Positions 1 to 64,000 of a DNA stretch of 64,000 nt are shown here, piece by piece. This DNA is from an uncultured bacterium (lineage in GTDB: Bacteria; Poribacteria; WGA-4E; UBA9662). Numbering within the stretch: position 1 is the first letter of the stretch; every line of letters starts with the position of its first letter. The translations under genes were made by a program, and so were the position numbers. The notes beneath the pieces were generated by a model. That model made no database searches. It was not told where the DNA came from and saw nothing but the letters and a program-made list of their open reading frames with translations. The DNA is taken from contig CAYVHK010000004.1 of NCBI GenBank assembly GCA_964451145.1, forward strand, positions 3,844-67,843. The letters run 5' to 3'.

Positions 1-616
1 TAAGACGTTTTTCGGAACCGATAATAGTGGTCCTAGAAATCAGATTAGTAGTATAAATATTCGTGTTAAATCACCTGATTTATTAAACCAAGGTCGATCA
101 GAAGTGGAAATGTTAATTCGCCAAAGGCACAATGATGAATCGTTTTTTGAAATAAGCAGTGTGGCTGATGATCTAAATTTTGCTAACAAAATACTGACAG
201 TCATCCAATTACTAATGATCATGATTACTATTTTTCCACTAGTGGTTGGTGGAATTGGTATTTTAAACATTATGCTGGTTTCAGTAGTTGAACGTGTGCC
301 AGAGATTGGACTACGAAAGGCGGTTGGAGGTAAGGGCTTCCAAATTCGACTCCAATTTTTAGTTGAGGCTGTCGTAATTAGCCTAATTGGTAGTATTTTG
401 GGTATGATTGGGGGATTCACTATTAGTACTATTTTAGGCCAAATTTTTAATCAGAAGTTTTCCGCTGATTTTGGTGTTGAGTGGCCGTCTTCGGTAACCT
501 TAGAATCAATTGTGATTGGTGTGTTGATGGGAATGATAGTTGGTGTGTCTTTCGGTTACTATCCGGCTAGTCAGGCTGCTCGTCTGACACCTATTGAAGC
601 CATTCGGAATAAGTAA
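1..616 (+). CDS. ABC transporter permease, FtsX/MacB-like, C-terminal portion (5' end lies outside window)
   Basis: ORF 104-616 is open to the window edge; multiple TM segments and C-terminal FtsX-type motif (...GLRKAVGG...LTPIEAIRNK) typical of MacB/LolE-type permeases. Confidence 0.7.
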   Translation, partial: KTFFGTDNSGPRNQISSINIRVKSPDLLNQGRSEVEMLIRQRHNDESFFEISSVADDLNFANKILTVIQLLMIMITIFPLVVGGIGILNIMLVSVVERVPEIGLRKAVGGKGFQIRLQFLVEAVVISLIGSILGMIGGFTISTILGQIFNQKFSADFGVEWPSSVTLESIVIGVLMGMIVGVSFGYYPASQAARLTPIEAIRNK

Positions 617-715
617 TCTTCGCTTTTTAGAACTAAGAACCACAACACATCCAAAGCTCAGGCACGCTTTTCTGTTCATGGATCTGGGACGGCTATTACT
701 TGCAATTTCTAAACC

Positions 716-744
716 TTGACAGAGAAACAGAGTCGGGCTATTAT
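716..744 (+). promoter_or_regulatory. sigma70-like promoter (TTGACA-17 nt-TATTAT) upstream of tmk
   Basis: Read directly: TTGACA at 716-721, 17-nt spacer, TATTAT at 739-744, 27 nt before the tmk ATG at 772. Confidence 0.4.
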
Positions 745-771
745 CGCGCCAAAACTGTTTAACTGGAAAAA

Positions 772-1386
772 ATGTTTATCACCTTTGAGGGAACGGAAGG
801 ATCAGGAAAAACTACACAAATTGGTCGTCTGGTTAAAGAATTATCGGAAGCCAATTATTCGGTTCAAAGCACACGTGAACCTGGTGGAACTACTGTTGGG
901 GATCAAATTCGTTCGATTCTGTTAAATCCACTTAATGAAAGATTATTTCCCACCTCCGAACTTCTTCTTTATGCAGCTTCTCGGGCCCAACACGTACGAG
1001 AGGTGATTGTTCCAGCTCTTAAAAATGGTGAAATTGTTATCTCCGATCGATTTGCCGATGCTTCTGTTGCTTATCAAAGCTATGGGCGAAATTTGAATTT
1101 AACATTGATTACCCAATTGAACCGGATTGCTACTGATGGCCTTGTTCCTGATTTAACTTTTTTGTTAGATTTACCAGTCGAAATTGGTTTGCAACGTGCT
1201 TCGAGTAGCCGAGGTACACTAGACCGTATAGAGCGGGAAAAACTTGAATTTCACCGACGAGTACAAACTGGATATTTGTCCATTGCTGAAGAGTCACCTG
1301 ATCGAATAAAGGTCGTTGATGCGACTAAATCCATGGACGTTATATACCAAGAAATTTGGTCCACAATCCAAAAAAAAATATCTTAA
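772..1386 (+). CDS. tmk: thymidylate kinase (dTMP kinase)
   Basis: 204 aa; N-terminal P-loop FEGTEGSGKTT, DRF/lid motifs; classic tmk-holB arrangement. Confidence 0.9.
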   Translation: MFITFEGTEGSGKTTQIGRLVKELSEANYSVQSTREPGGTTVGDQIRSILLNPLNERLFPTSELLLYAASRAQHVREVIVPALKNGEIVISDRFADASVAYQSYGRNLNLTLITQLNRIATDGLVPDLTFLLDLPVEIGLQRASSSRGTLDRIEREKLEFHRRVQTGYLSIAEESPDRIKVVDATKSMDVIYQEIWSTIQKKIS

Positions 1387-1399
1387 ATCAAATCTAATT

Positions 1400-2401
1400 A
1401 TGACTGTTGATACAATTTTCGGACACGACCAGATACAAAATCAACTCTACAATGCCATTGAAACTGATCGAGTTGCTGGTGCCTATTTATTCGTTGGAAT
1501 GGTGAGTTTAGGGAAAGAAAAAGTGGCTCTAAATTTTGCTCAGTCGATCAATTGTCTTAACTATCAAAATAACACATCTAATAATCAAAAAAGAGGGGCA
1601 TGCCACGAATGTCTTTCTTGCCGAAAAATGATGGCTGGTAATCACCCTGATTTTGCTGTTATTAGACCAGAAGGAACTCATATCAAAATCGATCAAGTTC
1701 GTTCTATTCAGAGTCAGATCATCTTTCGTCCTCTGGAAGGAAGACGAAAGATCTACTTATTCACCGATGTTGAAAAGATGAGTTTAGAAGCTGCTAATTG
1801 CTTGTTAAAAACATTGGAAGAACCACCAGCGGAATCAACACTCATTTTAGTTGCTAATAACATTGACGCTTTATTACCAACTATCCGTTCTCGGTGTCAA
1901 GTCTTACCTTTTCAGCCGATGAAAGTTGGAGAGTTGACCAAAGTACTGCTTGAGCTTTTTGATCTAGATCCTAGTCAAGCAACGACGATCGCAGCCCAAT
2001 CACAAGGAGCGGTTGGACAAGCGCTTTCTCTTTGTCAAACAGAAGAATTTGTTGAAGTTGGTGAAATTCCAGAAATTCTGACTAGTACTGACCGTTTGTC
2101 CATTTTCAGAATCGCTGAAACCTTAAGTGAAGACCCAGAGCAATTAGAACAGCTTTTGACTTGGTATCGGGATCTGCTCTTGATCCATCAACAGGTAAAT
2201 CCTAAATTGCTGACACATCAGCATAATTTGTCAGAGCTACAGAAAATAGTTGAAAAATATTCCCGATTTTATTTACAAAAAGCAATTGGAATTATTCTAG
2301 AAACTAAGAGTCGAATTGCTCATAACGTTAACACTCATTTAGCTATTGAAGTTATGGTATTAAATCTTTTGCCGAAGCCTGATGTCAAAAATCACCTATA
2401 A
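1400..2401 (+). CDS. holB: DNA polymerase III delta-prime subunit
   Basis: AAA+ clamp-loader fold (AYLFVG...LGKE), Zn-module CHEC..C..C, follows tmk; ATG at 1400 in frame with ORF 1316-2401. Confidence 0.8.
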   Translation: MTVDTIFGHDQIQNQLYNAIETDRVAGAYLFVGMVSLGKEKVALNFAQSINCLNYQNNTSNNQKRGACHECLSCRKMMAGNHPDFAVIRPEGTHIKIDQVRSIQSQIIFRPLEGRRKIYLFTDVEKMSLEAANCLLKTLEEPPAESTLILVANNIDALLPTIRSRCQVLPFQPMKVGELTKVLLELFDLDPSQATTIAAQSQGAVGQALSLCQTEEFVEVGEIPEILTSTDRLSIFRIAETLSEDPEQLEQLLTWYRDLLLIHQQVNPKLLTHQHNLSELQKIVEKYSRFYLQKAIGIILETKSRIAHNVNTHLAIEVMVLNLLPKPDVKNHL

Positions 2402-4235
2402 ATTGACGCTGTTACCGTCCAAAACTGGTGTGTATTTGATGAAAGATGAAAGGGATGTTGTGCTGTATGTTGGTAAAGCAAATTCGTTGAAAGATAGGGT
2501 TCGATCCTATTTTACTAACTCTAAACCACATGCTTTGACTGCATTGATGTTACCCTATGTAAGAGACATTGACTATATTGTCACCAGTAACGATGTTGAA
2601 GCATTAATCTTAGAAAACAACCTGATTAAAAAATACCAGCCGCTTTATAACATTCGTTTAAAAGATGACAAGGGATACCCGTACTTGAGAATAACCAACA
2701 ATGCACCTTTCCCAGCTTTAAAGGTCGTGAATCGAATAGCTGAAGATGGTGCACGTTATCTAGGACCATTTGTCAGGTCCCATGCTCTTCGCAAAACTGT
2801 TAAAGACTTAACTAAAGTTTTTCCCATTCGAACCTGTGATTTGGAGTTAAAGACAATTGGTAATAACCATCGGGTTTGTCTTGATTATCATATCGGTAGA
2901 TGTTCTGGTCCTTGCGCAGACCTCGTGAAACCAAAAGAATACGGAAAAATGGTCAAAAATGTGATTCGTTTTTTTAGTGGCGATACAACTATGGTTGTTA
3001 AAACCTTAGTGAAAAAAATGGAGATAGCCGTAACTCATCTTGATTTTGAGAATGCAGCTAAGTATCGGGACCAAATAGCTACTATACAACAAGCTATAAA
3101 TCAACAGAGCGTTGAAAATCCAATGGCGGAAGACGAGGACATTATTGGCATCGCTCGATCAGGAAAACAGACTTGCATAATGTTAATGCTAGTAAGAAAT
3201 GGTTCTTTGGTAGATCGAGAGACGTATTTTCTGTCTGATATCATTGTTGAATCAAAAACCTGGTTGTCAGAATCATTGATTGCCTTTATCCAACAATATT
3301 ATTCTGCTGCAACTTTTATTCCCAAGATGGTTATTTTGCCGATTGAAATCGAAGCACCTCAAACCATTCAAGATTGGTTAACTGACCAAAGAAGTCAATT
3401 AACTAATGGTAAACTAACAGCTCAAGTGCAACTACAAACACCTAAACGAGGGCGAAAACGACAGTTAATCGACTTAGCACAGAAAAACGCCCAACTGGCT
3501 TTAGAAAAAAAAGATGCCACGATATTGAAGGAGGAATTTGGGTTATCTAATAAAAAAGATCAGCTAGTTGACCTCCAAGAATTGTTGGATTTGCCACAAA
3601 TTCCGAAACGAATTGAAGGATTCGATATTTCTAATTTGGGTGATCAACTACCAGTAGCTTCGATGGTCGTAGCATTGGAAGGTGAACCTAAATACTCTGA
3701 GTATCGTCGATTTCGCATTAAAACAGTCAAAGGACAGAACGATTTTGAGATGATGAAAGAAGTTGTTCAACGGCGGTTTCAGCGACTAGCTCAAGACTGT
3801 AAATTTCCTGATTTAATTTTGATTGATGGTGGCAAAGGCCAATTAAATGCTGCTTGTCAAGCACTAAGGGAACTCGAATTATCTCATTTGCCGATAATTG
3901 GTTTGGCAAAAAAAAACGAGCATATCTTTCTTCCGGGTCGATCGATTCCCATAGTATTAAGGCATGATAATCCAACTTTGCATCTTATTCAACGTTTACG
4001 GAATGAGGCACATCGTTTTGCTATCAGTTACCATCGAAAATTAAGACGATTGGCTTTAAAAAAATCAGTATTAACTCAAATTCCACTGGTAGGTGAAAAA
4101 CGATAACAAGCTTTACTATCACATTTCGGTTCAATTGACAAAATTCGACAAGCAAATGTTAATGATTTACTTAACATCGATCAAATTGACATCAGAGTAG
4201 CTGAAAATATCTACCGCTATTTTCATTATGAATAA
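2382..4235 (+). CDS. uvrC: excinuclease ABC subunit C (UvrC), full length but with an in-frame TAA at 4104-4106
   Basis: GIY-YIG N-terminus (GVYLMKD...VLYVGKA), UvrBC-interaction and RNase H-like regions; the C-terminal (HhH)2 domain (QALLSHFGSIDKIRQANVNDLL...) continues in the SAME frame directly after the TAA that ends ORF 2382-4106. Confidence 0.8.
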
Positions 4236-4319
4236 TACAAAAAGTTACCGATGATTTTAAGGGTGATTTCAGCGCTCATTTTCTTTACAAAAGTCGAAAA
4301 AAGATAAGCAAGGGGTTTT

Positions 4320-5288
4320 ATGAAAGTATTAGTTGGACCTAACGGAGACATGGGGTTAGAAAACTCTATTCCAGAATTATCAGATCAATTTCCAAATGTC
4401 GAATTTCAAGTTTATTCCAGTTATGATGCAGTTACTAAAAATATCGCCGATGCCGATATTATGGTAGGCTGGCTAAACCAAGAAATATTTCAAGCTGCAA
4501 AAAATCTGAAGTGGATTCAATCAATTAGTTCTGGTACCAATCACTACTTAAATATCCCTGGACTAGCTGATAGCGAAGTCTTACTTACTAGTGCCAGTGG
4601 CACGCATGCTGCTTGTTTAGCTGAAAGTACAATGGGGATGATATTTGCCTTTACTCGTGGTATTCGTTCATCTATCCAAAAGCAAACGGCTAAGCAGTGG
4701 AACGAAAATCGATATATCCGCCGAGATATGAAAGAGCTAACTGGCAGTACAATGGGAATAATTGGTTTTGGTGCTACAGGTCGAGCTTTGGCAAGACGCG
4801 CGTTTGCTTTTGATATGCGGATTGTGGCTGTGGATGTGTTTCCCAGTGATAAACCAGAGTATGTTGATAATCTGTGGGGGATCGATCAACTTAGCGACCT
4901 TCTCAAAACCTCAGACTACGTGGTAATTATGGCCCCATATACTGACCAAACTAAAGGGATGATTGGTCGGAAAGAACTGGCTGATATGAAGTCATCTGCG
5001 ATGTTGCTCATAATGTCTCGTGGTGGAATTGTTGATCAAGAAGCACTATCGGAGGTCCTTAAAAACGGTCGTTTATCTGCTGCTGCTTCGGATGTTTTTA
5101 GCCCAGAACCACTGTCAATCGATAGCGATTTGTGGGATTTAGAAAATATGTTGATTACTCCACATATAGCTGGTGGAACTCAGCTTGAAGGGCAATATAT
5201 CACTCAGATTTTTTCTGATAATTTACAACGTTTTGTCAAAGGAGACTATGAATTGAAAAATCTGGTCCATAAAAAACGGGGTTTTTAG
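4320..5288 (+). CDS. D-isomer-specific 2-hydroxyacid dehydrogenase family protein (NAD-binding)
   Basis: 322 aa; GxGxxG-like IGFGATGRALARRA Rossmann motif, catalytic R/E/H pattern of 2-Hacid_dh family. Confidence 0.75.
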   Translation: MKVLVGPNGDMGLENSIPELSDQFPNVEFQVYSSYDAVTKNIADADIMVGWLNQEIFQAAKNLKWIQSISSGTNHYLNIPGLADSEVLLTSASGTHAACLAESTMGMIFAFTRGIRSSIQKQTAKQWNENRYIRRDMKELTGSTMGIIGFGATGRALARRAFAFDMRIVAVDVFPSDKPEYVDNLWGIDQLSDLLKTSDYVVIMAPYTDQTKGMIGRKELADMKSSAMLLIMSRGGIVDQEALSEVLKNGRLSAAASDVFSPEPLSIDSDLWDLENMLITPHIAGGTQLEGQYITQIFSDNLQRFVKGDYELKNLVHKKRGF

Positions 5289-5320
5289 TAATCAAGTCAA
5301 TTAATCATCCTTCCCCAACG

Positions 5321-5653
5321 ATGACATCAGGTGATTGGATCTATAATCTCCCTCGTTATCTACAATCCATTTTGGAAAGTACTGAACTCAGGGATGGTGA
5401 ATATTCGAGAACCAATTTCATCGAACGAATTCGAAAAGTCGAGTATGTGTCAACACATGAGGAAGATTTTCCTTTGCTGTTTGAGGTAGGAAAATTATTG
5501 CTCATCGAGTTTGCTAAAATGTCAGAGTCAATGATAAGTTTATCCAATCTGGAGATAGCAGTAATACCTTCAACTGAGCCTTTACCAATCGAGCGGGAAA
5601 ATATCGACTTAGTTGAACGGGCTTTGCCACAACCAATGATAGAGAACGGATAA
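5321..5653 (+). CDS. hypothetical cytoplasmic protein, translationally coupled (TAATG) to downstream S8 peptidase
   Basis: 110-aa ORF, no signal peptide, stop overlaps start of next gene. Confidence 0.45.
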   Translation: MTSGDWIYNLPRYLQSILESTELRDGEYSRTNFIERIRKVEYVSTHEEDFPLLFEVGKLLLIEFAKMSESMISLSNLEIAVIPSTEPLPIERENIDLVERALPQPMIENG

Positions 5654-7467
5654 TGATTGTCTTGTTGTCTTTCAGAAAGTCTGTATCGCTTCGTTTCTTT
5701 TTTCTTATTGTTTGGTTTGGAATTATTTGTTTGGGTGTGAATCCTATTCTTTTATCAAATCAAAGTATCCGTTCATTACACCCAGGACAGATTGCGAACG
5801 ACTCCAAATTTTGGATAAACTTTACTAACAAAGGAAGAGATAAAGACACCTCCCAATCCAAGATTCTTCTTGATCAGCCAATTCCAGCTATTTACCTTTC
5901 GGCTATTAATGAGCAGGGAGCTGAAACCCACTACCAGAGTCGTTGGCTAAATGCAGTTTCAGCTACGATTCAACACGACAGCCGTCAATCAATCTTATCC
6001 TTACCTTTTGTCCGATCAATTGAGCCAGTACGGACTTACCGAAAAACGATTCAAATCCCTATCTGGTTCAATCAAAAACATCATATTTTATCTGCTCCTG
6101 ATAAAAATCTTGATAATGAAGTAATTGGATATGGATTATCAAAACGACAGATCGAACAAGTTCAGGCTGAATTTCTGCATAGAAAGGGATATTGGGGAGA
6201 AACTGTAGTAATCGGTGTATTGGACACTGGTTTTGATTTGAGACATCAATCTCTTAACGAAATCGAAGTTATAAATCAGTGGGATTTTGTTAACAATGAT
6301 CCTGTAACTCAAGACGAACCAGATCAAGACGATCCAGGTCAATCTGATCACGGTTCGATTGTTTTAGGTGTCTTGGCCGCTAACACCCCCAATCAGTTAA
6401 TTGGTCTAGCTCCTCATGCTAAATATTTATTAGCCAAAACGGAAAAAAACTGGCAAAATGGGGTTGATTTCGAGCGACAAATCGAGGAGGATTGGTGGAT
6501 CGCGGGCCTTGAGTGGTTGGAAAAAAATGGTGCGAAAGTAGTTAACAGTTCGCTTGGTTACGCCAATTGGTATGATTTTTCGGATCTTGATGGACAAACA
6601 TCCAAAGTTACAATTGCAGCCAATACCGCCTTGAAAAAGGGAATACTTATTGTGACTGCTAGTGGCAATCTGGGAGCAAAACAACCACAGGATCATCAAC
6701 TCGGTTTAACCGGTCGTATTACCGTTCCTGCAGATGGATTTGATGTTTTGGCTATCGGCTCCGTTAATCGTTGGGGGGGACGCGCCGCCTTCAGTTCACG
6801 AGGACCAACTGTTGATGGTAGAATTAAACCTGATCTGGTAGCATTAGGTGAAGGGATTGCCAGCATCAAGCCGCGTAGTCAATTTGGTTTTGCCACTAAT
6901 CATCGTGGCACCTCGCTTTCGGCGCCTCTAGTGACGGGGATCGTCAGTCTGTTGATGCAAGCTTTTCCAAGAGTAACAGCCATCAACTTAGTATCTGTAC
7001 TTCGTTCTACAGCCAGCAATTCAGCCCAACCTAATAATGAAATTGGTTACGGAATTGTCCGGTCTGAGCAGGCCTATCAGTTTTTGTTAGATAAATTTCG
7101 TTATACTGGCCAACCAGAGCCAATTTTGGTTAAGAAAAAACGAGCCCGAATCGCTCTATTTAGTCAAATCAAATCACCATTGATTCGGCCTAATTATCCT
7201 AATCCTTTCAATGCTGAAACGTGGATTCCATTTTCTTTGCCTGCTGATGGGTTTGTCCAAATTAGTATTTATAATATTGTTGGCCATTTGGTCCAACAAC
7301 TACGGGTTGGTGAATGTTCAGCAGGCGATTATTTGACTGTTAATCGAGCTGCTTACTGGAATGGTCGCAGCAAATCAGGCCAAGCTATTACTAGTGGTAA
7401 TTACTTTGCCGTCCTATCGGTAGACGGTAAAAATTATCCAGCATACAAAATTACTCTACAAGAGTGA
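5653..7467 (+). CDS. secreted subtilisin-like serine peptidase (S8) with T9SS-type C-terminal sorting domain
   Basis: Catalytic triad motifs GVLDTGFD, DHGS, GTSLSAPLVTG; N-terminal signal/TM; C-terminus NYPNPFNAETWIPFSLP...ISIYNIVGHLV...SGNYFAVL matches T9SS CTD consensus. Confidence 0.85.
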   Translation: MIVLLSFRKSVSLRFFFLIVWFGIICLGVNPILLSNQSIRSLHPGQIANDSKFWINFTNKGRDKDTSQSKILLDQPIPAIYLSAINEQGAETHYQSRWLNAVSATIQHDSRQSILSLPFVRSIEPVRTYRKTIQIPIWFNQKHHILSAPDKNLDNEVIGYGLSKRQIEQVQAEFLHRKGYWGETVVIGVLDTGFDLRHQSLNEIEVINQWDFVNNDPVTQDEPDQDDPGQSDHGSIVLGVLAANTPNQLIGLAPHAKYLLAKTEKNWQNGVDFERQIEEDWWIAGLEWLEKNGAKVVNSSLGYANWYDFSDLDGQTSKVTIAANTALKKGILIVTASGNLGAKQPQDHQLGLTGRITVPADGFDVLAIGSVNRWGGRAAFSSRGPTVDGRIKPDLVALGEGIASIKPRSQFGFATNHRGTSLSAPLVTGIVSLLMQAFPRVTAINLVSVLRSTASNSAQPNNEIGYGIVRSEQAYQFLLDKFRYTGQPEPILVKKKRARIALFSQIKSPLIRPNYPNPFNAETWIPFSLPADGFVQISIYNIVGHLVQQLRVGECSAGDYLTVNRAAYWNGRSKSGQAITSGNYFAVLSVDGKNYPAYKITLQE

Positions 7468-9260
7468 ATCAAGTGGATATTCAAAATATTATTCAATCGA
7501 ACAACTTTGATACTGAGAGATTACGTTCAGCTGTTCATCGGCTAGTTCAAGCGTCGGCCGCCATCTTTGATTCATCAAACTGGCAGCCAGAGAGAGCTGA
7601 TGAATTTCGAAAAAGAATTCTCAATGAGATTGTTTTTCGGGGAGTACCACCGGATTGGCGAAGGCACCAAACAAAAATTGAATCGATTGATATTATCGAA
7701 ACTGACGGCGGTTATCAGATTCAAAAATTACGGTTAGAAATCTTGCCAGATTTTTGGATTCCAGCTTTGCTTTACCAACCAAATACATTTAAATTTAAAG
7801 AACCATTACCTGCTATGTTAAGTGTTAACGGACATATTGGTCCCCTTGGTAAGTCAATAGAATTTGTACAAAGGCGGTGTATTAACCTTGCGAAGCGAGG
7901 GATTTTGACTTTGCACTTAGAGTGGTTGTCTTTCGGTGAGTTGAGTGCCCCCAACTACACACACAATCGATTAGCCTATTTAGATTTGTGTGGAGTTAGC
8001 GGTTTATCTGTTTTCTATTTGGCGATGCGAGGTGGACTAGATCTGTTGTGGGAACATTCGTTTGTCGATAAAGAGAAGATTGCCATGACAGGTCTTTCTG
8101 GTGGCGGTTGGCAGACCATTGTTTTGAGTGCTTTAGATACCCGTATTGCTCTCTCAGTTCCTAATGCTGGTTACATCGACATTTCCAATCGATTGAGCCA
8201 TGTTGGCGACATTGGCGACTTAGAGCAAAACCCAACGGATTTTCTCACTTTGGCCGACTATACACATTTGACTGCTCTGTTATTCCCTCGTCCAGCTTTG
8301 TTGATTTATAATCACCAAGACGATTGCTGTTTTGTAGCTGACCGGGCTAAACCGGCTATTTACGATGCAGTTAAGCCGATCTACTCTGCTGATTCGTCGG
8401 CCATTTTTACGTTCTATAAAAATGTTGATCCCGGTACTCACAATTATGACCGAGATAATCGGCAACGATTGTACCGTTTCTTGAGCCAGCACTTTCACAT
8501 ACCAATAATTCAAGACAAAGATATGGAGTTAGAAAGTGAGATTTTGTCCTCTGATACCTTGGTAGTTGGTCTACCTGATAAAGTTGCTAATTTTAAAACA
8601 TTAACGACCAAAATTATCAGGCAACAACATCAAATGGTAAGTAAATCACCTGAAAAACTGAAAAGTATTCTCCGTTTTCAACCAACCTCTGTGCACCAAG
8701 TTGAACCAGCGAGTATGGAAGGACAAAGTGGTCAGTTCATTTTTGATAATGGCTTATCAGCATTCTTTTGCCGATTTGAACCCGAAACAAATACAACGAA
8801 TGAAACCGTAATATTGATTGCAGATCAGGGAGTAAGTTCAATGCTTACCGAAATTGATAAACAGATTAAGATCGGAAAATCGGTGCTAGCAGTTGATTTA
8901 TTTCTCACTGGTCAGGCTATACCTACTGGAATGTCTGTTTCTCATACAGTGATGTTACTTTCGACTGTAGGCCTTCGGGCACTCGGGCTTCAAGTGTCTC
9001 AATTAATTGCTATCATTAACTGGAATTTCCAACGATATTCGTCTGAGCGAATATCTCTGTTTAGTAAAGGATGGACAACTAGCATTGTTGCTCAACTCAC
9101 GAAAGAATTGTGTTTTGATCGAATAGAAAATCACATAGCCCTGAACCCACTAATAAGGCTACGGAATTTGATTGACAAGGAAGTTGAATACGAGCAGTGT
9201 CCAGCTCTATTTTGTTTCGGTCTACTTCGACATATTGATGGGACATCATTCAGGAATTAA
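7464..9260 (+). CDS. alpha/beta-hydrolase family protein (esterase/dienelactone-hydrolase-like)
   Basis: 598 aa; nucleophile-elbow GLSGGG; GTG start overlaps upstream TGA (GTGA). Confidence 0.55.
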   Translation: MNQVDIQNIIQSNNFDTERLRSAVHRLVQASAAIFDSSNWQPERADEFRKRILNEIVFRGVPPDWRRHQTKIESIDIIETDGGYQIQKLRLEILPDFWIPALLYQPNTFKFKEPLPAMLSVNGHIGPLGKSIEFVQRRCINLAKRGILTLHLEWLSFGELSAPNYTHNRLAYLDLCGVSGLSVFYLAMRGGLDLLWEHSFVDKEKIAMTGLSGGGWQTIVLSALDTRIALSVPNAGYIDISNRLSHVGDIGDLEQNPTDFLTLADYTHLTALLFPRPALLIYNHQDDCCFVADRAKPAIYDAVKPIYSADSSAIFTFYKNVDPGTHNYDRDNRQRLYRFLSQHFHIPIIQDKDMELESEILSSDTLVVGLPDKVANFKTLTTKIIRQQHQMVSKSPEKLKSILRFQPTSVHQVEPASMEGQSGQFIFDNGLSAFFCRFEPETNTTNETVILIADQGVSSMLTEIDKQIKIGKSVLAVDLFLTGQAIPTGMSVSHTVMLLSTVGLRALGLQVSQLIAIINWNFQRYSSERISLFSKGWTTSIVAQLTKELCFDRIENHIALNPLIRLRNLIDKEVEYEQCPALFCFGLLRHIDGTSFRN

Positions 9261-9283
9261 TCTTTTTTCTTTTTCAGAAAAAA

Positions 9284-10132
9284 TTGGAGAATATAATGAG
9301 ACTTGGTGGACCATTATTTGGTCAAATAACTGACGTGGACAGCTGGGTTAAATTGGTGAAAGCTCAGGGCTATACTGCGGCCTATTGTCCGATTGGACCA
9401 TCTGCGAACGAACAGATAGCTCAAGATTATGTTATGGCGGCTAAGGAAAATGATATTGTCCTTGCGGAGGTGGGTGCTTGGAGTAATCCGATTAGTACCA
9501 ATGTTAAGGAACAACAAGCGGCTATTCAAAAATGTAAAACCTATTTGGCTCACGCTGATCGGATGGGGGCATTATGCTGTGTTAATATCGCCGGAGCTAG
9601 AGGTAACAAGTGGGATGGTCCCTTCGCTGATAACCTATCAGCTGAAACTTTTGACCTAATTGTCGCTACCACACAGGAAATTATTGACTATGTTCAACCA
9701 AGCCATACTTATTATACTTTGGAGATGATGCCGTGGGTATTTCCTGATAGTCCAGAAAGCTATCTGAAATTGATTGAAGCCATTGATCGTCCTCGTTTTG
9801 CAGTTCATCTTGATCCGGTGAATATCATCAATAGTCCTGCTCGCTATTTCTCGACCGGCGACCTAATCCGTCAGTGTTTTGATATGCTTGGTTCACAGAT
9901 TAAAAGTTGTCACGCTAAAGACATTATTTTGTCATCTGATCTAACCGTTCATTTGGACGAAACTCGACCAGGATTAGGTGGATTAGACTATGTCTCTTTT
10001 TTAACTGAGCTAGATAAATTACCACCGGACGTTCCCCTTATGCTAGAACATTTATCAACTGCCAAAGAGTATCGGCTGGCTGCGGAATATATTCGATCGG
10101 TAGCTAATGATAACCAAATTATGTTTTCTTAA
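9284..10132 (+). CDS. sugar phosphate isomerase/epimerase (xylose isomerase-like TIM barrel)
   Basis: 282 aa; AP-endonuclease-2/TIM-barrel family signature residues (H..D..E pattern, LEMMPW). Confidence 0.65.
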   Translation: MENIMRLGGPLFGQITDVDSWVKLVKAQGYTAAYCPIGPSANEQIAQDYVMAAKENDIVLAEVGAWSNPISTNVKEQQAAIQKCKTYLAHADRMGALCCVNIAGARGNKWDGPFADNLSAETFDLIVATTQEIIDYVQPSHTYYTLEMMPWVFPDSPESYLKLIEAIDRPRFAVHLDPVNIINSPARYFSTGDLIRQCFDMLGSQIKSCHAKDIILSSDLTVHLDETRPGLGGLDYVSFLTELDKLPPDVPLMLEHLSTAKEYRLAAEYIRSVANDNQIMFS

Positions 10133-10793
10133 CTATTTGTTTAACTATCGCCATTAAACTTCGTACTTTTTTGGCATCCCGTTTACCTTTAGAAAATTCT
10201 ACACCAGAACACAAGTCTATACCATTAGGCTGAACCATTCGGATAGCCTCTTCCACATTCTGAGGATTAATACCACCCGATAAAAAAGTTGCTACGGGGC
10301 TTTCTTTTGTGATGGTTGCTGCTGCCTCCCAATCACCGGTTTTTCCGGTTCCACCAAACCGATTTTGACTAAGATCAATAGTATCTAGTAGAATAGCATC
10401 AGTTCCAGCAGCCACATGAGCTGTTACCTTCCTTCTTAAATCAGCCACATTCACGGTTTCGCCAGCTGGCATGAATAGTGATTTCCAAATTTCGACTTCA
10501 CTATTCTTCTTGAGTTCGGCAACTTGAACCGGTGTTTCGTTCCCCAACAGTTGAACCGCGAAAGGAGAAATGTACTCGATTGCTGATAAAATCCAATCTG
10601 TCGGTTGATCAAAAACTAAAATGACTGTAGGTATAGGCGTATATTGATTTAATCGTTTAGCTTGATCAACTGTTATCGAACGTTCCGAAAATGGTACCTC
10701 AACTACCAATCCAGAGTAGTTGGCTCCGCAGTCAGCCGCTAGTTTCGCGTCTGCTATTGTGGTTGTACCACATAGTTTTACCCAAAAATTCAT
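10119..10793 (-). CDS. trpF: phosphoribosylanthranilate isomerase
   Basis: 224 aa; N-terminal VKLCGTTTIADAKLAADCGA and C-terminal FLSGGINPQNVEEAI are TrpF (PRAI) hallmarks. Confidence 0.8.
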   Translation of the reverse strand: MNFWVKLCGTTTIADAKLAADCGANYSGLVVEVPFSERSITVDQAKRLNQYTPIPTVILVFDQPTDWILSAIEYISPFAVQLLGNETPVQVAELKKNSEVEIWKSLFMPAGETVNVADLRRKVTAHVAAGTDAILLDTIDLSQNRFGGTGKTGDWEAAATITKESPVATFLSGGINPQNVEEAIRMVQPNGIDLCSGVEFSKGKRDAKKVRSLMAIVKQIVKKT

Positions 10794-10818
10794 ATTCTAA
10801 AATTATTGTGCGAAATAT

Positions 10819-12057
10819 TTACCAAATTAGTAAACCAACGATGGTTCCTGTCATATTGGCAGCAAAAAAACCTGCAATCATCGATCTTAGACCAATTTTG
10901 GCTAAATCAACTCTTCGTTCGGGTGCAATGCCTCCAATTCCACCGATTTGGATTGCGACTGAAGCAAAATTAGAAAATCCACACAGAGCGTAAGATAGGA
11001 TAATTATGCTTCGATTCGAAAACACTTCATCCGACATCTGTTGTGCAAAGCTGGTGTAGGCGATCAATTCGGTAAGAACAATTTTTTCTCCTAATAAAGC
11101 ACCCGCAGACATAACTTCGGCAAGTGGTATACCCATAAAGATAGCAAACGGAGCAAATAGATAGCCAAATAGTAGCTCTAAACTAAGTCCGACGGTGGAA
11201 AGAATTCCATTGACTAAAGCAATGAGAGCCACGAAAGCAATCAACATAGCAGCAACATTAAGCGCAAGATGCATACCTTCAGATGCCCCCCGGCTAGCGG
11301 CTTCGATGAGGTTAGAATCAGTCCGCTCAATTTTGATTTTAGTTGTGGTTGCCGTGACAGGTATTTCCGTTTCAGGAATCATGATTTTTGAGATTGCCAA
11401 AGCTGCAGGAGCACTCATCACACTAGCCGTTAATAGGTGGCCTGCAATATTGGGCACATGATCCGATAACATTCGAACATAAATTGCCATCACACCGCCT
11501 GCAATGGTCGCAAAACCACCCGTCATCACTGCCATTAATTCACTTTGAGTCAAATCTTTAATAAATGGTTTAATAATCAGAGGTGCTTCTATTTGACCAA
11601 CAAATATATTAGCCGAGGTACAGAGTGTTTCAGCGGCTGATGTTTTCATTGTCTTTTGCATCAGCTTGGCAAACAGAGAAGTAATGATTTCCATGATACC
11701 AATATGATATAGAATGGACATAACCGCAGAGAAAAAAATGATTGTCGGCAAAACACGAAAGGCGATGTTTAACATTGGCGCCTCGACTGAATTGGTTACG
11801 AAAGACTGGAAAATAAAGTCAGCACCCTTATCAGAGTAAGCTAAAAGATTAGTGAAAAAATCATCAAAAAGACGAAAAAACACTTCGCCAAGATTTAAAT
11901 TGCCAATTCGGCCATAGAGAATACAAACCGCAAAAATAATCTGTAATCCAATTCCCCATAGTACTGGTCGCCAATTAATTGCGCGTCTGTTAGTACTTAT
12001 TAGATAGGCAATACCTAATGGAAAAAAGACACCTATTAGACCAAAAAAACGTTCCAT
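10819..12057 (-). CDS. nupC: concentrative nucleoside transporter (NupC/CNT family)
   Basis: 412 aa polytopic membrane protein with CNT N- and C-terminal conserved segments (GIGLQIIFA..., ...GGIAPERR...). Confidence 0.75.
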   Translation of the reverse strand: MERFFGLIGVFFPLGIAYLISTNRRAINWRPVLWGIGLQIIFAVCILYGRIGNLNLGEVFFRLFDDFFTNLLAYSDKGADFIFQSFVTNSVEAPMLNIAFRVLPTIIFFSAVMSILYHIGIMEIITSLFAKLMQKTMKTSAAETLCTSANIFVGQIEAPLIIKPFIKDLTQSELMAVMTGGFATIAGGVMAIYVRMLSDHVPNIAGHLLTASVMSAPAALAISKIMIPETEIPVTATTTKIKIERTDSNLIEAASRGASEGMHLALNVAAMLIAFVALIALVNGILSTVGLSLELLFGYLFAPFAIFMGIPLAEVMSAGALLGEKIVLTELIAYTSFAQQMSDEVFSNRSIIILSYALCGFSNFASVAIQIGGIGGIAPERRVDLAKIGLRSMIAGFFAANMTGTIVGLLIW

Positions 12058-12324
12058 ATTACTGCTTATTTTAAATATAGGTATAAGACTCGAGTTCTAT
12101 TCAAACCTCAGAGACCTTCTTCACAAGTTAAATACATTAGGCTGCCTATCATCACTATCCAAAAATGGGACAGGATAGGCTGAGTTTGGGTTAGAAGCCA
12201 TGTTAACTGCTGCAATTTCATTGTCATAGAGTCATAATAATTATAAGGATATTTCTTAGAATAAAAATACTAGAGGTCATTTTTCTATTTAAATCTCTTT
12301 CATCATGTCAAGACAACGGAAAAA

Positions 12325-12371
12325 CTTAATGGCATTATAACCAACCGATTATAATGCCATTAAGTTTTTTT
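12325..12371. terminator. orphan bidirectional rho-independent terminator (perfect 16-bp stem, 8-nt loop, A-run upstream / T7 downstream)
   Basis: CTTAATGGCATTATAA-ccaaccga-TTATAATGCCATTAAG followed by TTTTTTT and preceded by GGAAAAA; no flanking gene is oriented to use it. Confidence 0.6.
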
Positions 12372-13147
12372 ATCAAATCATTTAACCCAGAAATACCGAA
12401 ATAGAAAAGTATTAATAATCATAAGTAATTTGCTCTAATTTTGTTAAGTAATCATCATAACTACTTTATTGATCATTTAGGGAAAAAGAAAAATCTCAAA
12501 TCATTATTCCTACTAGTAATAATTTGTTACCAGTTGTATGCGGTGTGAAATAAAAAAAGGATTGAAACTGCATAAAAAACAAGAAACAGGTTTGCAAATT
12601 GGTGTCTGAAAACAAGTATAGTCAGCCAGCTATACCAATTCCAACAGAACGAACCTGATTCCTAATTTTCTCACTTTAGGACGTGGACGCGACTAACTTC
12701 AATGGTCTCTGAAGCTACCAACACGTTTTATTCCGATTGGATTTCTGTAGTATTGAATATCGCGCAATGGCTTTCAAAAGTTACTAATTCCAAGCCAGTA
12801 ATCATCAGCTTGATAATTTAAAAAAGAAGTAGTCAAAAATTATAGATTGATAACTAAGTACTAATGGGTACTTAATCAATTACAATTATTGATCAAAAAT
12901 TGTCTCGGGTTATTTTAACTATCAATATGATATTGAATAGTCCTGGTCCAACCACCATATTTAACTGATTGTGAATCTGTTATTCAAATGATAGAATTGC
13001 CACAATTTCCATTTCAAATTTTATTTGGGTTATGGTCTAACCTTCTGGTTGGAAAATGTAGGTGTTTTTTTATCTCGATTGTACATTGCTAACCAATTTG
13101 TCACTGATAACCCAAAGTTTTCCTAATAGAAAAAGGAGTCTCATCAT

Positions 13148-15238
13148 TTGGGTTTTCTAAATCCAGTCTTTTTATTCGGCATGATGGCAACCGCTATACC
13201 TTTGCTGATTCATTTGTGGCATCGTCGTCAGGCCAAGAACATCGTTTTCAGTAGCCTGATGTTTTTGACGCTGGCTCACAAGCAAACAGCTCGGCGTATA
13301 CAACTTTATAATTTGTTGGTTTTAGTTCTACGAATGATGATTATTGCCTTGATTACTCTAGCTCTTTGCCGTCCATTACTAAAGAATAATGTATTTTTTG
13401 TTGGTCATCGGACAAATACTAGCTGTGTTATCATCCTAGACCATTCGTATAGTATGGGCTACCGAGATATAGACGGTCAACGATTTTCCATTGCTCAAGA
13501 AAAAGCTACTGAAGTTATTAATTCCTTGAAAAATGGAGATGAAGCCACAGTAATTCTGATGTCGGATATAGCCTCGGCTATTTTTCGCCAACTAACTACT
13601 GATCTCAGGTCGGTACGAACTGCAATCCAACAGGCAAAACTTACTTACCGGACTACCAATATCACACCAAGTTTAGATTTAGCTCATGAAATTTTGGCTC
13701 AATCGAACAATCATAATCGAGAAATTTATTTGATTACTGATCTTGCTGGTTGGAAACAAACTCAACCCATTGCCAATCGATCAGGATCAAAAATTTTCAT
13801 TTTACCCATCGGTCAACATTTGGCAGAAAATCTCGGTTTATCTAAGGTTGCTAAAAATACCCCTCTAGTTGCTGTAGATCTTCCTATTCAAATTGAAGCT
13901 CAAGTTAGCAACTTCACTAATGCGCGATTGGGTCAAACATCGGTTCAATTCTTTTTGAATGAGCAAAAGCGACGTCAGTTACAACTTCCAAACGAATCAA
14001 AAAATCTTCTATCAGTTGGTTTCACTCATGCATTTGAGACAATTGGTACACATTTGGGTTACTTGGAATTACCACCAGACCGATTAGAAACTGACAATCG
14101 ACGATATGTCGTCTTTGACGTTTATGGCCAGATTAAGACGTTATGTGTCGTTGACCAATCACTTTATTTGTTAACAGCATTAAACCCATCTTTATTTTTA
14201 CCGACAACTTTATCGACAAATATTACTGATACACAGATATCGACAACTATTCAGCCGAGTATTATTAAGCCCTCTGAAATAACAACTGTTTCGGTCAAGG
14301 ATTGGGACTTATTGTTACTGGCTGATCTGGAGACCTTCTCAGCAGAAATGATCCAGCAATTACAGTCTTTTTTGAGAGCTGGAAAAAGTGTCATTCTATT
14401 CACCGGATCGAATCTGAATTTTGGTAACGAATTAGAAGATTGGCTTGGTGTTTCTTTTTCTGGTAATATTACTTGGAAACCACGAGCTCAAATCGTTTTA
14501 CAAAAAGAACAGCACCCAGTTTTTGCCCCTTTTTTAGCTACTGATTTTTCCGGTGACTCGGTTCCACAATTTTCTCGCAGTTCAAATTTATTACTAAATA
14601 AGTCGGCTCAGGTACTAGCCTATCTGGAAAATCATCAAAAACGAGTACCGTTTTTGGTGGAGTATAGGCCAGAAACCAAAAGTGGATTGAATAAAGGAAC
14701 GGTATTGGTTTTTAACACATCAAGCTATTTGTTAACTGATGCAAACCTGTTGATTACCCCTTACTTCCTTCCTTTAATTCAACAATCGATACTTTACATT
14801 AAGTCTCGAGAAAAAACGATTGACCGTCAATTGGTTGTCAGCCAACCTTTTAAGCTAGATGTGGGGGCTTTGGCAAACCGGGTAGAAATTACTAAGCCTG
14901 ATAGCTTAGAACCAGTTACCATAGAATCCGACGGTGCAATTCATTTCAATCAAACTGATCAGCCGGGCTTCTATCAGGTTGACGTTTATTTCGAAGAAAG
15001 CAAGGAACGCCAATTTTTTACTGTTAATGTTTCACCTACAGAATCCGACTTACGACCGATTGACTTAGAAGAAGCCAAGGCGCGTATATCGGCACAAGTG
15101 TTAGGCAAAGAGCAAGAATTAGGTGAAAAATTAAATACATCTCGGACGGGACGAGAGATTTGGGGGGAATTGCTAGGGTTGGCTCTATTGTTGTTTGGTA
15201 TCGAAAGTCTATTAGTTAACCGGAATCAGAAAAGTTAA
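13148..15238 (+). CDS. BatA-like vWA-domain protein with N-terminal double-TM aerotolerance-type domain
   Basis: TTG start with GGAG 9 nt upstream; N-terminus MGFLNPVFLFGMMATAIPLLIHLWHRRQAKNIVFSSLMFL matches the BatA N-terminal double-TM signature; vWA MIDAS-like region (IILDHSYSM). Confidence 0.7.
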   Translation: MGFLNPVFLFGMMATAIPLLIHLWHRRQAKNIVFSSLMFLTLAHKQTARRIQLYNLLVLVLRMMIIALITLALCRPLLKNNVFFVGHRTNTSCVIILDHSYSMGYRDIDGQRFSIAQEKATEVINSLKNGDEATVILMSDIASAIFRQLTTDLRSVRTAIQQAKLTYRTTNITPSLDLAHEILAQSNNHNREIYLITDLAGWKQTQPIANRSGSKIFILPIGQHLAENLGLSKVAKNTPLVAVDLPIQIEAQVSNFTNARLGQTSVQFFLNEQKRRQLQLPNESKNLLSVGFTHAFETIGTHLGYLELPPDRLETDNRRYVVFDVYGQIKTLCVVDQSLYLLTALNPSLFLPTTLSTNITDTQISTTIQPSIIKPSEITTVSVKDWDLLLLADLETFSAEMIQQLQSFLRAGKSVILFTGSNLNFGNELEDWLGVSFSGNITWKPRAQIVLQKEQHPVFAPFLATDFSGDSVPQFSRSSNLLLNKSAQVLAYLENHQKRVPFLVEYRPETKSGLNKGTVLVFNTSSYLLTDANLLITPYFLPLIQQSILYIKSREKTIDRQLVVSQPFKLDVGALANRVEITKPDSLEPVTIESDGAIHFNQTDQPGFYQVDVYFEESKERQFFTVNVSPTESDLRPIDLEEAKARISAQVLGKEQELGEKLNTSRTGREIWGELLGLALLLFGIESLLVNRNQKS

Positions 15239-15241
15239 CAA

Positions 15242-16414
15242 TTATAACCGATAGGATATTAGTTCGTAAATAATAGGCTGATCAGCAGTGGGAAAGTATT
15301 CGTATTTAACTATTCCAATGTTAGGTATAATCCAATACCGAGCTGCTGGAAGCATTTTAGTATTTGGCTGAGTAGCAAGATCTGTTTCCGTTTGTTCCAT
15401 TTTGGTTGCTTGCTGATTAATTGGTGTAAAAGCTTCTTTGCCTTCAATTATTTCTTCTACCAAATATCCATTTGTGAAATGTCCAGCGGGAACGGTTATG
15501 TCTACTTGATCGGCTAAGACACGTCGTTTCACTTTAACAGTTGGACTAACAGTTTGCTCAAATACTGTCCATTCAATGCCTTTTCGCAAAGGAAACACCC
15601 ACAACTTACGGAAAGTTGGGTGCACATTGTGCATGATGGGAGGCATTGCATTACCAAAGTAAAGATCAAAGGCTCGTTCAGTTAACTCGGTTGATGACTT
15701 AAAGAAGTAAGTAGCATAAATTGGAAGAGCTGCACCAATGAGTAGCTTTCCATTCTGTCGAAAATAACAGCCATTGGCTGATAGATGATCAGTTGTTTTT
15801 CGAGTATAGACAGATAGTCGGCCAGTTTCACGACGAATAATGTAAGGTTTAAAAATATCTTGAACCAACCAGTCGCCAGCTGTTTCCTTTACTGCTGGTG
15901 TGTTAGCCTTTTTGATGGTTAGTGGATTTGGTAATTTAATACCATTGCGTGTGAAAATGCCAGTAATCAGCGTTTCTAGTTCCCGTTTAATTGCTAAGTC
16001 CTGTAACTGATTACTGTTTAGTTCTTCTTTTTCTTTGCCTTCTTCGAACTCTGGCAACTCAATTCGGGACAACTCGTCCAAAATCCGGTCGAACTCTTGG
16101 GCCATGTCAAATAAATGTAACTCACCACCTGAATTTTCAGCACTCTCGTATTTAGAGGTCATCTGACGAAAGGTGAAGCCAGCATCAAAACGAGTTTCCC
16201 CGGTCACGAAAAGCTGATGGCTTTGACGGGGATCGTCTCCATTTCGGTAGTGCCACTCAGCACCAGTAGGAGTTGGAAATTCGGGAGCGTGTAGCCCATC
16301 AGTGCTGGGGGCTTGAAATTTAGACTTGTCAATTGGGTCTAAAATTCCCTCGCTGTTGCAACCAGCCAGAACTATGACCAAAATTACGATTATTAAAAAA
16401 AACGTTTTTGCCAT
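15242..16414 (-). CDS. hypothetical lipoprotein
   Basis: 390 aa; lipoprotein signal ...VLAGC at N-terminus. Confidence 0.5.
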   Translation of the reverse strand: MAKTFFLIIVILVIVLAGCNSEGILDPIDKSKFQAPSTDGLHAPEFPTPTGAEWHYRNGDDPRQSHQLFVTGETRFDAGFTFRQMTSKYESAENSGGELHLFDMAQEFDRILDELSRIELPEFEEGKEKEELNSNQLQDLAIKRELETLITGIFTRNGIKLPNPLTIKKANTPAVKETAGDWLVQDIFKPYIIRRETGRLSVYTRKTTDHLSANGCYFRQNGKLLIGAALPIYATYFFKSSTELTERAFDLYFGNAMPPIMHNVHPTFRKLWVFPLRKGIEWTVFEQTVSPTVKVKRRVLADQVDITVPAGHFTNGYLVEEIIEGKEAFTPINQQATKMEQTETDLATQPNTKMLPAARYWIIPNIGIVKYEYFPTADQPIIYELISYRL

Positions 16415-16481
16415 TTATCTAGCCATCGGATGATTGAAATTGACAAAAAATCAAACTAGAGTAAAAAAACTCATAACAGGC

Positions 16482-17720
16482 TTATTTTTTCACTTGGTTA
16501 GCTACTGCTAGGGCTCTTGCACTGACCCCTAAAACTGACAAAAACCCCTCTGAGTCAGCATGATTAAAGTTACCAATATCTTCCATTGATGCCGTTTCTT
16601 CTGAGTAAAGAGAATGGGGAACTGAAGCTCCTGAATGGAATGAAATATTGCCTTTATAAAGAGCTACAGTAATCTCACCGGATGCCAACTGGCTGAAGGA
16701 TTGTATAGCAGCTAATTGACTTTGAGTAGCCGGATCAAACCAATAGCCTTCATAAATTTGCTCAGCTATCAGGTCAGATAATCGGCTTAAAACACACCGC
16801 GCACGTCGATCTAAGATCAGTTGCAGAAGGTATTCATAACATTGACCGATCACTTCCATACCTGGTGATTCATAAACGCCGCGACTTTTGATACCGACAA
16901 AACGATTTTCCACTACGTGAATGCCGATACCTACGCCGTTTCGACCGCCAATTTCGTTGGCAGAATCGAATACTTGTACCAAAGGACATGGCTCCCCATT
17001 AACTTCAACAGGTCGACCTTTATCAAAACGAATAGTCAAGTATTCAACTTTGTCTGGTGCATCTTTAGGATGTACCCCCATGCCAGGGGTGATAAAACTG
17101 GCTGGTGTTTTTAGTGATTCCAATGTACCTGCTTCATGAGTCAAACCCAGCAAATTAGCATCAGTCGAATATGGCTTCTCATAAGTGGCAGTAATAGGTA
17201 AATTGTTTTTGTTACAGTAGTCGATCATTTCTTTTCGACCACCAAAATTCTGCAAAAAGGCCTCATCTCGCCAAGGGGCATAAACTTCAAAATTGGGATC
17301 TATCATGTTCGTAGCCAGTTGGAAGCGAACTTGGTCGTTTCCTCGACCAGTAGATCCATGCGACAAAATCATTATTCCCTGTTTTTTCATAGATTTCAAC
17401 AAAACAGCAACCGTAACGTGTCGGGCAATTCCAGTTGTATTCCAATACCCACCTTCGTAGGTTGCCTGTGATTGAACCAGTTGTAAGCCAGCCTCAGCTA
17501 GCTCATCAACAGCGACCACCAAAGTTGATTCAATAGCACCACAAGCGAGCATCCGATTCCGTATTTCGCCCATATCCTTCTCATCAGGTTGCCCCAAATC
17601 AGCCGTGAAGCAGAAGACATCCACCCCTTGATTAGCTAACCAATGAGTGATAGTACAACTGTCTAATCCACCGGATACTGCTATGCCAACAGCCTTCCCT
17701 TTTAATTGATCTATTTTCAA
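16482..17720 (-). CDS. argG: argininosuccinate synthase
   Basis: 412 aa; PP-loop AVSGGLDS, conserved ASS family blocks throughout. Confidence 0.9.
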   Translation of the reverse strand: MKIDQLKGKAVGIAVSGGLDSCTITHWLANQGVDVFCFTADLGQPDEKDMGEIRNRMLACGAIESTLVVAVDELAEAGLQLVQSQATYEGGYWNTTGIARHVTVAVLLKSMKKQGIMILSHGSTGRGNDQVRFQLATNMIDPNFEVYAPWRDEAFLQNFGGRKEMIDYCNKNNLPITATYEKPYSTDANLLGLTHEAGTLESLKTPASFITPGMGVHPKDAPDKVEYLTIRFDKGRPVEVNGEPCPLVQVFDSANEIGGRNGVGIGIHVVENRFVGIKSRGVYESPGMEVIGQCYEYLLQLILDRRARCVLSRLSDLIAEQIYEGYWFDPATQSQLAAIQSFSQLASGEITVALYKGNISFHSGASVPHSLYSEETASMEDIGNFNHADSEGFLSVLGVSARALAVANQVKK

Positions 17721-18073
17721 TTTTTGTTCCTTGATGCTGTATTTTCGTTTTTATTATTGCTTGTTTGTGCTTTTAGATTTACGGTACTTAACAGGCGCAT
17801 ATTCTATCAGAGTCGATTTTTCACTTCAACCACTTTGGTTGCACAGAACAAAGTATATTTGCTGAATTAACATTGGTCGGCATTGTTAATTACTATCGAT
17901 AATTCTCATTCATATAAGGCCGAGTTAGGTATTCTATGAGCTTTAATTTTAGCCCACTTCACAGGTGTTTTCTCTTTTTTTATTTGGGAATCCAAAGCTA
18001 GATGATATTCAACCAACTCAAATATCTCTTGATTGATTGTTTTAAGTCGAACTGGACCGATATTCGGAGCTAA

Positions 18074-18560
18074 TCACGCATAACTTAGCCAATTTTTCTT
18101 TTGATCATTACGATGATTTACCATTTCTTCTGAGATTCGCAGTACACGCCGAAAATGACCGGCTTTAACCTTTACATTTTCCACACTCAGGATTTTATAA
18201 TTACTGATCAAAATATCTTTCGCTTTTTTCTGATGAAACCGCACACCACTAGTTGACCACTTCTTTTCCAATCTCATCTCAGTTGTTTAGGAATAAACAG
18301 CTGATCATCGGCATATTTATAAGTTGTAGAACGAATTTTTCGATCTTTCCTTTCCTTTGCTTAAACTGAATCAAATCGGATTGATGCCAACCAGTAACTT
18401 TATGACTCAAAAAGTAAGACCTAAAGTTGATAGTGTTGTGAATTACAACCATGTTTCGATTAGCATTTTTAACCCGTTTGGATCTTTTATGCGTTCGATT
18501 TTCAGCCCTTTCCTATTCCATCGATAAAACTTGAGTGGTATGTGTCACACTGTTTCCTCG
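18074..18560 (-). pseudogene. decayed reverse-transcriptase remnant (group II intron/retron-like RT fragments in three frames)
   Basis: Minus-strand frames contain ...KVTGWHQSDLIQF (motif-4-like), then frame-shifted YKYADDQLFI (RT motif 5, YADD at ~18304-18315), then ORF 18074-18277 GVRFHQKKAKDILIS (motif-6-like); multiple stops/frameshifts. Confidence 0.35.
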
Positions 18561-18758
18561 TCGGTGGAATACCCACTTATTGCCAATACTTACAGGGAAA
18601 TAATCTTCTGAAACTAGCTGAGAAGCTACAAAGAAGAAAATAAAAGTTGAAAATTGGACAACCGTATGCCTAGTTAATATTTTCCTCATTTCTTATCGCT
18701 CTAGATACTTACTTTTGCCGTCCGCTGTATTATAACACAATAAAATTGCCATCCACGT

Positions 18759-19958
18759 CTATGATTCGTTGTCAGATCGCTGGGGCAAGGTTTCAGGTAC
18801 TAACCGCCAAAAAATTATTACTGCTAAATAGCCAATAGCAGATAAAAAGACGATTGATGTGCGCAGTTGCCATAAATCGGCAATGCTACCAACCAAAAAT
18901 GGTCCCATATTACCACCAATGTCGCCTGTAATTCTCCATAAACTTAAAAAACTATTGATATCGTTAGTCGGGGCTAAATCAGCTCCTAAAGTCATCATGG
19001 TGCCAGAACAAAGGCCATTACCAATACCCATAAAAAGCGTCGAAAGCAACAACGGCCAGAAAGTTCGAGTAAATGCTAACGCCAAGATTCCAGTGGAAAA
19101 GAGACTAAAACCCGGGATCATAGCTGATTTCCGGCCGTATTTGTCCATTAAAGCACCTGCTAGAGGAAACATCAACATGTCTACCGCAGAGGACGTTGCA
19201 ACAACCTGACGTACTTCTCTCGGCGCTAACCCGACTTCCTCATTGGCAAAAAGTGGCACCATTAGCGATCGTCCTCTACGAATAGTTTGAATACAGATTT
19301 GAGCTAAACCGGCAGTAGTTAGAATAGCAAAGTTGGCCTGTAATAAATTGAACTGTTTTTTCCAGACAGTTCCTGATATTTGGGGCTGTAAATCAGTTTT
19401 TACTAAGTGGTCTTTGACAAAAATAAGACAGATAACAGCCGTAAATATAGCCATAACCGCATAGATAAAGAAGGGAAGTCTCAAACTTTGGCCCAAGAAA
19501 ATTATCACTACTTGTCCCACAAAAGAGGCAATTCGATTGATACCACCAAAAGTGGCCAACGATCTACCCCGATTAGTGATAGGAATTATTTGGGTCATAT
19601 AAGCATGCCGAGATAACGACCACAAAGCGGTACCCATACCACTTAGAAGTTGTAATGTCACAAGTTCAGGGACTTTGGTTGCTAAACCAATACCAATACT
19701 TGATAATGATAGTATCATTGTGCCGGCTACCATGGACCATTTATGGCCGATTTTGTTCAATAATAAACCGGCCGGAATGTTGCCCAAAACCGCCGTGGCA
19801 ATAATGAACATCGTCATGGCATAGGATAAATCGAACGATTTGATATAGAGACTGAGAGTGGGGTTAACTACACCATAACCAAAGGCTAACAAAAAAGTTG
19901 GAAGGTATATGGGGCAAATTAGGTTCCGTCGAGAAAACTGACCATCGACACTTATCAT
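18759..19958 (-). CDS. MFS transporter
   Basis: 399 aa, 12 predicted TM segments, MFS-type loop motifs. Confidence 0.7.
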   Translation of the reverse strand: MISVDGQFSRRNLICPIYLPTFLLAFGYGVVNPTLSLYIKSFDLSYAMTMFIIATAVLGNIPAGLLLNKIGHKWSMVAGTMILSLSSIGIGLATKVPELVTLQLLSGMGTALWSLSRHAYMTQIIPITNRGRSLATFGGINRIASFVGQVVIIFLGQSLRLPFFIYAVMAIFTAVICLIFVKDHLVKTDLQPQISGTVWKKQFNLLQANFAILTTAGLAQICIQTIRRGRSLMVPLFANEEVGLAPREVRQVVATSSAVDMLMFPLAGALMDKYGRKSAMIPGFSLFSTGILALAFTRTFWPLLLSTLFMGIGNGLCSGTMMTLGADLAPTNDINSFLSLWRITGDIGGNMGPFLVGSIADLWQLRTSIVFLSAIGYLAVIIFWRLVPETLPQRSDNES

Positions 19959-20026
19959 GTTAGTGGTAAACCTATTCTTAATAATTGCCGAATAGTTAAG
20001 TGGAAATTTATCGAGAAGGTGGTCGG

Positions 20027-20854
20027 TTAACGTTCAAAAAGATCGTTTAGATGATCGATCTGATGATCAACAAAAACAGCATTGTGATCTAAATCAGGAT
20101 TAATAAATGCTGATTCACAACCCCTTTGGTATTGCAATGTCCGCTCACGCTTTAGCCAGCTGATATTATATACACAAGCGATCATATGTCGTGGTCGTTT
20201 ACTATTATTAGTTACTCCCCGATGCCATAGGCGGACATCACGAATTAGCACCCCCCCTTTTCTGACATTGCCTCGTATCGGGGGACAGATATCACGTCTA
20301 GAGCATTCTACTCCGACTGTCAAGTCCATCGTCATATCTAAGTGTGTTCCTGGCCATAATTCAACACTGCCATTTTCTTCATTGGTGTCTCTGGGTGAGA
20401 TATTAACCACTATGGAAGCCGTTGGATGAGGTTTAGTCATATTAGCCCATAGAATTGGCCCATCCCGATGTAGTGGTTGGATCTGACTACCAGGACAGTT
20501 AGTGTTGCCATTATAAAAAGCGTTGAAAGCCCTGACCCCAAGCAAACATTTGGCAACTTGAATTACGAAGGGATTAGCCACCACATCCTCAACCACATAA
20601 GGCGCATGACGGGGTGGTCCTTGTTGTAGGTGGCCGTATATTTTGCCTGCTCCTCCCCATTGTTTTTTTGCTATTAAAATGGTTGAATCTTCGTCCATTT
20701 GTTGGCCAATCTGATCTAAATATTTGCAGTTAACAATGTTCTCGATTATGGCGTAGCCGTCTTGTCGAATAGCAGTCAACACTAAGGATAACATGTGATC
20801 TGAAAGGTGCCCCTTGGCAATTTGGAATGCTTCTGGGGTGAAAATATTCATCAA
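20027..20854 (-). CDS. phytanoyl-CoA dioxygenase (PhyH) family Fe(II)/2OG dioxygenase
   Basis: 275 aa; HxD (LHRDGP) and distal His motifs of PhyH family; 6 bp downstream of PhyH-HEAT gene. Confidence 0.65.
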   Translation of the reverse strand: MMNIFTPEAFQIAKGHLSDHMLSLVLTAIRQDGYAIIENIVNCKYLDQIGQQMDEDSTILIAKKQWGGAGKIYGHLQQGPPRHAPYVVEDVVANPFVIQVAKCLLGVRAFNAFYNGNTNCPGSQIQPLHRDGPILWANMTKPHPTASIVVNISPRDTNEENGSVELWPGTHLDMTMDLTVGVECSRRDICPPIRGNVRKGGVLIRDVRLWHRGVTNNSKRPRHMIACVYNISWLKRERTLQYQRGCESAFINPDLDHNAVFVDHQIDHLNDLFER

Positions 20855-20860
20855 AAATCC

Positions 20861-22183
20861 TCAGAAGGTACTTTGTGCTGTTGTTGATGAGCACCAACGA
20901 GATCGCCATAGAAAGTCAAACATGGTTGTTTCTGATTGGTCAGTACCTATACGTCTCAATGCTTCCAATGAATTAGCTCTTACGTATCGATTTTGGTCTT
21001 GAAGAGCTGTGGCTAGTTCGGCTGTAGCTGATTTCGCCAATGGACCCAATCGTGCTAGAGCTAGAGAAGCATTTCGTTTTACCCATTCGTCATTGTCTTG
21101 TAAACCAATAGCGAGAGCTGGCACTACCTTATCAGATTGTTGACCAACTAAACCAAGTGCGTCAATACTAGCCCGGCGAATTGTCGGGTCGTTATCGTTA
21201 GCGACTGAGATAAGTTGATCCAAAATGTTAGTTGCCTCGAAACTCAGATCGCCCAGAGTATCAATAGCAGAGGCTCGTATGGATGAGTCTGCATGGTTGA
21301 TTAGCTTGGCGAGAGGTTCGACTGCCATTTTTCCCATGGCTGATAAACCGTAACTTGCATTCTGCCGAATGATTGCATTGGTTCCAGTCATTACAGAAAG
21401 CAAATCCGAAATGACGGATTCTCCTTGTTCACTCAGTTGATAGGCTGATTGGATGGCCAGAGCTTCATCCGACTTTGCTAAATCTTGGATTGAGGCTTCA
21501 TTCGTAGTTGATGTGATTTGGACTGAGTCGCCAGTGTGCCATCTCCACATTGCCTGATGTAGTGGATTACTGACTTGCCAATTGCGAGTCTGATTTTCTT
21601 TGGGCTCTTCCATTCGGGTAAATAGGAATTTTAACATGAACCGTTTACGATCAGTCTCGTTAGGCATCGCTCGATGCCACAGGTCGTAGTGTACAAGGAC
21701 CACAGTTCCAGCTTCTCCATCTAAAGCTACCTCATTCATTGTCCCTGGACTATGGTTCAAATAATGGCTGCCAGGCGTAATGCCTGTTGGTCCTTGCTCA
21801 ACCGGCGTATCTTGTGGATAGTAAAAAGCCATAGTCCAACGGGTATGATGCCGCCGTTTAGACCATGAATCTTTGTGTAAGTTTTGACCACTACTTCCAG
21901 GACTATTAAAGTGTGGGTGTCGGTGTGGATGAGCATAGTAATTTGGCCCATTAATGCTGACTAAAGCTCCTTTTATCACAGGATCAGTTAAAATTTCCTG
22001 AATCTCAGGGATTCGAGGCACCATATTATTACCTGGATTTCCTTCCTTCTCAAATATGGTCTCCATTTGTTTGAAAATCTGCTGATGCAGTTCTTTTGGC
22101 CGACTGCTCTTAAGACTAATATAACCATTCCTAATATAAAACTGAAGTTGGGAATCGGTTAATAAGTGGTTGTCTAAGGCCAT
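20861..22183 (-). CDS. PhyH-family dioxygenase fused to C-terminal PBS-lyase-type HEAT repeats
   Basis: 440 aa; N-terminal PhyH core (LHKDS...H), C-terminal repeats DSSIRASAIDTLG / DPTIRRASIDALG / DEWVKRNASLALARLG / NRYVRANSLEALRRIG; paralog of 30558-31925. Confidence 0.65.
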   Translation of the reverse strand: MALDNHLLTDSQLQFYIRNGYISLKSSRPKELHQQIFKQMETIFEKEGNPGNNMVPRIPEIQEILTDPVIKGALVSINGPNYYAHPHRHPHFNSPGSSGQNLHKDSWSKRRHHTRWTMAFYYPQDTPVEQGPTGITPGSHYLNHSPGTMNEVALDGEAGTVVLVHYDLWHRAMPNETDRKRFMLKFLFTRMEEPKENQTRNWQVSNPLHQAMWRWHTGDSVQITSTTNEASIQDLAKSDEALAIQSAYQLSEQGESVISDLLSVMTGTNAIIRQNASYGLSAMGKMAVEPLAKLINHADSSIRASAIDTLGDLSFEATNILDQLISVANDNDPTIRRASIDALGLVGQQSDKVVPALAIGLQDNDEWVKRNASLALARLGPLAKSATAELATALQDQNRYVRANSLEALRRIGTDQSETTMFDFLWRSRWCSSTTAQSTF

Positions 22184-22228
22184 TTTTTGCTCCTATTCGG
22201 TGGTGAAATTTGTTTGATATTTTGTTCA

Positions 22229-22963
22229 TTAACCCGAATTATACCGAGATAATTCAGTGTTGATCTCTTGTGAAATTTCAACTGCTTGTCTTAGTCTATC
22301 AACTTGATTTCTGAGTTGGTTGTTGTAATCTTGGGTAATGGGTTCGCTTAGAAAGATAATAGTTTCATGTAAGGCAGTCAGCGAAGAATTGATATCACGG
22401 TCAAGCCGTTCTAGATCAGTATTGAATTTTTTCAATTTTTCTAACTGTTGTTTTAGTTTCCTGCCTTTGGCTATCAGCTTTGATTGGATTTGGATATCGT
22501 CTTCTTCCGCTATTGCTGAGTGGTTTCTCTCTAAATCAGTTCGCAATGTTAGCACATCTGTCTGAGCTAATTTCTGTCGGTATTGATTTCGTTGTTCAAT
22601 GACTACAGCAGTTTCTGATTTTAAAATACGGAAGGTACTTGGAATTTCAGCTGCTATAAATTGTTTATCCATTTTATTATCAACCAACTGGTTGAAGGCG
22701 ATCTCCAATTCAACTAAGCGTTCTAGGTCCAATCGTCCGGTTTCATCTAGTTGATCCATTAAATTCTGATGGGTATCGGGGGGGATCCACTTTCTGGATC
22801 TTGATTTAGGACGGGTGGGCTTGATTGGAAGGAGTGCCAATTTCTCAGACATAGCCAGAACAGCTAATCCAGGAGCAACACCCGCTAATCCAAACGATTT
22901 TAGTAACCAGACAACCGTTAGTAGCGTAGCAGCTAAAATTGCCACCAAAATCAATCTTTGCAT
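22229..22963 (-). CDS. hypothetical membrane-anchored coiled-coil protein
   Basis: 244 aa; N-terminal TM helix, remainder coiled-coil-like. Confidence 0.45.
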   Translation of the reverse strand: MQRLILVAILAATLLTVVWLLKSFGLAGVAPGLAVLAMSEKLALLPIKPTRPKSRSRKWIPPDTHQNLMDQLDETGRLDLERLVELEIAFNQLVDNKMDKQFIAAEIPSTFRILKSETAVVIEQRNQYRQKLAQTDVLTLRTDLERNHSAIAEEDDIQIQSKLIAKGRKLKQQLEKLKKFNTDLERLDRDINSSLTALHETIIFLSEPITQDYNNQLRNQVDRLRQAVEISQEINTELSRYNSG

Positions 22964-23079
22964 TAGAGGAAAACTTGAAAGGCAAACGTAAGTCCTGTTA
23001 TTCTAGCACAGACTGCTGAGTGTTTCAAATTTCGACTAATACTAAACTATAAGTAATAGATAATTGATAATCCATTTTC

Positions 23080-23685
23080 ATGACTGACCTGAACCATCTT
23101 TTTCCTGAAATTACGCTAGCATCAGCTTCACCACGTCGCTGCAGCTTATTACAACAAATCGGATTGCAGTTCACTGTTTTTCCTAGCCAGATTCAGGAAC
23201 CAGAAATTGAAGATGGTACTATCGAAAAAATCGCACAGGGAGTTCAAGAATTAGCATTACTAAAAGCTACCAATGTAGCTCAAAAAAAGACAGGGTTGAT
23301 AATTGGCTCGGATACAACGGTTGCATTTGAAGCAAAATCACTTGGGAAACCCAAGGGACGAGATGAGGCTATAAAAATGCTGGAAATGTTGAGCAACGAC
23401 GAACACCAAGTTTTAACTGGTGTAGCATTAGTTGATGTTAATCAAAACCGAAAAAGCGTATGGTACGAGCAAACAAAGGTTTTTTTCCGATCTTTGACTC
23501 AAAATGAAATTGAAAATTATGTTGCCTGTGGTGAAGCTGACGACAAAGCGGGCTCTTATGGTATTCAAGGCAAAGCGGCTATCTTTGTTCAAAAAATTGA
23601 AGGATGCTATTTTAACGTGGTGGGTTTACCGTTAGCTAGATTAGTTCAACAGATGCGAATTCTGGGTGATTTGACTAACTACTAG
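23080..23685 (+). CDS. maf: Maf-like nucleoside triphosphate pyrophosphatase
   Basis: 201 aa; LASASPRR...GSDT...K motifs of Maf family. Confidence 0.85.
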   Translation: MTDLNHLFPEITLASASPRRCSLLQQIGLQFTVFPSQIQEPEIEDGTIEKIAQGVQELALLKATNVAQKKTGLIIGSDTTVAFEAKSLGKPKGRDEAIKMLEMLSNDEHQVLTGVALVDVNQNRKSVWYEQTKVFFRSLTQNEIENYVACGEADDKAGSYGIQGKAAIFVQKIEGCYFNVVGLPLARLVQQMRILGDLTNY

Positions 23686-23691
23686 TATCTA

Positions 23692-24906
23692 CTACTTCTG
23701 TAGTTGGGCTAAAGTGGCTGATAGACGTTCGACCTGTTCTCGGCGGATCCGTTTGTGGACACGGTCGGATACTTGCCCCTTTTTGTGCATTTCGTCCAGA
23801 TGAGCGATAAACTCTAACCGAATACTTTTTGTCGATTCTAAGTCGTTAGTGCCTGATTTCCCTAGCCAACTAGCATCGGGAACTGCTTCTGTTACTCCAG
23901 ATATAATAGGCTCTACTAGGCTAGATTTCCGAATACGTAGCACTAATGTTAAAACAAATCCTATTATGCAAACAATCAGACCAACTATTAGTACAATCAA
24001 TAATGTCGTTGAAGAAGGGGCGTTTTTCAATTGTATCTGGATTGTTTCTCCCTTAACAATTGGAGCAGTTGTTTGGTAAGCTGCATAGACAACGTTGTGT
24101 ATGGTTTGCGATGACTTGTCCCCTAAGTTTTTCGATTGAACAAAAAACGGAAGAGAATCGGGGATTAATAGTTGAAAATTTTGAGTCTGGAATGGTTGTA
24201 TTCGAGATAGATCAATAACCTTATTGACATGCAAGATATAAGAGATTGTTAAGTCTGTTTGTCCGCTAAGAATTGGAGCTGGTATCTGTACTGGGTTTTG
24301 ATTTAGGTTCTCACTAGTAAATTCCATATTTGCACTCCCGACCTGAATTTGTTCCGCTCCTGCTGGCAAAACCATTAAACAACCCATCATCTGCCCATTA
24401 ATTTCTTGTCGAAATCTGAATGGACTAGTATTTTCTAGCCGTAAAATTTCAAGGGCTTGGACAGCTTCACCATGTGCATGGTCAGGTAACGGCCGGAGAA
24501 TCAGTGAATGACGTAGTATTTTAATTACTTGGGGATCATTAGTGAAAGCGTTTAGGTTCAGATCAACTGTAATAGAAGTTGCCCATTTGGTGATCATAAT
24601 GTCCTTTTCTTGCTCAGTGTTTCCTTCGAATTCAGTAGAAACACTGTAATGGGTAGACAAACTGATGGGCAAATCCTGAAACTCATAGCGGCCGTCTTTA
24701 TTGGTTTTAGCTTCCCAACGATTAGCTGATTTCTTATCTTCCTGAATCTCATCTTATATTACCTACTGGTTGGCAATTGGTTGATTTTGATCAAAATCGA
24801 AGACTCGGCCTTGAATTTGACCGGTTTGAGCAATTAAAAAGGTCGGGACCAATACCAAAAACATTAACACCAAGCAATGATAAGATAAATTGTTAATTTT
24901 TCCCAT
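23692..24906 (-). CDS. secreted carboxypeptidase-regulatory-like-domain membrane protein, interrupted by in-frame TAG (24763-24765) and TAA (24754-24756)
   Basis: ATG at 24904-24906 (overlaps upstream stop, TGATG) gives a signal peptide MGKINNLSYHCLVLMFLVLVPTFLIAQTGQIQGRVFDFDQNQPIANQ-*-VI-*-DEIQEDKKSANRWEAKTNKDGRYEFQDLPISLSTHYSVS... that matches the CarbopepD_reg pattern and runs in frame into ORF 23692-24672. Confidence 0.55.
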
Positions 24907-25346
24907 CACTGTTTGGTCCGCTTGTATTTTTCAATTTCGATTTCAGCTTCAGCAAAAACGGTTTCAAGCAGAACTGGCGGAGAGTCAGCAAGCGATTGGT
25001 GTTTTTTTTCTTTTAAATCCACTTTTTGTAGAATTTCGACAGTTTCTTGTAAAAGTAGTTGTTTCAACTGGTTATAATCTTCAGCCGAGATTTTGCCAAC
25101 TTCGTGATCTTCTTCCAAATCGGCTAAAGCTCCGTAATATTGTTCTCGATCGATGACTTGTGCCAATATATTAGAATTATCCGCCAATATGGTTGTTTGA
25201 TCACGTCGAAAAATAGGACGGGCAATGAAAAAAAAGGTTGGAATACAGAGAATCAGTACCCAAAGTAGAATAATCATGTGGTTTAATTCGAAGAGATGGC
25301 CTAACTTTCTTTTCTTTTTTAGTTGGTATTTAGGGGCAATAGGCAA
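24906..25346 (-). CDS. hypothetical membrane protein
   Basis: 146 aa; one TM segment; stop overlaps next start. Confidence 0.45.
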   Translation of the reverse strand: MPIAPKYQLKKKRKLGHLFELNHMIILLWVLILCIPTFFFIARPIFRRDQTTILADNSNILAQVIDREQYYGALADLEEDHEVGKISAEDYNQLKQLLLQETVEILQKVDLKEKKHQSLADSPPVLLETVFAEAEIEIEKYKRTKQ

Positions 25347-25402
25347 AGAATCCCGATTCTAATTTAGCATGTATACATACAGTAACAGTTAGAAAATAAA
25401 AA

Positions 25403-25443
25403 AGGGAAATCAGAGTTATCTCCAATTTCCCTTTGTATAGCAA
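25403..25443 (-). terminator. rho-independent terminator downstream of ompA-like gene
   Basis: On minus strand: AAGGGAAAT-14 nt loop-ATTTCCCTT (9-bp perfect stem) followed by TTTTTATTTT. Confidence 0.5.
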
Positions 25444-25457
25444 TTTTTCTTTAATTA

Positions 25458-26360
25458 CTAGCCGGCAGGTTGTAGTATAACCTCAACTCTGCGGTTGGCA
25501 GCGCGACCAGCTTTTGTATTTACGGGGGCAACTGGATTGGTATGACCTTTTCCAACTGATTCGATTGAATGTGGTACACCATTATCCTTCAAGTACTTAG
25601 CAACAGTATCTGCACGAGCTTGTGAGAGTCCCCAATTACTCCGGTAACGACCACCAAGAACAGGTGTTCCATCAGCATGTCCTACGACCAAAATCGTAGC
25701 GTCCGCTGGCGCAGACTGGGCGGCCTCAACGACAGCATCAAGTGCAGCCTGAGCATCGGCATTCAAACTAGCGCCACCACTGCCAAAATTGACAATAGCA
25801 ACAGTTTGGGGTTTTGTAGCGATTGCAACCTGATTAGCCGTAATATCTTCTTTGGTATCCGCAATAGCGGCTTCGAGCTTGTCTAATGCTTCAGCTTGTG
25901 TCTGCGACTTATCGTTTAAACGACTAACTCTAGTTAGGACTTTCTCATCACCATCGGCCACAGCTTTCATGGCCTTATCAGCTACACTTTTGGCTGTTGC
26001 TGTTAAGTCTTCACGCACAGCCGTATCTAGACCTTTGGCAAAATCTTGGGCAGCACTAATTGTGTCTGCATCGCCTTGTTCTGCGACGGCAACAGCAGCT
26101 TCTTTGGCTTGCTGAATATCGCCGGACAAAGCTTCGTTTTGTGCATCAACTTTGCCATCCAATTCAGAAACACGATCACTCAGAGCCTGATCCGCTTTGT
26201 CAACCTTGGACTGGAACCCTTCGTGTGCTTGACCTTCTTTGTCAGTGTAACCGTCTAGCCAGTTAGTGAACTCTTTTTCAGTTTTGATCCAGCCACAACC
26301 TGAAAAAATTACACTAAACACAAACACAGAAAGAAGCGATAGCATAAATGTTTTTTTCAT
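25458..26360 (-). CDS. OmpA-family lipoprotein (coiled-coil N-terminal half, OmpA C-like peptidoglycan-binding domain)
   Basis: Lipobox ...FSGC; C-terminal ...NADAQAALDAV...VVGHADGTPV...NWGLSQARADTVAKYL...NRRVEVIL. Confidence 0.8.
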   Translation of the reverse strand: MKKTFMLSLLSVFVFSVIFSGCGWIKTEKEFTNWLDGYTDKEGQAHEGFQSKVDKADQALSDRVSELDGKVDAQNEALSGDIQQAKEAAVAVAEQGDADTISAAQDFAKGLDTAVREDLTATAKSVADKAMKAVADGDEKVLTRVSRLNDKSQTQAEALDKLEAAIADTKEDITANQVAIATKPQTVAIVNFGSGGASLNADAQAALDAVVEAAQSAPADATILVVGHADGTPVLGGRYRSNWGLSQARADTVAKYLKDNGVPHSIESVGKGHTNPVAPVNTKAGRAANRRVEVILQPAG

Positions 26361-26591
26361 CAGTTCCTCCTCGAAAAGAACCTTGCAATATAGAGTTAAA
26401 AAGAAAACATTGAACCCGTACTGAGTCGTAAATCAAGCGATCATCCAGCCCTGATCAGCGACCCGAACCCACCGGCGAATTTTAGCATATGCTCATGTTT
26501 AATACAAGCATTATTCATTTTTGTTACTATATCACATGTTTAAATTATTGATTCAGCATGTTATAATAACCGCGTTTCCCAGGAGATCTTT

Positions 26592-27791
26592 ATGTCTTTA
26601 TCCCCTCATAAAATCGCTATGCTCGGTACAGGGTTTATAGCCGATTTTTATACCTCTACGTTACATAGCCAACGTGGTATTGATCGTGTACAAGCAGTTT
26701 ATTCTCGGTCAAAAGATCGAGCGAAAGTATTTCAATCGAAATGGAATGTACCACATGGTAGCGATAGTTTAGAAGAAACCGTGAATCGAGATGATATCGA
26801 TACCGTTATTATTGGATTACCCAATCACCGCCATGAAGAAGCTGTTCTGGCTGCTGCTAATGCTGGGAAAGCTATCTTATGCACAAAACCATTGGGCCGA
26901 AATGCGGCTGAGTCAAAACGGATGTTAGAGGCCGTGCAATCAGCCGAGGTATTTCATGGTTATTTGGAAGATCTGGTTTATCCTCCCAAAACGCTAAAAG
27001 CTCTTCAATCGGTAAAAAATGGGGCTTTGGGTAAAGTGCTGTGGGTTCGATCCCGAGAGACGCATCCCGGTCCGCATAGTGATTGGTTTTGGAATAACGA
27101 AATGGCAGGAGGAGGAGCCATTATCGATATGGGTTGTCACTGTGTTGAAATTATTCGTAACTTCATTGGTAAAGGGGTACGGCCAGTTGAAGTTATGTGT
27201 TGGGCTGATACGTTGGTTCATCCTATCGAAGCTGAAGACCATGGCATTGGTTTAATCCGGTTTGAAAACGGAGCCATGGGACAATTCGAAGTTAGTTGGG
27301 CTTTTCGTGGAGGTATGGACTTACGAGACGAAGTGTCGGGTTCCGAAGGCACAATTTGGCTTAATCATTTGTTGAGAAACGGTTATGAAATGTATACATC
27401 AGAAAGTAAATGTTGATACGAAGCTGAGAAAGCAGAAGGTGATACCGGTTGGTTATTTCCGGTTGGTGATGAAGCTGCTGAACTTGGTTATACCGACATG
27501 TTCAAGGAGATGTTTACTTGCTTAGATAATGACACAGAACCAATGGAAACCTTCTATGACGGATACATAGTCAACACTATCATTGATGCTTGCTACCGAT
27601 CAGCCGAAACTCGTCAATGGGAAACTATTGAACTCGATATTTGGCAAGGTGATGAAGGTGTAGAACATGTTAGAGCTATAACCGAGTTAGACGGTAAAAT
27701 TGTAATTAAGACTGAAGTTATGCCCGATGGTAGAACTAAGCAGATTTTAAAAGACGCTGAGAGTGGTGAAATTAGTGAACAACTATTATGA
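26592..27791 (+). CDS. Gfo/Idh/MocA-family oxidoreductase, full length with an in-frame TGA at 27414-27416
   Basis: N-terminal Rossmann ([10 protein letters not shown]), C-terminal GFO_IDH_MocA_C continues in the same frame after the TGA (…[22 protein letters not shown]…[10 protein letters not shown]…[11 protein letters not shown]); the TGA aligns with Gly of paralog 54025-55134. Confidence 0.7.
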
Positions 27792-27822
27792 TCGGTTGAA
27801 ATTTTGAAATAGGGCCTTGTTA

Positions 27823-30516
27823 TTATTTATCAGCCTTGCTTTTCAAATCGTAAAGCAGTTTGAGTGCATCTAGAGGTGTTATTCGATCGATGTCCAATTT
27901 TTTCAGTTTTTCGACAATAGGGTGAGTTTTTCGGCTGAACATAGCCATTTGTACTGTATCCGATTTGAAAGTTGGTTGAATGGACTTTTTACGGAAATTT
28001 AATTGTCTGGGCAATATTGAAATATCGATTGACTCATTCTCATTTTCTCCATCAACACTCAAATTGTGCTTCTCAAGTACCTCCAAAATTTCGTAGGCTC
28101 GATCAATGACCAATCGGGGCAATCCTGCTAATTGAGCTACGTGGATGCCGTAGCTTTGATCAGTTCCTCCTTCCACTATGCGTCGTAAAAATGTAATCTG
28201 TTCGTCGTCTTCTTGAACTGCCACGTTATAATTTTTGGCTAAAGGATACTTGTTGGCTAGTTCAACCAATTCATGATAGTGAGTAGCAAATAGTGTTTTG
28301 GCTCCGATTAATTTCTGATCTAAAATATATTCGGCCACGGCCCATGCAATACTGATACCGTCAAAGGTACTGGTTCCTCTGCCAATTTCGTCCAAAATAA
28401 TTAAACTTCGATTAGTCGCATTATTGAGAATATTAGCCGTTTCGTTCATTTCTACTAAAAAAGTACTTTGACCTTTTACCAAATTATCGGAAGCCCCCAC
28501 TCGTGTAAAAATACGGTCTACTAATCCTATTTCGGCTGCCGATGCTGGTACAAAGCTACCGATCTGAGCTAATAGAGTAATCAAAGCTACCTGCCGTAAA
28601 AAGGTTGATTTGCCACTCATGTTAGGTCCAGTGATAACATGAAGTTGTTGCTTGTTGCAATTAAGAACAACATTGTTGGGAACAAATCCTTCTTCTTGAA
28701 ATAATTGCTCAACGACCGGATGCCGACCATCCTTTATCACGATCTCATTTCCATCATTGACCAATGGTTTGGTATAGTCAAATTTAGAAGCTAAATAGGC
28801 AAAATTGGCTAAAGCATCAATAGTAGAAATGGCACTCGCAACTTTTTGTATAGATTCTGTTTCTTCTGCTACTTTGGTCCGAATCTGACAAAATAAATCA
28901 TATTCTAATGATTGTAGTTTTTCCTCTGCATTTAGGATTTTGTCTTCGTATTCCTTGAGTTCAGGTGTAATGTATCGTTCAGAATTGGTTAACGTTTGTT
29001 TTCGAATATAATCTTCGGGAACCAAATCAAGGTTAGTTTTGGTTACATCTATGTAGTAACCAAAAACTTTATTAAACCCAACTTTGAGTGAACTAATGCC
29101 AGTTCGCTCACGTTCTTGTTGTTGCAACTGAGCAATCCAGTCTTTTCCTGAGTTAGATAATTGGCGTAATTCATCTACTTCAGAGTTGTATCCATCTCGA
29201 ATCAGATTGCCATCGGTGATTGTAGTCGGGGGATCAGGATGAATGGCAGATTCAATCAGCATGGATAACGGTCTTACTAAATGATCCGTATTTTTTAGAA
29301 TATCATTTAGTTTTTGTAATAGAGCTGTGTTTGATTGTGCCAACAACTGTTGAATTGGCTGGATCATTTGGAGTGAAATTTTTAAAGATAAAATCTCTCG
29401 AGCATTGCTGACACCTAAGTTAATTCGTGTAATTAGCCTTTCAATATCGTAAATTTGATCTAATGCCTCTCTCAACTCCTCTTGTAAATTGATCTGTGTT
29501 TTAAATTCTTCGACTGCATCTAGGCGAGTGTTAACCAGATCTACTTCTAATAACGGTTGCATTATCCATTGCCTAAGCTTGCGACCACCCATGGAAGTAA
29601 TCGTATTATCTATGATGGATATTAGGGTTCCGGTTTCCGTTCGATCTCGCATCGATTTGGTTAATTCGAGATTTCGTTGTGTATCGGAATCCAAGACCAT
29701 AAAGTTAGCTGTGGAATAAGTCTGCAGAGTTGTCAGATGTTCAACCGCTTGTTTTTGTGTTTCCATTATGTAGTACATTAATGCTCCTGCTGCACAAGTA
29801 GCAGAAAGCAGATGTTCACAACCAAAACCATCTAACGAAGCTGTGGCAAAGTGCTGAAGCAATTCCAAACGAGCATTCTCGTGGTTAAATCGCCAATCAG
29901 GGATGAAATTAATGGTCGTTTCTAGGTCAAGGCGAATTTTCTCAAAGAGATCATTGTTTTTGTATTCTTCAGAAAAAAGGCATTCGCGAGGCAAAAATCG
30001 GTTAATTTCAGCCCAAAGACAGGATTCGTCTTCTAATTCTGTAACAGAAAATTCACCAGTTGATAAATCAGCCACAGCCAAACCATAATTCTGTGAGCGC
30101 TTAGGAGTATAGATGGCACACAGGTAGTTGTTTGCTTTTTGATCTAGTGCATCAAGATCAGTGACTGTACCCGGTGTTACTACACGTACCACGTCCCGTT
30201 TTACAATTCCTTTAGCTTTTTTGGCATCCTCCATCTGTTCGCAGATTGCGACCTTATGTCCCGCAGCCACGAGTTTGTAAAGATGACCGTTTAGTGCGTG
30301 ATGTGGCACGCCCGACATTGGAATCCGGTTACCGCTCTTATCTTTATCTCGTCCAGTTAGTGCGATACCTAGAACTCGAGAAATGAGTTCGGCATCTTGA
30401 TTGAAGGCTTCGTAAAAATCACCCACACGGCATAGCAAAATAGCATCGGCATACTGATGCTTCAATTCGTTGTACTGATCCATCAAACTTTTTTTTTGCT
30501 TTTTATGATGAGTCAA
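27823..30516 (-). CDS. mutS: DNA mismatch repair protein MutS
   Basis: 897 aa; Walker A GPNMSGKST, MutS domains I-V. Confidence 0.9.
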   Translation of the reverse strand: MTHHKKQKKSLMDQYNELKHQYADAILLCRVGDFYEAFNQDAELISRVLGIALTGRDKDKSGNRIPMSGVPHHALNGHLYKLVAAGHKVAICEQMEDAKKAKGIVKRDVVRVVTPGTVTDLDALDQKANNYLCAIYTPKRSQNYGLAVADLSTGEFSVTELEDESCLWAEINRFLPRECLFSEEYKNNDLFEKIRLDLETTINFIPDWRFNHENARLELLQHFATASLDGFGCEHLLSATCAAGALMYYIMETQKQAVEHLTTLQTYSTANFMVLDSDTQRNLELTKSMRDRTETGTLISIIDNTITSMGGRKLRQWIMQPLLEVDLVNTRLDAVEEFKTQINLQEELREALDQIYDIERLITRINLGVSNAREILSLKISLQMIQPIQQLLAQSNTALLQKLNDILKNTDHLVRPLSMLIESAIHPDPPTTITDGNLIRDGYNSEVDELRQLSNSGKDWIAQLQQQERERTGISSLKVGFNKVFGYYIDVTKTNLDLVPEDYIRKQTLTNSERYITPELKEYEDKILNAEEKLQSLEYDLFCQIRTKVAEETESIQKVASAISTIDALANFAYLASKFDYTKPLVNDGNEIVIKDGRHPVVEQLFQEEGFVPNNVVLNCNKQQLHVITGPNMSGKSTFLRQVALITLLAQIGSFVPASAAEIGLVDRIFTRVGASDNLVKGQSTFLVEMNETANILNNATNRSLIILDEIGRGTSTFDGISIAWAVAEYILDQKLIGAKTLFATHYHELVELANKYPLAKNYNVAVQEDDEQITFLRRIVEGGTDQSYGIHVAQLAGLPRLVIDRAYEILEVLEKHNLSVDGENENESIDISILPRQLNFRKKSIQPTFKSDTVQMAMFSRKTHPIVEKLKKLDIDRITPLDALKLLYDLKSKADK

Positions 30517-30557
30517 AGTTACTATCCTTATCTGTTCTGTCGAATTGGATTAGCCGC

Positions 30558-31925
30558 TCACTGGTGAGATGGACACCATCGTACAGTCCGCAGATGGTCG
30601 AGTAACACAGTCATAGCTTCTTCTGTTTGATTACGCTCCAATGCTTGAATAGAAAAAGCTCGAACAAAATGATTAGAATCATTAAGCGCTTCTGTTAACG
30701 CTGGAATTGCGGGGCTATTATGTTGTCCGATCCTAGCCAAGGATAATGCAGCGTTTCGACGTACTAAATCGTTTTTGTCAGTAAGAGGTTGAATCAATGG
30801 TTCAACAGCCACCTGACTATCGGAAGCAATGGTACCAAGTGCTTCAGCTACATGATGACGAACTTTTTCGTTGTCATCAGTCAATTTTTCAAACAGGGTT
30901 GGTAGCGCACTTTTGGCTTTCAAGCCTAGATCGCCTAGCGTATCAGCAACTCTTGCCCGCACTTTTGCTTCTTTGTGATCAAGTAATTTTGTCAATAAAG
31001 GTGTAGCTAAAATTCCTGAGGTGCTAAAACCGTACATCGCATTACGGCAAGCTACCTCATTCTCACTAATGGTAGCTTCAACCAGTGAGTCTAACCCAGA
31101 CTTTCCCAGATGACCAAGTTTGTAGGCTGCATTAACAGCAGTCGCTTCTTGGTCTGATCCCAGTCGGCGGCTCAATTCAATCGAAGGCTCAATAACAGAC
31201 TGATGACTATTTTGCTCACCCAAATGCCAATTCCACAAATGTTGCCAAATCTGTTCCTGTGGATTGTTGCTGACTGTCCAATCTAAACCTTTATAGTCCC
31301 AACTCGGTTTTATTGGCTCAGACATCCTAGTAAAAAGGAATTTCATCATATATCGGTTTTTATCCGAAGAATTTAGCATCTTCCGGTGAAATACGTCATA
31401 GTGAACAATGGCAACAGTGCCAGCTTCTCCTGTAAGTGCTAATTCATCTGCTTTATCGAAAGGAGGGTGAGTATTATAGTACTGTGAGCCAGGCCAGATA
31501 GCAGTGGGGCCAATTTCTACTGGACTATTCTGTGGATAATAAAATGCCATCGCCCAGCGAGTATGATGATGTCTATGATGATCATCAACGGCAAATCGGC
31601 TGTTATGGAGACTATCTTTATGCATTCCTTGTTCATTACTATTGGGTAAGTTCTCATGGCAATGACGATGTGGGTGAAGATAGTAATCGGGACCAAGAAT
31701 ACTAATCAAAGCACCATGTACAGCCGGATGATCGAATATTCTTTGAATTTTTGGTAACCGAGGTAGCAAATTATTGCCTGGGTTGCCTACTGAAGCAAAT
31801 AATTCTTCCGTATCTTTGTACAAAGCATTATGGAAATTTTTAGGGAAATCGACTTTGACAGAAATGTAGCCTTCACGAATAAATTTCTGCATGGCTTGAT
31901 CATCGAGTAGTTGAACCGGCTTCAT
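30558..31925 (-). CDS. PhyH-family dioxygenase fused to HEAT repeats (paralog of 20861-22183)
   Basis: 455 aa; same architecture and colinear similarity (…GNPGNN…RLP.IQ…HPHRH…HKDS…TRW.MAFYYPQ… then HEAT repeats). Confidence 0.65.
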   Translation of the reverse strand: MKPVQLLDDQAMQKFIREGYISVKVDFPKNFHNALYKDTEELFASVGNPGNNLLPRLPKIQRIFDHPAVHGALISILGPDYYLHPHRHCHENLPNSNEQGMHKDSLHNSRFAVDDHHRHHHTRWAMAFYYPQNSPVEIGPTAIWPGSQYYNTHPPFDKADELALTGEAGTVAIVHYDVFHRKMLNSSDKNRYMMKFLFTRMSEPIKPSWDYKGLDWTVSNNPQEQIWQHLWNWHLGEQNSHQSVIEPSIELSRRLGSDQEATAVNAAYKLGHLGKSGLDSLVEATISENEVACRNAMYGFSTSGILATPLLTKLLDHKEAKVRARVADTLGDLGLKAKSALPTLFEKLTDDNEKVRHHVAEALGTIASDSQVAVEPLIQPLTDKNDLVRRNAALSLARIGQHNSPAIPALTEALNDSNHFVRAFSIQALERNQTEEAMTVLLDHLRTVRWCPSHQ

Positions 31926-31942
31926 TTTTTCATTCCTTTTTT

Positions 31943-33016
31943 TCAGTTATCAATGGAAATCATTTTTAGGCAAACAGGAGTTGGCACTTGTGCCGAGTGT
32001 CCGGTGTATTTCAACAAACCACTTTGAGAATCAACTTTAAATACATAGATATCATTACTACCATGATTGGCCGCCAGTAGATAATCACCGGTAGGATCGA
32101 GACCAAAATTGCGCGGGGATTGTCCACGTGTTAATTCGTGTCCAATGCAAGTCAATTGTCCATTAGCTTGATTGACGGCGTAGATGACAATACTGTCATG
32201 GCCACGATTAGAACCATAAACGAACTGGCCATCTGCCGAAACGTGAATGTCGGCACAGGAATTAGTATCTTTAAAATTCTCTGGTAACGTCGATATGGTT
32301 TGCACTGAGTCTAGATATCCACCGTCGGGTTGGTAGTCGAAAACGGTAATAGTGGAACCGATTTCGTTGATTACATAGGCCCATTGTTGACTAGGGTGAA
32401 AATCGAAATGGCGTGGCCCTTGACCAGCAGATACCGTAACAAAGGGCTGATCATTAGCAATTAATTGACCGTTTTCTCTATTCAGTTGATAAATAATGAC
32501 CTGATCCAAACCCAAATCAGGTGAAAAAACGTGTTGATTATTTGGAGCAATCATAATGGCGTGAGCGTGTGGGCTCGTTTGTCGTTGTACGTTAATACTA
32601 GCACCTTTGTGCTGGACAACTGATGAAGCTGGATTCAGATAGCCGTTGGAGTCAACTGGAAAGGCGGCTACTGTACCGGAACCATAATTCGCGACTAAAA
32701 CATATTGACCAGTAGCATCAACGCTGAGGTGGCAAGGAGCAGTTCCGTGACTCGGTTGACGATTAAGAAAGGTTAGTTTTCCTGACTGCTGGTCAATGGA
32801 AAATGCACTAACTGAACCAGTCTCTTGGCCTTCATAATTGCCAATTTCGTTGACTGCGTATAGAAACTGATTCTTTGGATGAACAGCAAGAAAAGAAGGA
32901 CTTTTAACATTATTGATTTGGCTTTCGAAAACTAGCTGCCCAGTTTCTGAATCCATCCGATAGACGTAAATCTCTTGACTATAGGTACCAACGTAGACCC
33001 GAATTGACTGATTCAT
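31943..33016 (-). CDS. lactonase, 7-bladed beta-propeller (6-phosphogluconolactonase-like)
   Basis: 357 aa; repeated beta-propeller blades and N-terminal IRVYVGTYS... characteristic of YbhE/Pgl-type lactonases. Confidence 0.65.
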   Translation of the reverse strand: MNQSIRVYVGTYSQEIYVYRMDSETGQLVFESQINNVKSPSFLAVHPKNQFLYAVNEIGNYEGQETGSVSAFSIDQQSGKLTFLNRQPSHGTAPCHLSVDATGQYVLVANYGSGTVAAFPVDSNGYLNPASSVVQHKGASINVQRQTSPHAHAIMIAPNNQHVFSPDLGLDQVIIYQLNRENGQLIANDQPFVTVSAGQGPRHFDFHPSQQWAYVINEIGSTITVFDYQPDGGYLDSVQTISTLPENFKDTNSCADIHVSADGQFVYGSNRGHDSIVIYAVNQANGQLTCIGHELTRGQSPRNFGLDPTGDYLLAANHGSNDIYVFKVDSQSGLLKYTGHSAQVPTPVCLKMISIDN

Positions 33017-33200
33017 ATTAAATTAACCTCTGGGAAAATTGATGAAATCCATTAAAAAGACTTGGCCATAGGTCAAGCGAGCCTATTGTACGACAAAGTG
33101 AATATGCGGTCAAATTTCCAACTTTGCTGTAAAATGGACCAACAAGCTATAATACGAAGTGATTTTAATTACTAATTTTTCTAATTTTATGAGGTATGAC

Positions 33201-33971
33201 ATGAGTTTGGATGGTCAAATTTGTATTATTACTGGTGGAGGTAGTGGTATTGGTCGAGGAGCAGCTATTCGATTGGCATCTGATGGGGCCACTATTGTCC
33301 TAATCGGTCGAACAGCTAGTAAGATAGAAGCTGTCAAATCTGAGATTGAAGCAGAAGGCGGTCAAGCCACTAGCTATGCCTTAAGCGTAGCTGATGCAGC
33401 CGCAATTCAACAAATGGTAAATGAAGTATCTGCAACCTATGGGAAAATTGATATTCTTGTTAATAATGCTGGGCATAGTTCTCATAACCGACGCTTACTA
33501 AACTGCCCACCGGAAGAAATTCAACAGGTTATTGATTCTAATTTGACAGGAACTTTTTTCTGTACTCAAGCAGTGGTGCCAACTATGTTAAAAGCCAAAT
33601 TAGGCACGATTATTAACGTTTCATCATTGGCAGCTATTACGCCAGGCCCATTTAGCGGATTCGCATACGGGGCTGCCAAGGCCGGGGTTATCAATTTCAC
33701 CCAATTTTTGAATGAAGACTTGAAAAATACTGGTATTAGGGCTAGTGTGTTGATTCCGGGTGAGGTTAACACTCCCATTCTAGATAACCGTCCTATCACA
33801 CCAGAAGAAGATGTTCGAAGAGGAATGGTCGATGTGGATGAGACCTCAGCTGCCATCCACCTAATTGCCAATCTACCTGCTCGAACCAATATTCCAGAAC
33901 TTACGATTCGGCCAACTTGGCAACGAAGCATAGCAGATGAAATTGTCGAATTAGACGTATTGAAGAGATAA
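33201..33971 (+). CDS. SDR-family oxidoreductase
   Basis: TGGGSGIG Rossmann motif, NNAG, catalytic YxxxK (YGAAK); ATG 33201 has GAGG RBS 9 nt upstream. Confidence 0.8.
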   Translation: MSLDGQICIITGGGSGIGRGAAIRLASDGATIVLIGRTASKIEAVKSEIEAEGGQATSYALSVADAAAIQQMVNEVSATYGKIDILVNNAGHSSHNRRLLNCPPEEIQQVIDSNLTGTFFCTQAVVPTMLKAKLGTIINVSSLAAITPGPFSGFAYGAAKAGVINFTQFLNEDLKNTGIRASVLIPGEVNTPILDNRPITPEEDVRRGMVDVDETSAAIHLIANLPARTNIPELTIRPTWQRSIADEIVELDVLKR

Positions 33972-33985
33972 TCCGAATGAAAATA

Positions 33986-34969
33986 TCAGTTACTCTCGGA
34001 ATATTCGGGAATAATGTAGTGTTCTGGGTTCTGAGGTACATTTTTTATGTAAACACCGTAATGGAGATGGTAACCGGTGCTAGTACCAGTCGAACCAACG
34101 TACCCAATGACTTCGCCTCGTACAACTTCCCTACCTTTTTTAATCCCTTTGGCAAATCTCAGTAAATGACCATAGAGAGTATCCATTTCCTTGCTGGTAT
34201 GACTGATTCGAATATAGCGCCCAAAACCTTTTGGGGCGTTACCTGTTTTTTCTATTATGCCGTTAGCGGTAGCAACCACCGGCGTACCTTTGCGAGTGGC
34301 AATATCCAGACCATTATGGAAATGGCGTTTGCGCGTGATTGGATGCAAACGATATTTGAAGCCAGATGAAAAATAGTAATCGATTCCATACTTAGGTTTA
34401 TCACCTTTGTATGATGGGCGAATAGGCAAAATGAAGGGAGTTTCGGTCACTTGTTCTAATTGTTCCATTACCGCTTGGTAAACCTCGCCAACTTCTTGCT
34501 TCAAAGCCGGAATTAACTCTGGGTTATCAGCAAAGGAGTCTAGTACTGGTTTTCTTTTTTTATTTTGGGAGGCAGTATTCAGCCCGTTTGTGTCCCCGGA
34601 GACTTTTGGATCAGCTTCGGAAAGTAGAAATTCGGAGTCACTACCACCCTGTCCGAGCAAGCCTTCGTCCTCTAAACCTAACACACGCCGAACGACCTTG
34701 ACCATATCACGCACTTCTTCCCATTTCTTTTCATAAAAGTGAAGCTGTTGTTTTTGTGCGTTGATTTCAGCTTTTTGTTTCAGACTTTTTTGGGTGGTTA
34801 AGTCAAGCTTGTTTTTAGCGTGTATACCATAACCCACCGCACTAGCAATAATTGCTAATATGATCAATATTAGAAAACCGAAAAAAAGAATTTTACCTCT
34901 TCCGACGGCATATCTTCGAATATGTTGATTATCCGAAGACATGACAATCACCGTGTAGGAACGAGACAA
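33986..34969 (-). CDS. M23-family metallopeptidase (murein endopeptidase-like) with N-terminal membrane anchor
   Basis: HxxxD / HLHY motifs (HNGLDIA...GSTGTSTGYHLHY). Confidence 0.8.
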   Translation of the reverse strand: MSRSYTVIVMSSDNQHIRRYAVGRGKILFFGFLILIILAIIASAVGYGIHAKNKLDLTTQKSLKQKAEINAQKQQLHFYEKKWEEVRDMVKVVRRVLGLEDEGLLGQGGSDSEFLLSEADPKVSGDTNGLNTASQNKKRKPVLDSFADNPELIPALKQEVGEVYQAVMEQLEQVTETPFILPIRPSYKGDKPKYGIDYYFSSGFKYRLHPITRKRHFHNGLDIATRKGTPVVATANGIIEKTGNAPKGFGRYIRISHTSKEMDTLYGHLLRFAKGIKKGREVVRGEVIGYVGSTGTSTGYHLHYGVYIKNVPQNPEHYIIPEYSESN

Positions 34970-35118
34970 TTGGAAGACCTCCGATTAGCTTGACTGTATC
35001 TGATCAGCGCAGGGGAGTATAGCACAAAGCTATACCTTGAACAAGCTGGAACTGAGACTCAGTAAAGCCATAATCAATATTTTACAGGTTAGTATTTCAA
35101 CTGCCCTTAGTAAGCTAT

Positions 35119-36831
35119 TTACCTGTTTTTTTGTACTTTGGCCCAAGTATCTCGCAAGGAAACAGATCGATTGAAAATTAGTTGATCATCAGTTCGGTCT
35201 GAATCAACACAAAAGTAGCCTTGTCTTAGGAACTGATATGAATCTCCAGCCTGCCCTTTTGCTAAACTTGGTTCTACAAAACAATCAGTTAACACCTGAA
35301 CCGAATTAGGATTTAGATAATCCTTATAATCCTTACCTATTTCAACTTGGTTAGGGTCCTCTTTTGAAAATAAGCGGTCATACAACCGAATCTCGGCTGA
35401 CACAGCATGTTTGGCTGAAACCCAATGCAGCGTACCCTTGACCTTTCTTCCATCTTTAGACCAACCGCCTTTGGTATCTTGGTCGTAAGTACAACGCACC
35501 TCAACGATTTCTCCAGTTTTCTTGTCTTTAACCACACTTTTACAGGTTATGTAATAAGCATGCATAAGACGAACTTCTTGCCCTGGGGACAGGCGAAAGT
35601 ATTTCTTGGGTGGATTTTCCATGAAGTCCTCTCGTTCGATGTATAGTTCTCTTGAAAATGGAATGTTTCGCTTACCCTTACTGTTGTCTTCTTGGTTATT
35701 TACGGCCTCAAGTTCCTCTGTTCGATCAGGTTCATAATTCTCAATAACTAATTTCAATGGATTCAAAATCGCCATTACTCGATTGGCTTGTTTATTCAAG
35801 TCTTGGCGAAGGCAGTGTTCTAAAAGGGAAATGTCAACTAGATTATCGCTTTTACCAATGCTTGTTCGACTACAAAAATCACGAATAGCCGTAGGAGTAT
35901 AGCCACGCCTACGCAAGCCCGATAAGGTTGGTAGCCGCGGGTCATCCCATCCGTTTACCCATCCATCTTCTACCAACTGCAACAATTTTCTTTTGCTCAT
36001 TATTGTATAACTGAGATTTAGGCGAGCAAACTCGATTTGCTGTGGGCAATAAATGTCCAGTTTTTCCAAAAACCATTCATATAATGGGCGGTGATTTTCG
36101 AACTCCAATGAACAGAGTGAATGTGTAATTTTTTCAATGGAGTCTGATTGCCCATGAGTAAAGTCATAGGTCGGATAAATGCACCAAGTATTACCAACCC
36201 GATAGTGGTGCGCTCTCAAAATACGATACATTACAGGGTCCCGAAGGTTCATATTAGGTGATGCCATGTCAATCTTGGCACGCAGTGTCTTTGATCCATC
36301 AGTAAATTCACCGGCATACATCCGTTCAAATAGATCCAAATTTTCTTCCACTGAGCGGTTTCTGTATGGACTTTCGCGTCCAGGTTTGGTCCAAACACCT
36401 CGATACTGGCTGGTCTCCTCTGGGTTTAGGTCGCAAACATATGCATAATTTTTCTGAATTAGTTGGATGGCATAGTGATAGAGTTGCTCAAAATAGTCTG
36501 AAGCATAGTACTCTCGATTTTGCCAATCGAATCCTAACCAACTCACATCGGTCTTTATTGCTTCAACATATTCAATACTTTCACCCACTGGGTCGGTATC
36601 ATCAAATCGCAGATTATATAAACCATCATAATCGTTGGCAATGCCAAAACTGATGGTGATAGCTTTGGCATGCCCAATGTGTAAATAACCATTTGGTTCC
36701 GGCGGGAATCGGGTATGTACACGTCCTTGATGCTTTCCATTAGCCAAATCGGTTTCTACAATTTGTCGAATGAAATCTGTAGTAGATTCTATTTTTTTTT
36801 CGTCTTCAGTGGTTATTTTATCACTGCTCAT
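35119..36831 (-). CDS. glnS: glutamine--tRNA ligase
   Basis: 570 aa; class I HIGH (YLHIGH), FDDTDP, KMSKR-like (IMSKRKL) and GlnRS anticodon-binding beta-barrels. Confidence 0.85.
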
Positions 36832-36848
36832 GGCTTGTTCCTTTTTTC

Positions 36849-37799
36849 TCAGTTCTGAAAAATCAAAATTTGTTGATCATCTTTGGTCTTGTAGTAGGAC
36901 TCTTGCTTAAAACCGGTTTTCTCTAAAATGTTAATTCGTTTTTGGTCTTTACCTCCGGTATGGCATAAAACAGCACCAAGGGGTAGATCCATTTCGGCTA
37001 TTAGCAGTGGCGTTTGTTGCCAAAATTTGGGATGAGCAAATAAATCTAAGTGCCCGTGTTCATTTTCTTTAATCTTCAAGTTAGCAAAAGCCACTACTGC
37101 TCCATTTTCACTTTGTAAAAGTAAGGTTTTGTATCGGTTTGGTTCTGTCTCTAATTTTTTTTTGAAGTGTAAAAACCCACCCTCAAAGTTAGTTGGACCT
37201 TTAATATCATAAATTGTACTTCTTAAGTGTACGCCTTCGACAATACCAGTTAGGGCTGTTAAATTACTCCAATCGTGCCACTCAACTTTTTTAACACTAG
37301 TTTCCGACAAAAGAAAGTGTTTCTTCTCGTAATCTGGATGAACATTGTACTTCATAAAACCAGATTCAGGATAGATACTGCGGAAACCGAAGTGATGGTA
37401 AATCCAATAAGGAGTGGAGTCATAACCAGTACCTAAATACAACAGACGACCTTTCCGATGCAAAAAGTCCTCCATTTGATGGGCCATAATTGCTTTACAA
37501 GCCCCTTTTCGACGTTGACAAGGCAAAGTGAAAACATGGCCTAGAATCCCTATACCGTTAGCTTCGGTCGTCATGATATTACTCACAATCTTCCCATCCA
37601 ATTTACCGATGTAAAACCGGGTTTCCAATTGGTCGAGTGATTTCTCAAAACATTGTTTAATGTGCCATCTGTAGTGATCAGGTTTATGACAGAGAAATTG
37701 GTTGAGTTCATTGGCGTAGTTGGCATCAGGTGTAATAACCACACCGACTTCCATCAATTGACCTGATTTAAGCTTAACTTCTGCGATTTGTTTATACAT
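36849..37799 (-). CDS. GNAT-like acetyltransferase family protein (tandem halves)
   Basis: 316 aa; acetyl-CoA-binding-like Q/RxxGxG/A segment ([10 protein letters not shown]) and GNAT topology; weak. Confidence 0.4.
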
Positions 37800-37805
37800 A
37801 TCCTT

Positions 37806-38822
37806 TTATTCGCTTCCTCGTATTTTCTGGTTTGATTTTAATTCCATCAAGTTGAGCAAAGTACTATTACCAGATTTTTTCAAAATGGCTTTCACTGGCT
37901 GTAAGAAGTGGTTACTTATTAGGTAGGTATGAGCTGATTGTCCATGACTAACGTCTACTAAATCTCCTTTGTTTTGACCAATTTTCAAAATTACACTCAT
38001 TTCGTTTTTCACTAAAAAATTAATCTGAAAAATAGTTTTTTCTAGTGGTAATTTCAATTCTTCCTCAATATTGATTGAGTCAATACCAAAAAGTAAATCA
38101 TCCATAATTTTTTGTGAAATTGATACCTGTCTAGGTTGGATAATCTTCCAACCATCAGCTTTTTTTTGGCAGACGATTTTCTGTTGATCTCTGTGAATCT
38201 CAACTTGGTAACAGTTGGTTCGTTGGAAATCGAGCAAGCGGGCTTCTTGGACTGCTTTAAATTCACCATTTACTAGTCGAAATTGGGCCGGTGTTTTTTT
38301 TAAATCTAACATCAAGCTGGATTCCACCAAAAAAACGGCTGTTTCTTGCTCAACTTTTACATAAATAGAATAATCAACCGTTTTTTTTCCAACAAAAAAA
38401 ACAATGGGTTGAAGAGAACCCGTCCATATTTTTACTTGGATTCGAGGTGGCTCTAGTTGGCACTCAAATAAGTCAACAGTCTCCAATTCCCGCTTAATTT
38501 TTTTTCCCAATAAATCGGTCAATAATTGGTTAACTGTGTTAGTGTTTGCGGGATGTATTAAAGAATTAATAGGTGAAGATACAGCCCAATTTTCTTGACC
38601 AACTATGTCAGGCTTTTCTGTTCTAGCCAAGTTATATGATTCAAAGCCTAATTCCTGGCTGGTTACTTCAATCCTACGCACAAGATTGTGGCGTAAATGA
38701 TACCTTTCACCTATCGTTTGAAAGGTGAAGACGTCTACCTGTTTTTTAGGTTCAAGTTTAAAATAGATAAAAATAGCTAAAGAAAAAGAAAGAAAAGTCA
38801 AAAGGGTAGTCTTAAAGTTCAC
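37806..38822 (-). CDS. hypothetical membrane-anchored protein
   Basis: 338 aa; N-terminal TM helix; no recognisable domain. Confidence 0.45.
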   Translation of the reverse strand: MNFKTTLLTFLSFSLAIFIYFKLEPKKQVDVFTFQTIGERYHLRHNLVRRIEVTSQELGFESYNLARTEKPDIVGQENWAVSSPINSLIHPANTNTVNQLLTDLLGKKIKRELETVDLFECQLEPPRIQVKIWTGSLQPIVFFVGKKTVDYSIYVKVEQETAVFLVESSLMLDLKKTPAQFRLVNGEFKAVQEARLLDFQRTNCYQVEIHRDQQKIVCQKKADGWKIIQPRQVSISQKIMDDLLFGIDSINIEEELKLPLEKTIFQINFLVKNEMSVILKIGQNKGDLVDVSHGQSAHTYLISNHFLQPVKAILKKSGNSTLLNLMELKSNQKIRGSE

Positions 38823-39057
38823 TGGGGATTGTTCAGTTGGCTTTTAGTAATCGATCGAGCAAAAAAGCAGAAATAAAAAACGTTTGCATCAAGCTGTGCT
38901 TCACTGAAACACGATTTTTTGTAATTCAACTACTGTTCAAAATGAAGCATAAAACGCAATATTACTTACTTGATTGATTTTTGCTTACATAAATAGTATA
39001 CACACTATTATTCCAGTGATAGCTATATATTTGATTAGACATTAGAATCTTGGGGAA

Positions 39058-40113
39058 TTATTTTTGTAAACTAAAAAACTCTACTAAATCGGATCCGTGT
39101 GTTTTTGTGTTTAGTTGGTTTTCGATTTTTGCGATTTTACCTTCCATATCAATATAGATTGCCATTCGATCACTAGTACTACTAATGGTTTCCTTGGCCG
39201 CTCCATACAACATACTCAAGTTTCGACCAACATCAACTAATAGTGGAAAGTTGAGATTGTCACGAATGACAAAGTCCCGATGTGATTTTGCGTCTTGAAC
39301 CGAAATACCAAACACCTGGATGTTCAAGGATCTAATTTGGCTCATCTCATCCCGGAGAGAGCAAACTTGTGCCGTTCAGCCAGGTGTCATATCCATTGGA
39401 TAAAACGATAAAACGACATTCTTTTTATTTTTAAAATTGCTGAGACGATAGCCTTTTCCATTTTCATCATAAGCGACAAAATCAGGAGCTAGCTGTCCAA
39501 CTTTGATCTCATATTTTATTGTAGATCGAATTGTTTTCAGTATTTCGATTCCGTGTTCTGGAATATTAATCTGGTTATTAATAGAACGAACGTATCCAGA
39601 CTTATCAATAACAAAAGTGGTCCGGCCTGACATTTTTTTGTCACTTGTGATACTTGAATATAGTTTAGAGACTACTAAATTGGTGTCGGCCAGAAGGGGA
39701 AATCCAAACTGATATTGTTCCTGAAAATCGTGATGCGATTTTTAGTCGATACCACTAATACCATAAATGACAGTTTCAGTTGCTTTAATATTGGTCAACT
39801 CATCACGGAGCGACTCCAATTCAGAAGTTCAGCCACCAGTAAAATCTTTGGGATAAAACGCCAAAACTACGTTTTGCTTACCCCAGTTTTGACTTAGGCT
39901 ATGTGTATTACCAGATCCATCCTCTAGCTGAAAATCAGGAGCAACCATACCAACAACGATCTCTCCCCCTACGGTAGGATAAAGAAGCGTTTGCTTTCTT
40001 TGTTCAGCTACATTTTCTACCATTTTAAACTCCTTTTTCTTGGTCTGTATTTCACCAATCACAGAAGCGAATGAAATAAGAATCACTAATATTATTAATG
40101 CGTGCCTATACAT
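39058..40113 (-). CDS. secreted tandem double peroxiredoxin (Bcp/PrxQ-type x2 in one frame); TGA (39829-39831 and 39376-39378) at both peroxidatic-Cys positions, likely selenocysteine, plus in-frame TAA at 39742-39744
   Basis: Continuous frame: signal peptide...VAPDF...FYPKDFTGG-TGA-TSELESLRDE...GISGID-TAA-KSHHDF...FPLL...TFVIDKSGYV...KVGQLAPDF...FYPMDMTPG-TGA-TAQVCSLRDE...FGIS...FPLL...AIYIDMEGKI; no stop or start codon between the two Prx units. Confidence 0.75.
39340..39362 (-). promoter_or_regulatory. candidate SECIS hairpin downstream of second Prx TGA
   Basis: mRNA +14..+36 after UGA: G-C,C-G,U-A,C-G,[U bulge],U-A,C-G,U-A,C-G, loop CGGGAU; same geometry as the first with compensatory changes (C-G vs G-C; U-A vs G.U). 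Confidence 0.4.
39793..39816 (-). promoter_or_regulatory. candidate SECIS hairpin downstream of first Prx TGA
   Basis: mRNA +13..+36 after UGA: G-C,[A bulge],G-C,U-A,C-G,G.U,C-G,U-A,C-G with 3'-bulged U and loop CGUGAU. Confidence 0.4.
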
Positions 40114-40228
40114 TGAGTTGATAAACTAATCTCCGGCTATTTTTAATCAGTCCAAGAACATCTTGATCTTGGCACTTAACATTTATTGATCTATGAAAAA
40201 AGAACTACCTGTTCTAGTTTGGAATAGC

Positions 40229-40438
40229 TCAGCCATCAGGGGGGGCGCTAGTGGTAGATCCTCGACTTGTTAGTGAATTGGCAGTTTGACCACAGAACGT
40301 GGAAAACACTTTTTGAGGGTTAACCGTTCCACAATTTGGACATTCGATTTTTGCAATTTGCTCAGCTGTAATATTCATCGATTGTAACAATTCAAACCGA
40401 TCCTTACACTGATTACATTGGTATTCGTAAAGTGGCAT
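40229..40438 (-). CDS. FmdB-family zinc-ribbon protein
   Basis: MPLYEYQCNQC...CPNCG (CxxC...CxxC) typical FmdB regulatory zinc ribbon; longer ORF-track version is read-through of intergenic DNA. Confidence 0.65.
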   Translation of the reverse strand: MPLYEYQCNQCKDRFELLQSMNITAEQIAKIECPNCGTVNPQKVFSTFCGQTANSLTSRGSTTSAPPDG

Positions 40439-40539
40439 TTGCTTTCGTACTTCCTTATGATATAATCCTTGCAAAGCGGTCAGTATTATAAAGAGAAAGC
40501 CATTATATTGCAAAAAAAAGACGAAAGGGAAATTTCCCC

Positions 40540-42663
40540 TTGATCGGCCAACATCGGCTATCGCTTCTTTTGTTTTTGATATTGGGCTTTTTAATCTTGG
40601 ATTTGTCCCTAGCGGCTCCGCCCAATCCTTATCTCTTTTTCCCACCTATATCTACTGATAGTTTTACTTCCTTGGACTCTCCGTCCGATCGATCGCTTAA
40701 ACCAGCTCAAGAATCAGAACATGAACGTTTTTTATTAGCCCTTGATGGTTGTTGTTTTCAGCGACATACCGTTACCCTACAATCAGACGGCATTGAATAT
40801 GTTTTAGCAATAAAAATTGACTTTTCAGACCAAGTAGGGTCTCGTAGTGGAGATCAAATTAGCCAATACTTATTCGCAGATCAAGGGGTTTCGCTGAAAA
40901 CCTATTACAGAGAAGTATCTTATGGTCAAATGGATGTTCAACCAGGACCAGCCAAAGGTGTAATTCCCAAAAAGGATCAGTGGGTTCGAGCAAAACATCC
41001 AATGTCATACTATGGAGACGGAAAACACAATGTTGCTCGTTACCGCGAGCTAGTGCGAGAAGCTTGTCAGGGAATTGATGAGATTGTCGACTTTGGCGAA
41101 TACGACCGTGATAAAGATGGTACTGTCGATCACCTTTTTATCATTCATGCTGGAGACGATGAAGCTTCAACATTCACTGGCGCGTTTGGACCAAATATTT
41201 GGTCGGTTCTCGTTCCTAGCATTAATACTATCTTCGATGGTGTAAAACTGGATACCGCTGTTTTGGTCGCCGAAGAACCAAGTTTCAAACATCCACATCT
41301 AGGCATCTATTTCCATGAGTTTTTTCATGATTTTGGCGCTCCTGATGTGTATGGATCACCAATGATTGATGCCCGTGATCACAAGTGGGGTTTGATGGGT
41401 ATGTATGGCCCATATCAAGGCAACATGACTAATGGTCTTGGAGACGGTATGAATCCAAGTCACATCATGGGATATTTAAAGTGGGATTTTGATGCACGCC
41501 CTGAAAATGGTCGCCAAGGTTGGTTGAAACCAAGATTGATTACTGGTAATATGCTGAATTATCCATTGCCATGTATCGAGTTGAGTCCATCTCTACTAAA
41601 AGTGAACGTTTTGGATCGACCAACAGAATTTTTCCTGATGGAAAATCGTTATACTAGGTCCGGGGCCATTTTTGATCGATATCTTCCCGAGTCAGGCCTT
41701 CTAATTTGGCATATTGACGAAAGCCAAATCCGTTCATCTTACAGTGTCGATGCAGGGAAACAAATCTGGTTAGAGGATCCCAGTGACCCGAAGCATATAG
41801 GCTTAAATCCACAAGACCTTAGCCAACAAAACATGAAATATATCTCCGATGGATCAGCCTACTCTGCTGATGATGGTCAAGTATCTTTCATGCCTTCAAC
41901 TAAGCCCAGTAGCCACGCTAACGATGATAAACCAACTGGTATTTCGGTTACAAATATTAGTGAGGAGGGGCCGACTATGTGGATGACCTTCTCTGCGGGA
42001 GATACTTACGAACCTAATAATGATTTTTCTACTGCATTCCCAGTGAAAATCGGACAAATTTATCCTTCTTTTATCTTTTCAGTTGATGATGTTGATTACT
42101 ACCGTTTTGAACCGATCGATTCAACTACTGTTTGGGTTCAATTAACAGACATTCCAATTGACCACGATTATCGATTGCGGCTGTATGACTCTAGGCAATT
42201 TTTGATGGCAGAGGGAGTGGAAATAGATACTACATCATTGATTGGTCAGCAAATCGCCTATCAAGCAAAAGTTGCCCAAGTGTTATACTTAGTTGTTGAT
42301 TCTAAATCCGGATTTAGTCAGCAAATGACTTACCAACTCAGCATTCAGCCGCTGCCTGATCAGACTGGTCAGCTACGCATTTCTCGAGTGAAGTCTTTTC
42401 CTAATCCGGTTAAACCTGGTCAATTTTTAACTGTAACTTATACTCTTTCTGTCTTTCAGATTATGGACCAAGTCACTTGGCAGATATATAATATTGGCGG
42501 AGACTTGGTTTACTCAGATAAACAAACAAAGGTTGTCGGTTCCGGTCGTTTTATGTGGCCTGTTGGTGATACTGCCACTGGTATCTATATCCACTCGATA
42601 CAGGCACAAAGAGATGGTGAATCTCATCAAATCAGTGGTAAAATTGCTGTCGTGAAAGACTAG
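40540..42663 (+). CDS. secreted M6-like (immune-inhibitor-A-like) metalloprotease domain protein with T9SS-type C-terminal domain
   Basis: Signal peptide; HEFFHDFGAPDVYG (HExxH…) zinc site; C-terminal beta-sandwich with SFPNP… CTD-like tail. Confidence 0.6.
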   Translation: MIGQHRLSLLLFLILGFLILDLSLAAPPNPYLFFPPISTDSFTSLDSPSDRSLKPAQESEHERFLLALDGCCFQRHTVTLQSDGIEYVLAIKIDFSDQVGSRSGDQISQYLFADQGVSLKTYYREVSYGQMDVQPGPAKGVIPKKDQWVRAKHPMSYYGDGKHNVARYRELVREACQGIDEIVDFGEYDRDKDGTVDHLFIIHAGDDEASTFTGAFGPNIWSVLVPSINTIFDGVKLDTAVLVAEEPSFKHPHLGIYFHEFFHDFGAPDVYGSPMIDARDHKWGLMGMYGPYQGNMTNGLGDGMNPSHIMGYLKWDFDARPENGRQGWLKPRLITGNMLNYPLPCIELSPSLLKVNVLDRPTEFFLMENRYTRSGAIFDRYLPESGLLIWHIDESQIRSSYSVDAGKQIWLEDPSDPKHIGLNPQDLSQQNMKYISDGSAYSADDGQVSFMPSTKPSSHANDDKPTGISVTNISEEGPTMWMTFSAGDTYEPNNDFSTAFPVKIGQIYPSFIFSVDDVDYYRFEPIDSTTVWVQLTDIPIDHDYRLRLYDSRQFLMAEGVEIDTTSLIGQQIAYQAKVAQVLYLVVDSKSGFSQQMTYQLSIQPLPDQTGQLRISRVKSFPNPVKPGQFLTVTYTLSVFQIMDQVTWQIYNIGGDLVYSDKQTKVVGSGRFMWPVGDTATGIYIHSIQAQRDGESHQISGKIAVVKD

Positions 42664-43517
42664 ATGACTAGTTTCAGCCGTTCTTGATCAGACTCTGAAA
42701 ATCGAGTAGCAATGGTTTGCCTAATGGTAGCTGAATTGTATCGACGGGAAAAGTGAGTCAGCACCACATGTCGACTTTTTAGTTTAGGCATTATTTCGGC
42801 TATTTGGTCTATGTGGAGATGCATGGTATCGATTGCTTTTGGTTGATCTTCGGGTAAGATAAATGTGCATTCAGATATCAGAATCGGCGATTCCATCAGA
42901 AGAGGGTGTGAATCCAAAGGAATAGTATTGGTGTCCCCTAAGTAGACCACCTTAGGTATTTCAACCTTATGAGTTACTACTACACCGGAACTCTTCAGTT
43001 CGGCGATTTCCAGCCCAGCCAGATGATGGAATTCAGGTTTTAGCTTCTTTCGCACCTCGCAAATCAGATAGCCGACTGATGCTACTCGATGAGTCAATGG
43101 AAGAACATAGGCTACCAGGTTGTTCCGAAATTCTATACGGTCATTTGGTCTCACTGGAGTAAGTTGGTAATTCCACAAACTGTTACAGTCCAACTTGGAG
43201 ATCTGGTCTAAAATTTGGCTAATTTGTTCTACTCCGTCGGCCGGGACGAAAATTTTCCCCGGTGATATATTTGCCATCCAACGTTGACTGATATAGATAG
43301 GCAAACCAAAGTAGTGATCTAAATGGAAGTGGGAAATAAAAACATGGTTGGTACCAATAAAATCGATCGGACAACGCCCCAAATCAAAAATGAGATCAAG
43401 TTCCCCTACGCGAAAATAAGTACAGACACCAGAAAGGGATTGTCCCTCGATTGTTAGATCGTCGCATTTCAATTCGAACATATTACCACATAATTGGATA
43501 GGCACATAATGATACAT
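42660..43517 (-). CDS. MBL-fold metallo-hydrolase (RNase Z-like)
   Basis: HFHLDH metal-binding motif, 285 aa. Confidence 0.6.
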   Translation of the reverse strand: MYHYVPIQLCGNMFELKCDDLTIEGQSLSGVCTYFRVGELDLIFDLGRCPIDFIGTNHVFISHFHLDHYFGLPIYISQRWMANISPGKIFVPADGVEQISQILDQISKLDCNSLWNYQLTPVRPNDRIEFRNNLVAYVLPLTHRVASVGYLICEVRKKLKPEFHHLAGLEIAELKSSGVVVTHKVEIPKVVYLGDTNTIPLDSHPLLMESPILISECTFILPEDQPKAIDTMHLHIDQIAEIMPKLKSRHVVLTHFSRRYNSATIRQTIATRFSESDQERLKLVI

Positions 43518-43588
43518 TAGTCTGAATCGGAATGCACACGGATTTTAAAAGTAGCTTGTGAAAATGAAAAACACGGGAGTATGAAAAA

Positions 43589-44449
43589 ATGGAAATAAAG
43601 GTTGGTGTAATCGGTGGGTCTGGTTTTTATCAAATGGATGGTCTAAGTCAGTTGCAGGAGATAACGATTGAGACACCTTTTGGATCGCCTAGCCATGCCA
43701 TTATCGTGGGTGAAATCAACAATCAGTCGGTTGCCTTTCTTCCCCGTCATGGCGTTGGACACCCACTATCTCCTTCAGAAATTAACGTTCGAGCTAACAT
43801 TTATGCGTTGAAAAGTTTGGGGGTGGAATGGCTAATTGGTGTCAGCGCGGTCGGTAGTTTGAGAGAAGAAATCGAACCACGTCATTTTATAATACCAGAC
43901 CAGTTATATGACCATACTAAAAGCCGTACCTCAACCTTCTTCGGGGAAGGTATCGTTGCCCACGTTGGTTTCGCTCATCCCTTTTGCCCTCTTTTGAGTC
44001 AGCTTCTCTACCAGAGTGCTGGAAAAATTGGAGCTACTGTTCACTCTGGAGGTACTTATATATGTATGGAGGGACCAGCCTTTTCGACTTTAGCCGAATC
44101 GAAGCTCTACCGACAATTAGGTTTTGACGTGATTGGTATGACGGCTGCACCGGAAGCTAAACTAGCAAGAGAAGCTGAGATCAGCTATGCAGTTTTGGCT
44201 TGCTCCACTGACTATGATTGTTGGCACGCCGATCACGAAATAGTAACCACAGAAATGATAATACAAAATCTTTTGGCGAATGTTGAGACCGCTAAGCAGA
44301 TTGTTTGTACTGCTATTCAAAATGTACCAGCGAATCGAACAGCCAGCCCCGCTTACAGAGCACTGGAAAAATCGATTGCTACAAATCCCAGTGCAATACC
44401 CTCCGCCACAAAGCAAAAACTAGAACTACTGATCGGTAAATACGTCTAA
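43589..44449 (+). CDS. mtnP: S-methyl-5'-thioadenosine phosphorylase (PNP/MTAP family)
   Basis: IGGSGFY, ...MEGPAFST...IGMT motifs of MTAP-type purine nucleoside phosphorylases. Confidence 0.8.
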   Translation: MEIKVGVIGGSGFYQMDGLSQLQEITIETPFGSPSHAIIVGEINNQSVAFLPRHGVGHPLSPSEINVRANIYALKSLGVEWLIGVSAVGSLREEIEPRHFIIPDQLYDHTKSRTSTFFGEGIVAHVGFAHPFCPLLSQLLYQSAGKIGATVHSGGTYICMEGPAFSTLAESKLYRQLGFDVIGMTAAPEAKLAREAEISYAVLACSTDYDCWHADHEIVTTEMIIQNLLANVETAKQIVCTAIQNVPANRTASPAYRALEKSIATNPSAIPSATKQKLELLIGKYV

Positions 44450-44493
44450 TCCGGTTAGTTGATCTCGTTAATTAATCGAAATTTAGGTTTATC

Positions 44494-47400
44494 ATGCGAA
44501 TTTTTCAATCGGAAGAGAAATTCTCCAACTACTATCAAATTGATTCTTGCTTAGATACTACCGGTAACGGGGCTGTCTACAAAGCTCTCAACACACGGCT
44601 TGGTAATGAGGTTGCACTCAAAGTTTTTCGATCAGAACTATTTCCTAAGCTCGAAGATTACCAAAATTTTGAGCGGAAAGCCCAAGTCTTTGGTCGTCTC
44701 AACCATCCTAACATTGCTCGTTTTTTTCATTATGGTCAATTTGAAGAGTTGCCTTTTATAGCTATGGAGCTAGTGCCAGGTCAATCGTTGGATAAGTATC
44801 TACAGGCTCAGGCACCTTTGTCGCTTCAAACGGCACTTCGGCTAACCACTCATATCTGTACGGCTTTGCAATATGTTAATAAATTTGCTCAAATACCAAA
44901 AACAGTAAAACCTAACAAGGAAGAGACAACTAACGAAATCGATTTGGAAAACCAAAAACTATGCCCATCTAATATTATGGTAATTGAACCAAATCGGAAA
45001 ACAAGCAAGCCTATTATTCGATTAATCGATTTCGGATTAGTGTCTGATAAGTCAGATTCGGTTGATGTTCACGATCGTTACCAAGCTGGATCTGACAACT
45101 TATATACAATAAGTCAATTGTTGCTCGATATGTTGGTTGATCAAATTACACAGCAACAACTTTCAAGTGATTGGTTTGATTTGTCTTCTTTGCCAACTGT
45201 AGAGTTGGAAATAGCTGAATTGGAACCGACAATTAATTGCATTATCCAAATGTGTACGAATCCAGAAGTTGAAGGTGAACTTACGACTTTAGCAGATTGG
45301 CAAACCAAGGTTGGGGAACTACAAGAATCAATCAAATCTATTGAAGACGCTCGCGCCTACCAACAACAAGGTGAATACCGTGCGACAGTTGAGTCTTGGC
45401 AAAAAGCCACCGATCTATTACCAAACAATAAGCCACTTAAGAATTTGAAAAGGCAAGCTGAAATTGAAGAACAAATTGCGCTGGCAGATAGACGGGCTGC
45501 AACGAGCGACTTTGAAGCAGCAGTTCAGTATTGGAAAAATGTTTTGGAATTAGTTCCATCTAACACGAACGCTGATTTCCATCGAGCCACCAGTGAGATT
45601 GGAAGGCTAAAACTCCTAGCTCAAATCAAACCACTTCAACAGGAAATCCAAGATCAGAAGAAAGTGATCCGTCAAATGTCGGCATCACAACAAGAAATTG
45701 ATATTGAACGGGATAATTTTGATCGAGATTTGCTCAGTCGTGAACAACAAATTGATCGCCTACAAGTCGATTTGTCAGCGGCCGATCTTGAGGCTGATTC
45801 CACCAAGCAGGAATGGGAAGAGGAAGTTGAACAATTAACTCAACACCATCAGCAGCAGTTGGAAAAATTAGAAAACCTAATCAAGGGAAAAAGTGGGCAG
45901 ATTGACACTCTGAGGAAGAAAGGTGAGGATTTGATCCAGACCCGTCAGAAATTAACTGATGAATTGGAGAATCTGTTAGCAGAAAAGGAAACTCTGCAAA
46001 ATGAGATGGCAGAGAAAGATATTCAACTTAACCAAAAATATGAGCAAGTGGAAGAACTCACGGCTCAAGTTTCTAATCTTGAACAAATCGAAGCTGATCG
46101 GAACAAAATTATTGAAGAACAAAAAACTAATTTGGAACAGTGGCAAAAAGATGTGGATCAACTACAAATTTTGGTTGAAGAAAGTAAGCTGGAAAAAGAC
46201 AAATTTCAAACCGAAAATTCCAAATTGGAATCTGATAACGAGCAACTGATAGAAGAACGCAATCATATTCAAAAAGACAGGGAGCAGCTGAAAAAACAGA
46301 TACTTGATCAATCTGAACAGCTTGCAAAACAATTGCTTGAGCTAAATGAAATAGGTGAACAAAAACAGGAAACTAAAGCTAATTTGGAATTGCTTGAAAA
46401 AGAACTGGAAGTATTAAAAACTACCCACTTGGCATTGTCAAAAACAGCTGGGGAAAAAGATACACAAATTGAATTATTAGAGAGAAGAAAAAATAGGGAG
46501 AGAGAGGTTTTCCAAAAACTGGAGCAGAACTGGCAACAAGAAGTAAGTTTCTTCGAACAGAATCATGATCGACTTTTGAAAAATCAAATCCAAGCGGAAA
46601 CAGAGAACATCGGCTTTCAACATGAGTGGTCCGAGCTGAAAGAATCTGTTCGTGATTTGAACCAACAGCTAATTCAACATTCAGCGCTATTGGAAACTAA
46701 GGAAGAACAGATAGAGCAGTTTATAGCCGAAAAAACATTTATTGACCAACAGATAGAAGAATTGGAAGAACGATTTCAATTGCAAGCTACTACCTTGTCA
46801 GAAAAAGATAATTTGAATCAAGACCTGATAATCCTGAAAGAACAATTGCAGGCACAAATGAAAGAATTACAGGCCTATATTTCTGATAGTGACAATAAGC
46901 TGGAAGAAAAACAGAAACAGCTCGAACAACTAGAAGAACTGAAATCGACCCTTGAATCTGACTTGTTGCTTTTGGCTAGTGATCGAGATGACATACAACA
47001 AAAATTGGGACAAAAAGAACAAGTACTAGGCCAATCAGAAAAAGAAAATCAGGCGGAAATAGAAGCATTGGAAAATCAAGTCTCTATACTGAAGAAACAA
47101 GTGCTATCAAATGACCAACAGTTACAACAATTGACCGATCACATCAAGGAGAACAATAATAATAACATTGATTTGTTAGATCAACAGCAGGAATTCGAAA
47201 AGAAATTGGAAAATAGAGACAAAAATCTTGTTAGTTTGACAAATGAAAACTCAACGTTAAACCAGCAATTACAAGATACGTTACATAAGAATAGTCAAGC
47301 GCAGGCGGAAATAGAAGCACGGCAAAATCAAATAGAAAAATTAGAAAAAATTATCCCTAGCGAAATAGAAAAAATTTCTACTGAAAAAGAAACCCATCAA

Positions 47401-48141
47401 AAAGCCTTAGAATCTGAATTGCACCAGAGGGATGATGAAATTCAGGTATTAACCCAAGAAAAAGTAGCTTTGTCTAATACAGTCGAAGAACAAAGTCGCA
47501 TGCTGAAAAATGCTGCCAACAAATTTAAGCAACAGCAACAAGCAATTGAAACCTTAAAAAGTACACAGAACAATAAACAGGATAGATCATCAAGTCCACC
47601 TGAATCATCTGATCAACCACAGCAGCAGATCCCCCATCGATCAACCGCCAATGAATACGTTGATCTTGGTATAGCTTATAGAAAAGAGGAAAGATATCAA
47701 GAAGCAATTTTAGCTTATCAGAAAGCTATAGAACTAGACCCGGCTCATGAATGGGCTTATAACAACATCGGATATGCTTACTATTGTGCCCAAGACTACG
47801 AAGCATCGGTCAATGCATATAAACAAGCTATCCAAGTTAGGCCCGATCATGGTTGGGCTTATAATGGGTTAGGACGTGCCTATAATAAGCTAGGCCAATA
47901 TCAGCAGGCAATTGAAGCCTTTTTATCTTCTACTCAAGTTTCTCCCGATAATGCTGAGGCCTTCTACAATTTGGCTAAAGCCTATGCTATTTCCGAGGAA
48001 TACGATTTGGTTTTGTCTTATCTAAATCAAGCCACAGCTCAAGATACAGCTTATGCTACCGCAGCAGCTGATGAACCCCTTTTCGTTGATTTAACCGAAA
48101 AACCAGAATTTCAACAATTAATTGTGCGGGCTGAATCATAA
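44494..48141 (+). CDS. giant Ser/Thr-kinase-like (probable pseudokinase) / long coiled-coil / C-terminal TPR protein
   Basis: Kinase subdomains I-V and DFG present, but catalytic loop reads QKLCPSNIMV (no HRD Asp) after an insertion; ~700 aa heptad-rich coiled coil; C-terminal TPR repeats (AYNNIGYAYY..., AYNGLGRAYN...). Confidence 0.65.
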   Translation: MRIFQSEEKFSNYYQIDSCLDTTGNGAVYKALNTRLGNEVALKVFRSELFPKLEDYQNFERKAQVFGRLNHPNIARFFHYGQFEELPFIAMELVPGQSLDKYLQAQAPLSLQTALRLTTHICTALQYVNKFAQIPKTVKPNKEETTNEIDLENQKLCPSNIMVIEPNRKTSKPIIRLIDFGLVSDKSDSVDVHDRYQAGSDNLYTISQLLLDMLVDQITQQQLSSDWFDLSSLPTVELEIAELEPTINCIIQMCTNPEVEGELTTLADWQTKVGELQESIKSIEDARAYQQQGEYRATVESWQKATDLLPNNKPLKNLKRQAEIEEQIALADRRAATSDFEAAVQYWKNVLELVPSNTNADFHRATSEIGRLKLLAQIKPLQQEIQDQKKVIRQMSASQQEIDIERDNFDRDLLSREQQIDRLQVDLSAADLEADSTKQEWEEEVEQLTQHHQQQLEKLENLIKGKSGQIDTLRKKGEDLIQTRQKLTDELENLLAEKETLQNEMAEKDIQLNQKYEQVEELTAQVSNLEQIEADRNKIIEEQKTNLEQWQKDVDQLQILVEESKLEKDKFQTENSKLESDNEQLIEERNHIQKDREQLKKQILDQSEQLAKQLLELNEIGEQKQETKANLELLEKELEVLKTTHLALSKTAGEKDTQIELLERRKNREREVFQKLEQNWQQEVSFFEQNHDRLLKNQIQAETENIGFQHEWSELKESVRDLNQQLIQHSALLETKEEQIEQFIAEKTFIDQQIEELEERFQLQATTLSEKDNLNQDLIILKEQLQAQMKELQAYISDSDNKLEEKQKQLEQLEELKSTLESDLLLLASDRDDIQQKLGQKEQVLGQSEKENQAEIEALENQVSILKKQVLSNDQQLQQLTDHIKENNNNNIDLLDQQQEFEKKLENRDKNLVSLTNENSTLNQQLQDTLHKNSQAQAEIEARQNQIEKLEKIIPSEIEKISTEKETHQKALESELHQRDDEIQVLTQEKVALSNTVEEQSRMLKNAANKFKQQQQAIETLKSTQNNKQDRSSSPPESSDQPQQQIPHRSTANEYVDLGIAYRKEERYQEAILAYQKAIELDPAHEWAYNNIGYAYYCAQDYEASVNAYKQAIQVRPDHGWAYNGLGRAYNKLGQYQQAIEAFLSSTQVSPDNAEAFYNLAKAYAISEEYDLVLSYLNQATAQDTAYATAAADEPLFVDLTEKPEFQQLIVRAES

Positions 48142-48186
48142 TCATATGAATAGAAATATAATTCAAAATCTAGGAGTAAAGAACTA

Positions 48187-49017
48187 ATGAGTTTTTTTTA
48201 TTGTCTTAATACTAGTACCATTCGTCACCCAGAAACCTCAATCATGTCGGCGATCGATATTGCAGCTGATGCTGGTTATGATGGTATCGAACCTTGGGTA
48301 AACGAAATTGATGAATGGATATCCACCGGTGGCCTATTGTCTGATTTACGAAAAAAAACAGCCGATCGCGGTCTAAAAATTGTAAATTTAATTGCCTTCT
48401 TTGAATGGTCTGTGCCGGAAGATGACCAACGCCAAAAAGGTTTGAACGAGGCTCGTCGTTGTTTTGAGATGGCGGATGAATTAAATTGCTCATTTGTAGC
48501 TGCATCACCTTTTGGTATTCAAAACCGGAAAGTTGATCTCTTGGCAGTAGCACAACGTTACGCTGAATTGACTAAGGTAATTGCCGATTTTCAAGCCGAA
48601 CCTTTGTTGGAATTTTGGGGAATCGCGCAAACATTAGGGACAATGGGTGAAGCATTGTTAGTTGCGGCTGAATCCGGTCACTCCAACACTCAATTGCTAG
48701 CGGATGTTTATCACATGTACAAAGGAAGTGGACACTTACATGGACTCGATTATCTTCCACCTAATAAACTCGGATTAGTACACGTTAACGACTATCCTGA
48801 GCAACCAAGTCGGGATATCGTGACAGATGCTGATCGTGTCTATCCTGGAGATGGTTTAGCCCCCTGGTCTCAAATTGTTTCCAGTTTGAAAAATGTTGGT
48901 TATGAAGGCATGCTGTCCTTGGAATTATTTAACCAAAGTTATTGGAATAAGGGCTCGGTTGCTGTAGCTCAAGAAGGATTATCGAAGTTAAAGGCCTGTA
49001 TTGAGTCAGCTGACTAA
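48187..49017 (+). CDS. sugar phosphate isomerase/epimerase (xylose isomerase-like TIM barrel)
   Basis: 276 aa (true start possibly ATG 48241); TIM-barrel AP-endo-2 family pattern. Confidence 0.6.
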   Translation: MSFFYCLNTSTIRHPETSIMSAIDIAADAGYDGIEPWVNEIDEWISTGGLLSDLRKKTADRGLKIVNLIAFFEWSVPEDDQRQKGLNEARRCFEMADELNCSFVAASPFGIQNRKVDLLAVAQRYAELTKVIADFQAEPLLEFWGIAQTLGTMGEALLVAAESGHSNTQLLADVYHMYKGSGHLHGLDYLPPNKLGLVHVNDYPEQPSRDIVTDADRVYPGDGLAPWSQIVSSLKNVGYEGMLSLELFNQSYWNKGSVAVAQEGLSKLKACIESAD

Positions 49018-49069
49018 AGTCTAAGGATTTGTTGACAAACCGTTTCGACTATAAGACAATAGTTGTAAG

Positions 49070-50290
49070 ATGAATGCTCTAAATCAATTAGTTATGACTT
49101 CCCAAAAATTGCTCGCGAAACGATTTTGTATTCTCCTTCTATTAATAATAAGTTCTATCTTCTATCCGGTTTCATTGGCAAAAACCCGGCAAGAACAAGC
49201 TGATATTTCGTATCTGGATCGTGGTATTATGCTTATGTTCCAAGGCCAAACAGAAAATGGGATAGATGAATTAGAACGGGCTGTCGCTCTAGGAACTGAC
49301 CAACCGGGTGCCTACTATTATCTCAGCATGGGATATTCTGAAAAGGAATTGTGGAATGGTGTAGTGGAGACGACGGGGTTGATGCTTTCTCTATTGACTG
49401 ATGATATTGAAGCATTGTACTCAAAAGGTCGTGCACACTTTAATTTGGGCGAGTGGGAATTAGCTTATGAGTCCCTGAAACAAGTTATTAATCAAGATCC
49501 TTTTCATGTTCGAGCTTTAAAAATGTTGGGTAAGACTCAAATCAAACAACAAGACTTCGTGGAAGCTGTCAAATCTTTGACTGTTGCCTCTGAGTTAAAC
49601 CCAGCTTCGACTGTGGTCTGGTACAATTTAGGTATGGCGTATCTCAATCAGCGTCAATATGAAACGGCGATTAAACATTTAGAAAGAGCAATTCAGTTAG
49701 CTCCAAGTTTCCCTCAACCTCATCATGGTTTAGGTACCGCCCTTCTACGTTTAGGTAAACGAAAAGAAGGACAAGCGGCAATGGTCCAATTTCAGCATCT
49801 GCAAAAGATGACTGCTGAACACGAGCGTTTGTCCCGTTTAACACAAGGAAATCCAGAAGATGTAGAAGCATGGTCGGGTTTAGCAAATTTGTCCATGGAA
49901 AGCCAAAACTATCCTTTTGCTGTCAGAGCTTTTGAGCAATGCGTGTTGTTGGAACCAACAAATGCTACACACCATCTTGGTTTGAGTCGTGCCTTTATGC
50001 AGTTAAGTCTTCTTAGACCAGCCCGAGAGTCTCTGTTTAAAGCTATTCAGATACAGCCGGACGAACCTATTTTATACAACACACTTGGTTCAACCTATGC
50101 CATGCAAGTCGAAACTCCCCAAGCGCTTGCTGCTTTTCGGAGAGCCGTCGAATTAAATCCAACCGAACCATACTATCATCTGAATTTGGCAAGACTATAT
50201 CAACAAATGGGAGATGAAAAATTGGCTGAACAGCACTTTCGCGCTTATGAAGACTTACAAGGTGCCAGCATCGATCGGAGACCAGAATGA
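49070..50290 (+). CDS. TPR-repeat protein with N-terminal membrane anchor
   Basis: 406 aa; multiple TPR units; stop overlaps next start (ATGA). Confidence 0.6.
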   Translation: MNALNQLVMTSQKLLAKRFCILLLLIISSIFYPVSLAKTRQEQADISYLDRGIMLMFQGQTENGIDELERAVALGTDQPGAYYYLSMGYSEKELWNGVVETTGLMLSLLTDDIEALYSKGRAHFNLGEWELAYESLKQVINQDPFHVRALKMLGKTQIKQQDFVEAVKSLTVASELNPASTVVWYNLGMAYLNQRQYETAIKHLERAIQLAPSFPQPHHGLGTALLRLGKRKEGQAAMVQFQHLQKMTAEHERLSRLTQGNPEDVEAWSGLANLSMESQNYPFAVRAFEQCVLLEPTNATHHLGLSRAFMQLSLLRPARESLFKAIQIQPDEPILYNTLGSTYAMQVETPQALAAFRRAVELNPTEPYYHLNLARLYQQMGDEKLAEQHFRAYEDLQGASIDRRPE

Positions 50291-51132
50291 GGCCATGGCA
50301 ATCATTTAGCCTGATCTGCTGTATCGTTTTCGGTTTCCCACTAGTTATTGGAGAAGAACAGAAGTTAGATGTTCGATCTCCGGATCTGGAAAAATCTGAC
50401 TTTGTCAAGATCCCAGCTGGCTGGTTTACCATGGGACATGATCAACGAGCTCCCGATCAAAAACCAGCTCATCGTGTCTATTTAGACGCTTTTGAAATTG
50501 ATCGATTTGAGGTATCTAATCAGAGATATTATCAATTTTGGAAATCTACTAAATCCCACACTCCACAAAACTTACCACATAATATGGGGAATTGGCCCGA
50601 GCGAGCCTTGAAGCGTCCTAATGAACCTGTTGTCGGTGTTTCCTGGATGGATGCTGAAGCTTTTGCTAAGTGGGGTGGTGGTCGATTGCCTACCGAAGCT
50701 GAATGGGAAAAGGCTGCTGCTGGCCCAGTCGATCGACTTTGGCCTTGGGGTAGTAACCCAACCACTAAGGGACCGATATTTGCGCTAGCTAATAGTTGGA
50801 ATGGTAATGATCAATACGATAACGGTTTAGCTCCAGTGGGTTCCTATCCGCAAGGAAAGAGCTACTATGGTGCGTTGGATATGGCCGGTAATGTTTGGGA
50901 ATGGACAAGCGACTGGTACAGCGAGGTTTATTATGCTTACTCAGCCAAACATAATCCGACTGGACCTGCCAACGGAAGTTGGCGAGTGATTCGGGGTGGT
51001 GCTTGGATCGATAATCTCAACCGTTGTACTACTACTATGCGGCTCCACTTATACCCACAATTAAAGTTATCCTTCGTTGGTTTTAGGGTTGTACGACCGT
51101 TGGATACGAATTTGACTACTGAAGCTGAATAG
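50287..51132 (+). CDS. secreted FGE-sulfatase-domain (formylglycine-generating-enzyme fold) protein
   Basis: ...RLPTEAEWEKAA...GNVWEWTSDWY...RVIRGGAW...GFRVV; N-terminal signal/anchor. Confidence 0.75.
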   Translation: MRPWQSFSLICCIVFGFPLVIGEEQKLDVRSPDLEKSDFVKIPAGWFTMGHDQRAPDQKPAHRVYLDAFEIDRFEVSNQRYYQFWKSTKSHTPQNLPHNMGNWPERALKRPNEPVVGVSWMDAEAFAKWGGGRLPTEAEWEKAAAGPVDRLWPWGSNPTTKGPIFALANSWNGNDQYDNGLAPVGSYPQGKSYYGALDMAGNVWEWTSDWYSEVYYAYSAKHNPTGPANGSWRVIRGGAWIDNLNRCTTTMRLHLYPQLKLSFVGFRVVRPLDTNLTTEAE

Positions 51133-51138
51133 TAGTAA

Positions 51139-51912
51139 ATGATTGCCCCCTTTCGATTGTTATTTCTTCTGTTAATCACAATGTTTTTTCTCGTTTTGTC
51201 AACTAAGGCCGAGCGTTTAGCCGTCGGTTGGGGCCGGTCTCAGCCCTTTATCATCGACCGTCGTCTTCCTGCTGATGTCAATCGAGATCAAGTCGTTGAT
51301 ATTTCAGATTTGGTGATAGTGGCAATGCAGTTTGGTCAATTTGGTAAACAGTTAATTGGTGATCTGAATGACGATGGTACCGTTAGTATTTTAGATTTGG
51401 TGATAGTAGCGAATCAGTTTGGTCAATTGATAATAGTAGCTCCACAACAACACCAAAATCAGTTGAAAGAAATTTCATTTACAAATGAGCAGCAAGAACG
51501 ATTAACAAAAGCTCTTTCTTGCTTAACTCGATCAGATCTAGATCCAATTTTTTTAGACCAAGTTGAAACTCTGTTAGAACAATTGAACAGGCGAAATCAA
51601 TTTGCCAAGCAGCACCAGCTTATGCTTAATTATCCCAATCCTTTCAACCCTGAAACTTGGATTCCCTACCAACTAGCTACTGCTACTAATGCTCGATTTT
51701 TGATTTATGACGTCGATGGAAATGTGGTGCGTAGATTACTGTTGGGGTATCAACTACCAGGGCTTTATGTGGCTCCTAAAGACGCTATTTACTGGGATGG
51801 ATACAATCAGGCTGGTCAATTGGTGGCTAGTGGGCTTTATTATGGAGTGCTAGAAACTGAAGATGATTTGAAACTGATCTATCAATACCAACCAATGATA
51901 CTGCTAAAATAG
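51139..51912 (+). CDS. secreted protein with two dockerin-type repeats and T9SS-type C-terminal domain
   Basis: DVNRDQVVDISDLVIVAMQFGQ / DLNDDGTVSILDLVIVANQFGQ repeats; C-terminus NYPNPFNPETWIPYQL...LIYDVDGNVV...SGLYYGVL. Confidence 0.6.
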   Translation: MIAPFRLLFLLLITMFFLVLSTKAERLAVGWGRSQPFIIDRRLPADVNRDQVVDISDLVIVAMQFGQFGKQLIGDLNDDGTVSILDLVIVANQFGQLIIVAPQQHQNQLKEISFTNEQQERLTKALSCLTRSDLDPIFLDQVETLLEQLNRRNQFAKQHQLMLNYPNPFNPETWIPYQLATATNARFLIYDVDGNVVRRLLLGYQLPGLYVAPKDAIYWDGYNQAGQLVASGLYYGVLETEDDLKLIYQYQPMILLK

Positions 51913-51919
51913 ACTAATT

Positions 51920-53056
51920 ATGTTTTCTAATCATTTGGTTCTTCATATTCTATATGGGATTTTGGCCTTGACTTTTCTACGTCCGATTGTGAGCCGATGT
52001 GAAGTGGTTGATCCCGAAAATCAACCACCTATAGTAAGTGATGTACAGGCCAAACAAGTTGGGCTGCATGAAGTCCAAATTACTTACACTGTTATAGATA
52101 ACAACGGTGATCAGCTAACTATTTCAGTAGCAGTTTTAACCAAAGACGGTCAGACCCTATACCCGAAACAGCTAACTGGCGAAGTCGGCCGAAGTATTGT
52201 CAGTGGAGAGAAAAAGAAAATTTCATGGACAATTACAGATGAAATTCCGATGTACCATTTCGCTGATGGCTACGTTGTCGAAATTATTGCTGATGACCAG
52301 CATAGACCGGCAAAAAAAATTCATTGGGAACCGGATGGAGCTGAAATGGTCTTGGTACCAGCTGGTATTTTTTTGATGGGTAGCGAGGAAATGCAACACG
52401 CTACGCCTATCCACCCAGTCACAATATCGGCTTTTTACATGGATACTTATGAGGTAACGGTTGGTCAATTTAAGCAATTTGTGGAGCAAACTGGCTATGT
52501 GTACGATTTTTGGCCTAAAGTATCCATACTGGCACCTACTGATAACCATCCGATGATTTTCATAACATGGTACGATGCAATGGCATATTGTAATTGGGCC
52601 AATAAACGGTTGCCAACAGAAGCTGAATGGGAATATGCAGCACGAGGCGGTTTAGCTAAACGTCCCTATCCATGGGGTAGTATTATTAATCATCAACAAG
52701 CCAACTACGCTATTTCTGCCCATGATGACAACCGACAGCTTAAATCAATCGGTAATTTTTCCCCCAATGGTTATGGATTATACGATCTAGCTGGCAATGT
52801 CTTTGAATGGTGTTTAGATGCATTTGACGATAAATTTTACCAATATAGTCCATCAAAAAACCCTCTGGCTAGTGATCTCAGTTTGACTGACTTGGAGCGA
52901 AATTTCACTACGGTAAAATCAGGTCGGGTTTTACGAGGCGGTTCTTATCACTACAATGCTCAATATGTTAGGGTCGATTACCGAGATTATGCCAACCCAG
53001 ATCATCGGTTTGATGCAGGTGGGTTTCGTTGTGTTTTCGAAGCTTCAAAAAAGTAG
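51920..53056 (+). CDS. secreted Ig-like + FGE-sulfatase-domain protein
   Basis: ...RLPTEAEWEYAARGG...GNVFEWCLD...RVLRGGSY...GFRCV. Confidence 0.75.
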   Translation: MFSNHLVLHILYGILALTFLRPIVSRCEVVDPENQPPIVSDVQAKQVGLHEVQITYTVIDNNGDQLTISVAVLTKDGQTLYPKQLTGEVGRSIVSGEKKKISWTITDEIPMYHFADGYVVEIIADDQHRPAKKIHWEPDGAEMVLVPAGIFLMGSEEMQHATPIHPVTISAFYMDTYEVTVGQFKQFVEQTGYVYDFWPKVSILAPTDNHPMIFITWYDAMAYCNWANKRLPTEAEWEYAARGGLAKRPYPWGSIINHQQANYAISAHDDNRQLKSIGNFSPNGYGLYDLAGNVFEWCLDAFDDKFYQYSPSKNPLASDLSLTDLERNFTTVKSGRVLRGGSYHYNAQYVRVDYRDYANPDHRFDAGGFRCVFEASKK

Positions 53057-53081
53057 CACCCAGATAAAAAGGAAACAAAAA

Positions 53082-53978
53082 TTGAAAACTAAGAGTCAGT
53101 TTAGGCTTGTAAAATACGTTCTTGCTAATCGTCCATTATTCATTTTAACAGAGATATTTTTTTTGTTGGTTTTTATTCCTGTCATATCTCTGGCTGGATC
53201 TGTGATTACTAGTGGGCCATTGTCAGAAGAGCAAGAGATGAAACAACCTGATCAACCAAGATTAAATCAAAAAAGGGATGGTGCCTCTTGGATACTCAAC
53301 TGGTATGGACCTGATGGAGGCTACATGAATAATGGTGGGGCGAAAAAATCAGCTTCCATTGACCACATTAAAAATGCTACCAATGGTGTTTTAGACCAAC
53401 CGAGCCTGTCGACGATGGAAGGGTTATTAAAAACTAAACATGTCAAAATCAATTTTGAGCCCAAGCATTATATGACTGGTACAGAAGGTGAATGGATGAT
53501 AATCAATTTGGGAACTAGAGCTGATGCTGCTGGTGGTCGGAACATGTCTTCCCGTTATGGATTTCGTGATCTCAACAACTTTGATACTTGGCAAATCATT
53601 GTGATAAACGCACCAAAAGATATGAAGGCTATAATGTCGCCGGCCCAAGACGACTACGCCCAAATCTGGATTAACGGTCAAAAGTGGCACAACGATTCCG
53701 AATGGACAGGAGGTCCTACTGAGGTCGATTTTGACGTGCAAGTAGAATTGAAAGTCGGTAATAATGTTCTACTGTATCGTTGTGGTGAATCTGGTGGACA
53801 TGAGTATGCTAATCTATACTTTGATCGAACCACTATGCAAAAAGTTCGTATCATTCCCAATCAAGCAAAAACAAAAGCTGCCTTTTTCGATGAGTTAGCT
53901 AATCTTCCAACGCTGTGTTATCACCGAGATAAATTGGCCTGTTTGTGGGCTGATTTTAAATTGATAGTTCGTCAATAA
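53082..53978 (+). CDS. hypothetical secreted protein (possible jelly-roll/LamG-like domain)
   Basis: TTG start with AAGGAA RBS; N-terminal signal peptide; no firm domain match by eye. Confidence 0.4.
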   Translation: MKTKSQFRLVKYVLANRPLFILTEIFFLLVFIPVISLAGSVITSGPLSEEQEMKQPDQPRLNQKRDGASWILNWYGPDGGYMNNGGAKKSASIDHIKNATNGVLDQPSLSTMEGLLKTKHVKINFEPKHYMTGTEGEWMIINLGTRADAAGGRNMSSRYGFRDLNNFDTWQIIVINAPKDMKAIMSPAQDDYAQIWINGQKWHNDSEWTGGPTEVDFDVQVELKVGNNVLLYRCGESGGHEYANLYFDRTTMQKVRIIPNQAKTKAAFFDELANLPTLCYHRDKLACLWADFKLIVRQ

Positions 53979-54024
53979 TTTTTTACTAAGACAAATTGTA
54001 GCAAATTATAAAAAAGAGAGGAAT

Positions 54025-55134
54025 ATGAAAATGGATACAATTCGAGTTGGAATCGTTGGGACAGGTGGTATTTCTCGTGCTCATCAGAACGCATACCAGA
54101 AGGCTGGCGGATTTGAGATCGTGGCCGTTTGCGACATTTTCGAAGAAAAAGCCCAAAAAGCGGCCGAAGAATGGGGTGTTCCGTCCCAAAACGCCTTTAC
54201 TAGTGTCGAACAAATGTTGAATTCTATCGACGTTGATACTGTTAGTGTTTGCACTTATAATCAAGCTCACAAAGATCCCACTATCGCCGCTTTGAAGGCA
54301 GGAAAACATGTTTTCTGTGAAAAACCCATGGCTGCAACCTTAGAGGATGCGACCGAAATGGTCAAAACAGCCAAATCCAGTGGTAAAATTCTGCAAATCG
54401 GTATTCATAGCACCTTTAGCAGCGATATCCAATTAGCCCGAAAATTGTTTGATAATGGTGTATTAGGCGACATTTATTACGCTGAAACAACGGCCACTCG
54501 TCGTCGTGGCATTCCGGGTAACACGTTTATTTATCAACGAACAGCTGGGGCTGGAGCTGTGGTTGATATTGGAATCTATAATATGCATAATGCCTTGTAT
54601 ATCATGGGTTATCCCAAACCAGTTCGGGTTTCAGCCGTCACCGCTGACTATATTGCCCATCAGGATTCACGCTGGGACGAGATGGATGTGGAAGAGTTTG
54701 GTGCGGCTTGGGTTCGTTTCGACAATGGTAGTGTGTTATTGTTCAAAGTGTCTTGGGCTGTCCACCAAAACTCTCTTGGCGGAACTTATTTTTTAGGCAA
54801 AGATGCCGGCCTATCGTTGGGTGGCCCCGTAGTCTATGCAGATAGTTTAACAGACAAAATACAAAATTTGGCTCATGACCATGGTTATGGTGTCGAGACT
54901 GAAGATGCAGGCAAAGGTTGGTTTGACCAAGAAATGGTCAATATCAAATTTTCTGGTTTACCTAGCGTTGATGTATGGAAAGCCCAGATGGAAGCTTTTG
55001 GTCAAGCCGTTCGGAGTGGATTACCATCGCCTATCCCGCCAGAAGGTGTTGTGTTAACTAACGTCATTATGGATGGAATTTTCAAATCTCAATCCATTGG
55101 GCAAGAGGTCGCAGTTCAGGTCCCTAACTTTTAG
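54025..55134 (+). CDS. Gfo/Idh/MocA-family oxidoreductase
   Basis: VGIVGTGGIS Rossmann start, EKP motif, C-terminal α/β domain. Confidence 0.8.
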   Translation: MKMDTIRVGIVGTGGISRAHQNAYQKAGGFEIVAVCDIFEEKAQKAAEEWGVPSQNAFTSVEQMLNSIDVDTVSVCTYNQAHKDPTIAALKAGKHVFCEKPMAATLEDATEMVKTAKSSGKILQIGIHSTFSSDIQLARKLFDNGVLGDIYYAETTATRRRGIPGNTFIYQRTAGAGAVVDIGIYNMHNALYIMGYPKPVRVSAVTADYIAHQDSRWDEMDVEEFGAAWVRFDNGSVLLFKVSWAVHQNSLGGTYFLGKDAGLSLGGPVVYADSLTDKIQNLAHDHGYGVETEDAGKGWFDQEMVNIKFSGLPSVDVWKAQMEAFGQAVRSGLPSPIPPEGVVLTNVIMDGIFKSQSIGQEVAVQVPNF

Positions 55135-55151
55135 TTTAGTATTTAGTACCG

Positions 55152-56354
55152 GTGCGAATCCTTTTTTTTTCCATTACTGTACCTTTTCCCGCTACTGATG
55201 GAGGACGAATCCGAGTACTGAATTTACTGAAACAGCTAGCAAAAACCGAGCAGGTGACCTTTCTGGCTTTAGAAACCACTCCTATGGATCAATCCGGTAT
55301 TGATTATCTGATTGACCTAGGTATCAATTGCCACCTAGTGGAACACTCTTCTGCACCTCCACCAGTCACTATCAGTACCATTCTTCAGGCGATTAAGCTA
55401 CGCAAACCGATCACTGTTTCTCGCTATTATTCACACGGTGTAGCACGACAATTCCAGCAACTTTTGATCCAACAAAAATTTGATCTAATCCATTACGAGA
55501 TGTTTCATGCTGCACAATACGCATTACCTACTAATTTACCGACAGTTCTTTCTACGCAGAATGTGGATTCTTACATTTGGAAACGTTTAGGACAGGAAAC
55601 TGGAAACCCGATCAAAAAGCTAATTTATTGGACTCAAGCCCAAGCCTTCAACCGATACGAACGAACGAACAGTGGTAAGTTTTCTGTAGCGACTTGTGTG
55701 TCAGGTAACGATCAAATCCTTCTTAACCGAGCTTGCCCTCAACTGCCCGTTCGTGTTATTGCTAATGGTGTTGACCTTGAATTATATCAAGCCACCGAAA
55801 CAATCGAAGAACCAGAGACGTTAATTTACACTGGTAGTATGGATTGGTATCCCAATGAAGATGCAGTGATTTTTTTTCTAAAATCCATTTTGCCTCTCAT
55901 TCGGCAGAACTGCCCTAATGTGCGGATGTTGGTGGTAGGTCAACATCCAACTAAGAATTTGCGACGTACAGCTGAATTGGCAAATCTTGATGGTCAAGTA
56001 ACCATCACTGGACGTGTGGACGATGTCAAACCATACATTGATCAAGCCAGTGTTTATGTTGTCCCATTAAGGATAGGTGGTGGAACCCGCCTCAAAATTT
56101 TAGAGGCCTTAGCTATGAAAAAAGCTGTCGTCTCTACTACAATTGGAGCAGAAGGACTAAATTTAGTCAATCAGCAAGAAATTATTATAGCTGACAAACC
56201 AAATCAGTTTGCGGCTGCAGTGATTAAACTATTAGCTGATGCAGAATACCGACGCTTATTAGGACAACAAGGCAGAAACAGAGTGGAACAAGATTATGGT
56301 TGGCCAGCCATCGCGGATAAATTAAGGCAAGTTTATCATGATCTAGTAAACTAA
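55152..56354 (+). CDS. glycosyltransferase family 4 (GT-B fold)
   Basis: 400 aa; EX7E-type C-terminal motif region (…RIGGGTRLKILEALAMKKAVVST…). Confidence 0.7.
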   Translation: MRILFFSITVPFPATDGGRIRVLNLLKQLAKTEQVTFLALETTPMDQSGIDYLIDLGINCHLVEHSSAPPPVTISTILQAIKLRKPITVSRYYSHGVARQFQQLLIQQKFDLIHYEMFHAAQYALPTNLPTVLSTQNVDSYIWKRLGQETGNPIKKLIYWTQAQAFNRYERTNSGKFSVATCVSGNDQILLNRACPQLPVRVIANGVDLELYQATETIEEPETLIYTGSMDWYPNEDAVIFFLKSILPLIRQNCPNVRMLVVGQHPTKNLRRTAELANLDGQVTITGRVDDVKPYIDQASVYVVPLRIGGGTRLKILEALAMKKAVVSTTIGAEGLNLVNQQEIIIADKPNQFAAAVIKLLADAEYRRLLGQQGRNRVEQDYGWPAIADKLRQVYHDLVN

Positions 56355-56447
56355 AAATCCTTTGGGGGACCAAATTTAGCTCTTGCCAAATTTAGCTATA
56401 TCTTCTAAGATGTTGTTATTGAATCTTTTGGTGGATGTGTTATCGAT

Positions 56448-57005
56448 ATGAGTAGACCCGATGGAATATGGCAGGCTGTAGGTAAACAAAACAACCGAAA
56501 ACAGGCAGAGAAAGATGTGGCTGGCCTGCTCAAAAAGATCGATCTTTTTGAGGATTTGAGTGACCGAGACTTACGCCACATCGCTCAGATTGCCTACCGA
56601 CGCTCTTATCGAATCGGCGAGCCCGTTGTTATTGAAGGACAAGATGCAGCAGGGATGTATATTATTATGGAGGGCGAAGTTGAGGTAACAAAAGTGCTAG
56701 CCGACGGATCGGTCGTATCCTTAGCTAAGCTGAACAGTGGCAATTTTTTCGGTGATGTAGGTTTGATAGACAATTCTCCACGAACAGCTACGGTTCAAGC
56801 AATTCAGGATTCGGAAATGATTGGCTTCTTTCGCCCAGAGCTAATGAAATTGATGGATTCTCATTCGCGCCTAGCCTCGAATCTGATTTTCACGTTAGCC
56901 AAAATTGTAGCTTCTCGACTACGTATCACCAACCGACAACTGCAAGAAGCTCAGGATATGATCGAACAACTCCAAACTGAATTAAATGGATCACAAATTA
57001 ACTAG
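56448..57005 (+). CDS. cyclic-nucleotide-binding domain protein
   Basis: FFGDVGLIDN...RTATV cNMP-binding signature. Confidence 0.7.
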   Translation: MSRPDGIWQAVGKQNNRKQAEKDVAGLLKKIDLFEDLSDRDLRHIAQIAYRRSYRIGEPVVIEGQDAAGMYIIMEGEVEVTKVLADGSVVSLAKLNSGNFFGDVGLIDNSPRTATVQAIQDSEMIGFFRPELMKLMDSHSRLASNLIFTLAKIVASRLRITNRQLQEAQDMIEQLQTELNGSQIN

Positions 57006-57021
57006 CCGAATTAAACCTGAT

Positions 57022-58311
57022 ATGAACAATCAATCGACGATAGAGCGATCAGCTAGTTCGGTGGACGTATTGACTGAAACGTTACTTCCCCTGTCAACTA
57101 CTCTAGATCGAATCGCACAAGATGGCCAAACGATAAGCCGAGAATCTCGTCGGCAGTCGCAAAGCATTCGAGAACAGAATATCTTTCTTCGGCTTATTAG
57201 TGTCGCAATGATAACAGTTTTTGTTGCTATAATTGCGGGGTTAATCTATCTGATTCGGGATACTCTAACTATTATAATGGTTTCGTTTTTAATCGCCTAT
57301 ATTTTGGCCCCAATGGTTGATTATTTGGACGATATTGGTCTTCCCAGAGGCTTAGCTGTTACAATAGTGCCTTTATTGATTTTAGCTTTATTTGCTTTTG
57401 GTTCCATTTTTGTCATTTCTAAGGTGGCTGGACAAATTGACCATTTACAAACCAATGAGAACAAAGCTCTAGTTGGTCAAGTTGAACGGCTATTAAATGC
57501 TTTGCCGCCTTCATTAACTGATAGATTGATAGATGTGTTACGCGTGGAGGTTACTACCGACGCAATCAATTCAGAAAAGTCCAATTTGGATACTCATCAA
57601 GTAATTGAAGCTTCGATGAAGCGAATAGAAACTTTGATTGTTGGTCAGTCTAAGCAAATTGTGGGTGCGGTCACTAGTTCAGCCAAAGGCCTATTTTCGG
57701 CTTTCATTAATGGTATTATTATTTTGTTCACTTCCTGTTTCTTTTTAAGTGGTGGCCGTGAGATGAAAAAAGGATTGATTAGAGCCGTGCCGAACCGTAT
57801 TTTTGAACCAGCCTTAGTTTTGTTAGACGGTATCGACCGCCAATTGGGTGATTACCTACGTAGCCGTTTGGTCCAAACCATCATTATTGCCATTATATGC
57901 CTGATCGGTTATCTAATATTAGGTCTACCTTTCGCTATTTTATTAGGTGTCGTAGCTGGTTTGGCGAACCTAATTCCGTATATAGGCCCTTTTATTGGTG
58001 CGATACCAGCACTAGCAGTTGTTTTTGTTGGTTCTCGATTTGGTTTTGGTTCTAGCGTGATCGGAATTATTATAATTACTATCGGTGTTCAGATTATTGA
58101 TACTGCTTTGGTGACACCACTTTTGGTGGGCAAAAGTGTGGAACTAGATCCGATCACGACAGTAATTGTGGTTTTAGTGGGTGAACAGTTTTTGGGTTTA
58201 ATTGGAATGTTAATGGCTGTGCCGTTAACTGCGATGCTAAAACTAATTATTGAAGAGTTAATTATTCAGTTTAGAGGTTATTCTCGCACATTTACTTATG
58301 GTGGATCATAA
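57022..58311 (+). CDS. AI-2E family transporter (PerM/YdiK-like)
   Basis: …LANLIPYIGPFIGAIPA… conserved AI-2E motif, 8 TM. Confidence 0.75.
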   Translation: MNNQSTIERSASSVDVLTETLLPLSTTLDRIAQDGQTISRESRRQSQSIREQNIFLRLISVAMITVFVAIIAGLIYLIRDTLTIIMVSFLIAYILAPMVDYLDDIGLPRGLAVTIVPLLILALFAFGSIFVISKVAGQIDHLQTNENKALVGQVERLLNALPPSLTDRLIDVLRVEVTTDAINSEKSNLDTHQVIEASMKRIETLIVGQSKQIVGAVTSSAKGLFSAFINGIIILFTSCFFLSGGREMKKGLIRAVPNRIFEPALVLLDGIDRQLGDYLRSRLVQTIIIAIICLIGYLILGLPFAILLGVVAGLANLIPYIGPFIGAIPALAVVFVGSRFGFGSSVIGIIIITIGVQIIDTALVTPLLVGKSVELDPITTVIVVLVGEQFLGLIGMLMAVPLTAMLKLIIEELIIQFRGYSRTFTYGGS

Positions 58312-58621
58312 ACTAATGTCAGTATTGGGCAACAAAAATCAGCGCAGGGATCAATTTGTTCTTTTTTTTCTCCTTATTGCTTTGCTTTTTTTAGCTTGGC
58401 AAGTATCTGCAGATCCGCCTGATTCATCTCAATCACCAAAATCGTCTAGCAGCGATCATATTTCGTCTGATACCCCGACCAAGATTAATCCACCCGTCTG
58501 GTTTAGCTTGATTGTGTTGATCCTAATTGGATTATCTTTACTCAATTCCGGCATGTTTTTTTTCTTAAAAAAACGGCATTCCCCGGAACAGCAAACTACT
58601 CCTAAAAAGCCGTTCCTGTAG
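58298..58621 (+). CDS. hypothetical small membrane protein
   Basis: ~100 aa, two TM segments, Ser/Pro-rich linker. Confidence 0.4.
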   Translation: MVDHKLMSVLGNKNQRRDQFVLFFLLIALLFLAWQVSADPPDSSQSPKSSSSDHISSDTPTKINPPVWFSLIVLILIGLSLLNSGMFFFLKKRHSPEQQTTPKKPFL

Positions 58622-58648
58622 TTGTCCTGACTGTATTCATACGATTTT

Positions 58649-60223
58649 ATGCTAGAATTGCGTGGCATCACAAAGCGATTCGGCTCGCAAGAGGCTGTCT
58701 CTGATATTAATCTCTCATTTAAAACCGGTCAAATACATACATTACTAGGTGAAAACGGAGCAGGTAAATCAACGTTGATGAACCTGATTTACGGTCTTTA
58801 TCAACCTACAGCCGGTCAAATTCTGATTGACGATCAGGTCGTTGAAATTTCTTCACCCAACGTAGCCGTAGAATTGGGAATCGGTATGGTTCACCAGCAC
58901 TTCATGCTAATTTCGACGTTGACAGTAGCCGAAAACATCTTTCTTAGCCAACCACCTGGACAGAGAAAAGATTGGCTCTATCGGCCAAATTCAGTTGAAC
59001 AATTCGTGAAAAATCTTTGTGAACAACAAGGTGGTGGTCGGTTATCCGTTGATCCAAGAGCCAAAATAGGGGAGTTGCCGGTTGGTCAACGACAGTGGGT
59101 AGAAATCCTCAAAGCTTTGGCTGTTGACGCACGGATCTTAATTCTAGATGAGCCAACTGCTGTTCTTACTCCACAAGAGATTGACGACTTGTTTCAAGTA
59201 CTAAATCGACTAAAAGCTGATGGCCGCATCATCATCTTTATTAGTCATAAACTGAAAGAAGTAATGACTATCAGCAACCAGATCACTGTATTGCGAAGAG
59301 GTCGGCACATGCTGACCTCTTCCGTCGGTGATACCTCAACAGCTGATTTAGCCGAACAGATGATCGGTCGGCCCGCATCGCCTCCACATCAACGCTTGGA
59401 AGTGAAGACAACTCAATCTGTTTTGGAAATCGATCGGTTGACTGTTTTAAGTGATTCATCGCGGTCCGTTCTACATAGTTGTACTTTGACTGTTAAGCGT
59501 GGCGAAATTGTTGGGGTTGCTGGTATTGATGGCAATGGTCAGATAGAACTAGCCGAAACTATTATGGGTTTGCGCAAGGTGGAGTCAGGCGACATTCGAT
59601 TTCACCCGAAAAACGAAATTCAACCCGCTGATTCTAATGAGTTAGTAACCAATATGCCGACCCACGACCTGCGACAGAAACCCTATGGTTATATCCCTAG
59701 CGATCGGCATACAGACGGACTTGTTTTATCTTTTTCACTAACTGAAAATCTGTTACTCAATCCACATCAATTGGAGAAACATCGTTATACCAAAGGTTGG
59801 TTGAGTTTTCTTGGTATCGGTTTGGATAAGTCGAAACTCCGGCGGTCAATGATCGATTTAATTCGAATTTTTGATATCCGTACTCCTGGAACTGAAGTCA
59901 GTGCAAATACTCTGTCGGGTGGAAATCAACAAAAGGTGATTATTGCTCGTGAACTTTCCACTAACCCTGATTTTTTATTGGCTGTTAATCCCACTCGCGG
60001 GCTGGATGTTGGAGCTATTGATTACGTTCATCAACAACTCCTCAATCAACGACAAAAACAGCGAGGAGTCCTACTAATTTCGAGCGAATTGGACGAAATT
60101 TTAGCTCTTAGTGATCGTGTCTTTGTTATTTTCAATGGGCAACTTACTCCAGCCACCGAGTTTCGATCTGATTTGTCTCAATTGGGGCAGATGATGATTG
60201 GCAAACTATCGAGCGAAAAATAA
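58649..60223 (+). CDS. ABC transporter ATP-binding protein with two nucleotide-binding domains
   Basis: Walker A GENGAGKST, signature LSGGNQQK (2nd NBD), Walker B ILDEPT. Confidence 0.85.
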   Translation: MLELRGITKRFGSQEAVSDINLSFKTGQIHTLLGENGAGKSTLMNLIYGLYQPTAGQILIDDQVVEISSPNVAVELGIGMVHQHFMLISTLTVAENIFLSQPPGQRKDWLYRPNSVEQFVKNLCEQQGGGRLSVDPRAKIGELPVGQRQWVEILKALAVDARILILDEPTAVLTPQEIDDLFQVLNRLKADGRIIIFISHKLKEVMTISNQITVLRRGRHMLTSSVGDTSTADLAEQMIGRPASPPHQRLEVKTTQSVLEIDRLTVLSDSSRSVLHSCTLTVKRGEIVGVAGIDGNGQIELAETIMGLRKVESGDIRFHPKNEIQPADSNELVTNMPTHDLRQKPYGYIPSDRHTDGLVLSFSLTENLLLNPHQLEKHRYTKGWLSFLGIGLDKSKLRRSMIDLIRIFDIRTPGTEVSANTLSGGNQQKVIIARELSTNPDFLLAVNPTRGLDVGAIDYVHQQLLNQRQKQRGVLLISSELDEILALSDRVFVIFNGQLTPATEFRSDLSQLGQMMIGKLSSEK

Positions 60224-62604
60224 TGACAGCTTGGCGACTGAAAATATTTGGTGTCTTACTAATCATGATGGTAATAGGTGTCTTACATTTAAGTTTGGCT
60301 CGTTTTTCCACTATTGTTCGTCATGGAGCCTTGGATGCACTGTTATGTATTGGTCAGGTTACTCGTCTTAACACAACCGAAACAGTTGACCAGATAGTTA
60401 CTTTACGGATCACTTCGGGTCGTTTTCGTGGACAAACGGTTAATTTTGACAACCAAAAGATCGGCCGTGTCTTTAGTGATCGAGATTTTTTCATCGGAGA
60501 CCGTGTGTTTTTAGAAATCCCTCTCCGTACTAAAGATCAGCAGACAATAGATTCGGTTCGGTTATTAGAGCGTTTTCGTACTCCTTTCCTGCTTTATTTA
60601 ACTGGCTTATTCGCTTGTCTGATTGTTTTGGTTGGTGGTATGAAAGGTGTGCGTGCGTTGTTATCACTAGCAGCTTCCGCCTTGACCGTTTTTTATATCC
60701 TTCTACCCTTACTGGCAAAAGGATATGATCCAATTGCCATTTCGCTAGCTATTTCTGCTTTTCTGACATTGACAACTTTTGTTTTTATTACCGGATTTAG
60801 CCGAAAGATGATTTCGGGATTTTTTGGTACACTAGGAGGTTTAGTGGCAGTCGGAATTCTGTCGGTTTTGAGTCAGAAAGCCCTCTACCTAACAGGCTTA
60901 GCAGAAGAATTTGGGTATTTAGAATTAGGTATCGCTCTGTGGCGAACCCCAGCTGCTCATGGTTGGAACTTTCAGGGTATTTTAGTAGCTGGTATGATTT
61001 TGGGATCGGTCGGAGCTATGATGGATGTTGGTATGTCAATTTCGTCTGCCGTTTACGAAGTTAAATCAGTTAATCCCAATGTTACTGTTCGCCAAGCCAT
61101 TCAAGCTGGATTGAACATTGGTCGAGACGTTATGGGAACTATGGCTGATACACTTATCTTTGCCTATTTGGGGGCCGATATCATCACTCTTCTTTTACCT
61201 CAAATAGAATTCCCTGAAGTTGGCACAACATACCCTTTCTTACGTTTGTTGAATGATGAAGCTACCGCAGCCTCAATTGTCCAAGCTATTGTAGGAACAA
61301 TTGGTTTGGTATTGACTGTTCCCATTACAGCGGTATTGGCTGGATTTGCAACTCGTTGGGACAAAACAACCGATACTGTCGATGGAGCAGCGCTATCATT
61401 AACTGAGTTTTATCAACCGACTAAATCAACTAAAAACTGGTTAGTACCAATTTCCTTGTTGATGGTCATTGGTGTGACTTTTCTACTCCAAGATTATTTA
61501 AAACGTCAATCTGCGGTGATTTCAACTTCAACAGATAATAATGGGAAAATTTTTTCTCAATCTGAATATGCTAAAGGTCAAGTCCTGAGACGCTTAGAGC
61601 AAAACGGAAATTCTACTGCTCGTCAACATCACATTTTGGAAGTCCAAATCTTGTCTGGTATGTATGCAGGACAAAAAATTGTAATGAGAAATGTTGTCAA
61701 TCCTAATATGCCACTGCTAAGTATACCAGCTGAACCGGGCGACACCGTTCTTTGTCGGTTGGGTGGGTCACCAGACCAAATTGGGTTGATCAAACAGGTT
61801 CAGGCATTTGGTCGTGATAAGTTTATAGTTTTTTTATTGGGCTTGATGCTTATTTGTATTATTGTCGTTGGTCGAGAAGAAGGTGTTCGGACGGTATGCG
61901 CTTTGGTAGGTTCTGGTTTGGTCATCTACTTTTTCATGTTACCAATGATTGCTGAAGGTAAGCCGCCAGTATTAGTTATTACTCTAAGTAGTGGCCTGAT
62001 CGCTTTTTGTTCTTTAGTTTTTGTTATCGGGCCAAGTCGAAAAACTTTCTCAGCGGTTTTGGGGACTATGGGCGGTGTTATGGCTGCTGGCTTGATTGTT
62101 GTTTTTGCGCAACGATTTCTACATTTTACAGGTATGGAAGATGCCATCGCTGTTGATATCGTTGAAGCTTTGCGACAACCTCCATTTGATTTTCAGCAAC
62201 TCCTGCTAGCTGGTATGTTAATCGGTTTATTGGGTGTGGCTGTTGATGGTGCCATTGAAGTTGCCTCTTCAATGGAAGAAATTCGTCGAGCCAATCCTAA
62301 TATGTCCAGTTGGCAATTGGTATCTTCTGGTATGAACGTTGGTACTGATATTCTTGGTACGATGGTCAATACTTTGGTTTTTGCTTATCTTGGAGTTCGT
62401 TTACTTTTGCTGATGGCAGTAGCATCACCCGATTTACAACTATTTAAATCACCGGTAATTGAGTTGTTCAGTGTAGGGATGATGTCAGCTGAAATTTTGC
62501 GAATTTTGGCCGGCACATTTGGTTTAGTATTGACTATTCCCATTACAGCTTTTATTGCTGCTTTTGTGTTCGATTCTAAAAGTAAGTTTGCTAAAAATTT
62601 TTAG
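60223..62604 (+). CDS. duplicated YibE/F-family integral membrane protein
   Basis: Two homologous ~390-aa halves each with YibE/F-like TM pattern; ATG overlaps upstream TAA (TAATG). Confidence 0.6.
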   Translation: MTAWRLKIFGVLLIMMVIGVLHLSLARFSTIVRHGALDALLCIGQVTRLNTTETVDQIVTLRITSGRFRGQTVNFDNQKIGRVFSDRDFFIGDRVFLEIPLRTKDQQTIDSVRLLERFRTPFLLYLTGLFACLIVLVGGMKGVRALLSLAASALTVFYILLPLLAKGYDPIAISLAISAFLTLTTFVFITGFSRKMISGFFGTLGGLVAVGILSVLSQKALYLTGLAEEFGYLELGIALWRTPAAHGWNFQGILVAGMILGSVGAMMDVGMSISSAVYEVKSVNPNVTVRQAIQAGLNIGRDVMGTMADTLIFAYLGADIITLLLPQIEFPEVGTTYPFLRLLNDEATAASIVQAIVGTIGLVLTVPITAVLAGFATRWDKTTDTVDGAALSLTEFYQPTKSTKNWLVPISLLMVIGVTFLLQDYLKRQSAVISTSTDNNGKIFSQSEYAKGQVLRRLEQNGNSTARQHHILEVQILSGMYAGQKIVMRNVVNPNMPLLSIPAEPGDTVLCRLGGSPDQIGLIKQVQAFGRDKFIVFLLGLMLICIIVVGREEGVRTVCALVGSGLVIYFFMLPMIAEGKPPVLVITLSSGLIAFCSLVFVIGPSRKTFSAVLGTMGGVMAAGLIVVFAQRFLHFTGMEDAIAVDIVEALRQPPFDFQQLLLAGMLIGLLGVAVDGAIEVASSMEEIRRANPNMSSWQLVSSGMNVGTDILGTMVNTLVFAYLGVRLLLLMAVASPDLQLFKSPVIELFSVGMMSAEILRILAGTFGLVLTIPITAFIAAFVFDSKSKFAKNF

Positions 62605-62987
62605 CAAACCTACTTTTACGATGTCTTAAATAAGGATAGTTGGTTGCCGAATGAATAAATTCCTCAGACCTGATAATCAAACAAAAAAATAAATTCAAAA
62701 TTATTCATTAGAATTCCTTTCCTGGTCATTTCACCTATTTTTTCGCCAAAATACCCAATAGGACTGGCATTACCTCGACTTTTGAGAAGAGGCCTCTAAA
62801 TGAGGTTTCATGAACAAGTTATGAACAGTCTTTTAAAACCATGTTTTTTCTTTATAAACGAGGTCATAAGAGACGATCACTTGTAGTTGGTATAACAGTA
62901 TCACCTTCAACTAACTTACTGCAGTTCTTGCCCAATTCCATTATTGTTTCCCATATTCATAGTTAATATTGAATACTACAAGCCTAT

Positions 62988-63782
62988 CTAACCCGCACTG
63001 CTTTCCATTTGGATCCATTGTTTAGTACCAACTTCAATAATTTGATTATCAGCCCATTTTTCCATATAGTTATAACTAGGATGACCGGGTAGGTCATTAC
63101 ATAAATTGTGTCTGGTGTTGTAGCAACAAATCAATAACCATCGTGGTTGATTGCTATCGTTTGGGTCTGAACTATGTAAAAGGTTAGAGTGAAAAAAAAG
63201 AGCATCACCCCGCCCCATATTACAATAAACATGCTCAAGATTCTCTAGAATTAAGTCAACTCGTTTGGGGTCAGCGCCAGTTTGATCACCAAAACGACCA
63301 TGTTCAATTCTTCCGCATTTATGAGAACCTTTTATGACCTGCAGACAACCATTTGATTTATTGGCAGTATCGACAGCAATAACTACACTACCCATATCCG
63401 GATATAAACAATGATTGTGATACCAATAGCCATAATCTTGGTGCCACTCCCATCGACCACCAACTTTAGCTTCCTTTACCATCATCTTGTAATGATAAAG
63501 GTAAATTTCGTTACCCAATAGTTCCTCCATAGTTTCAGAGACACGATGACATCGGGCAAAAGCATTGTAAATATCCTTACGTGGTTCGCTTGTCAGCCAA
63601 GTTTTACTTTCACGTCCTTCTGTATCGTTAAATGAATCAATCTGATCTCGTTTTTCGATATCTGATTTGGAAATTTGAGCTAGTAGATCCATTTCTTCGG
63701 CCGAGAAAAGATCCCGGACCATTAAAAAACCGTCTGTCTCAAACTGTCTGATTTGCTGTTTAGAAACGCTAAATTTTTTCAT
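62988..63782 (-). CDS. PhyH-family Fe(II)/2OG dioxygenase
   Basis: 264 aa; WEWHQD (HxD) and distal His; PhyH N-terminal FETDGFLMV. Confidence 0.65.
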   Translation of the reverse strand: MKKFSVSKQQIRQFETDGFLMVRDLFSAEEMDLLAQISKSDIEKRDQIDSFNDTEGRESKTWLTSEPRKDIYNAFARCHRVSETMEELLGNEIYLYHYKMMVKEAKVGGRWEWHQDYGYWYHNHCLYPDMGSVVIAVDTANKSNGCLQVIKGSHKCGRIEHGRFGDQTGADPKRVDLILENLEHVYCNMGRGDALFFHSNLLHSSDPNDSNQPRWLLICCYNTRHNLCNDLPGHPSYNYMEKWADNQIIEVGTKQWIQMESSAG

Positions 63783-64000
63783 TATTCATTCCTTATTGCC
63801 TAAAAACAGTCAAAAATCTTGTCGAATCGTTTTGATTTTTTCTTCACTATATAAAGTATCTTGCCCATCAGACTTCCATTTCACCTAATCTAAACAGTTG
63901 TTGAAACCAATTTCGTTTAGATTTCACTAATAATTTCTGATGCTGATTCGTTGACATAATAATTTGTTGATTCGGATTATGTCGAACAAAAAATTCCTCA

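What the first reader, a model, noticed from the sequence alone, without database searches (positions are those of the whole stretch)
2382..4235. uvrC carries an in-frame TAA separating the nuclease body from its (HhH)2 domain
ORF 2382-4106 ends …IPLVGEKR-TAA. The next 42 codons in the same frame encode the canonical UvrC C-terminal helix-hairpin-helix domain (QALLSHFGSIDKIRQANVNDLLNIDQIDIRVAENIYRYFHYE). The TAA occupies the position of a basic residue in homologs (GEKR-K/R-x-ALL). No other frame bridges the two parts.
Basis: partly seen in the sequence, partly recalled or inferred. Interest (0 to 1): 0.55.

Follow-up and report, generated by a model that had tools for sequence, protein, structure and literature searches.

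The report
Private premature stop in uvrC
The DNA-repair gene uvrC of this marine Poribacteria genome carries a single-base change that turns a conserved lysine codon into a stop, which four close relatives lack, so it is an ordinary recent nonsense mutation (or a base-call error), not a recoding signal.

Summary
ORF 2382-4106 ends in TAA, and the next 42 in-frame codons complete a canonical UvrC of 617 residues.

The TAA does not sit between domains. It lies about 16-20 residues inside the (HhH)2 domain, at a lysine or arginine conserved in all homologues.

Four alleles from the same species (96-99% nucleotide identity) all read AAA at this codon, so the stop is a private A-to-T change (K575*). 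Sister species have full-length UvrC (619 and 622 aa).

Nothing supports recoding:
- TAA is the main terminator in the window (26 of 51 genes).
- The window holds no tRNA.
- The tail has no in-frame start codon.

The window also holds three other broken genes: a DUF3108-like gene with four lesions, a Gfo/Idh/MocA gene with TGA where homologues have Gly, and a peroxiredoxin with an extra TAA. Related assemblies carry private lesions of their own, including two more in uvrC.

Best reading: a recent nonsense allele giving a UvrC that lacks a foldable (HhH)2 domain. By published deletion work this form would keep 3' incision and have weaker 5' incision. A consensus or base-call error cannot be excluded without reads.

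Low interest. A two-selenocysteine, two-domain peroxiredoxin seen in passing is more interesting than the finding itself.

The parts
2382..4103 (+). Truncated uvrC reading frame (574 codons). It holds the GIY-YIG domain, the Cys-rich region, the UVR motif, two RNase H-like domains and the first helix plus hairpin of HhH motif 1.
   Evidence: Pfam hits for GIY-YIG, UVR, UvrC_RNaseH and UvrC_RNaseH_dom. TIGR00194 scores 575 bits on the read-through product. The start overlaps holB by 20 nt, as in relatives.
4104..4106 (+). Premature TAA (K575*). It is a private A-to-T change at position 4104 of an AAA Lys codon.
   Evidence: L001, L082, L083 and L084 all have AAA here. Lys is present in all 9 aligned homologues. 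The equivalent residue is K, K and R in PDB UvrC chains.
4107..4232 (+). Orphaned 42-codon tail. It encodes the rest of the (HhH)2 domain and is still intact.
   Evidence: HHH_2 at E = 3.7e-9 on the tail alone. The tail is 100% identical at protein level to the intact allele P0124/L082, with one synonymous difference. No in-frame ATG, GTG or TTG is present, so independent initiation is unlikely.
4233..4235 (+). The ancestral (natural) uvrC stop codon, TAA.
   Evidence: Same position as the stop of the 617-aa intact alleles in L001 and L082.

Best explanation
A recent single A-to-T transversion, private to this lineage, changed Lys575 (AAA) of uvrC to TAA in this pelagic Candidatus Poribacteria genome.

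Shown: the substitution, its absence in close relatives, and its position inside the (HhH)2 domain.

Inferred: ribosomes terminate at the TAA and produce a 574-residue UvrC. This protein keeps the GIY-YIG 3'-incision nuclease, the UvrB-binding region and the RNase H-like 5'-incision nuclease, but it lacks a foldable (HhH)2 DNA-anchoring domain.

Inferred from published Delta(HhH)2 constructs: such a protein still binds UvrB and DNA and makes the 3' cut normally, but makes the 5' cut inefficiently. The allele would then be a hypomorph or the first step of gene decay.

It is one of several gene-disrupting lesions in this window and in related assemblies. It reflects ordinary mutational load, not a programmed feature.
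For: - Across uvrC the window differs from L001 at 26 of 1854 nt, and codon 575 is TAA against AAA. L082, L083 and L084 also read AAA.
- Sister-species clusters are almost all full length, at 619 and 622 aa.
- The gene was under purifying selection until recently: dN/dS is about 0.09-0.15 upstream of the stop.
- The tail shows no decay, with 0 nonsynonymous differences from L082. This indicates a young lesion.
- TAA is the commonest terminator in the window, at 26 of 51 genes.
- The window holds no tRNA, no in-frame start codon in the tail and no bridging frame.
- Genuine gene decay exists in the same window. The DUF3108-like gene at 17909-18689(-) has TAG, TGA and two frameshifts relative to the intact homologue P0423. 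A Gfo/Idh/MocA gene has TGA at 27414-27416 where homologues have Gly, Asp, Ser or Glu. The peroxiredoxin gene has an extra TAA at 39742-39744 where the sister species has Glu.
- Functional consequence: in D. radiodurans, UvrC-Delta(HhH)2 keeps UvrB binding, DNA binding and 3' incision, and has partly impaired 5' incision (PMC10085695, read).
Against: - No reads are available, so a consensus or base-call error at 4104 would look identical.
- The perfectly intact tail fits an error just as well as a very recent mutation.
- Two other same-species assemblies also have private lesions in the 3' third of uvrC: L084 has a 26-nt deletion and L085 has +1 A in an A-run. This could mean something more systematic than random load, such as relaxed selection on this gene. 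Alternatively, these low-coverage assemblies may be error-prone.
Confidence: 0.64

Rival explanations
1. Sequencing, assembly or consensus error. The organism really has AAA, and the T at 4104 is an artefact of a low-coverage metagenome bin or an amplified single-cell genome.
For: - It is a single-base difference from four relatives.
- The downstream tail is perfectly intact.
- Related short metagenome contigs show an unusually high density of private lesions, about one per 5 kb in L084, L001 and L085. This could reflect data quality.
Against: - Lesions in the window are not spread evenly, as random error would be. Four of them pile up in one 780-nt DUF3108-like gene, which indicates real decay.
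- Most of the ~50 other genes are intact with normal domain hits.
- A substitution outside a homopolymer is not a typical systematic error.
Confidence: 0.25
2. Relaxed or adaptive loss of the UvrC C-terminal module in this species. Independent truncations recur because the 5'-incision and (HhH)2 part is dispensable in its deep, dark-ocean niche.
For: Three different lesions hit the 3' third of uvrC among five distinct same-species alleles: the window's K575*, a 26-nt deletion between CAAAT repeats in L084, and +1 A in L085. The rate is about 0.3 lesions per kb in uvrC, against about 0.06 per kb elsewhere in the compared DNA.
Against: - The enrichment is post hoc and weak. My own Poisson estimate gives P of about 0.02 to 0.1, depending on the baseline.
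- All of these contigs were retrieved because they carry uvrC.
- Two alleles are intact, and dN/dS of 0.09-0.15 shows ongoing constraint.
- Sister species keep full-length UvrC.
- Other genes (MacB-like permease, the 598-aa gene) are also hit in the same contigs.
Confidence: 0.08
3. The TAA is decoded (by a suppressor tRNA, or by leaky or programmed read-through), so that full-length UvrC is still made.
For: - The tail is intact and in frame.
- A second conserved gene in the window, the peroxiredoxin, also carries an in-frame TAA at a sense position.
- The base after the stop is C (TAA-C), which is used by only 3 of the 26 TAA-terminated genes in the window.
Against: - The stop is absent from every relative, so nothing is conserved.
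- TAA terminates half of the genes here.
- No tRNA and no Rfam element is present in the window.
- From my own knowledge, no natural bacterial TAA reassignment or programmed UAA read-through is established.
- The other premature stops in the window use TGA and TAG as well, as expected for random nonsense mutations.
Confidence: 0.03

Closest known systems
UvrC (excinuclease ABC subunit C, TIGR00194), e.g. D. radiodurans UvrC (617 aa; PDB 8B0Q) and T. maritima UvrC (PDB 2NRT)
   Same: - Same domain order and the same overall length (617 aa).
- All catalytic and Cys-cluster residues are conserved.
- The closest allele is 98% identical and intact.
   Different: Translation is cut at residue 575, inside the first HhH motif. 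The encoded product is a natural equivalent of a Delta(HhH)2 truncation.
Engineered UvrC-Delta(HhH)2 (D. radiodurans, PMC10085695) and C-terminally truncated E. coli UvrC (cited in that paper)
   Same: Both lose the C-terminal DNA-anchoring (HhH)2 domain while retaining both nuclease domains and the UvrB-binding region. The expected phenotype is normal 3' incision and reduced 5' incision.
   Different: The allele here keeps a roughly 20-residue stub of the domain. Its activity, stability and expression are untested.
Ordinary bacterial pseudogenes and nonsense polymorphisms
   Same: It is a single private lesion, absent in relatives. It occurs alongside other broken genes in the same genome.
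   Different: It carries one lesion only, with no downstream decay yet. It cannot be told apart from a functional truncated allele or from an error.
Stop-codon recoding systems (selenocysteine at UGA; UGA-to-Trp or UGA-to-Gly codes)
   Same: Both involve an in-frame stop codon at a sense position in a conserved protein. True UGA-selenocysteine recoding is probably present elsewhere in this very window, in the peroxiredoxin.
   Different: - The codon here is UAA, not UGA.
- It is not conserved in relatives.
- It replaces Lys, not Cys.
- UAA is the main terminator in the window.

Membership tests
UvrC (TIGR00194 / excinuclease ABC subunit C) | N-terminal GIY-YIG nuclease domain | tested here: met
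   Pfam GIY-YIG hit over residues 15-90. Y18, Y29, R39, E78 and N90 are invariant in the alignment.
UvrC (TIGR00194 / excinuclease ABC subunit C) | Cys-rich metal-cluster region and the UVR (UvrB-binding) motif | tested here: met
   C152, C166, C174 and C178 are invariant. Pfam UVR hit over residues 206-237.
UvrC (TIGR00194 / excinuclease ABC subunit C) | C-terminal RNase H-like endonuclease domain with the DDH triad | tested here: met
   UvrC_RNaseH_dom hit over residues 399-548 at E = 6e-55. D415, D482 and H544 are invariant. The region aligns to 2NRT, 3C65 and 8B0Q.
UvrC (TIGR00194 / excinuclease ABC subunit C) | Contiguous C-terminal (HhH)2 domain in the translated product | tested here: not met
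   The domain is encoded, with HHH_2 aligning over residues 567-616 of the read-through product. It is interrupted by TAA at codon 575. The gene is a uvrC; its standard-code product is a truncated UvrC.
Programmed stop-codon recoding or read-through | The in-frame stop is conserved in orthologues | tested here: not met
   AAA in L001, L082, L083 and L084. Lys in all more distant homologues.
Programmed stop-codon recoding or read-through | The codon is not used as a general terminator, or a cognate suppressor tRNA is present | tested here: not met
   26 of 51 genes in the window end in TAA. The window has no tRNA. The rest of the genome could not be searched.
Selenocysteine insertion | A UGA codon at a redox Cys position, followed by a SECIS hairpin | tested here: not met
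   The codon is UAA and replaces Lys.
Pseudogene / nonsense allele | A disabling lesion is absent from close relatives, and other decayed genes occur in the same genome | tested here: met
   The lesion is absent from relatives. Other decayed genes are the DUF3108-like gene with four lesions and the Gfo/Idh/MocA gene with an in-frame TGA.
Pseudogene / nonsense allele | Relaxed constraint downstream of the lesion | tested here: inconclusive
   Only 1-5 differences fall in the 126-nt tail, with 0 nonsynonymous differences from L082. This is too few to tell and is consistent with a very recent event.

The most novel reading that the evidence does not exclude
This Poribacteria lineage tolerates UAA nonsense codons because UAA is partly decoded, by a suppressor tRNA or by leaky termination. 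Full-length UvrC and the full-length two-domain selenoperoxiredoxin, which also carries an in-frame TAA, would then still be made.
Probability: 0.03. Interest if true: 0.7.

Novelty: already known. Interest (0 to 1): 0.12.

Why it matters
It matters little in itself. A private premature stop in a repair gene is routine mutational load or an error, and annotation should flag the gene as a truncated or possibly disrupted uvrC.

It has some practical value as a caution. In-frame stops in metagenome-derived genomes need comparison with close relatives before recoding is invoked.

If the allele is real, the cell would have weakened 5' incision in nucleotide excision repair. Together with the other uvrC lesions seen in this species, that would justify a population-level look at repair-gene decay in deep-ocean Poribacteria.

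Tried and rejected
- Exact-product look-ups found nothing: the window's 574-aa ORF and its database twin P0121, the zinc-ribbon neighbour and the Gfo N-terminal ORF. The source contig and further same-species copies of the other broken loci could not be retrieved.
- A 42-nt degenerate pattern around the stop found nothing in metagenome contigs.
- A protein scan of metagenome contigs with the peroxiredoxin found only relatives at 32-39% identity.
- The genome-contig scan gave only a 73%-identical Poribacteria MAG, then other phyla. The window's genome is apparently not a species representative, so a second uvrC, cho, or a tRNA-UUA elsewhere in the genome could not be sought.
- Rfam at gathering threshold found no families, and ARAGORN found no tRNA.
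- A frameshift bridge was rejected, because the other frames are closed.
- Separate expression of the HhH tail was rejected, because the tail has no in-frame start codon.
- Selenocysteine for the Gfo/Idh/MocA TGA was rejected, because homologues have Gly, Asp, Ser or Glu there, never Cys or 'W'.
- SECIS-like folding downstream of the peroxiredoxin TGAs gave small hairpins, but their z-scores were no better than shuffles. It was left as inconclusive.

Full report
**What is in the sequence.** The window is about 40% G+C and densely coding. From ATG 2382 an ORF of 574 codons ends ...IPLVGEKR at TAA 4104-4106. The same frame continues for 42 codons to TAA 4233-4235. The upstream part carries the GIY-YIG, UVR and two RNase H-like UvrC domains. 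The 42-residue tail alone hits Pfam HHH_2 at E = 3.7e-9. The read-through product scores 575 bits on TIGR00194 uvrC. The other two forward frames are closed around the site, and the tail contains no in-frame ATG, GTG or TTG.

**Where exactly the stop lies.** HHH_2 and HHH_5 align to the read-through protein from residues 563-567. Alignment to the solved C-terminal halves of UvrC (3C65, 2NRT, 8B0Q) puts the stop at the K, K or R of '...G(E/P/Q)(K/I)R-K/R-xAL(L/I)'. In D. radiodurans UvrC, which is also 617 aa, the (HhH)2 domain spans residues 550-608 (PMC10085695). The site corresponds to about residue 566. The TAA is thus inside the domain, in the second helix of the first HhH motif, and not at the junction with the nuclease body.

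**Who it is and what relatives have.**
- The closest proteins are from Candidatus Poribacteria.
- The 90% cluster around the best hit holds five sequences. Two are intact 617-aa alleles (P0001, P0124). One is a 574-aa NCBI protein identical to the window's ORF. The other two are shorter forms.
- DNA of the relatives (L001, L082, L083, L084; 96.4-99.2% identical to the window) shows AAA at the codon in all four. The stop is a private A-to-T transversion at 4104, giving K575*.
- Lys is present in all nine more distant homologues aligned.
- In the two sister-species clusters (79% and 74% identity), nearly every listed member is full length at 619 or 622 aa. At least three of the shorter ones are labelled partial.
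- dN/dS between the window and relatives is about 0.09-0.15 upstream of the stop. The tail has 0 nonsynonymous differences from L082. The gene was constrained until very recently and the lesion is young.
- The 3' end of the window's gene is a mosaic. It is L084-like up to about 3990 and L082-like after that.

**Against recoding.** TAA terminates 26 of 51 genes in the window. The window contains no tRNA and no Rfam family. The stop is not conserved in relatives. No second uvrC lies in the window.

**Context: other broken genes.** A scan for in-frame neighbouring open stretches, followed by homology checks, showed that uvrC is not the only disrupted gene.
- A DUF3108-like gene at 17909-18689(-) has TAG (18513-18515), TGA (18074-18076) and two frameshifts, relative to an intact 257-aa homologue that is 85-91% identical over the two main aligned segments.
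- A Gfo/Idh/MocA oxidoreductase (26592-27791) has TGA at 27414-27416, in a loop where homologues have Gly, Asp, Ser or Glu.
- A two-domain peroxiredoxin (39058-40113, - strand) has a TAA at 39742-39744 where the sister species has Glu.

The concentration of four lesions in one small gene argues that real decay, and not uniform sequencing error, operates in this genome. About 50 other genes look intact, including mutS.

**Lesions in related assemblies.**
- L084 has a 26-nt out-of-frame deletion between CAAAT direct repeats inside the HhH-coding part of uvrC. It also has a 1-nt deletion in the 598-aa gene and a nonsense codon in a MacB-like permease.
- L085 has one extra A in the A-run at window 3908-3916, which splits uvrC into 528 + 85 aa.
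- L001 has a 43-nt insertion in the permease.

Three of five distinct uvrC alleles are thus damaged in the 3' third. This is suggestive. However, the contigs were selected for carrying uvrC, other genes are hit too, and my rough Poisson estimate is only P of about 0.02-0.1.

**Mechanism.**
- Shown: a private nonsense substitution inside the (HhH)2 domain.
- Inferred: translation stops, giving a 574-aa protein without a foldable (HhH)2 domain.
- From the literature: D. radiodurans UvrC-Delta(HhH)2 still binds UvrB and DNA. It has intact 3' incision and partly impaired 5' incision, which is rescued by adding the C-terminal half (PMC10085695).

The allele would therefore be hypomorphic or an early pseudogene. 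Without reads, a consensus or base-call error remains a serious alternative. I put it at about 0.25, against about 0.64 for a real mutation.

**Comparison and novelty.** The gene is a bona fide uvrC. Its product under the standard code fails only the 'contiguous (HhH)2' feature. It fails the tests for programmed recoding and for selenocysteine, on conservation, codon identity and terminator usage. It meets the tests for a nonsense allele or pseudogene. This is a known, ordinary kind of event, and interest is low.

**Side finding.** The peroxiredoxin gene is a fusion of two BCP/PrxQ-type domains. Each has TGA at the peroxidatic Cys position (39829-39831 and 39376-39378). Homologues down to 45% identity are stored in the protein database with 'W' at both positions. 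The DNA of one homologue (L086) shows that these are TGA codons translated with a UGA=Trp table. Conserved TGA at a catalytic Cys site strongly suggests a two-selenocysteine enzyme. SECIS-like hairpins were not statistically supported.

Noticed in passing
window 39058-40113 (- strand); TGA at 39829-39831 and 39376-39378; also L086:608-1660: One reading frame encodes two fused BCP/PrxQ-type peroxiredoxin domains. Each has TGA exactly at the peroxidatic Cys position (FYPKDFTGG-TGA-T, FYPMDMTPG-TGA-T). Ten aligned homologues (45-67% identity) are stored with 'W' at both sites (one has Gly at the second). L086 DNA shows these are TGA codons called with a UGA=Trp table. This is likely a two-selenocysteine, two-domain peroxiredoxin family that is mis-annotated in databases. 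SECIS-like hairpins were not statistically supported.
   Followed up: partly
window 39742-39744 (- strand): The same peroxiredoxin frame also contains an in-frame TAA (GISGID-TAA-KSHHDF), where the sister species has Glu and others have variable residues. This is a probable nonsense mutation cutting the first domain. No same-species DNA was available to test whether it is private.
   Followed up: partly
window 26592-27791 (+), TGA at 27414-27416: A Gfo/Idh/MocA oxidoreductase is interrupted by TGA (…[20 protein letters not shown]…), with 124 further in-frame codons that align to homologues. Homologues have Gly, Asp, Ser or Glu at that position, so this is a nonsense mutation (probably GGA to TGA) and not selenocysteine.
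   Followed up: yes
window 17909-18689 (- strand): A decayed DUF3108-like gene has TAG at 18513-18515, TGA at 18074-18076 and two frameshifts near 18280-18372. The comparison is with an intact 257-aa homologue, P0423, which is 85-91% identical over the two main aligned segments. This explains the apparent ~1 kb 'gap' in coding.
   Followed up: yes
L084:7394-7720 (uvrC 3' end), L085:1520-1622, window 3908-3916 and 4154-4179: Two other same-species assemblies carry independent uvrC lesions. L084 has a 26-nt out-of-frame deletion between CAAAT direct repeats inside the HhH region. L085 has one extra A in an A8/A9 run, splitting the gene into 528 + 85 aa.
   Followed up: partly
L084:2774-4030 and window position 8135 equivalent; L001:1113-2412: Related contigs have further private lesions outside uvrC. 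L084 has a nonsense codon in a MacB-like permease and a 1-nt deletion splitting the 598-aa gene. L001 has a 34+9-nt AT-rich insertion in the permease. This is roughly one lesion per 5 kb, which suggests either high mutational load or low assembly quality.
   Followed up: partly
window 3860-4235: The window's uvrC 3' end is a haplotype mosaic. It matches L084 up to about 3990 and L082/L083 after that. The 4001-4500 bin holds the most substitutions against L084 in the shared region and the second most against L001. This suggests recombination among strains.
   Followed up: no
window 12058-13147: A 1.1-kb AT-rich stretch (about 34.5% G+C for the 12001-14000 bin) has no open stretch above about 53 codons on either strand. 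It has no Rfam hit and no tandem repeat, and its nature is unknown.
   Followed up: partly

What the first reader, a model, noticed from the sequence alone, without database searches (positions are those of the whole stretch)
23692..24906. Two in-frame stops (TAG, then TAA 9 nt later) inside a conserved CarbopepD-regulatory-like domain of a signal-peptide protein
A frame from ATG 24906 gives a signal peptide and then GRVFDFDQNQPIANQ-TAG-VI-TAA-DEIQEDKKSANRWEAKTNKDGRYEFQDLPIS…. This matches the carboxypeptidase-regulatory-like fold pattern (G.V.D…P..GA.V.L…TD.DG.F.F..LP) across both stops and continues into ORF 23692-24672. All three frames contain a stop in this 12-nt stretch (…CAGTAGGTAATATAAGAT…), so a single indel cannot rescue it. 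The ATG overlaps the upstream gene's stop (TGATG), which suggests the full-length gene was recently functional.
Basis: seen in the sequence. Interest (0 to 1): 0.55.

Follow-up and report, generated by a model that had tools for sequence, protein, structure and literature searches.

The report
Private double stop, probably sequence error
The two stop codons are really in this deposited contig, but three other assemblies of the same marine Poribacteria species read leucine at both places. The stops lie in a small patch of abnormal base changes, one of several in this contig, so they are most likely a local sequence or assembly error (or at most a strain-private knock-out), not a biological signal.

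Summary
On the minus strand, the frame from ATG 24906 to TAG 23692 is open for 404 codons except TAG (24765-24763) and TAA (24756-24754).

Three independent assemblies of the same species (99.4%, 99.2% and 95.4% identical) have an intact 404/405-codon gene, with Leu codons (TTG/TTA and TTA) at those two positions. The second Leu is invariant in the family.

Both stops are single T>A changes. They belong to a 29-nt patch (24736-24764) of five A:T<->T:A transversions found only in this contig.

The contig has more such private patches:
- 27370-27421: 11 changes, all to A or T, which put a TGA into a neighbouring oxidoreductase gene at a peptide that is identical in two other Poribacteria species.
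- 22817-22845.
- 53906-53917.

Where at least two other assemblies agree, the window's private changes are 3 transitions to 14 transversions. Natural divergence in the same species is about 4:1 the other way (p about 1e-5 to 1e-7).

TAA and TAG are the normal terminators here. The window holds no tRNA gene, no Rfam match, and no template repeat or reverse transcriptase.

Best reading: local consensus or assembly errors (about 0.68). Second: a one-event mutation cluster making a strain-private pseudogene (about 0.22). Programmed recoding is effectively excluded. Interest is low.

The parts
23692..24906 (-). Full-length gene (404 codons including the two in-frame stops and the terminator). It encodes a Poribacteria type I membrane protein: signal peptide, CarboxypepD_reg-like beta-sandwich, further beta domains, one transmembrane (TM) helix and a cytoplasmic helical hairpin.
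   Evidence: Intact orthologues P0001 (404 aa, 98%) and P0054 (405 aa). AF2 model with pLDDT 89 showing helix 4-18, strands 28-295, TM 300-326 and helices 346-403.
24763..24765 (-). In-frame TAG. It derives from TTG (Leu48) by one T>A change at 24764.
   Evidence: L011 and L005 have TTG and L001 has TTA. Relatives have L, P or S at this position.
24754..24756 (-). In-frame TAA. It derives from TTA (Leu51) by one T>A change at 24755.
   Evidence: L001, L011 and L005 all have TTA. Leu51 is invariant in 19 Poribacteria homologues and at least 90% conserved in the wider 43-sequence family. It lies in beta-strand 48-55.
24736..24764 (.). Patch A: five substitutions private to this contig, all A:T<->T:A transversions (24764, 24757, 24755, 24747, 24736). 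On the coding strand they give L>stop, I>I, L>stop, F>I and E>D.
   Evidence: In the 2788 nt shared with L001 and L011 the window has only 6 private changes, and all 6 are A<->T (Fisher p = 3e-5).
24757..24798 (.). Two inverted repeats at and just 5' of the patch (coding direction). One is a perfect 16-nt palindrome, GATTTTGATCAAAATC (24783-24798). The other is an ancestral 9-bp hairpin, AATTGCCAA/TTGGTAATT (24757-24778). Its 3' arm takes two of the five changes, and both break pairs.
   Evidence: self inverted match; folds of the window and L011 alleles: -10.0 versus -13.3 kcal/mol.
23692..24597 (-). Truncated ORF as found in the public NCBI-source protein set (P0002, 301 aa, starting MITKWATS). 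It lacks the signal peptide and most of the CarboxypepD_reg-like domain.
   Evidence: P0002 is a singleton cluster from NCBI only, on a 69,844-nt contig.
24906..25346 (-). Upstream small membrane protein, CcmI N-terminal-like. The likely true start is ATG 25277 (123 aa). Its TGA overlaps the target's ATG, so the two are probably translationally coupled.
   Evidence: NCBIfam TIGR03142, E 2e-6, 27.9 bits (below the 29.3 cut-off). L001 aa, and L001 has a stop upstream of 25277 in the longer frame. The same overlap occurs in L004.
27370..27421 (+). Patch B in the GFO/IDH/MocA oxidoreductase gene (26592-27791). It has 11 window-derived substitutions, all to A or T, giving 9 amino-acid replacements plus TGA at 27414-27416. 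This is the same kind of lesion as patch A, 2.6 kb away.
   Evidence: L002 and L004 (other species) have exactly the L001 peptide NHWLRTGYEMFTSVGQGGYVAEK.
22817..22845 (.). Patch C: four window-private substitutions (three transversions) in the 244-aa gene. They give A40E, I45L and L49P at residues conserved in L001 and L007, the first two also in L004.
   Evidence: Four other assemblies agree against the window.

Best explanation
The two stops are not a biological device. They are two T>A miscalls or miswritten bases, in Leu codons TTG and TTA, inside a 29-nt patch of five A:T<->T:A changes that exists only in this deposited contig. The most likely cause is a local consensus or assembly error in a low-abundance metagenome-assembled genome. 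The same contig carries at least three further private, transversion-rich patches that ignore protein conservation.

In the organism the gene is most likely intact. It would encode a 404-aa type I membrane protein: a Sec signal peptide, a CarboxypepD_reg-like beta-sandwich, further beta domains, a TM helix and a cytoplasmic helical hairpin. It is translationally coupled to a small CcmI-N-like membrane protein upstream.

What is shown: the stops are private to this contig, the ancestral codons are known, the substitution spectrum is abnormal, the changes are clustered, and other patches exist. What is inferred: that the cause is technical rather than mutational. The technical route is unknown. 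Possibilities are erroneous contig ends fixed by contig merging, or sequence-specific miscalls next to the inverted repeats at low coverage.
For: (1) Three independent assemblies of the same species carry sense codons at both sites and an uninterrupted ORF. They are L001 (99.37%), L011 (99.25%) and L005 (95.4%).

(2) The truncated product P0002 is a singleton in a collection of about 15 billion proteins.

(3) In the 2788 nt shared with L001 and L011, all 6 window-private changes are A<->T transversions and 5 lie within 29 nt. The A<->T share of natural divergence in this species is 21/447.

(4) Over 6569 positions where at least 2 other assemblies agree, window-private changes are 3 transitions to 14 transversions. 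Private changes of L001+L011 are 31:7 (p = 1e-5), and divergence from L007 is 357:90 (p = 1e-7).

(5) Patch B (11 changes in 52 nt, all to A/T) destroys a peptide that is identical in two other Poribacteria species and inserts a TGA. Patch C replaces residues conserved in the conspecific assemblies and, for two of the three, in another species.

(6) Outside patch A the 1.2-kb gene shows no private decay. This rules out gradual pseudogene erosion.

(7) The other assembly (ERZ23495044) has its own private breaks where the window is intact. One is a patch of 4 transversions, 1 transition and a 1-nt deletion at window 8132-8156. Another is TAT>TAG at 57910-57912. It also has three private T>A changes at 24630-24681, and two of these change a Phe (F76I, F93I), Phe76 being at least 90% conserved in the family. 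Such lesions therefore follow the assembly, not the lineage.

(8) Local assembly errors that corrupt gene calls are a documented property of uncurated MAGs (PMC7111523). Inverted repeats are a documented trigger of runs of Illumina miscalls, with A-T conversions favoured in low-GC genomes (PMC3141275).
Against: - No reads are available, so absence of read support is not shown.
- I do not know the sequencing platform or assembly pipeline of the source contig.
- Assemblers normally need each k-mer at least twice, so five coincident miscalls need a special cause (very low coverage, duplicates, or contig-end merging) that I cannot demonstrate.
- By eye, the changed bases do not clearly copy the preceding base, as the lag model of PMC3141275 predicts.
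- A truly decayed gene of ordinary type exists nearby (17905-18689), so this lineage does carry real pseudogenes.
Confidence: 0.68

Rival explanations
1. The stops are real: a strain-private pseudogene made in one event. A short stretch of error-prone (translesion or gap-filling) DNA synthesis wrote several A:T>T:A and G:C>T:A transversions at once. Two of them turned Leu codons into stops. The gene is then dead in this strain: a 47-aa signal-peptide stub, plus at best a product lacking a signal peptide from ATG 24597.
For: The changes are clustered and of one class, as expected from a single event. The rest of the gene is undecayed, which fits a very recent event. From my own knowledge, SOS/Pol V-type synthesis favours AT>TA and GC>TA transversions. 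The lineage has at least one ordinary pseudogene.
Against: - At least four such patches in the roughly 20 kb that can be polarised would mean hundreds of them per genome, two of the four being knock-outs of conserved genes. That is implausible for the dominant genotype of a free-living population that is 99.3% identical to intact strains.
- The other assembly shows its own private patches and stops at other places, which fits a technical cause better.
- Nothing else private and transition-like has accumulated in the window, as a real lineage would show (3 transitions to 14 transversions).
Confidence: 0.22
2. Programmed recoding: the stops are read through, reassigned or suppressed, so that the full-length protein is still made from this sequence.
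For: The frame continues perfectly across both stops and the domain alignment spans them.
Against: - The stops are absent from every relative, near or far.
- TAA and TAG terminate 38 of 45 long ORFs in the window, including this gene itself.
- The window holds no tRNA and no Rfam element.
- There is no significant local structure (z = -1.26).
- From my own knowledge, no TAA-decoding mechanism is known in bacteria, and two stops 9 nt apart would multiply two small read-through rates.
Confidence: 0.02
3. Targeted diversification of the N-terminal domain, by a diversity-generating retroelement (DGR) or a similar hypermutation system, with the stops as by-products.
For: Two assemblies each carry private T>A changes on the coding strand within the same 135 nt (24630-24764).
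Against: - There is no second copy of the region (template repeat) and no reverse transcriptase in the 64-kb window or in the 14-kb L001 contig.
- The changes of each lineage occupy separate sub-segments instead of rewriting one whole variable region.
- The changed residues are conserved core positions (Leu51 invariant, Phe76 at least 90%), not a variable ligand-binding surface.
- Similar patches occur in unrelated genes.
Confidence: 0.01

Closest known systems
Local assembly or consensus errors in uncurated metagenome-assembled genomes (Chen et al. 2020, PMC7111523)
   Same: A short stretch of consensus corrupts a protein-coding gene, is private to one assembly and recurs at several places in the same contig. 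The other assembly has its own such stretches.
   Different: The defining test, that no single read perfectly supports the stretch, could not be run. These patches are pure substitutions without indels, which is not the commonest form of such errors.
Sequence-specific Illumina miscall runs triggered by inverted repeats (Nakamura et al. 2011, PMC3141275)
   Same: The patch starts inside and just after two inverted repeats. The changes lie on one strand and spread over about 30-130 nt downstream in two independent assemblies. A-T conversions dominate in a low-GC genome.
   Different: The changed bases do not clearly repeat the preceding base. The platform and coverage are unknown. Patches B and C were not examined for such triggers beyond a glance.
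Ordinary nonsense pseudogene
   Same: There are in-frame stops in a gene that is intact in close relatives.
   Different: There is no other decay in the gene. Both stops belong to one tight cluster of a rare substitution class. The true pseudogene at 17905-18689 looks different: it has a CAG>TAG and a TGG>TGA transition plus two 5-nt insertions spread over 450 nt.
Mutation clusters from error-prone polymerases or template switching
   Same: Several substitutions lie within tens of bases, apparently made at once.
   Different: Template switching at the quasi-palindrome would perfect the hairpin, but here the changes weaken it. No donor sequence exists in the window. The frequency of patches is too high for a viable lineage.
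Carboxypeptidase regulatory-like domain proteins (Pfam PF13620); ribophorin I/Ost1-like architecture
   Same: The N-terminal beta-sandwich matches PF13620. The overall layout resembles ribophorin I/Ost1 in Foldseek (E 1.7e-8 to 4e-7): beta-sandwich ectodomains, a single TM helix and a cytoplasmic helical tail. The middle domain resembles the N-terminal beta domain of M1 aminopeptidases.
   Different: The Pfam score is just below the gathering cut-off. TM-scores are only about 0.3 and sequence identity is 10-13%, so this is fold and architecture resemblance only. No function follows from it.

Membership tests
Programmed stop-codon read-through / recoding | The stop codon is conserved at the same position in orthologues | tested here: not met
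   All near relatives (L001, L011, L005) and more distant ones (19 and 43 sequences) have sense codons. Position 51 is an invariant Leu.
Programmed stop-codon read-through / recoding | A recoding signal or a decoding tRNA, or a reassigned genetic code | tested here: not met
   There is no tRNA gene, no Rfam family and no significant structure. TAA, TAG and TGA terminate 24, 14 and 7 of the 45 long ORFs. Only the 64-kb window was searched.
Local assembly / consensus error | The sequence is private to one assembly while independent assemblies of the same population agree with each other | tested here: met
   Three assemblies agree against the window at all five patch-A sites, and four agree against it at patch C.
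Local assembly / consensus error | The changes do not look like evolution: abnormal spectrum, clustering, disregard of conserved residues | tested here: met
   Private changes are 3 transitions to 14 transversions, against 31:7 and 357:90. Five of six fall within 29 nt. They include stops and replacements at invariant residues.
Local assembly / consensus error | No read, or only biased reads, supports the consensus | not testable with these tools
Nonsense pseudogene (real) | An in-frame stop in an ORF that is intact in relatives | tested here: met
Nonsense pseudogene (real) | The lesion is present in the organism's DNA (read support or a second isolate) | not testable with these tools
   No other record carries the allele. 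P0002 is a singleton, and the JGI scan for either allele found nothing.
Diversity-generating retroelement target | A template repeat near-identical to the variable region, plus a reverse transcriptase | tested here: not met
   Patches A and B have no second copy in the window. No reverse transcriptase is among the genes of the window or of L001.
Diversity-generating retroelement target | Variation confined to template adenines and rewritten across the whole variable region | tested here: not met
   Window-derived and L001-derived changes occupy separate sub-segments. Conserved core residues are hit.
CarboxypepD_reg (PF13620) domain protein | A match to the Pfam profile at or above the gathering score | tested here: inconclusive
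   31.0 bits against a 32.3-bit cut-off, E 3.2e-7, covering profile positions 1-80 of 82. 31 of 43 family members match at E <= 1e-3, the best at 1.5e-9. The predicted beta-sandwich is consistent.

The most novel reading that the evidence does not exclude
The patches are real. A wild, free-living marine Poribacteria lineage would then undergo localised showers of A:T>T:A (and G:C>T:A) transversions tens of bases long. The stretch just downstream of two inverted repeats in this gene would have been hit independently in two strains (window 24736-24764; L001 24630-24681). That would point to a structure-triggered, strand-specific, error-prone synthesis process acting in nature.
Probability: 0.08. 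Interest if true: 0.5.

Novelty: not a real feature. Interest (0 to 1): 0.08.

Why it matters
The finding matters mainly as a caution. The public record of this genome carries a truncated 301-aa 'protein' and a split oxidoreductase, and both are probably products of local sequence errors. Scans for recoding, pseudogenes or stop-codon reassignment in metagenome-assembled genomes will pick up such patches.

A simple test separates them from biology: polarise the private changes against two or more conspecific assemblies, then check the transition/transversion ratio and the clustering.

The work also defines the intact gene. It encodes a type I membrane protein that Poribacteria conserve and whose wider relatives keep the same architecture. 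Its function is unknown, and it is translationally coupled to a CcmI-N-like small membrane protein.

Tried and rejected
- **JGI metagenome scans.** A scan with P0001 and a scan with a degenerate DNA pattern covering both alleles both found nothing.
- **GTDB genome scan**. It returned only three other Poribacteria species. The source genome is not among the representatives, so its pipeline and platform stay unknown.
- **Exact look-ups** of P0002 and of the window's OmpA found no contig on record.
- **DGR.** Rejected: no template repeat and no reverse transcriptase.
- **Quasi-palindrome template switching.** Rejected, because the changes weaken the ancestral hairpin instead of perfecting it.
- **Gene conversion from a paralogue.** Rejected: there is no donor in the window, and the patches create stops.
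- **Genetic-code reassignment or a suppressor tRNA.** Rejected.
- **Two-channel Illumina idea.** Read on the + strand, all 11 patch-B changes are 'gain of signal' under two-channel chemistry (T>A, G>T, C>A, G>A), and 4 of 5 patch-A changes are so on the minus strand. This rests on my own knowledge of the chemistry. I kept it only as a weak hint, because the ENA patch at 8132-8156 mixes gains and losses and the platform is unknown.
- **Lag model of sequence-specific errors** (PMC3141275). Checked by eye on patch A; it is not clearly met.
- **Structure prediction.** The first AF2 model, from 19 sequences, was too poor to use (pLDDT 51). The afdb50 fold library was unavailable.
- **Open stretch 58262-58648** with two stops 9 nt apart. 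It is an ordinary small membrane-protein gene ending at 58619-58621.

Full report
**1. The observation**

On the minus strand, the frame that starts at ATG 24906 reads MGKINNLSYHCLVLMFLVLVPTFLIAQTGQIQGRVFDFDQNQPIANQ, then TAG (24765-24763), V, I, TAA (24756-24754), then DEIQEDKK... It continues without a further stop to the terminator at 23694-23692, 404 codons in all. The ATG shares its A with the TGA of the upstream ORF.

With X at the two stops, Pfam CarboxypepD_reg aligns to residues 30-117, across both stops. The E-value is 3.2e-7 and the score 31.0 bits, just under the 32.3-bit gathering score.

There is one small exception. Within the 12-nt stretch only two frames hold a stop; the third frame's TGA begins 4 nt after it. 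These off-frame stops also exist in the intact alleles.

**2. What the gene is**

A search of 5.8 billion protein clusters found 53 relatives. The only ones that carry a source name are labelled Candidatus Poribacteria. P0001 (404 aa, 98% identical, full coverage) is intact. P0002 (301 aa, 100% identical, NCBI, on a 69,844-nt contig) is the truncated product from the NCBI-source protein set for this very sequence, starting at ATG 24597.

A profile search of 1.84 billion representatives showed a wider family of about 380-420-aa proteins with the same layout: 215 hits at E <= 1e-10.

With 43 of these sequences, AlphaFold gave a confident model (pLDDT 89):
- an N-terminal helix 4-18 (signal peptide);
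- beta domains 28-295;
- a TM helix 300-326;
- a cytoplasmic helical hairpin 346-403.

The two stop positions, Leu48 and Leu51, lie in beta-strand 48-55. Leu51 is invariant in the 19 Poribacteria sequences and at least 90% conserved in the wider family.

Foldseek against the PDB gives only architectural resemblance: ribophorin I/Ost1 (E 1.7e-8 to 4e-7, TM about 0.3) and the N-terminal beta domain of M1 aminopeptidases.

The upstream 123-146-aa gene is a small membrane protein with a sub-threshold match to the CcmI N-terminal domain. Another Poribacteria species (L004, 64% aa identity for the target protein) keeps the gene order MutS, GFO oxidoreductase, OmpA, small gene, target, Maf, 244-aa gene, 440-aa gene. 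It also keeps the start/stop overlap.

**3. Relatives at the stop site**

Three independent assemblies of the same species cover the site:
- L001: ENA ERZ23495044, 14.3 kb, 99.37% identical, 0 gaps over 13.7 kb.
- L011: ENA ERZ23495190, 2.8 kb, 99.25%.
- L005: JGI 3300009104, 2.8 kb, 95.4%.

All three have an uninterrupted ORF. The ancestral sequence is CAG TTG GTA ATT TTA GAT GAG TTT CAG GAA GAA AAG. The window has CAG TAG GTA ATA TAA GAT GAG ATT CAG GAA GAT AAG. Each stop is thus one T>A change in a Leu codon (TTG>TAG, TTA>TAA). Three more A<->T changes lie within the same 29 nt (24736-24764).

**4. The changes do not look like evolution**

In the 2788 nt shared by the window, L001 and L011, the window has only six private changes. 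All six are A:T<->T:A transversions, and five are in the patch. L001 and L011 together have 38 private changes, of which 31 are transitions (Fisher p = 3e-5).

Against the 95.9%-identical L007, natural divergence is 357 transitions to 90 transversions, with A<->T only 21 of 447.

Over the 6569 window positions where at least two other assemblies agree, the window's private substitutions are 3 transitions and 14 transversions. This differs from the L001+L011 private changes at p = 1e-5 and from the L007 divergence at p = 1e-7.

The private changes fall in patches:
- 22817-22845: A40E, I45L and L49P in the 244-aa protein, at residues conserved in the conspecific assemblies and, for the first two, in L004.
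- 24736-24764.
- 53906-53917.

A fourth patch, 27370-27421, has 11 substitutions relative to L001, all to A or T. It turns NHWLRTGYEMFTSVGQGGYVAEK of the neighbouring GFO/IDH/MocA oxidoreductase into [22 protein letters not shown]. Two other Poribacteria species have exactly the L001 peptide, so every change is window-derived.

Outside patch A the target gene carries no private change at all. This is not gradual pseudogene decay.

**5. Lesions follow the assembly, not the lineage**

Contigs L013, L001, L012 and L014, all from one ENA assembly, cover nearly the whole window at 99.2-99.7% identity. That assembly has its own private breaks where the window is intact:
- A patch at window 8132-8156 (four transversions, one transition and a 1-nt deletion) that splits the 598-aa gene.
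- A TAT>TAG change at 57910-57912 that splits the AI-2E transporter gene.
- Three private T>A changes at 24630, 24639 and 24681, immediately downstream of the window's patch. They give F93I, S90T and F76I; Phe76 is at least 90% conserved in the family.

Overall, the window and this assembly differ by 277 substitutions, of which 42 (15%) are A<->T. That is three times the share seen at greater divergence. A constant layer of error-like changes added to real polymorphism explains this.

**6. Rival readings tested**

*Recoding or reassignment.* TAA, TAG and TGA end 24, 14 and 7 of 45 long ORFs, including this gene itself. The window has no tRNA gene, no Rfam family and no significant structure around the site. 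The stops are absent from all relatives.

*DGR.* There is no second copy of either patch and no reverse transcriptase. The two lineages' changes occupy separate sub-segments, and conserved core residues are hit.

*Quasi-palindrome template switching.* The ancestral allele has a 9-bp hairpin (24757-24778), and two of the changes break it rather than perfect it.

*Real one-event mutation cluster.* This cannot be excluded without reads. However, four patches in the roughly 20 kb that can be polarised, two of them knock-outs of conserved genes, would imply an implausible load for the dominant genotype of a free-living population.

*Internal initiation (TTG 24672 or ATG 24597).* This would give a protein without a signal peptide and without half of the first domain, whose roughly 190-aa ectodomain could not reach its side of the membrane (inference from topology). 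The upstream region is conserved coding sequence, not a decayed leader.

**7. Most likely mechanism**

The deposited consensus is locally wrong. Local assembly errors that corrupt gene calls are described for uncurated MAGs (PMC7111523).

Patch A begins inside and just after two inverted repeats: a perfect 16-nt palindrome at 24783-24798 and the hairpin at 24757-24778. Both assemblies' private T>A changes lie on the same strand, downstream of these repeats. Inverted repeats are a published trigger of runs of Illumina miscalls over about 40 nt, with A-T conversions favoured in low-GC genomes (PMC3141275). This link is an inference. The lag signature described there is not obvious in the five changes, and I do not know the platform, the coverage or the assembly pipeline.

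**8. Verdict**

The gene is real and is intact in the species. The stops are private, unselected, and part of a pattern of error-like patches in this contig.

My probabilities are about 0.68 for a technical artefact, about 0.22 for a real strain-private knock-out made in one clustered event, and about 0.03 together for recoding or targeted diversification. Either way nothing new is involved, so interest is low.

Noticed in passing
window 26592-27791 (+), patch 27370-27421, TGA 27414-27416: The GFO/IDH/MocA oxidoreductase gene is split (274 aa + 97 aa) by a patch of 11 window-derived substitutions, all to A or T. The patch changes 9 residues and adds a stop in a peptide that is identical in L001, L002 and L004.
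   Followed up: yes
window 17905-18689 (-): A DUF3108-like gene is intact (257 aa) in L007 but broken in the window by CAG>TAG (about 18515), two 5-nt insertions (about 18362 and 18281) and TGG>TGA (about 18074). It looks like an ordinary decayed pseudogene, different in kind from the transversion patches. No closer reference covers it.
   Followed up: partly
window 22817-22845 and 22426 (244-aa gene, minus strand): Window-private changes A40E, I45L, L49P and I180F fall at residues conserved in L001 and L007 and, apart from L49P, also in the other species L004. Four assemblies agree against the window at the patch.
   Followed up: yes
window 53894-53917; ENA contigs L012 (end) and L014 (start) overlap here by 48 nt: A cluster of transversions in which both ENA contigs agree against the window at 53906, 53916 and 53917 (window P/C versus ENA P-or-Q/V near the C-terminus of gene 52956-53978). 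The ENA assembly breaks into two contigs exactly here.
   Followed up: partly
window 34688-34730 = first 54 nt of L001: Five mismatches, four of them transversions, lie within the first 54 nt of the ENA contig (one more follows at nt 87). They change E>D, K>N and V>G between the two. The direction cannot be polarised, but the position suggests contig-end error.
   Followed up: partly
window 8132-8156 and 57910-57912: The other assembly (L013, L014) carries its own private lesions where the window is intact. One is a patch of four transversions, one transition and a 1-nt deletion that splits the 598-aa gene 7464-9260. The other is TAT>TAG, which splits the AI-2E transporter gene 56986-58311.
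   Followed up: yes
window 24741-24753 and 24675-24687 (minus strand): The 13-mer ATGAGTTTCAGGA occurs twice in the gene. The same T>A change (GAGTTTC>GAGATTC) is private to the window in the first copy (24747) and private to L001 in the second (24681). This context-specific coincidence fits a systematic error or a hot spot.
   Followed up: partly
window 39058-40113 (-): A tandem AhpC/TSA (peroxiredoxin-like) region is fragmented into three short ORFs in the window (94, 85 and 95 aa). It is also fragmented, differently, in L012 (64, 147 and 95 aa). A cluster of 8 differences lies at 39715-39765.
   Followed up: no
window-wide comparison with ENA assembly ERZ23495044: At about 0.5% divergence the transition/transversion ratio is 189:88 and A<->T changes are 15% of substitutions. 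At 4% divergence (L007) the ratio is 357:90 and A<->T changes are 4.7%. The excess of transversions among near-identical assemblies suggests a layer of errors in one or both.
   Followed up: partly
window 58317-58621 (+): A small ORF for a membrane protein (about 100 aa, ending TAG 58619-58621) lies between the AI-2E transporter and ABC-F genes. It explains the in-frame open stretch with two nearby stops upstream of 58649, so nothing is broken there.
   Followed up: yes
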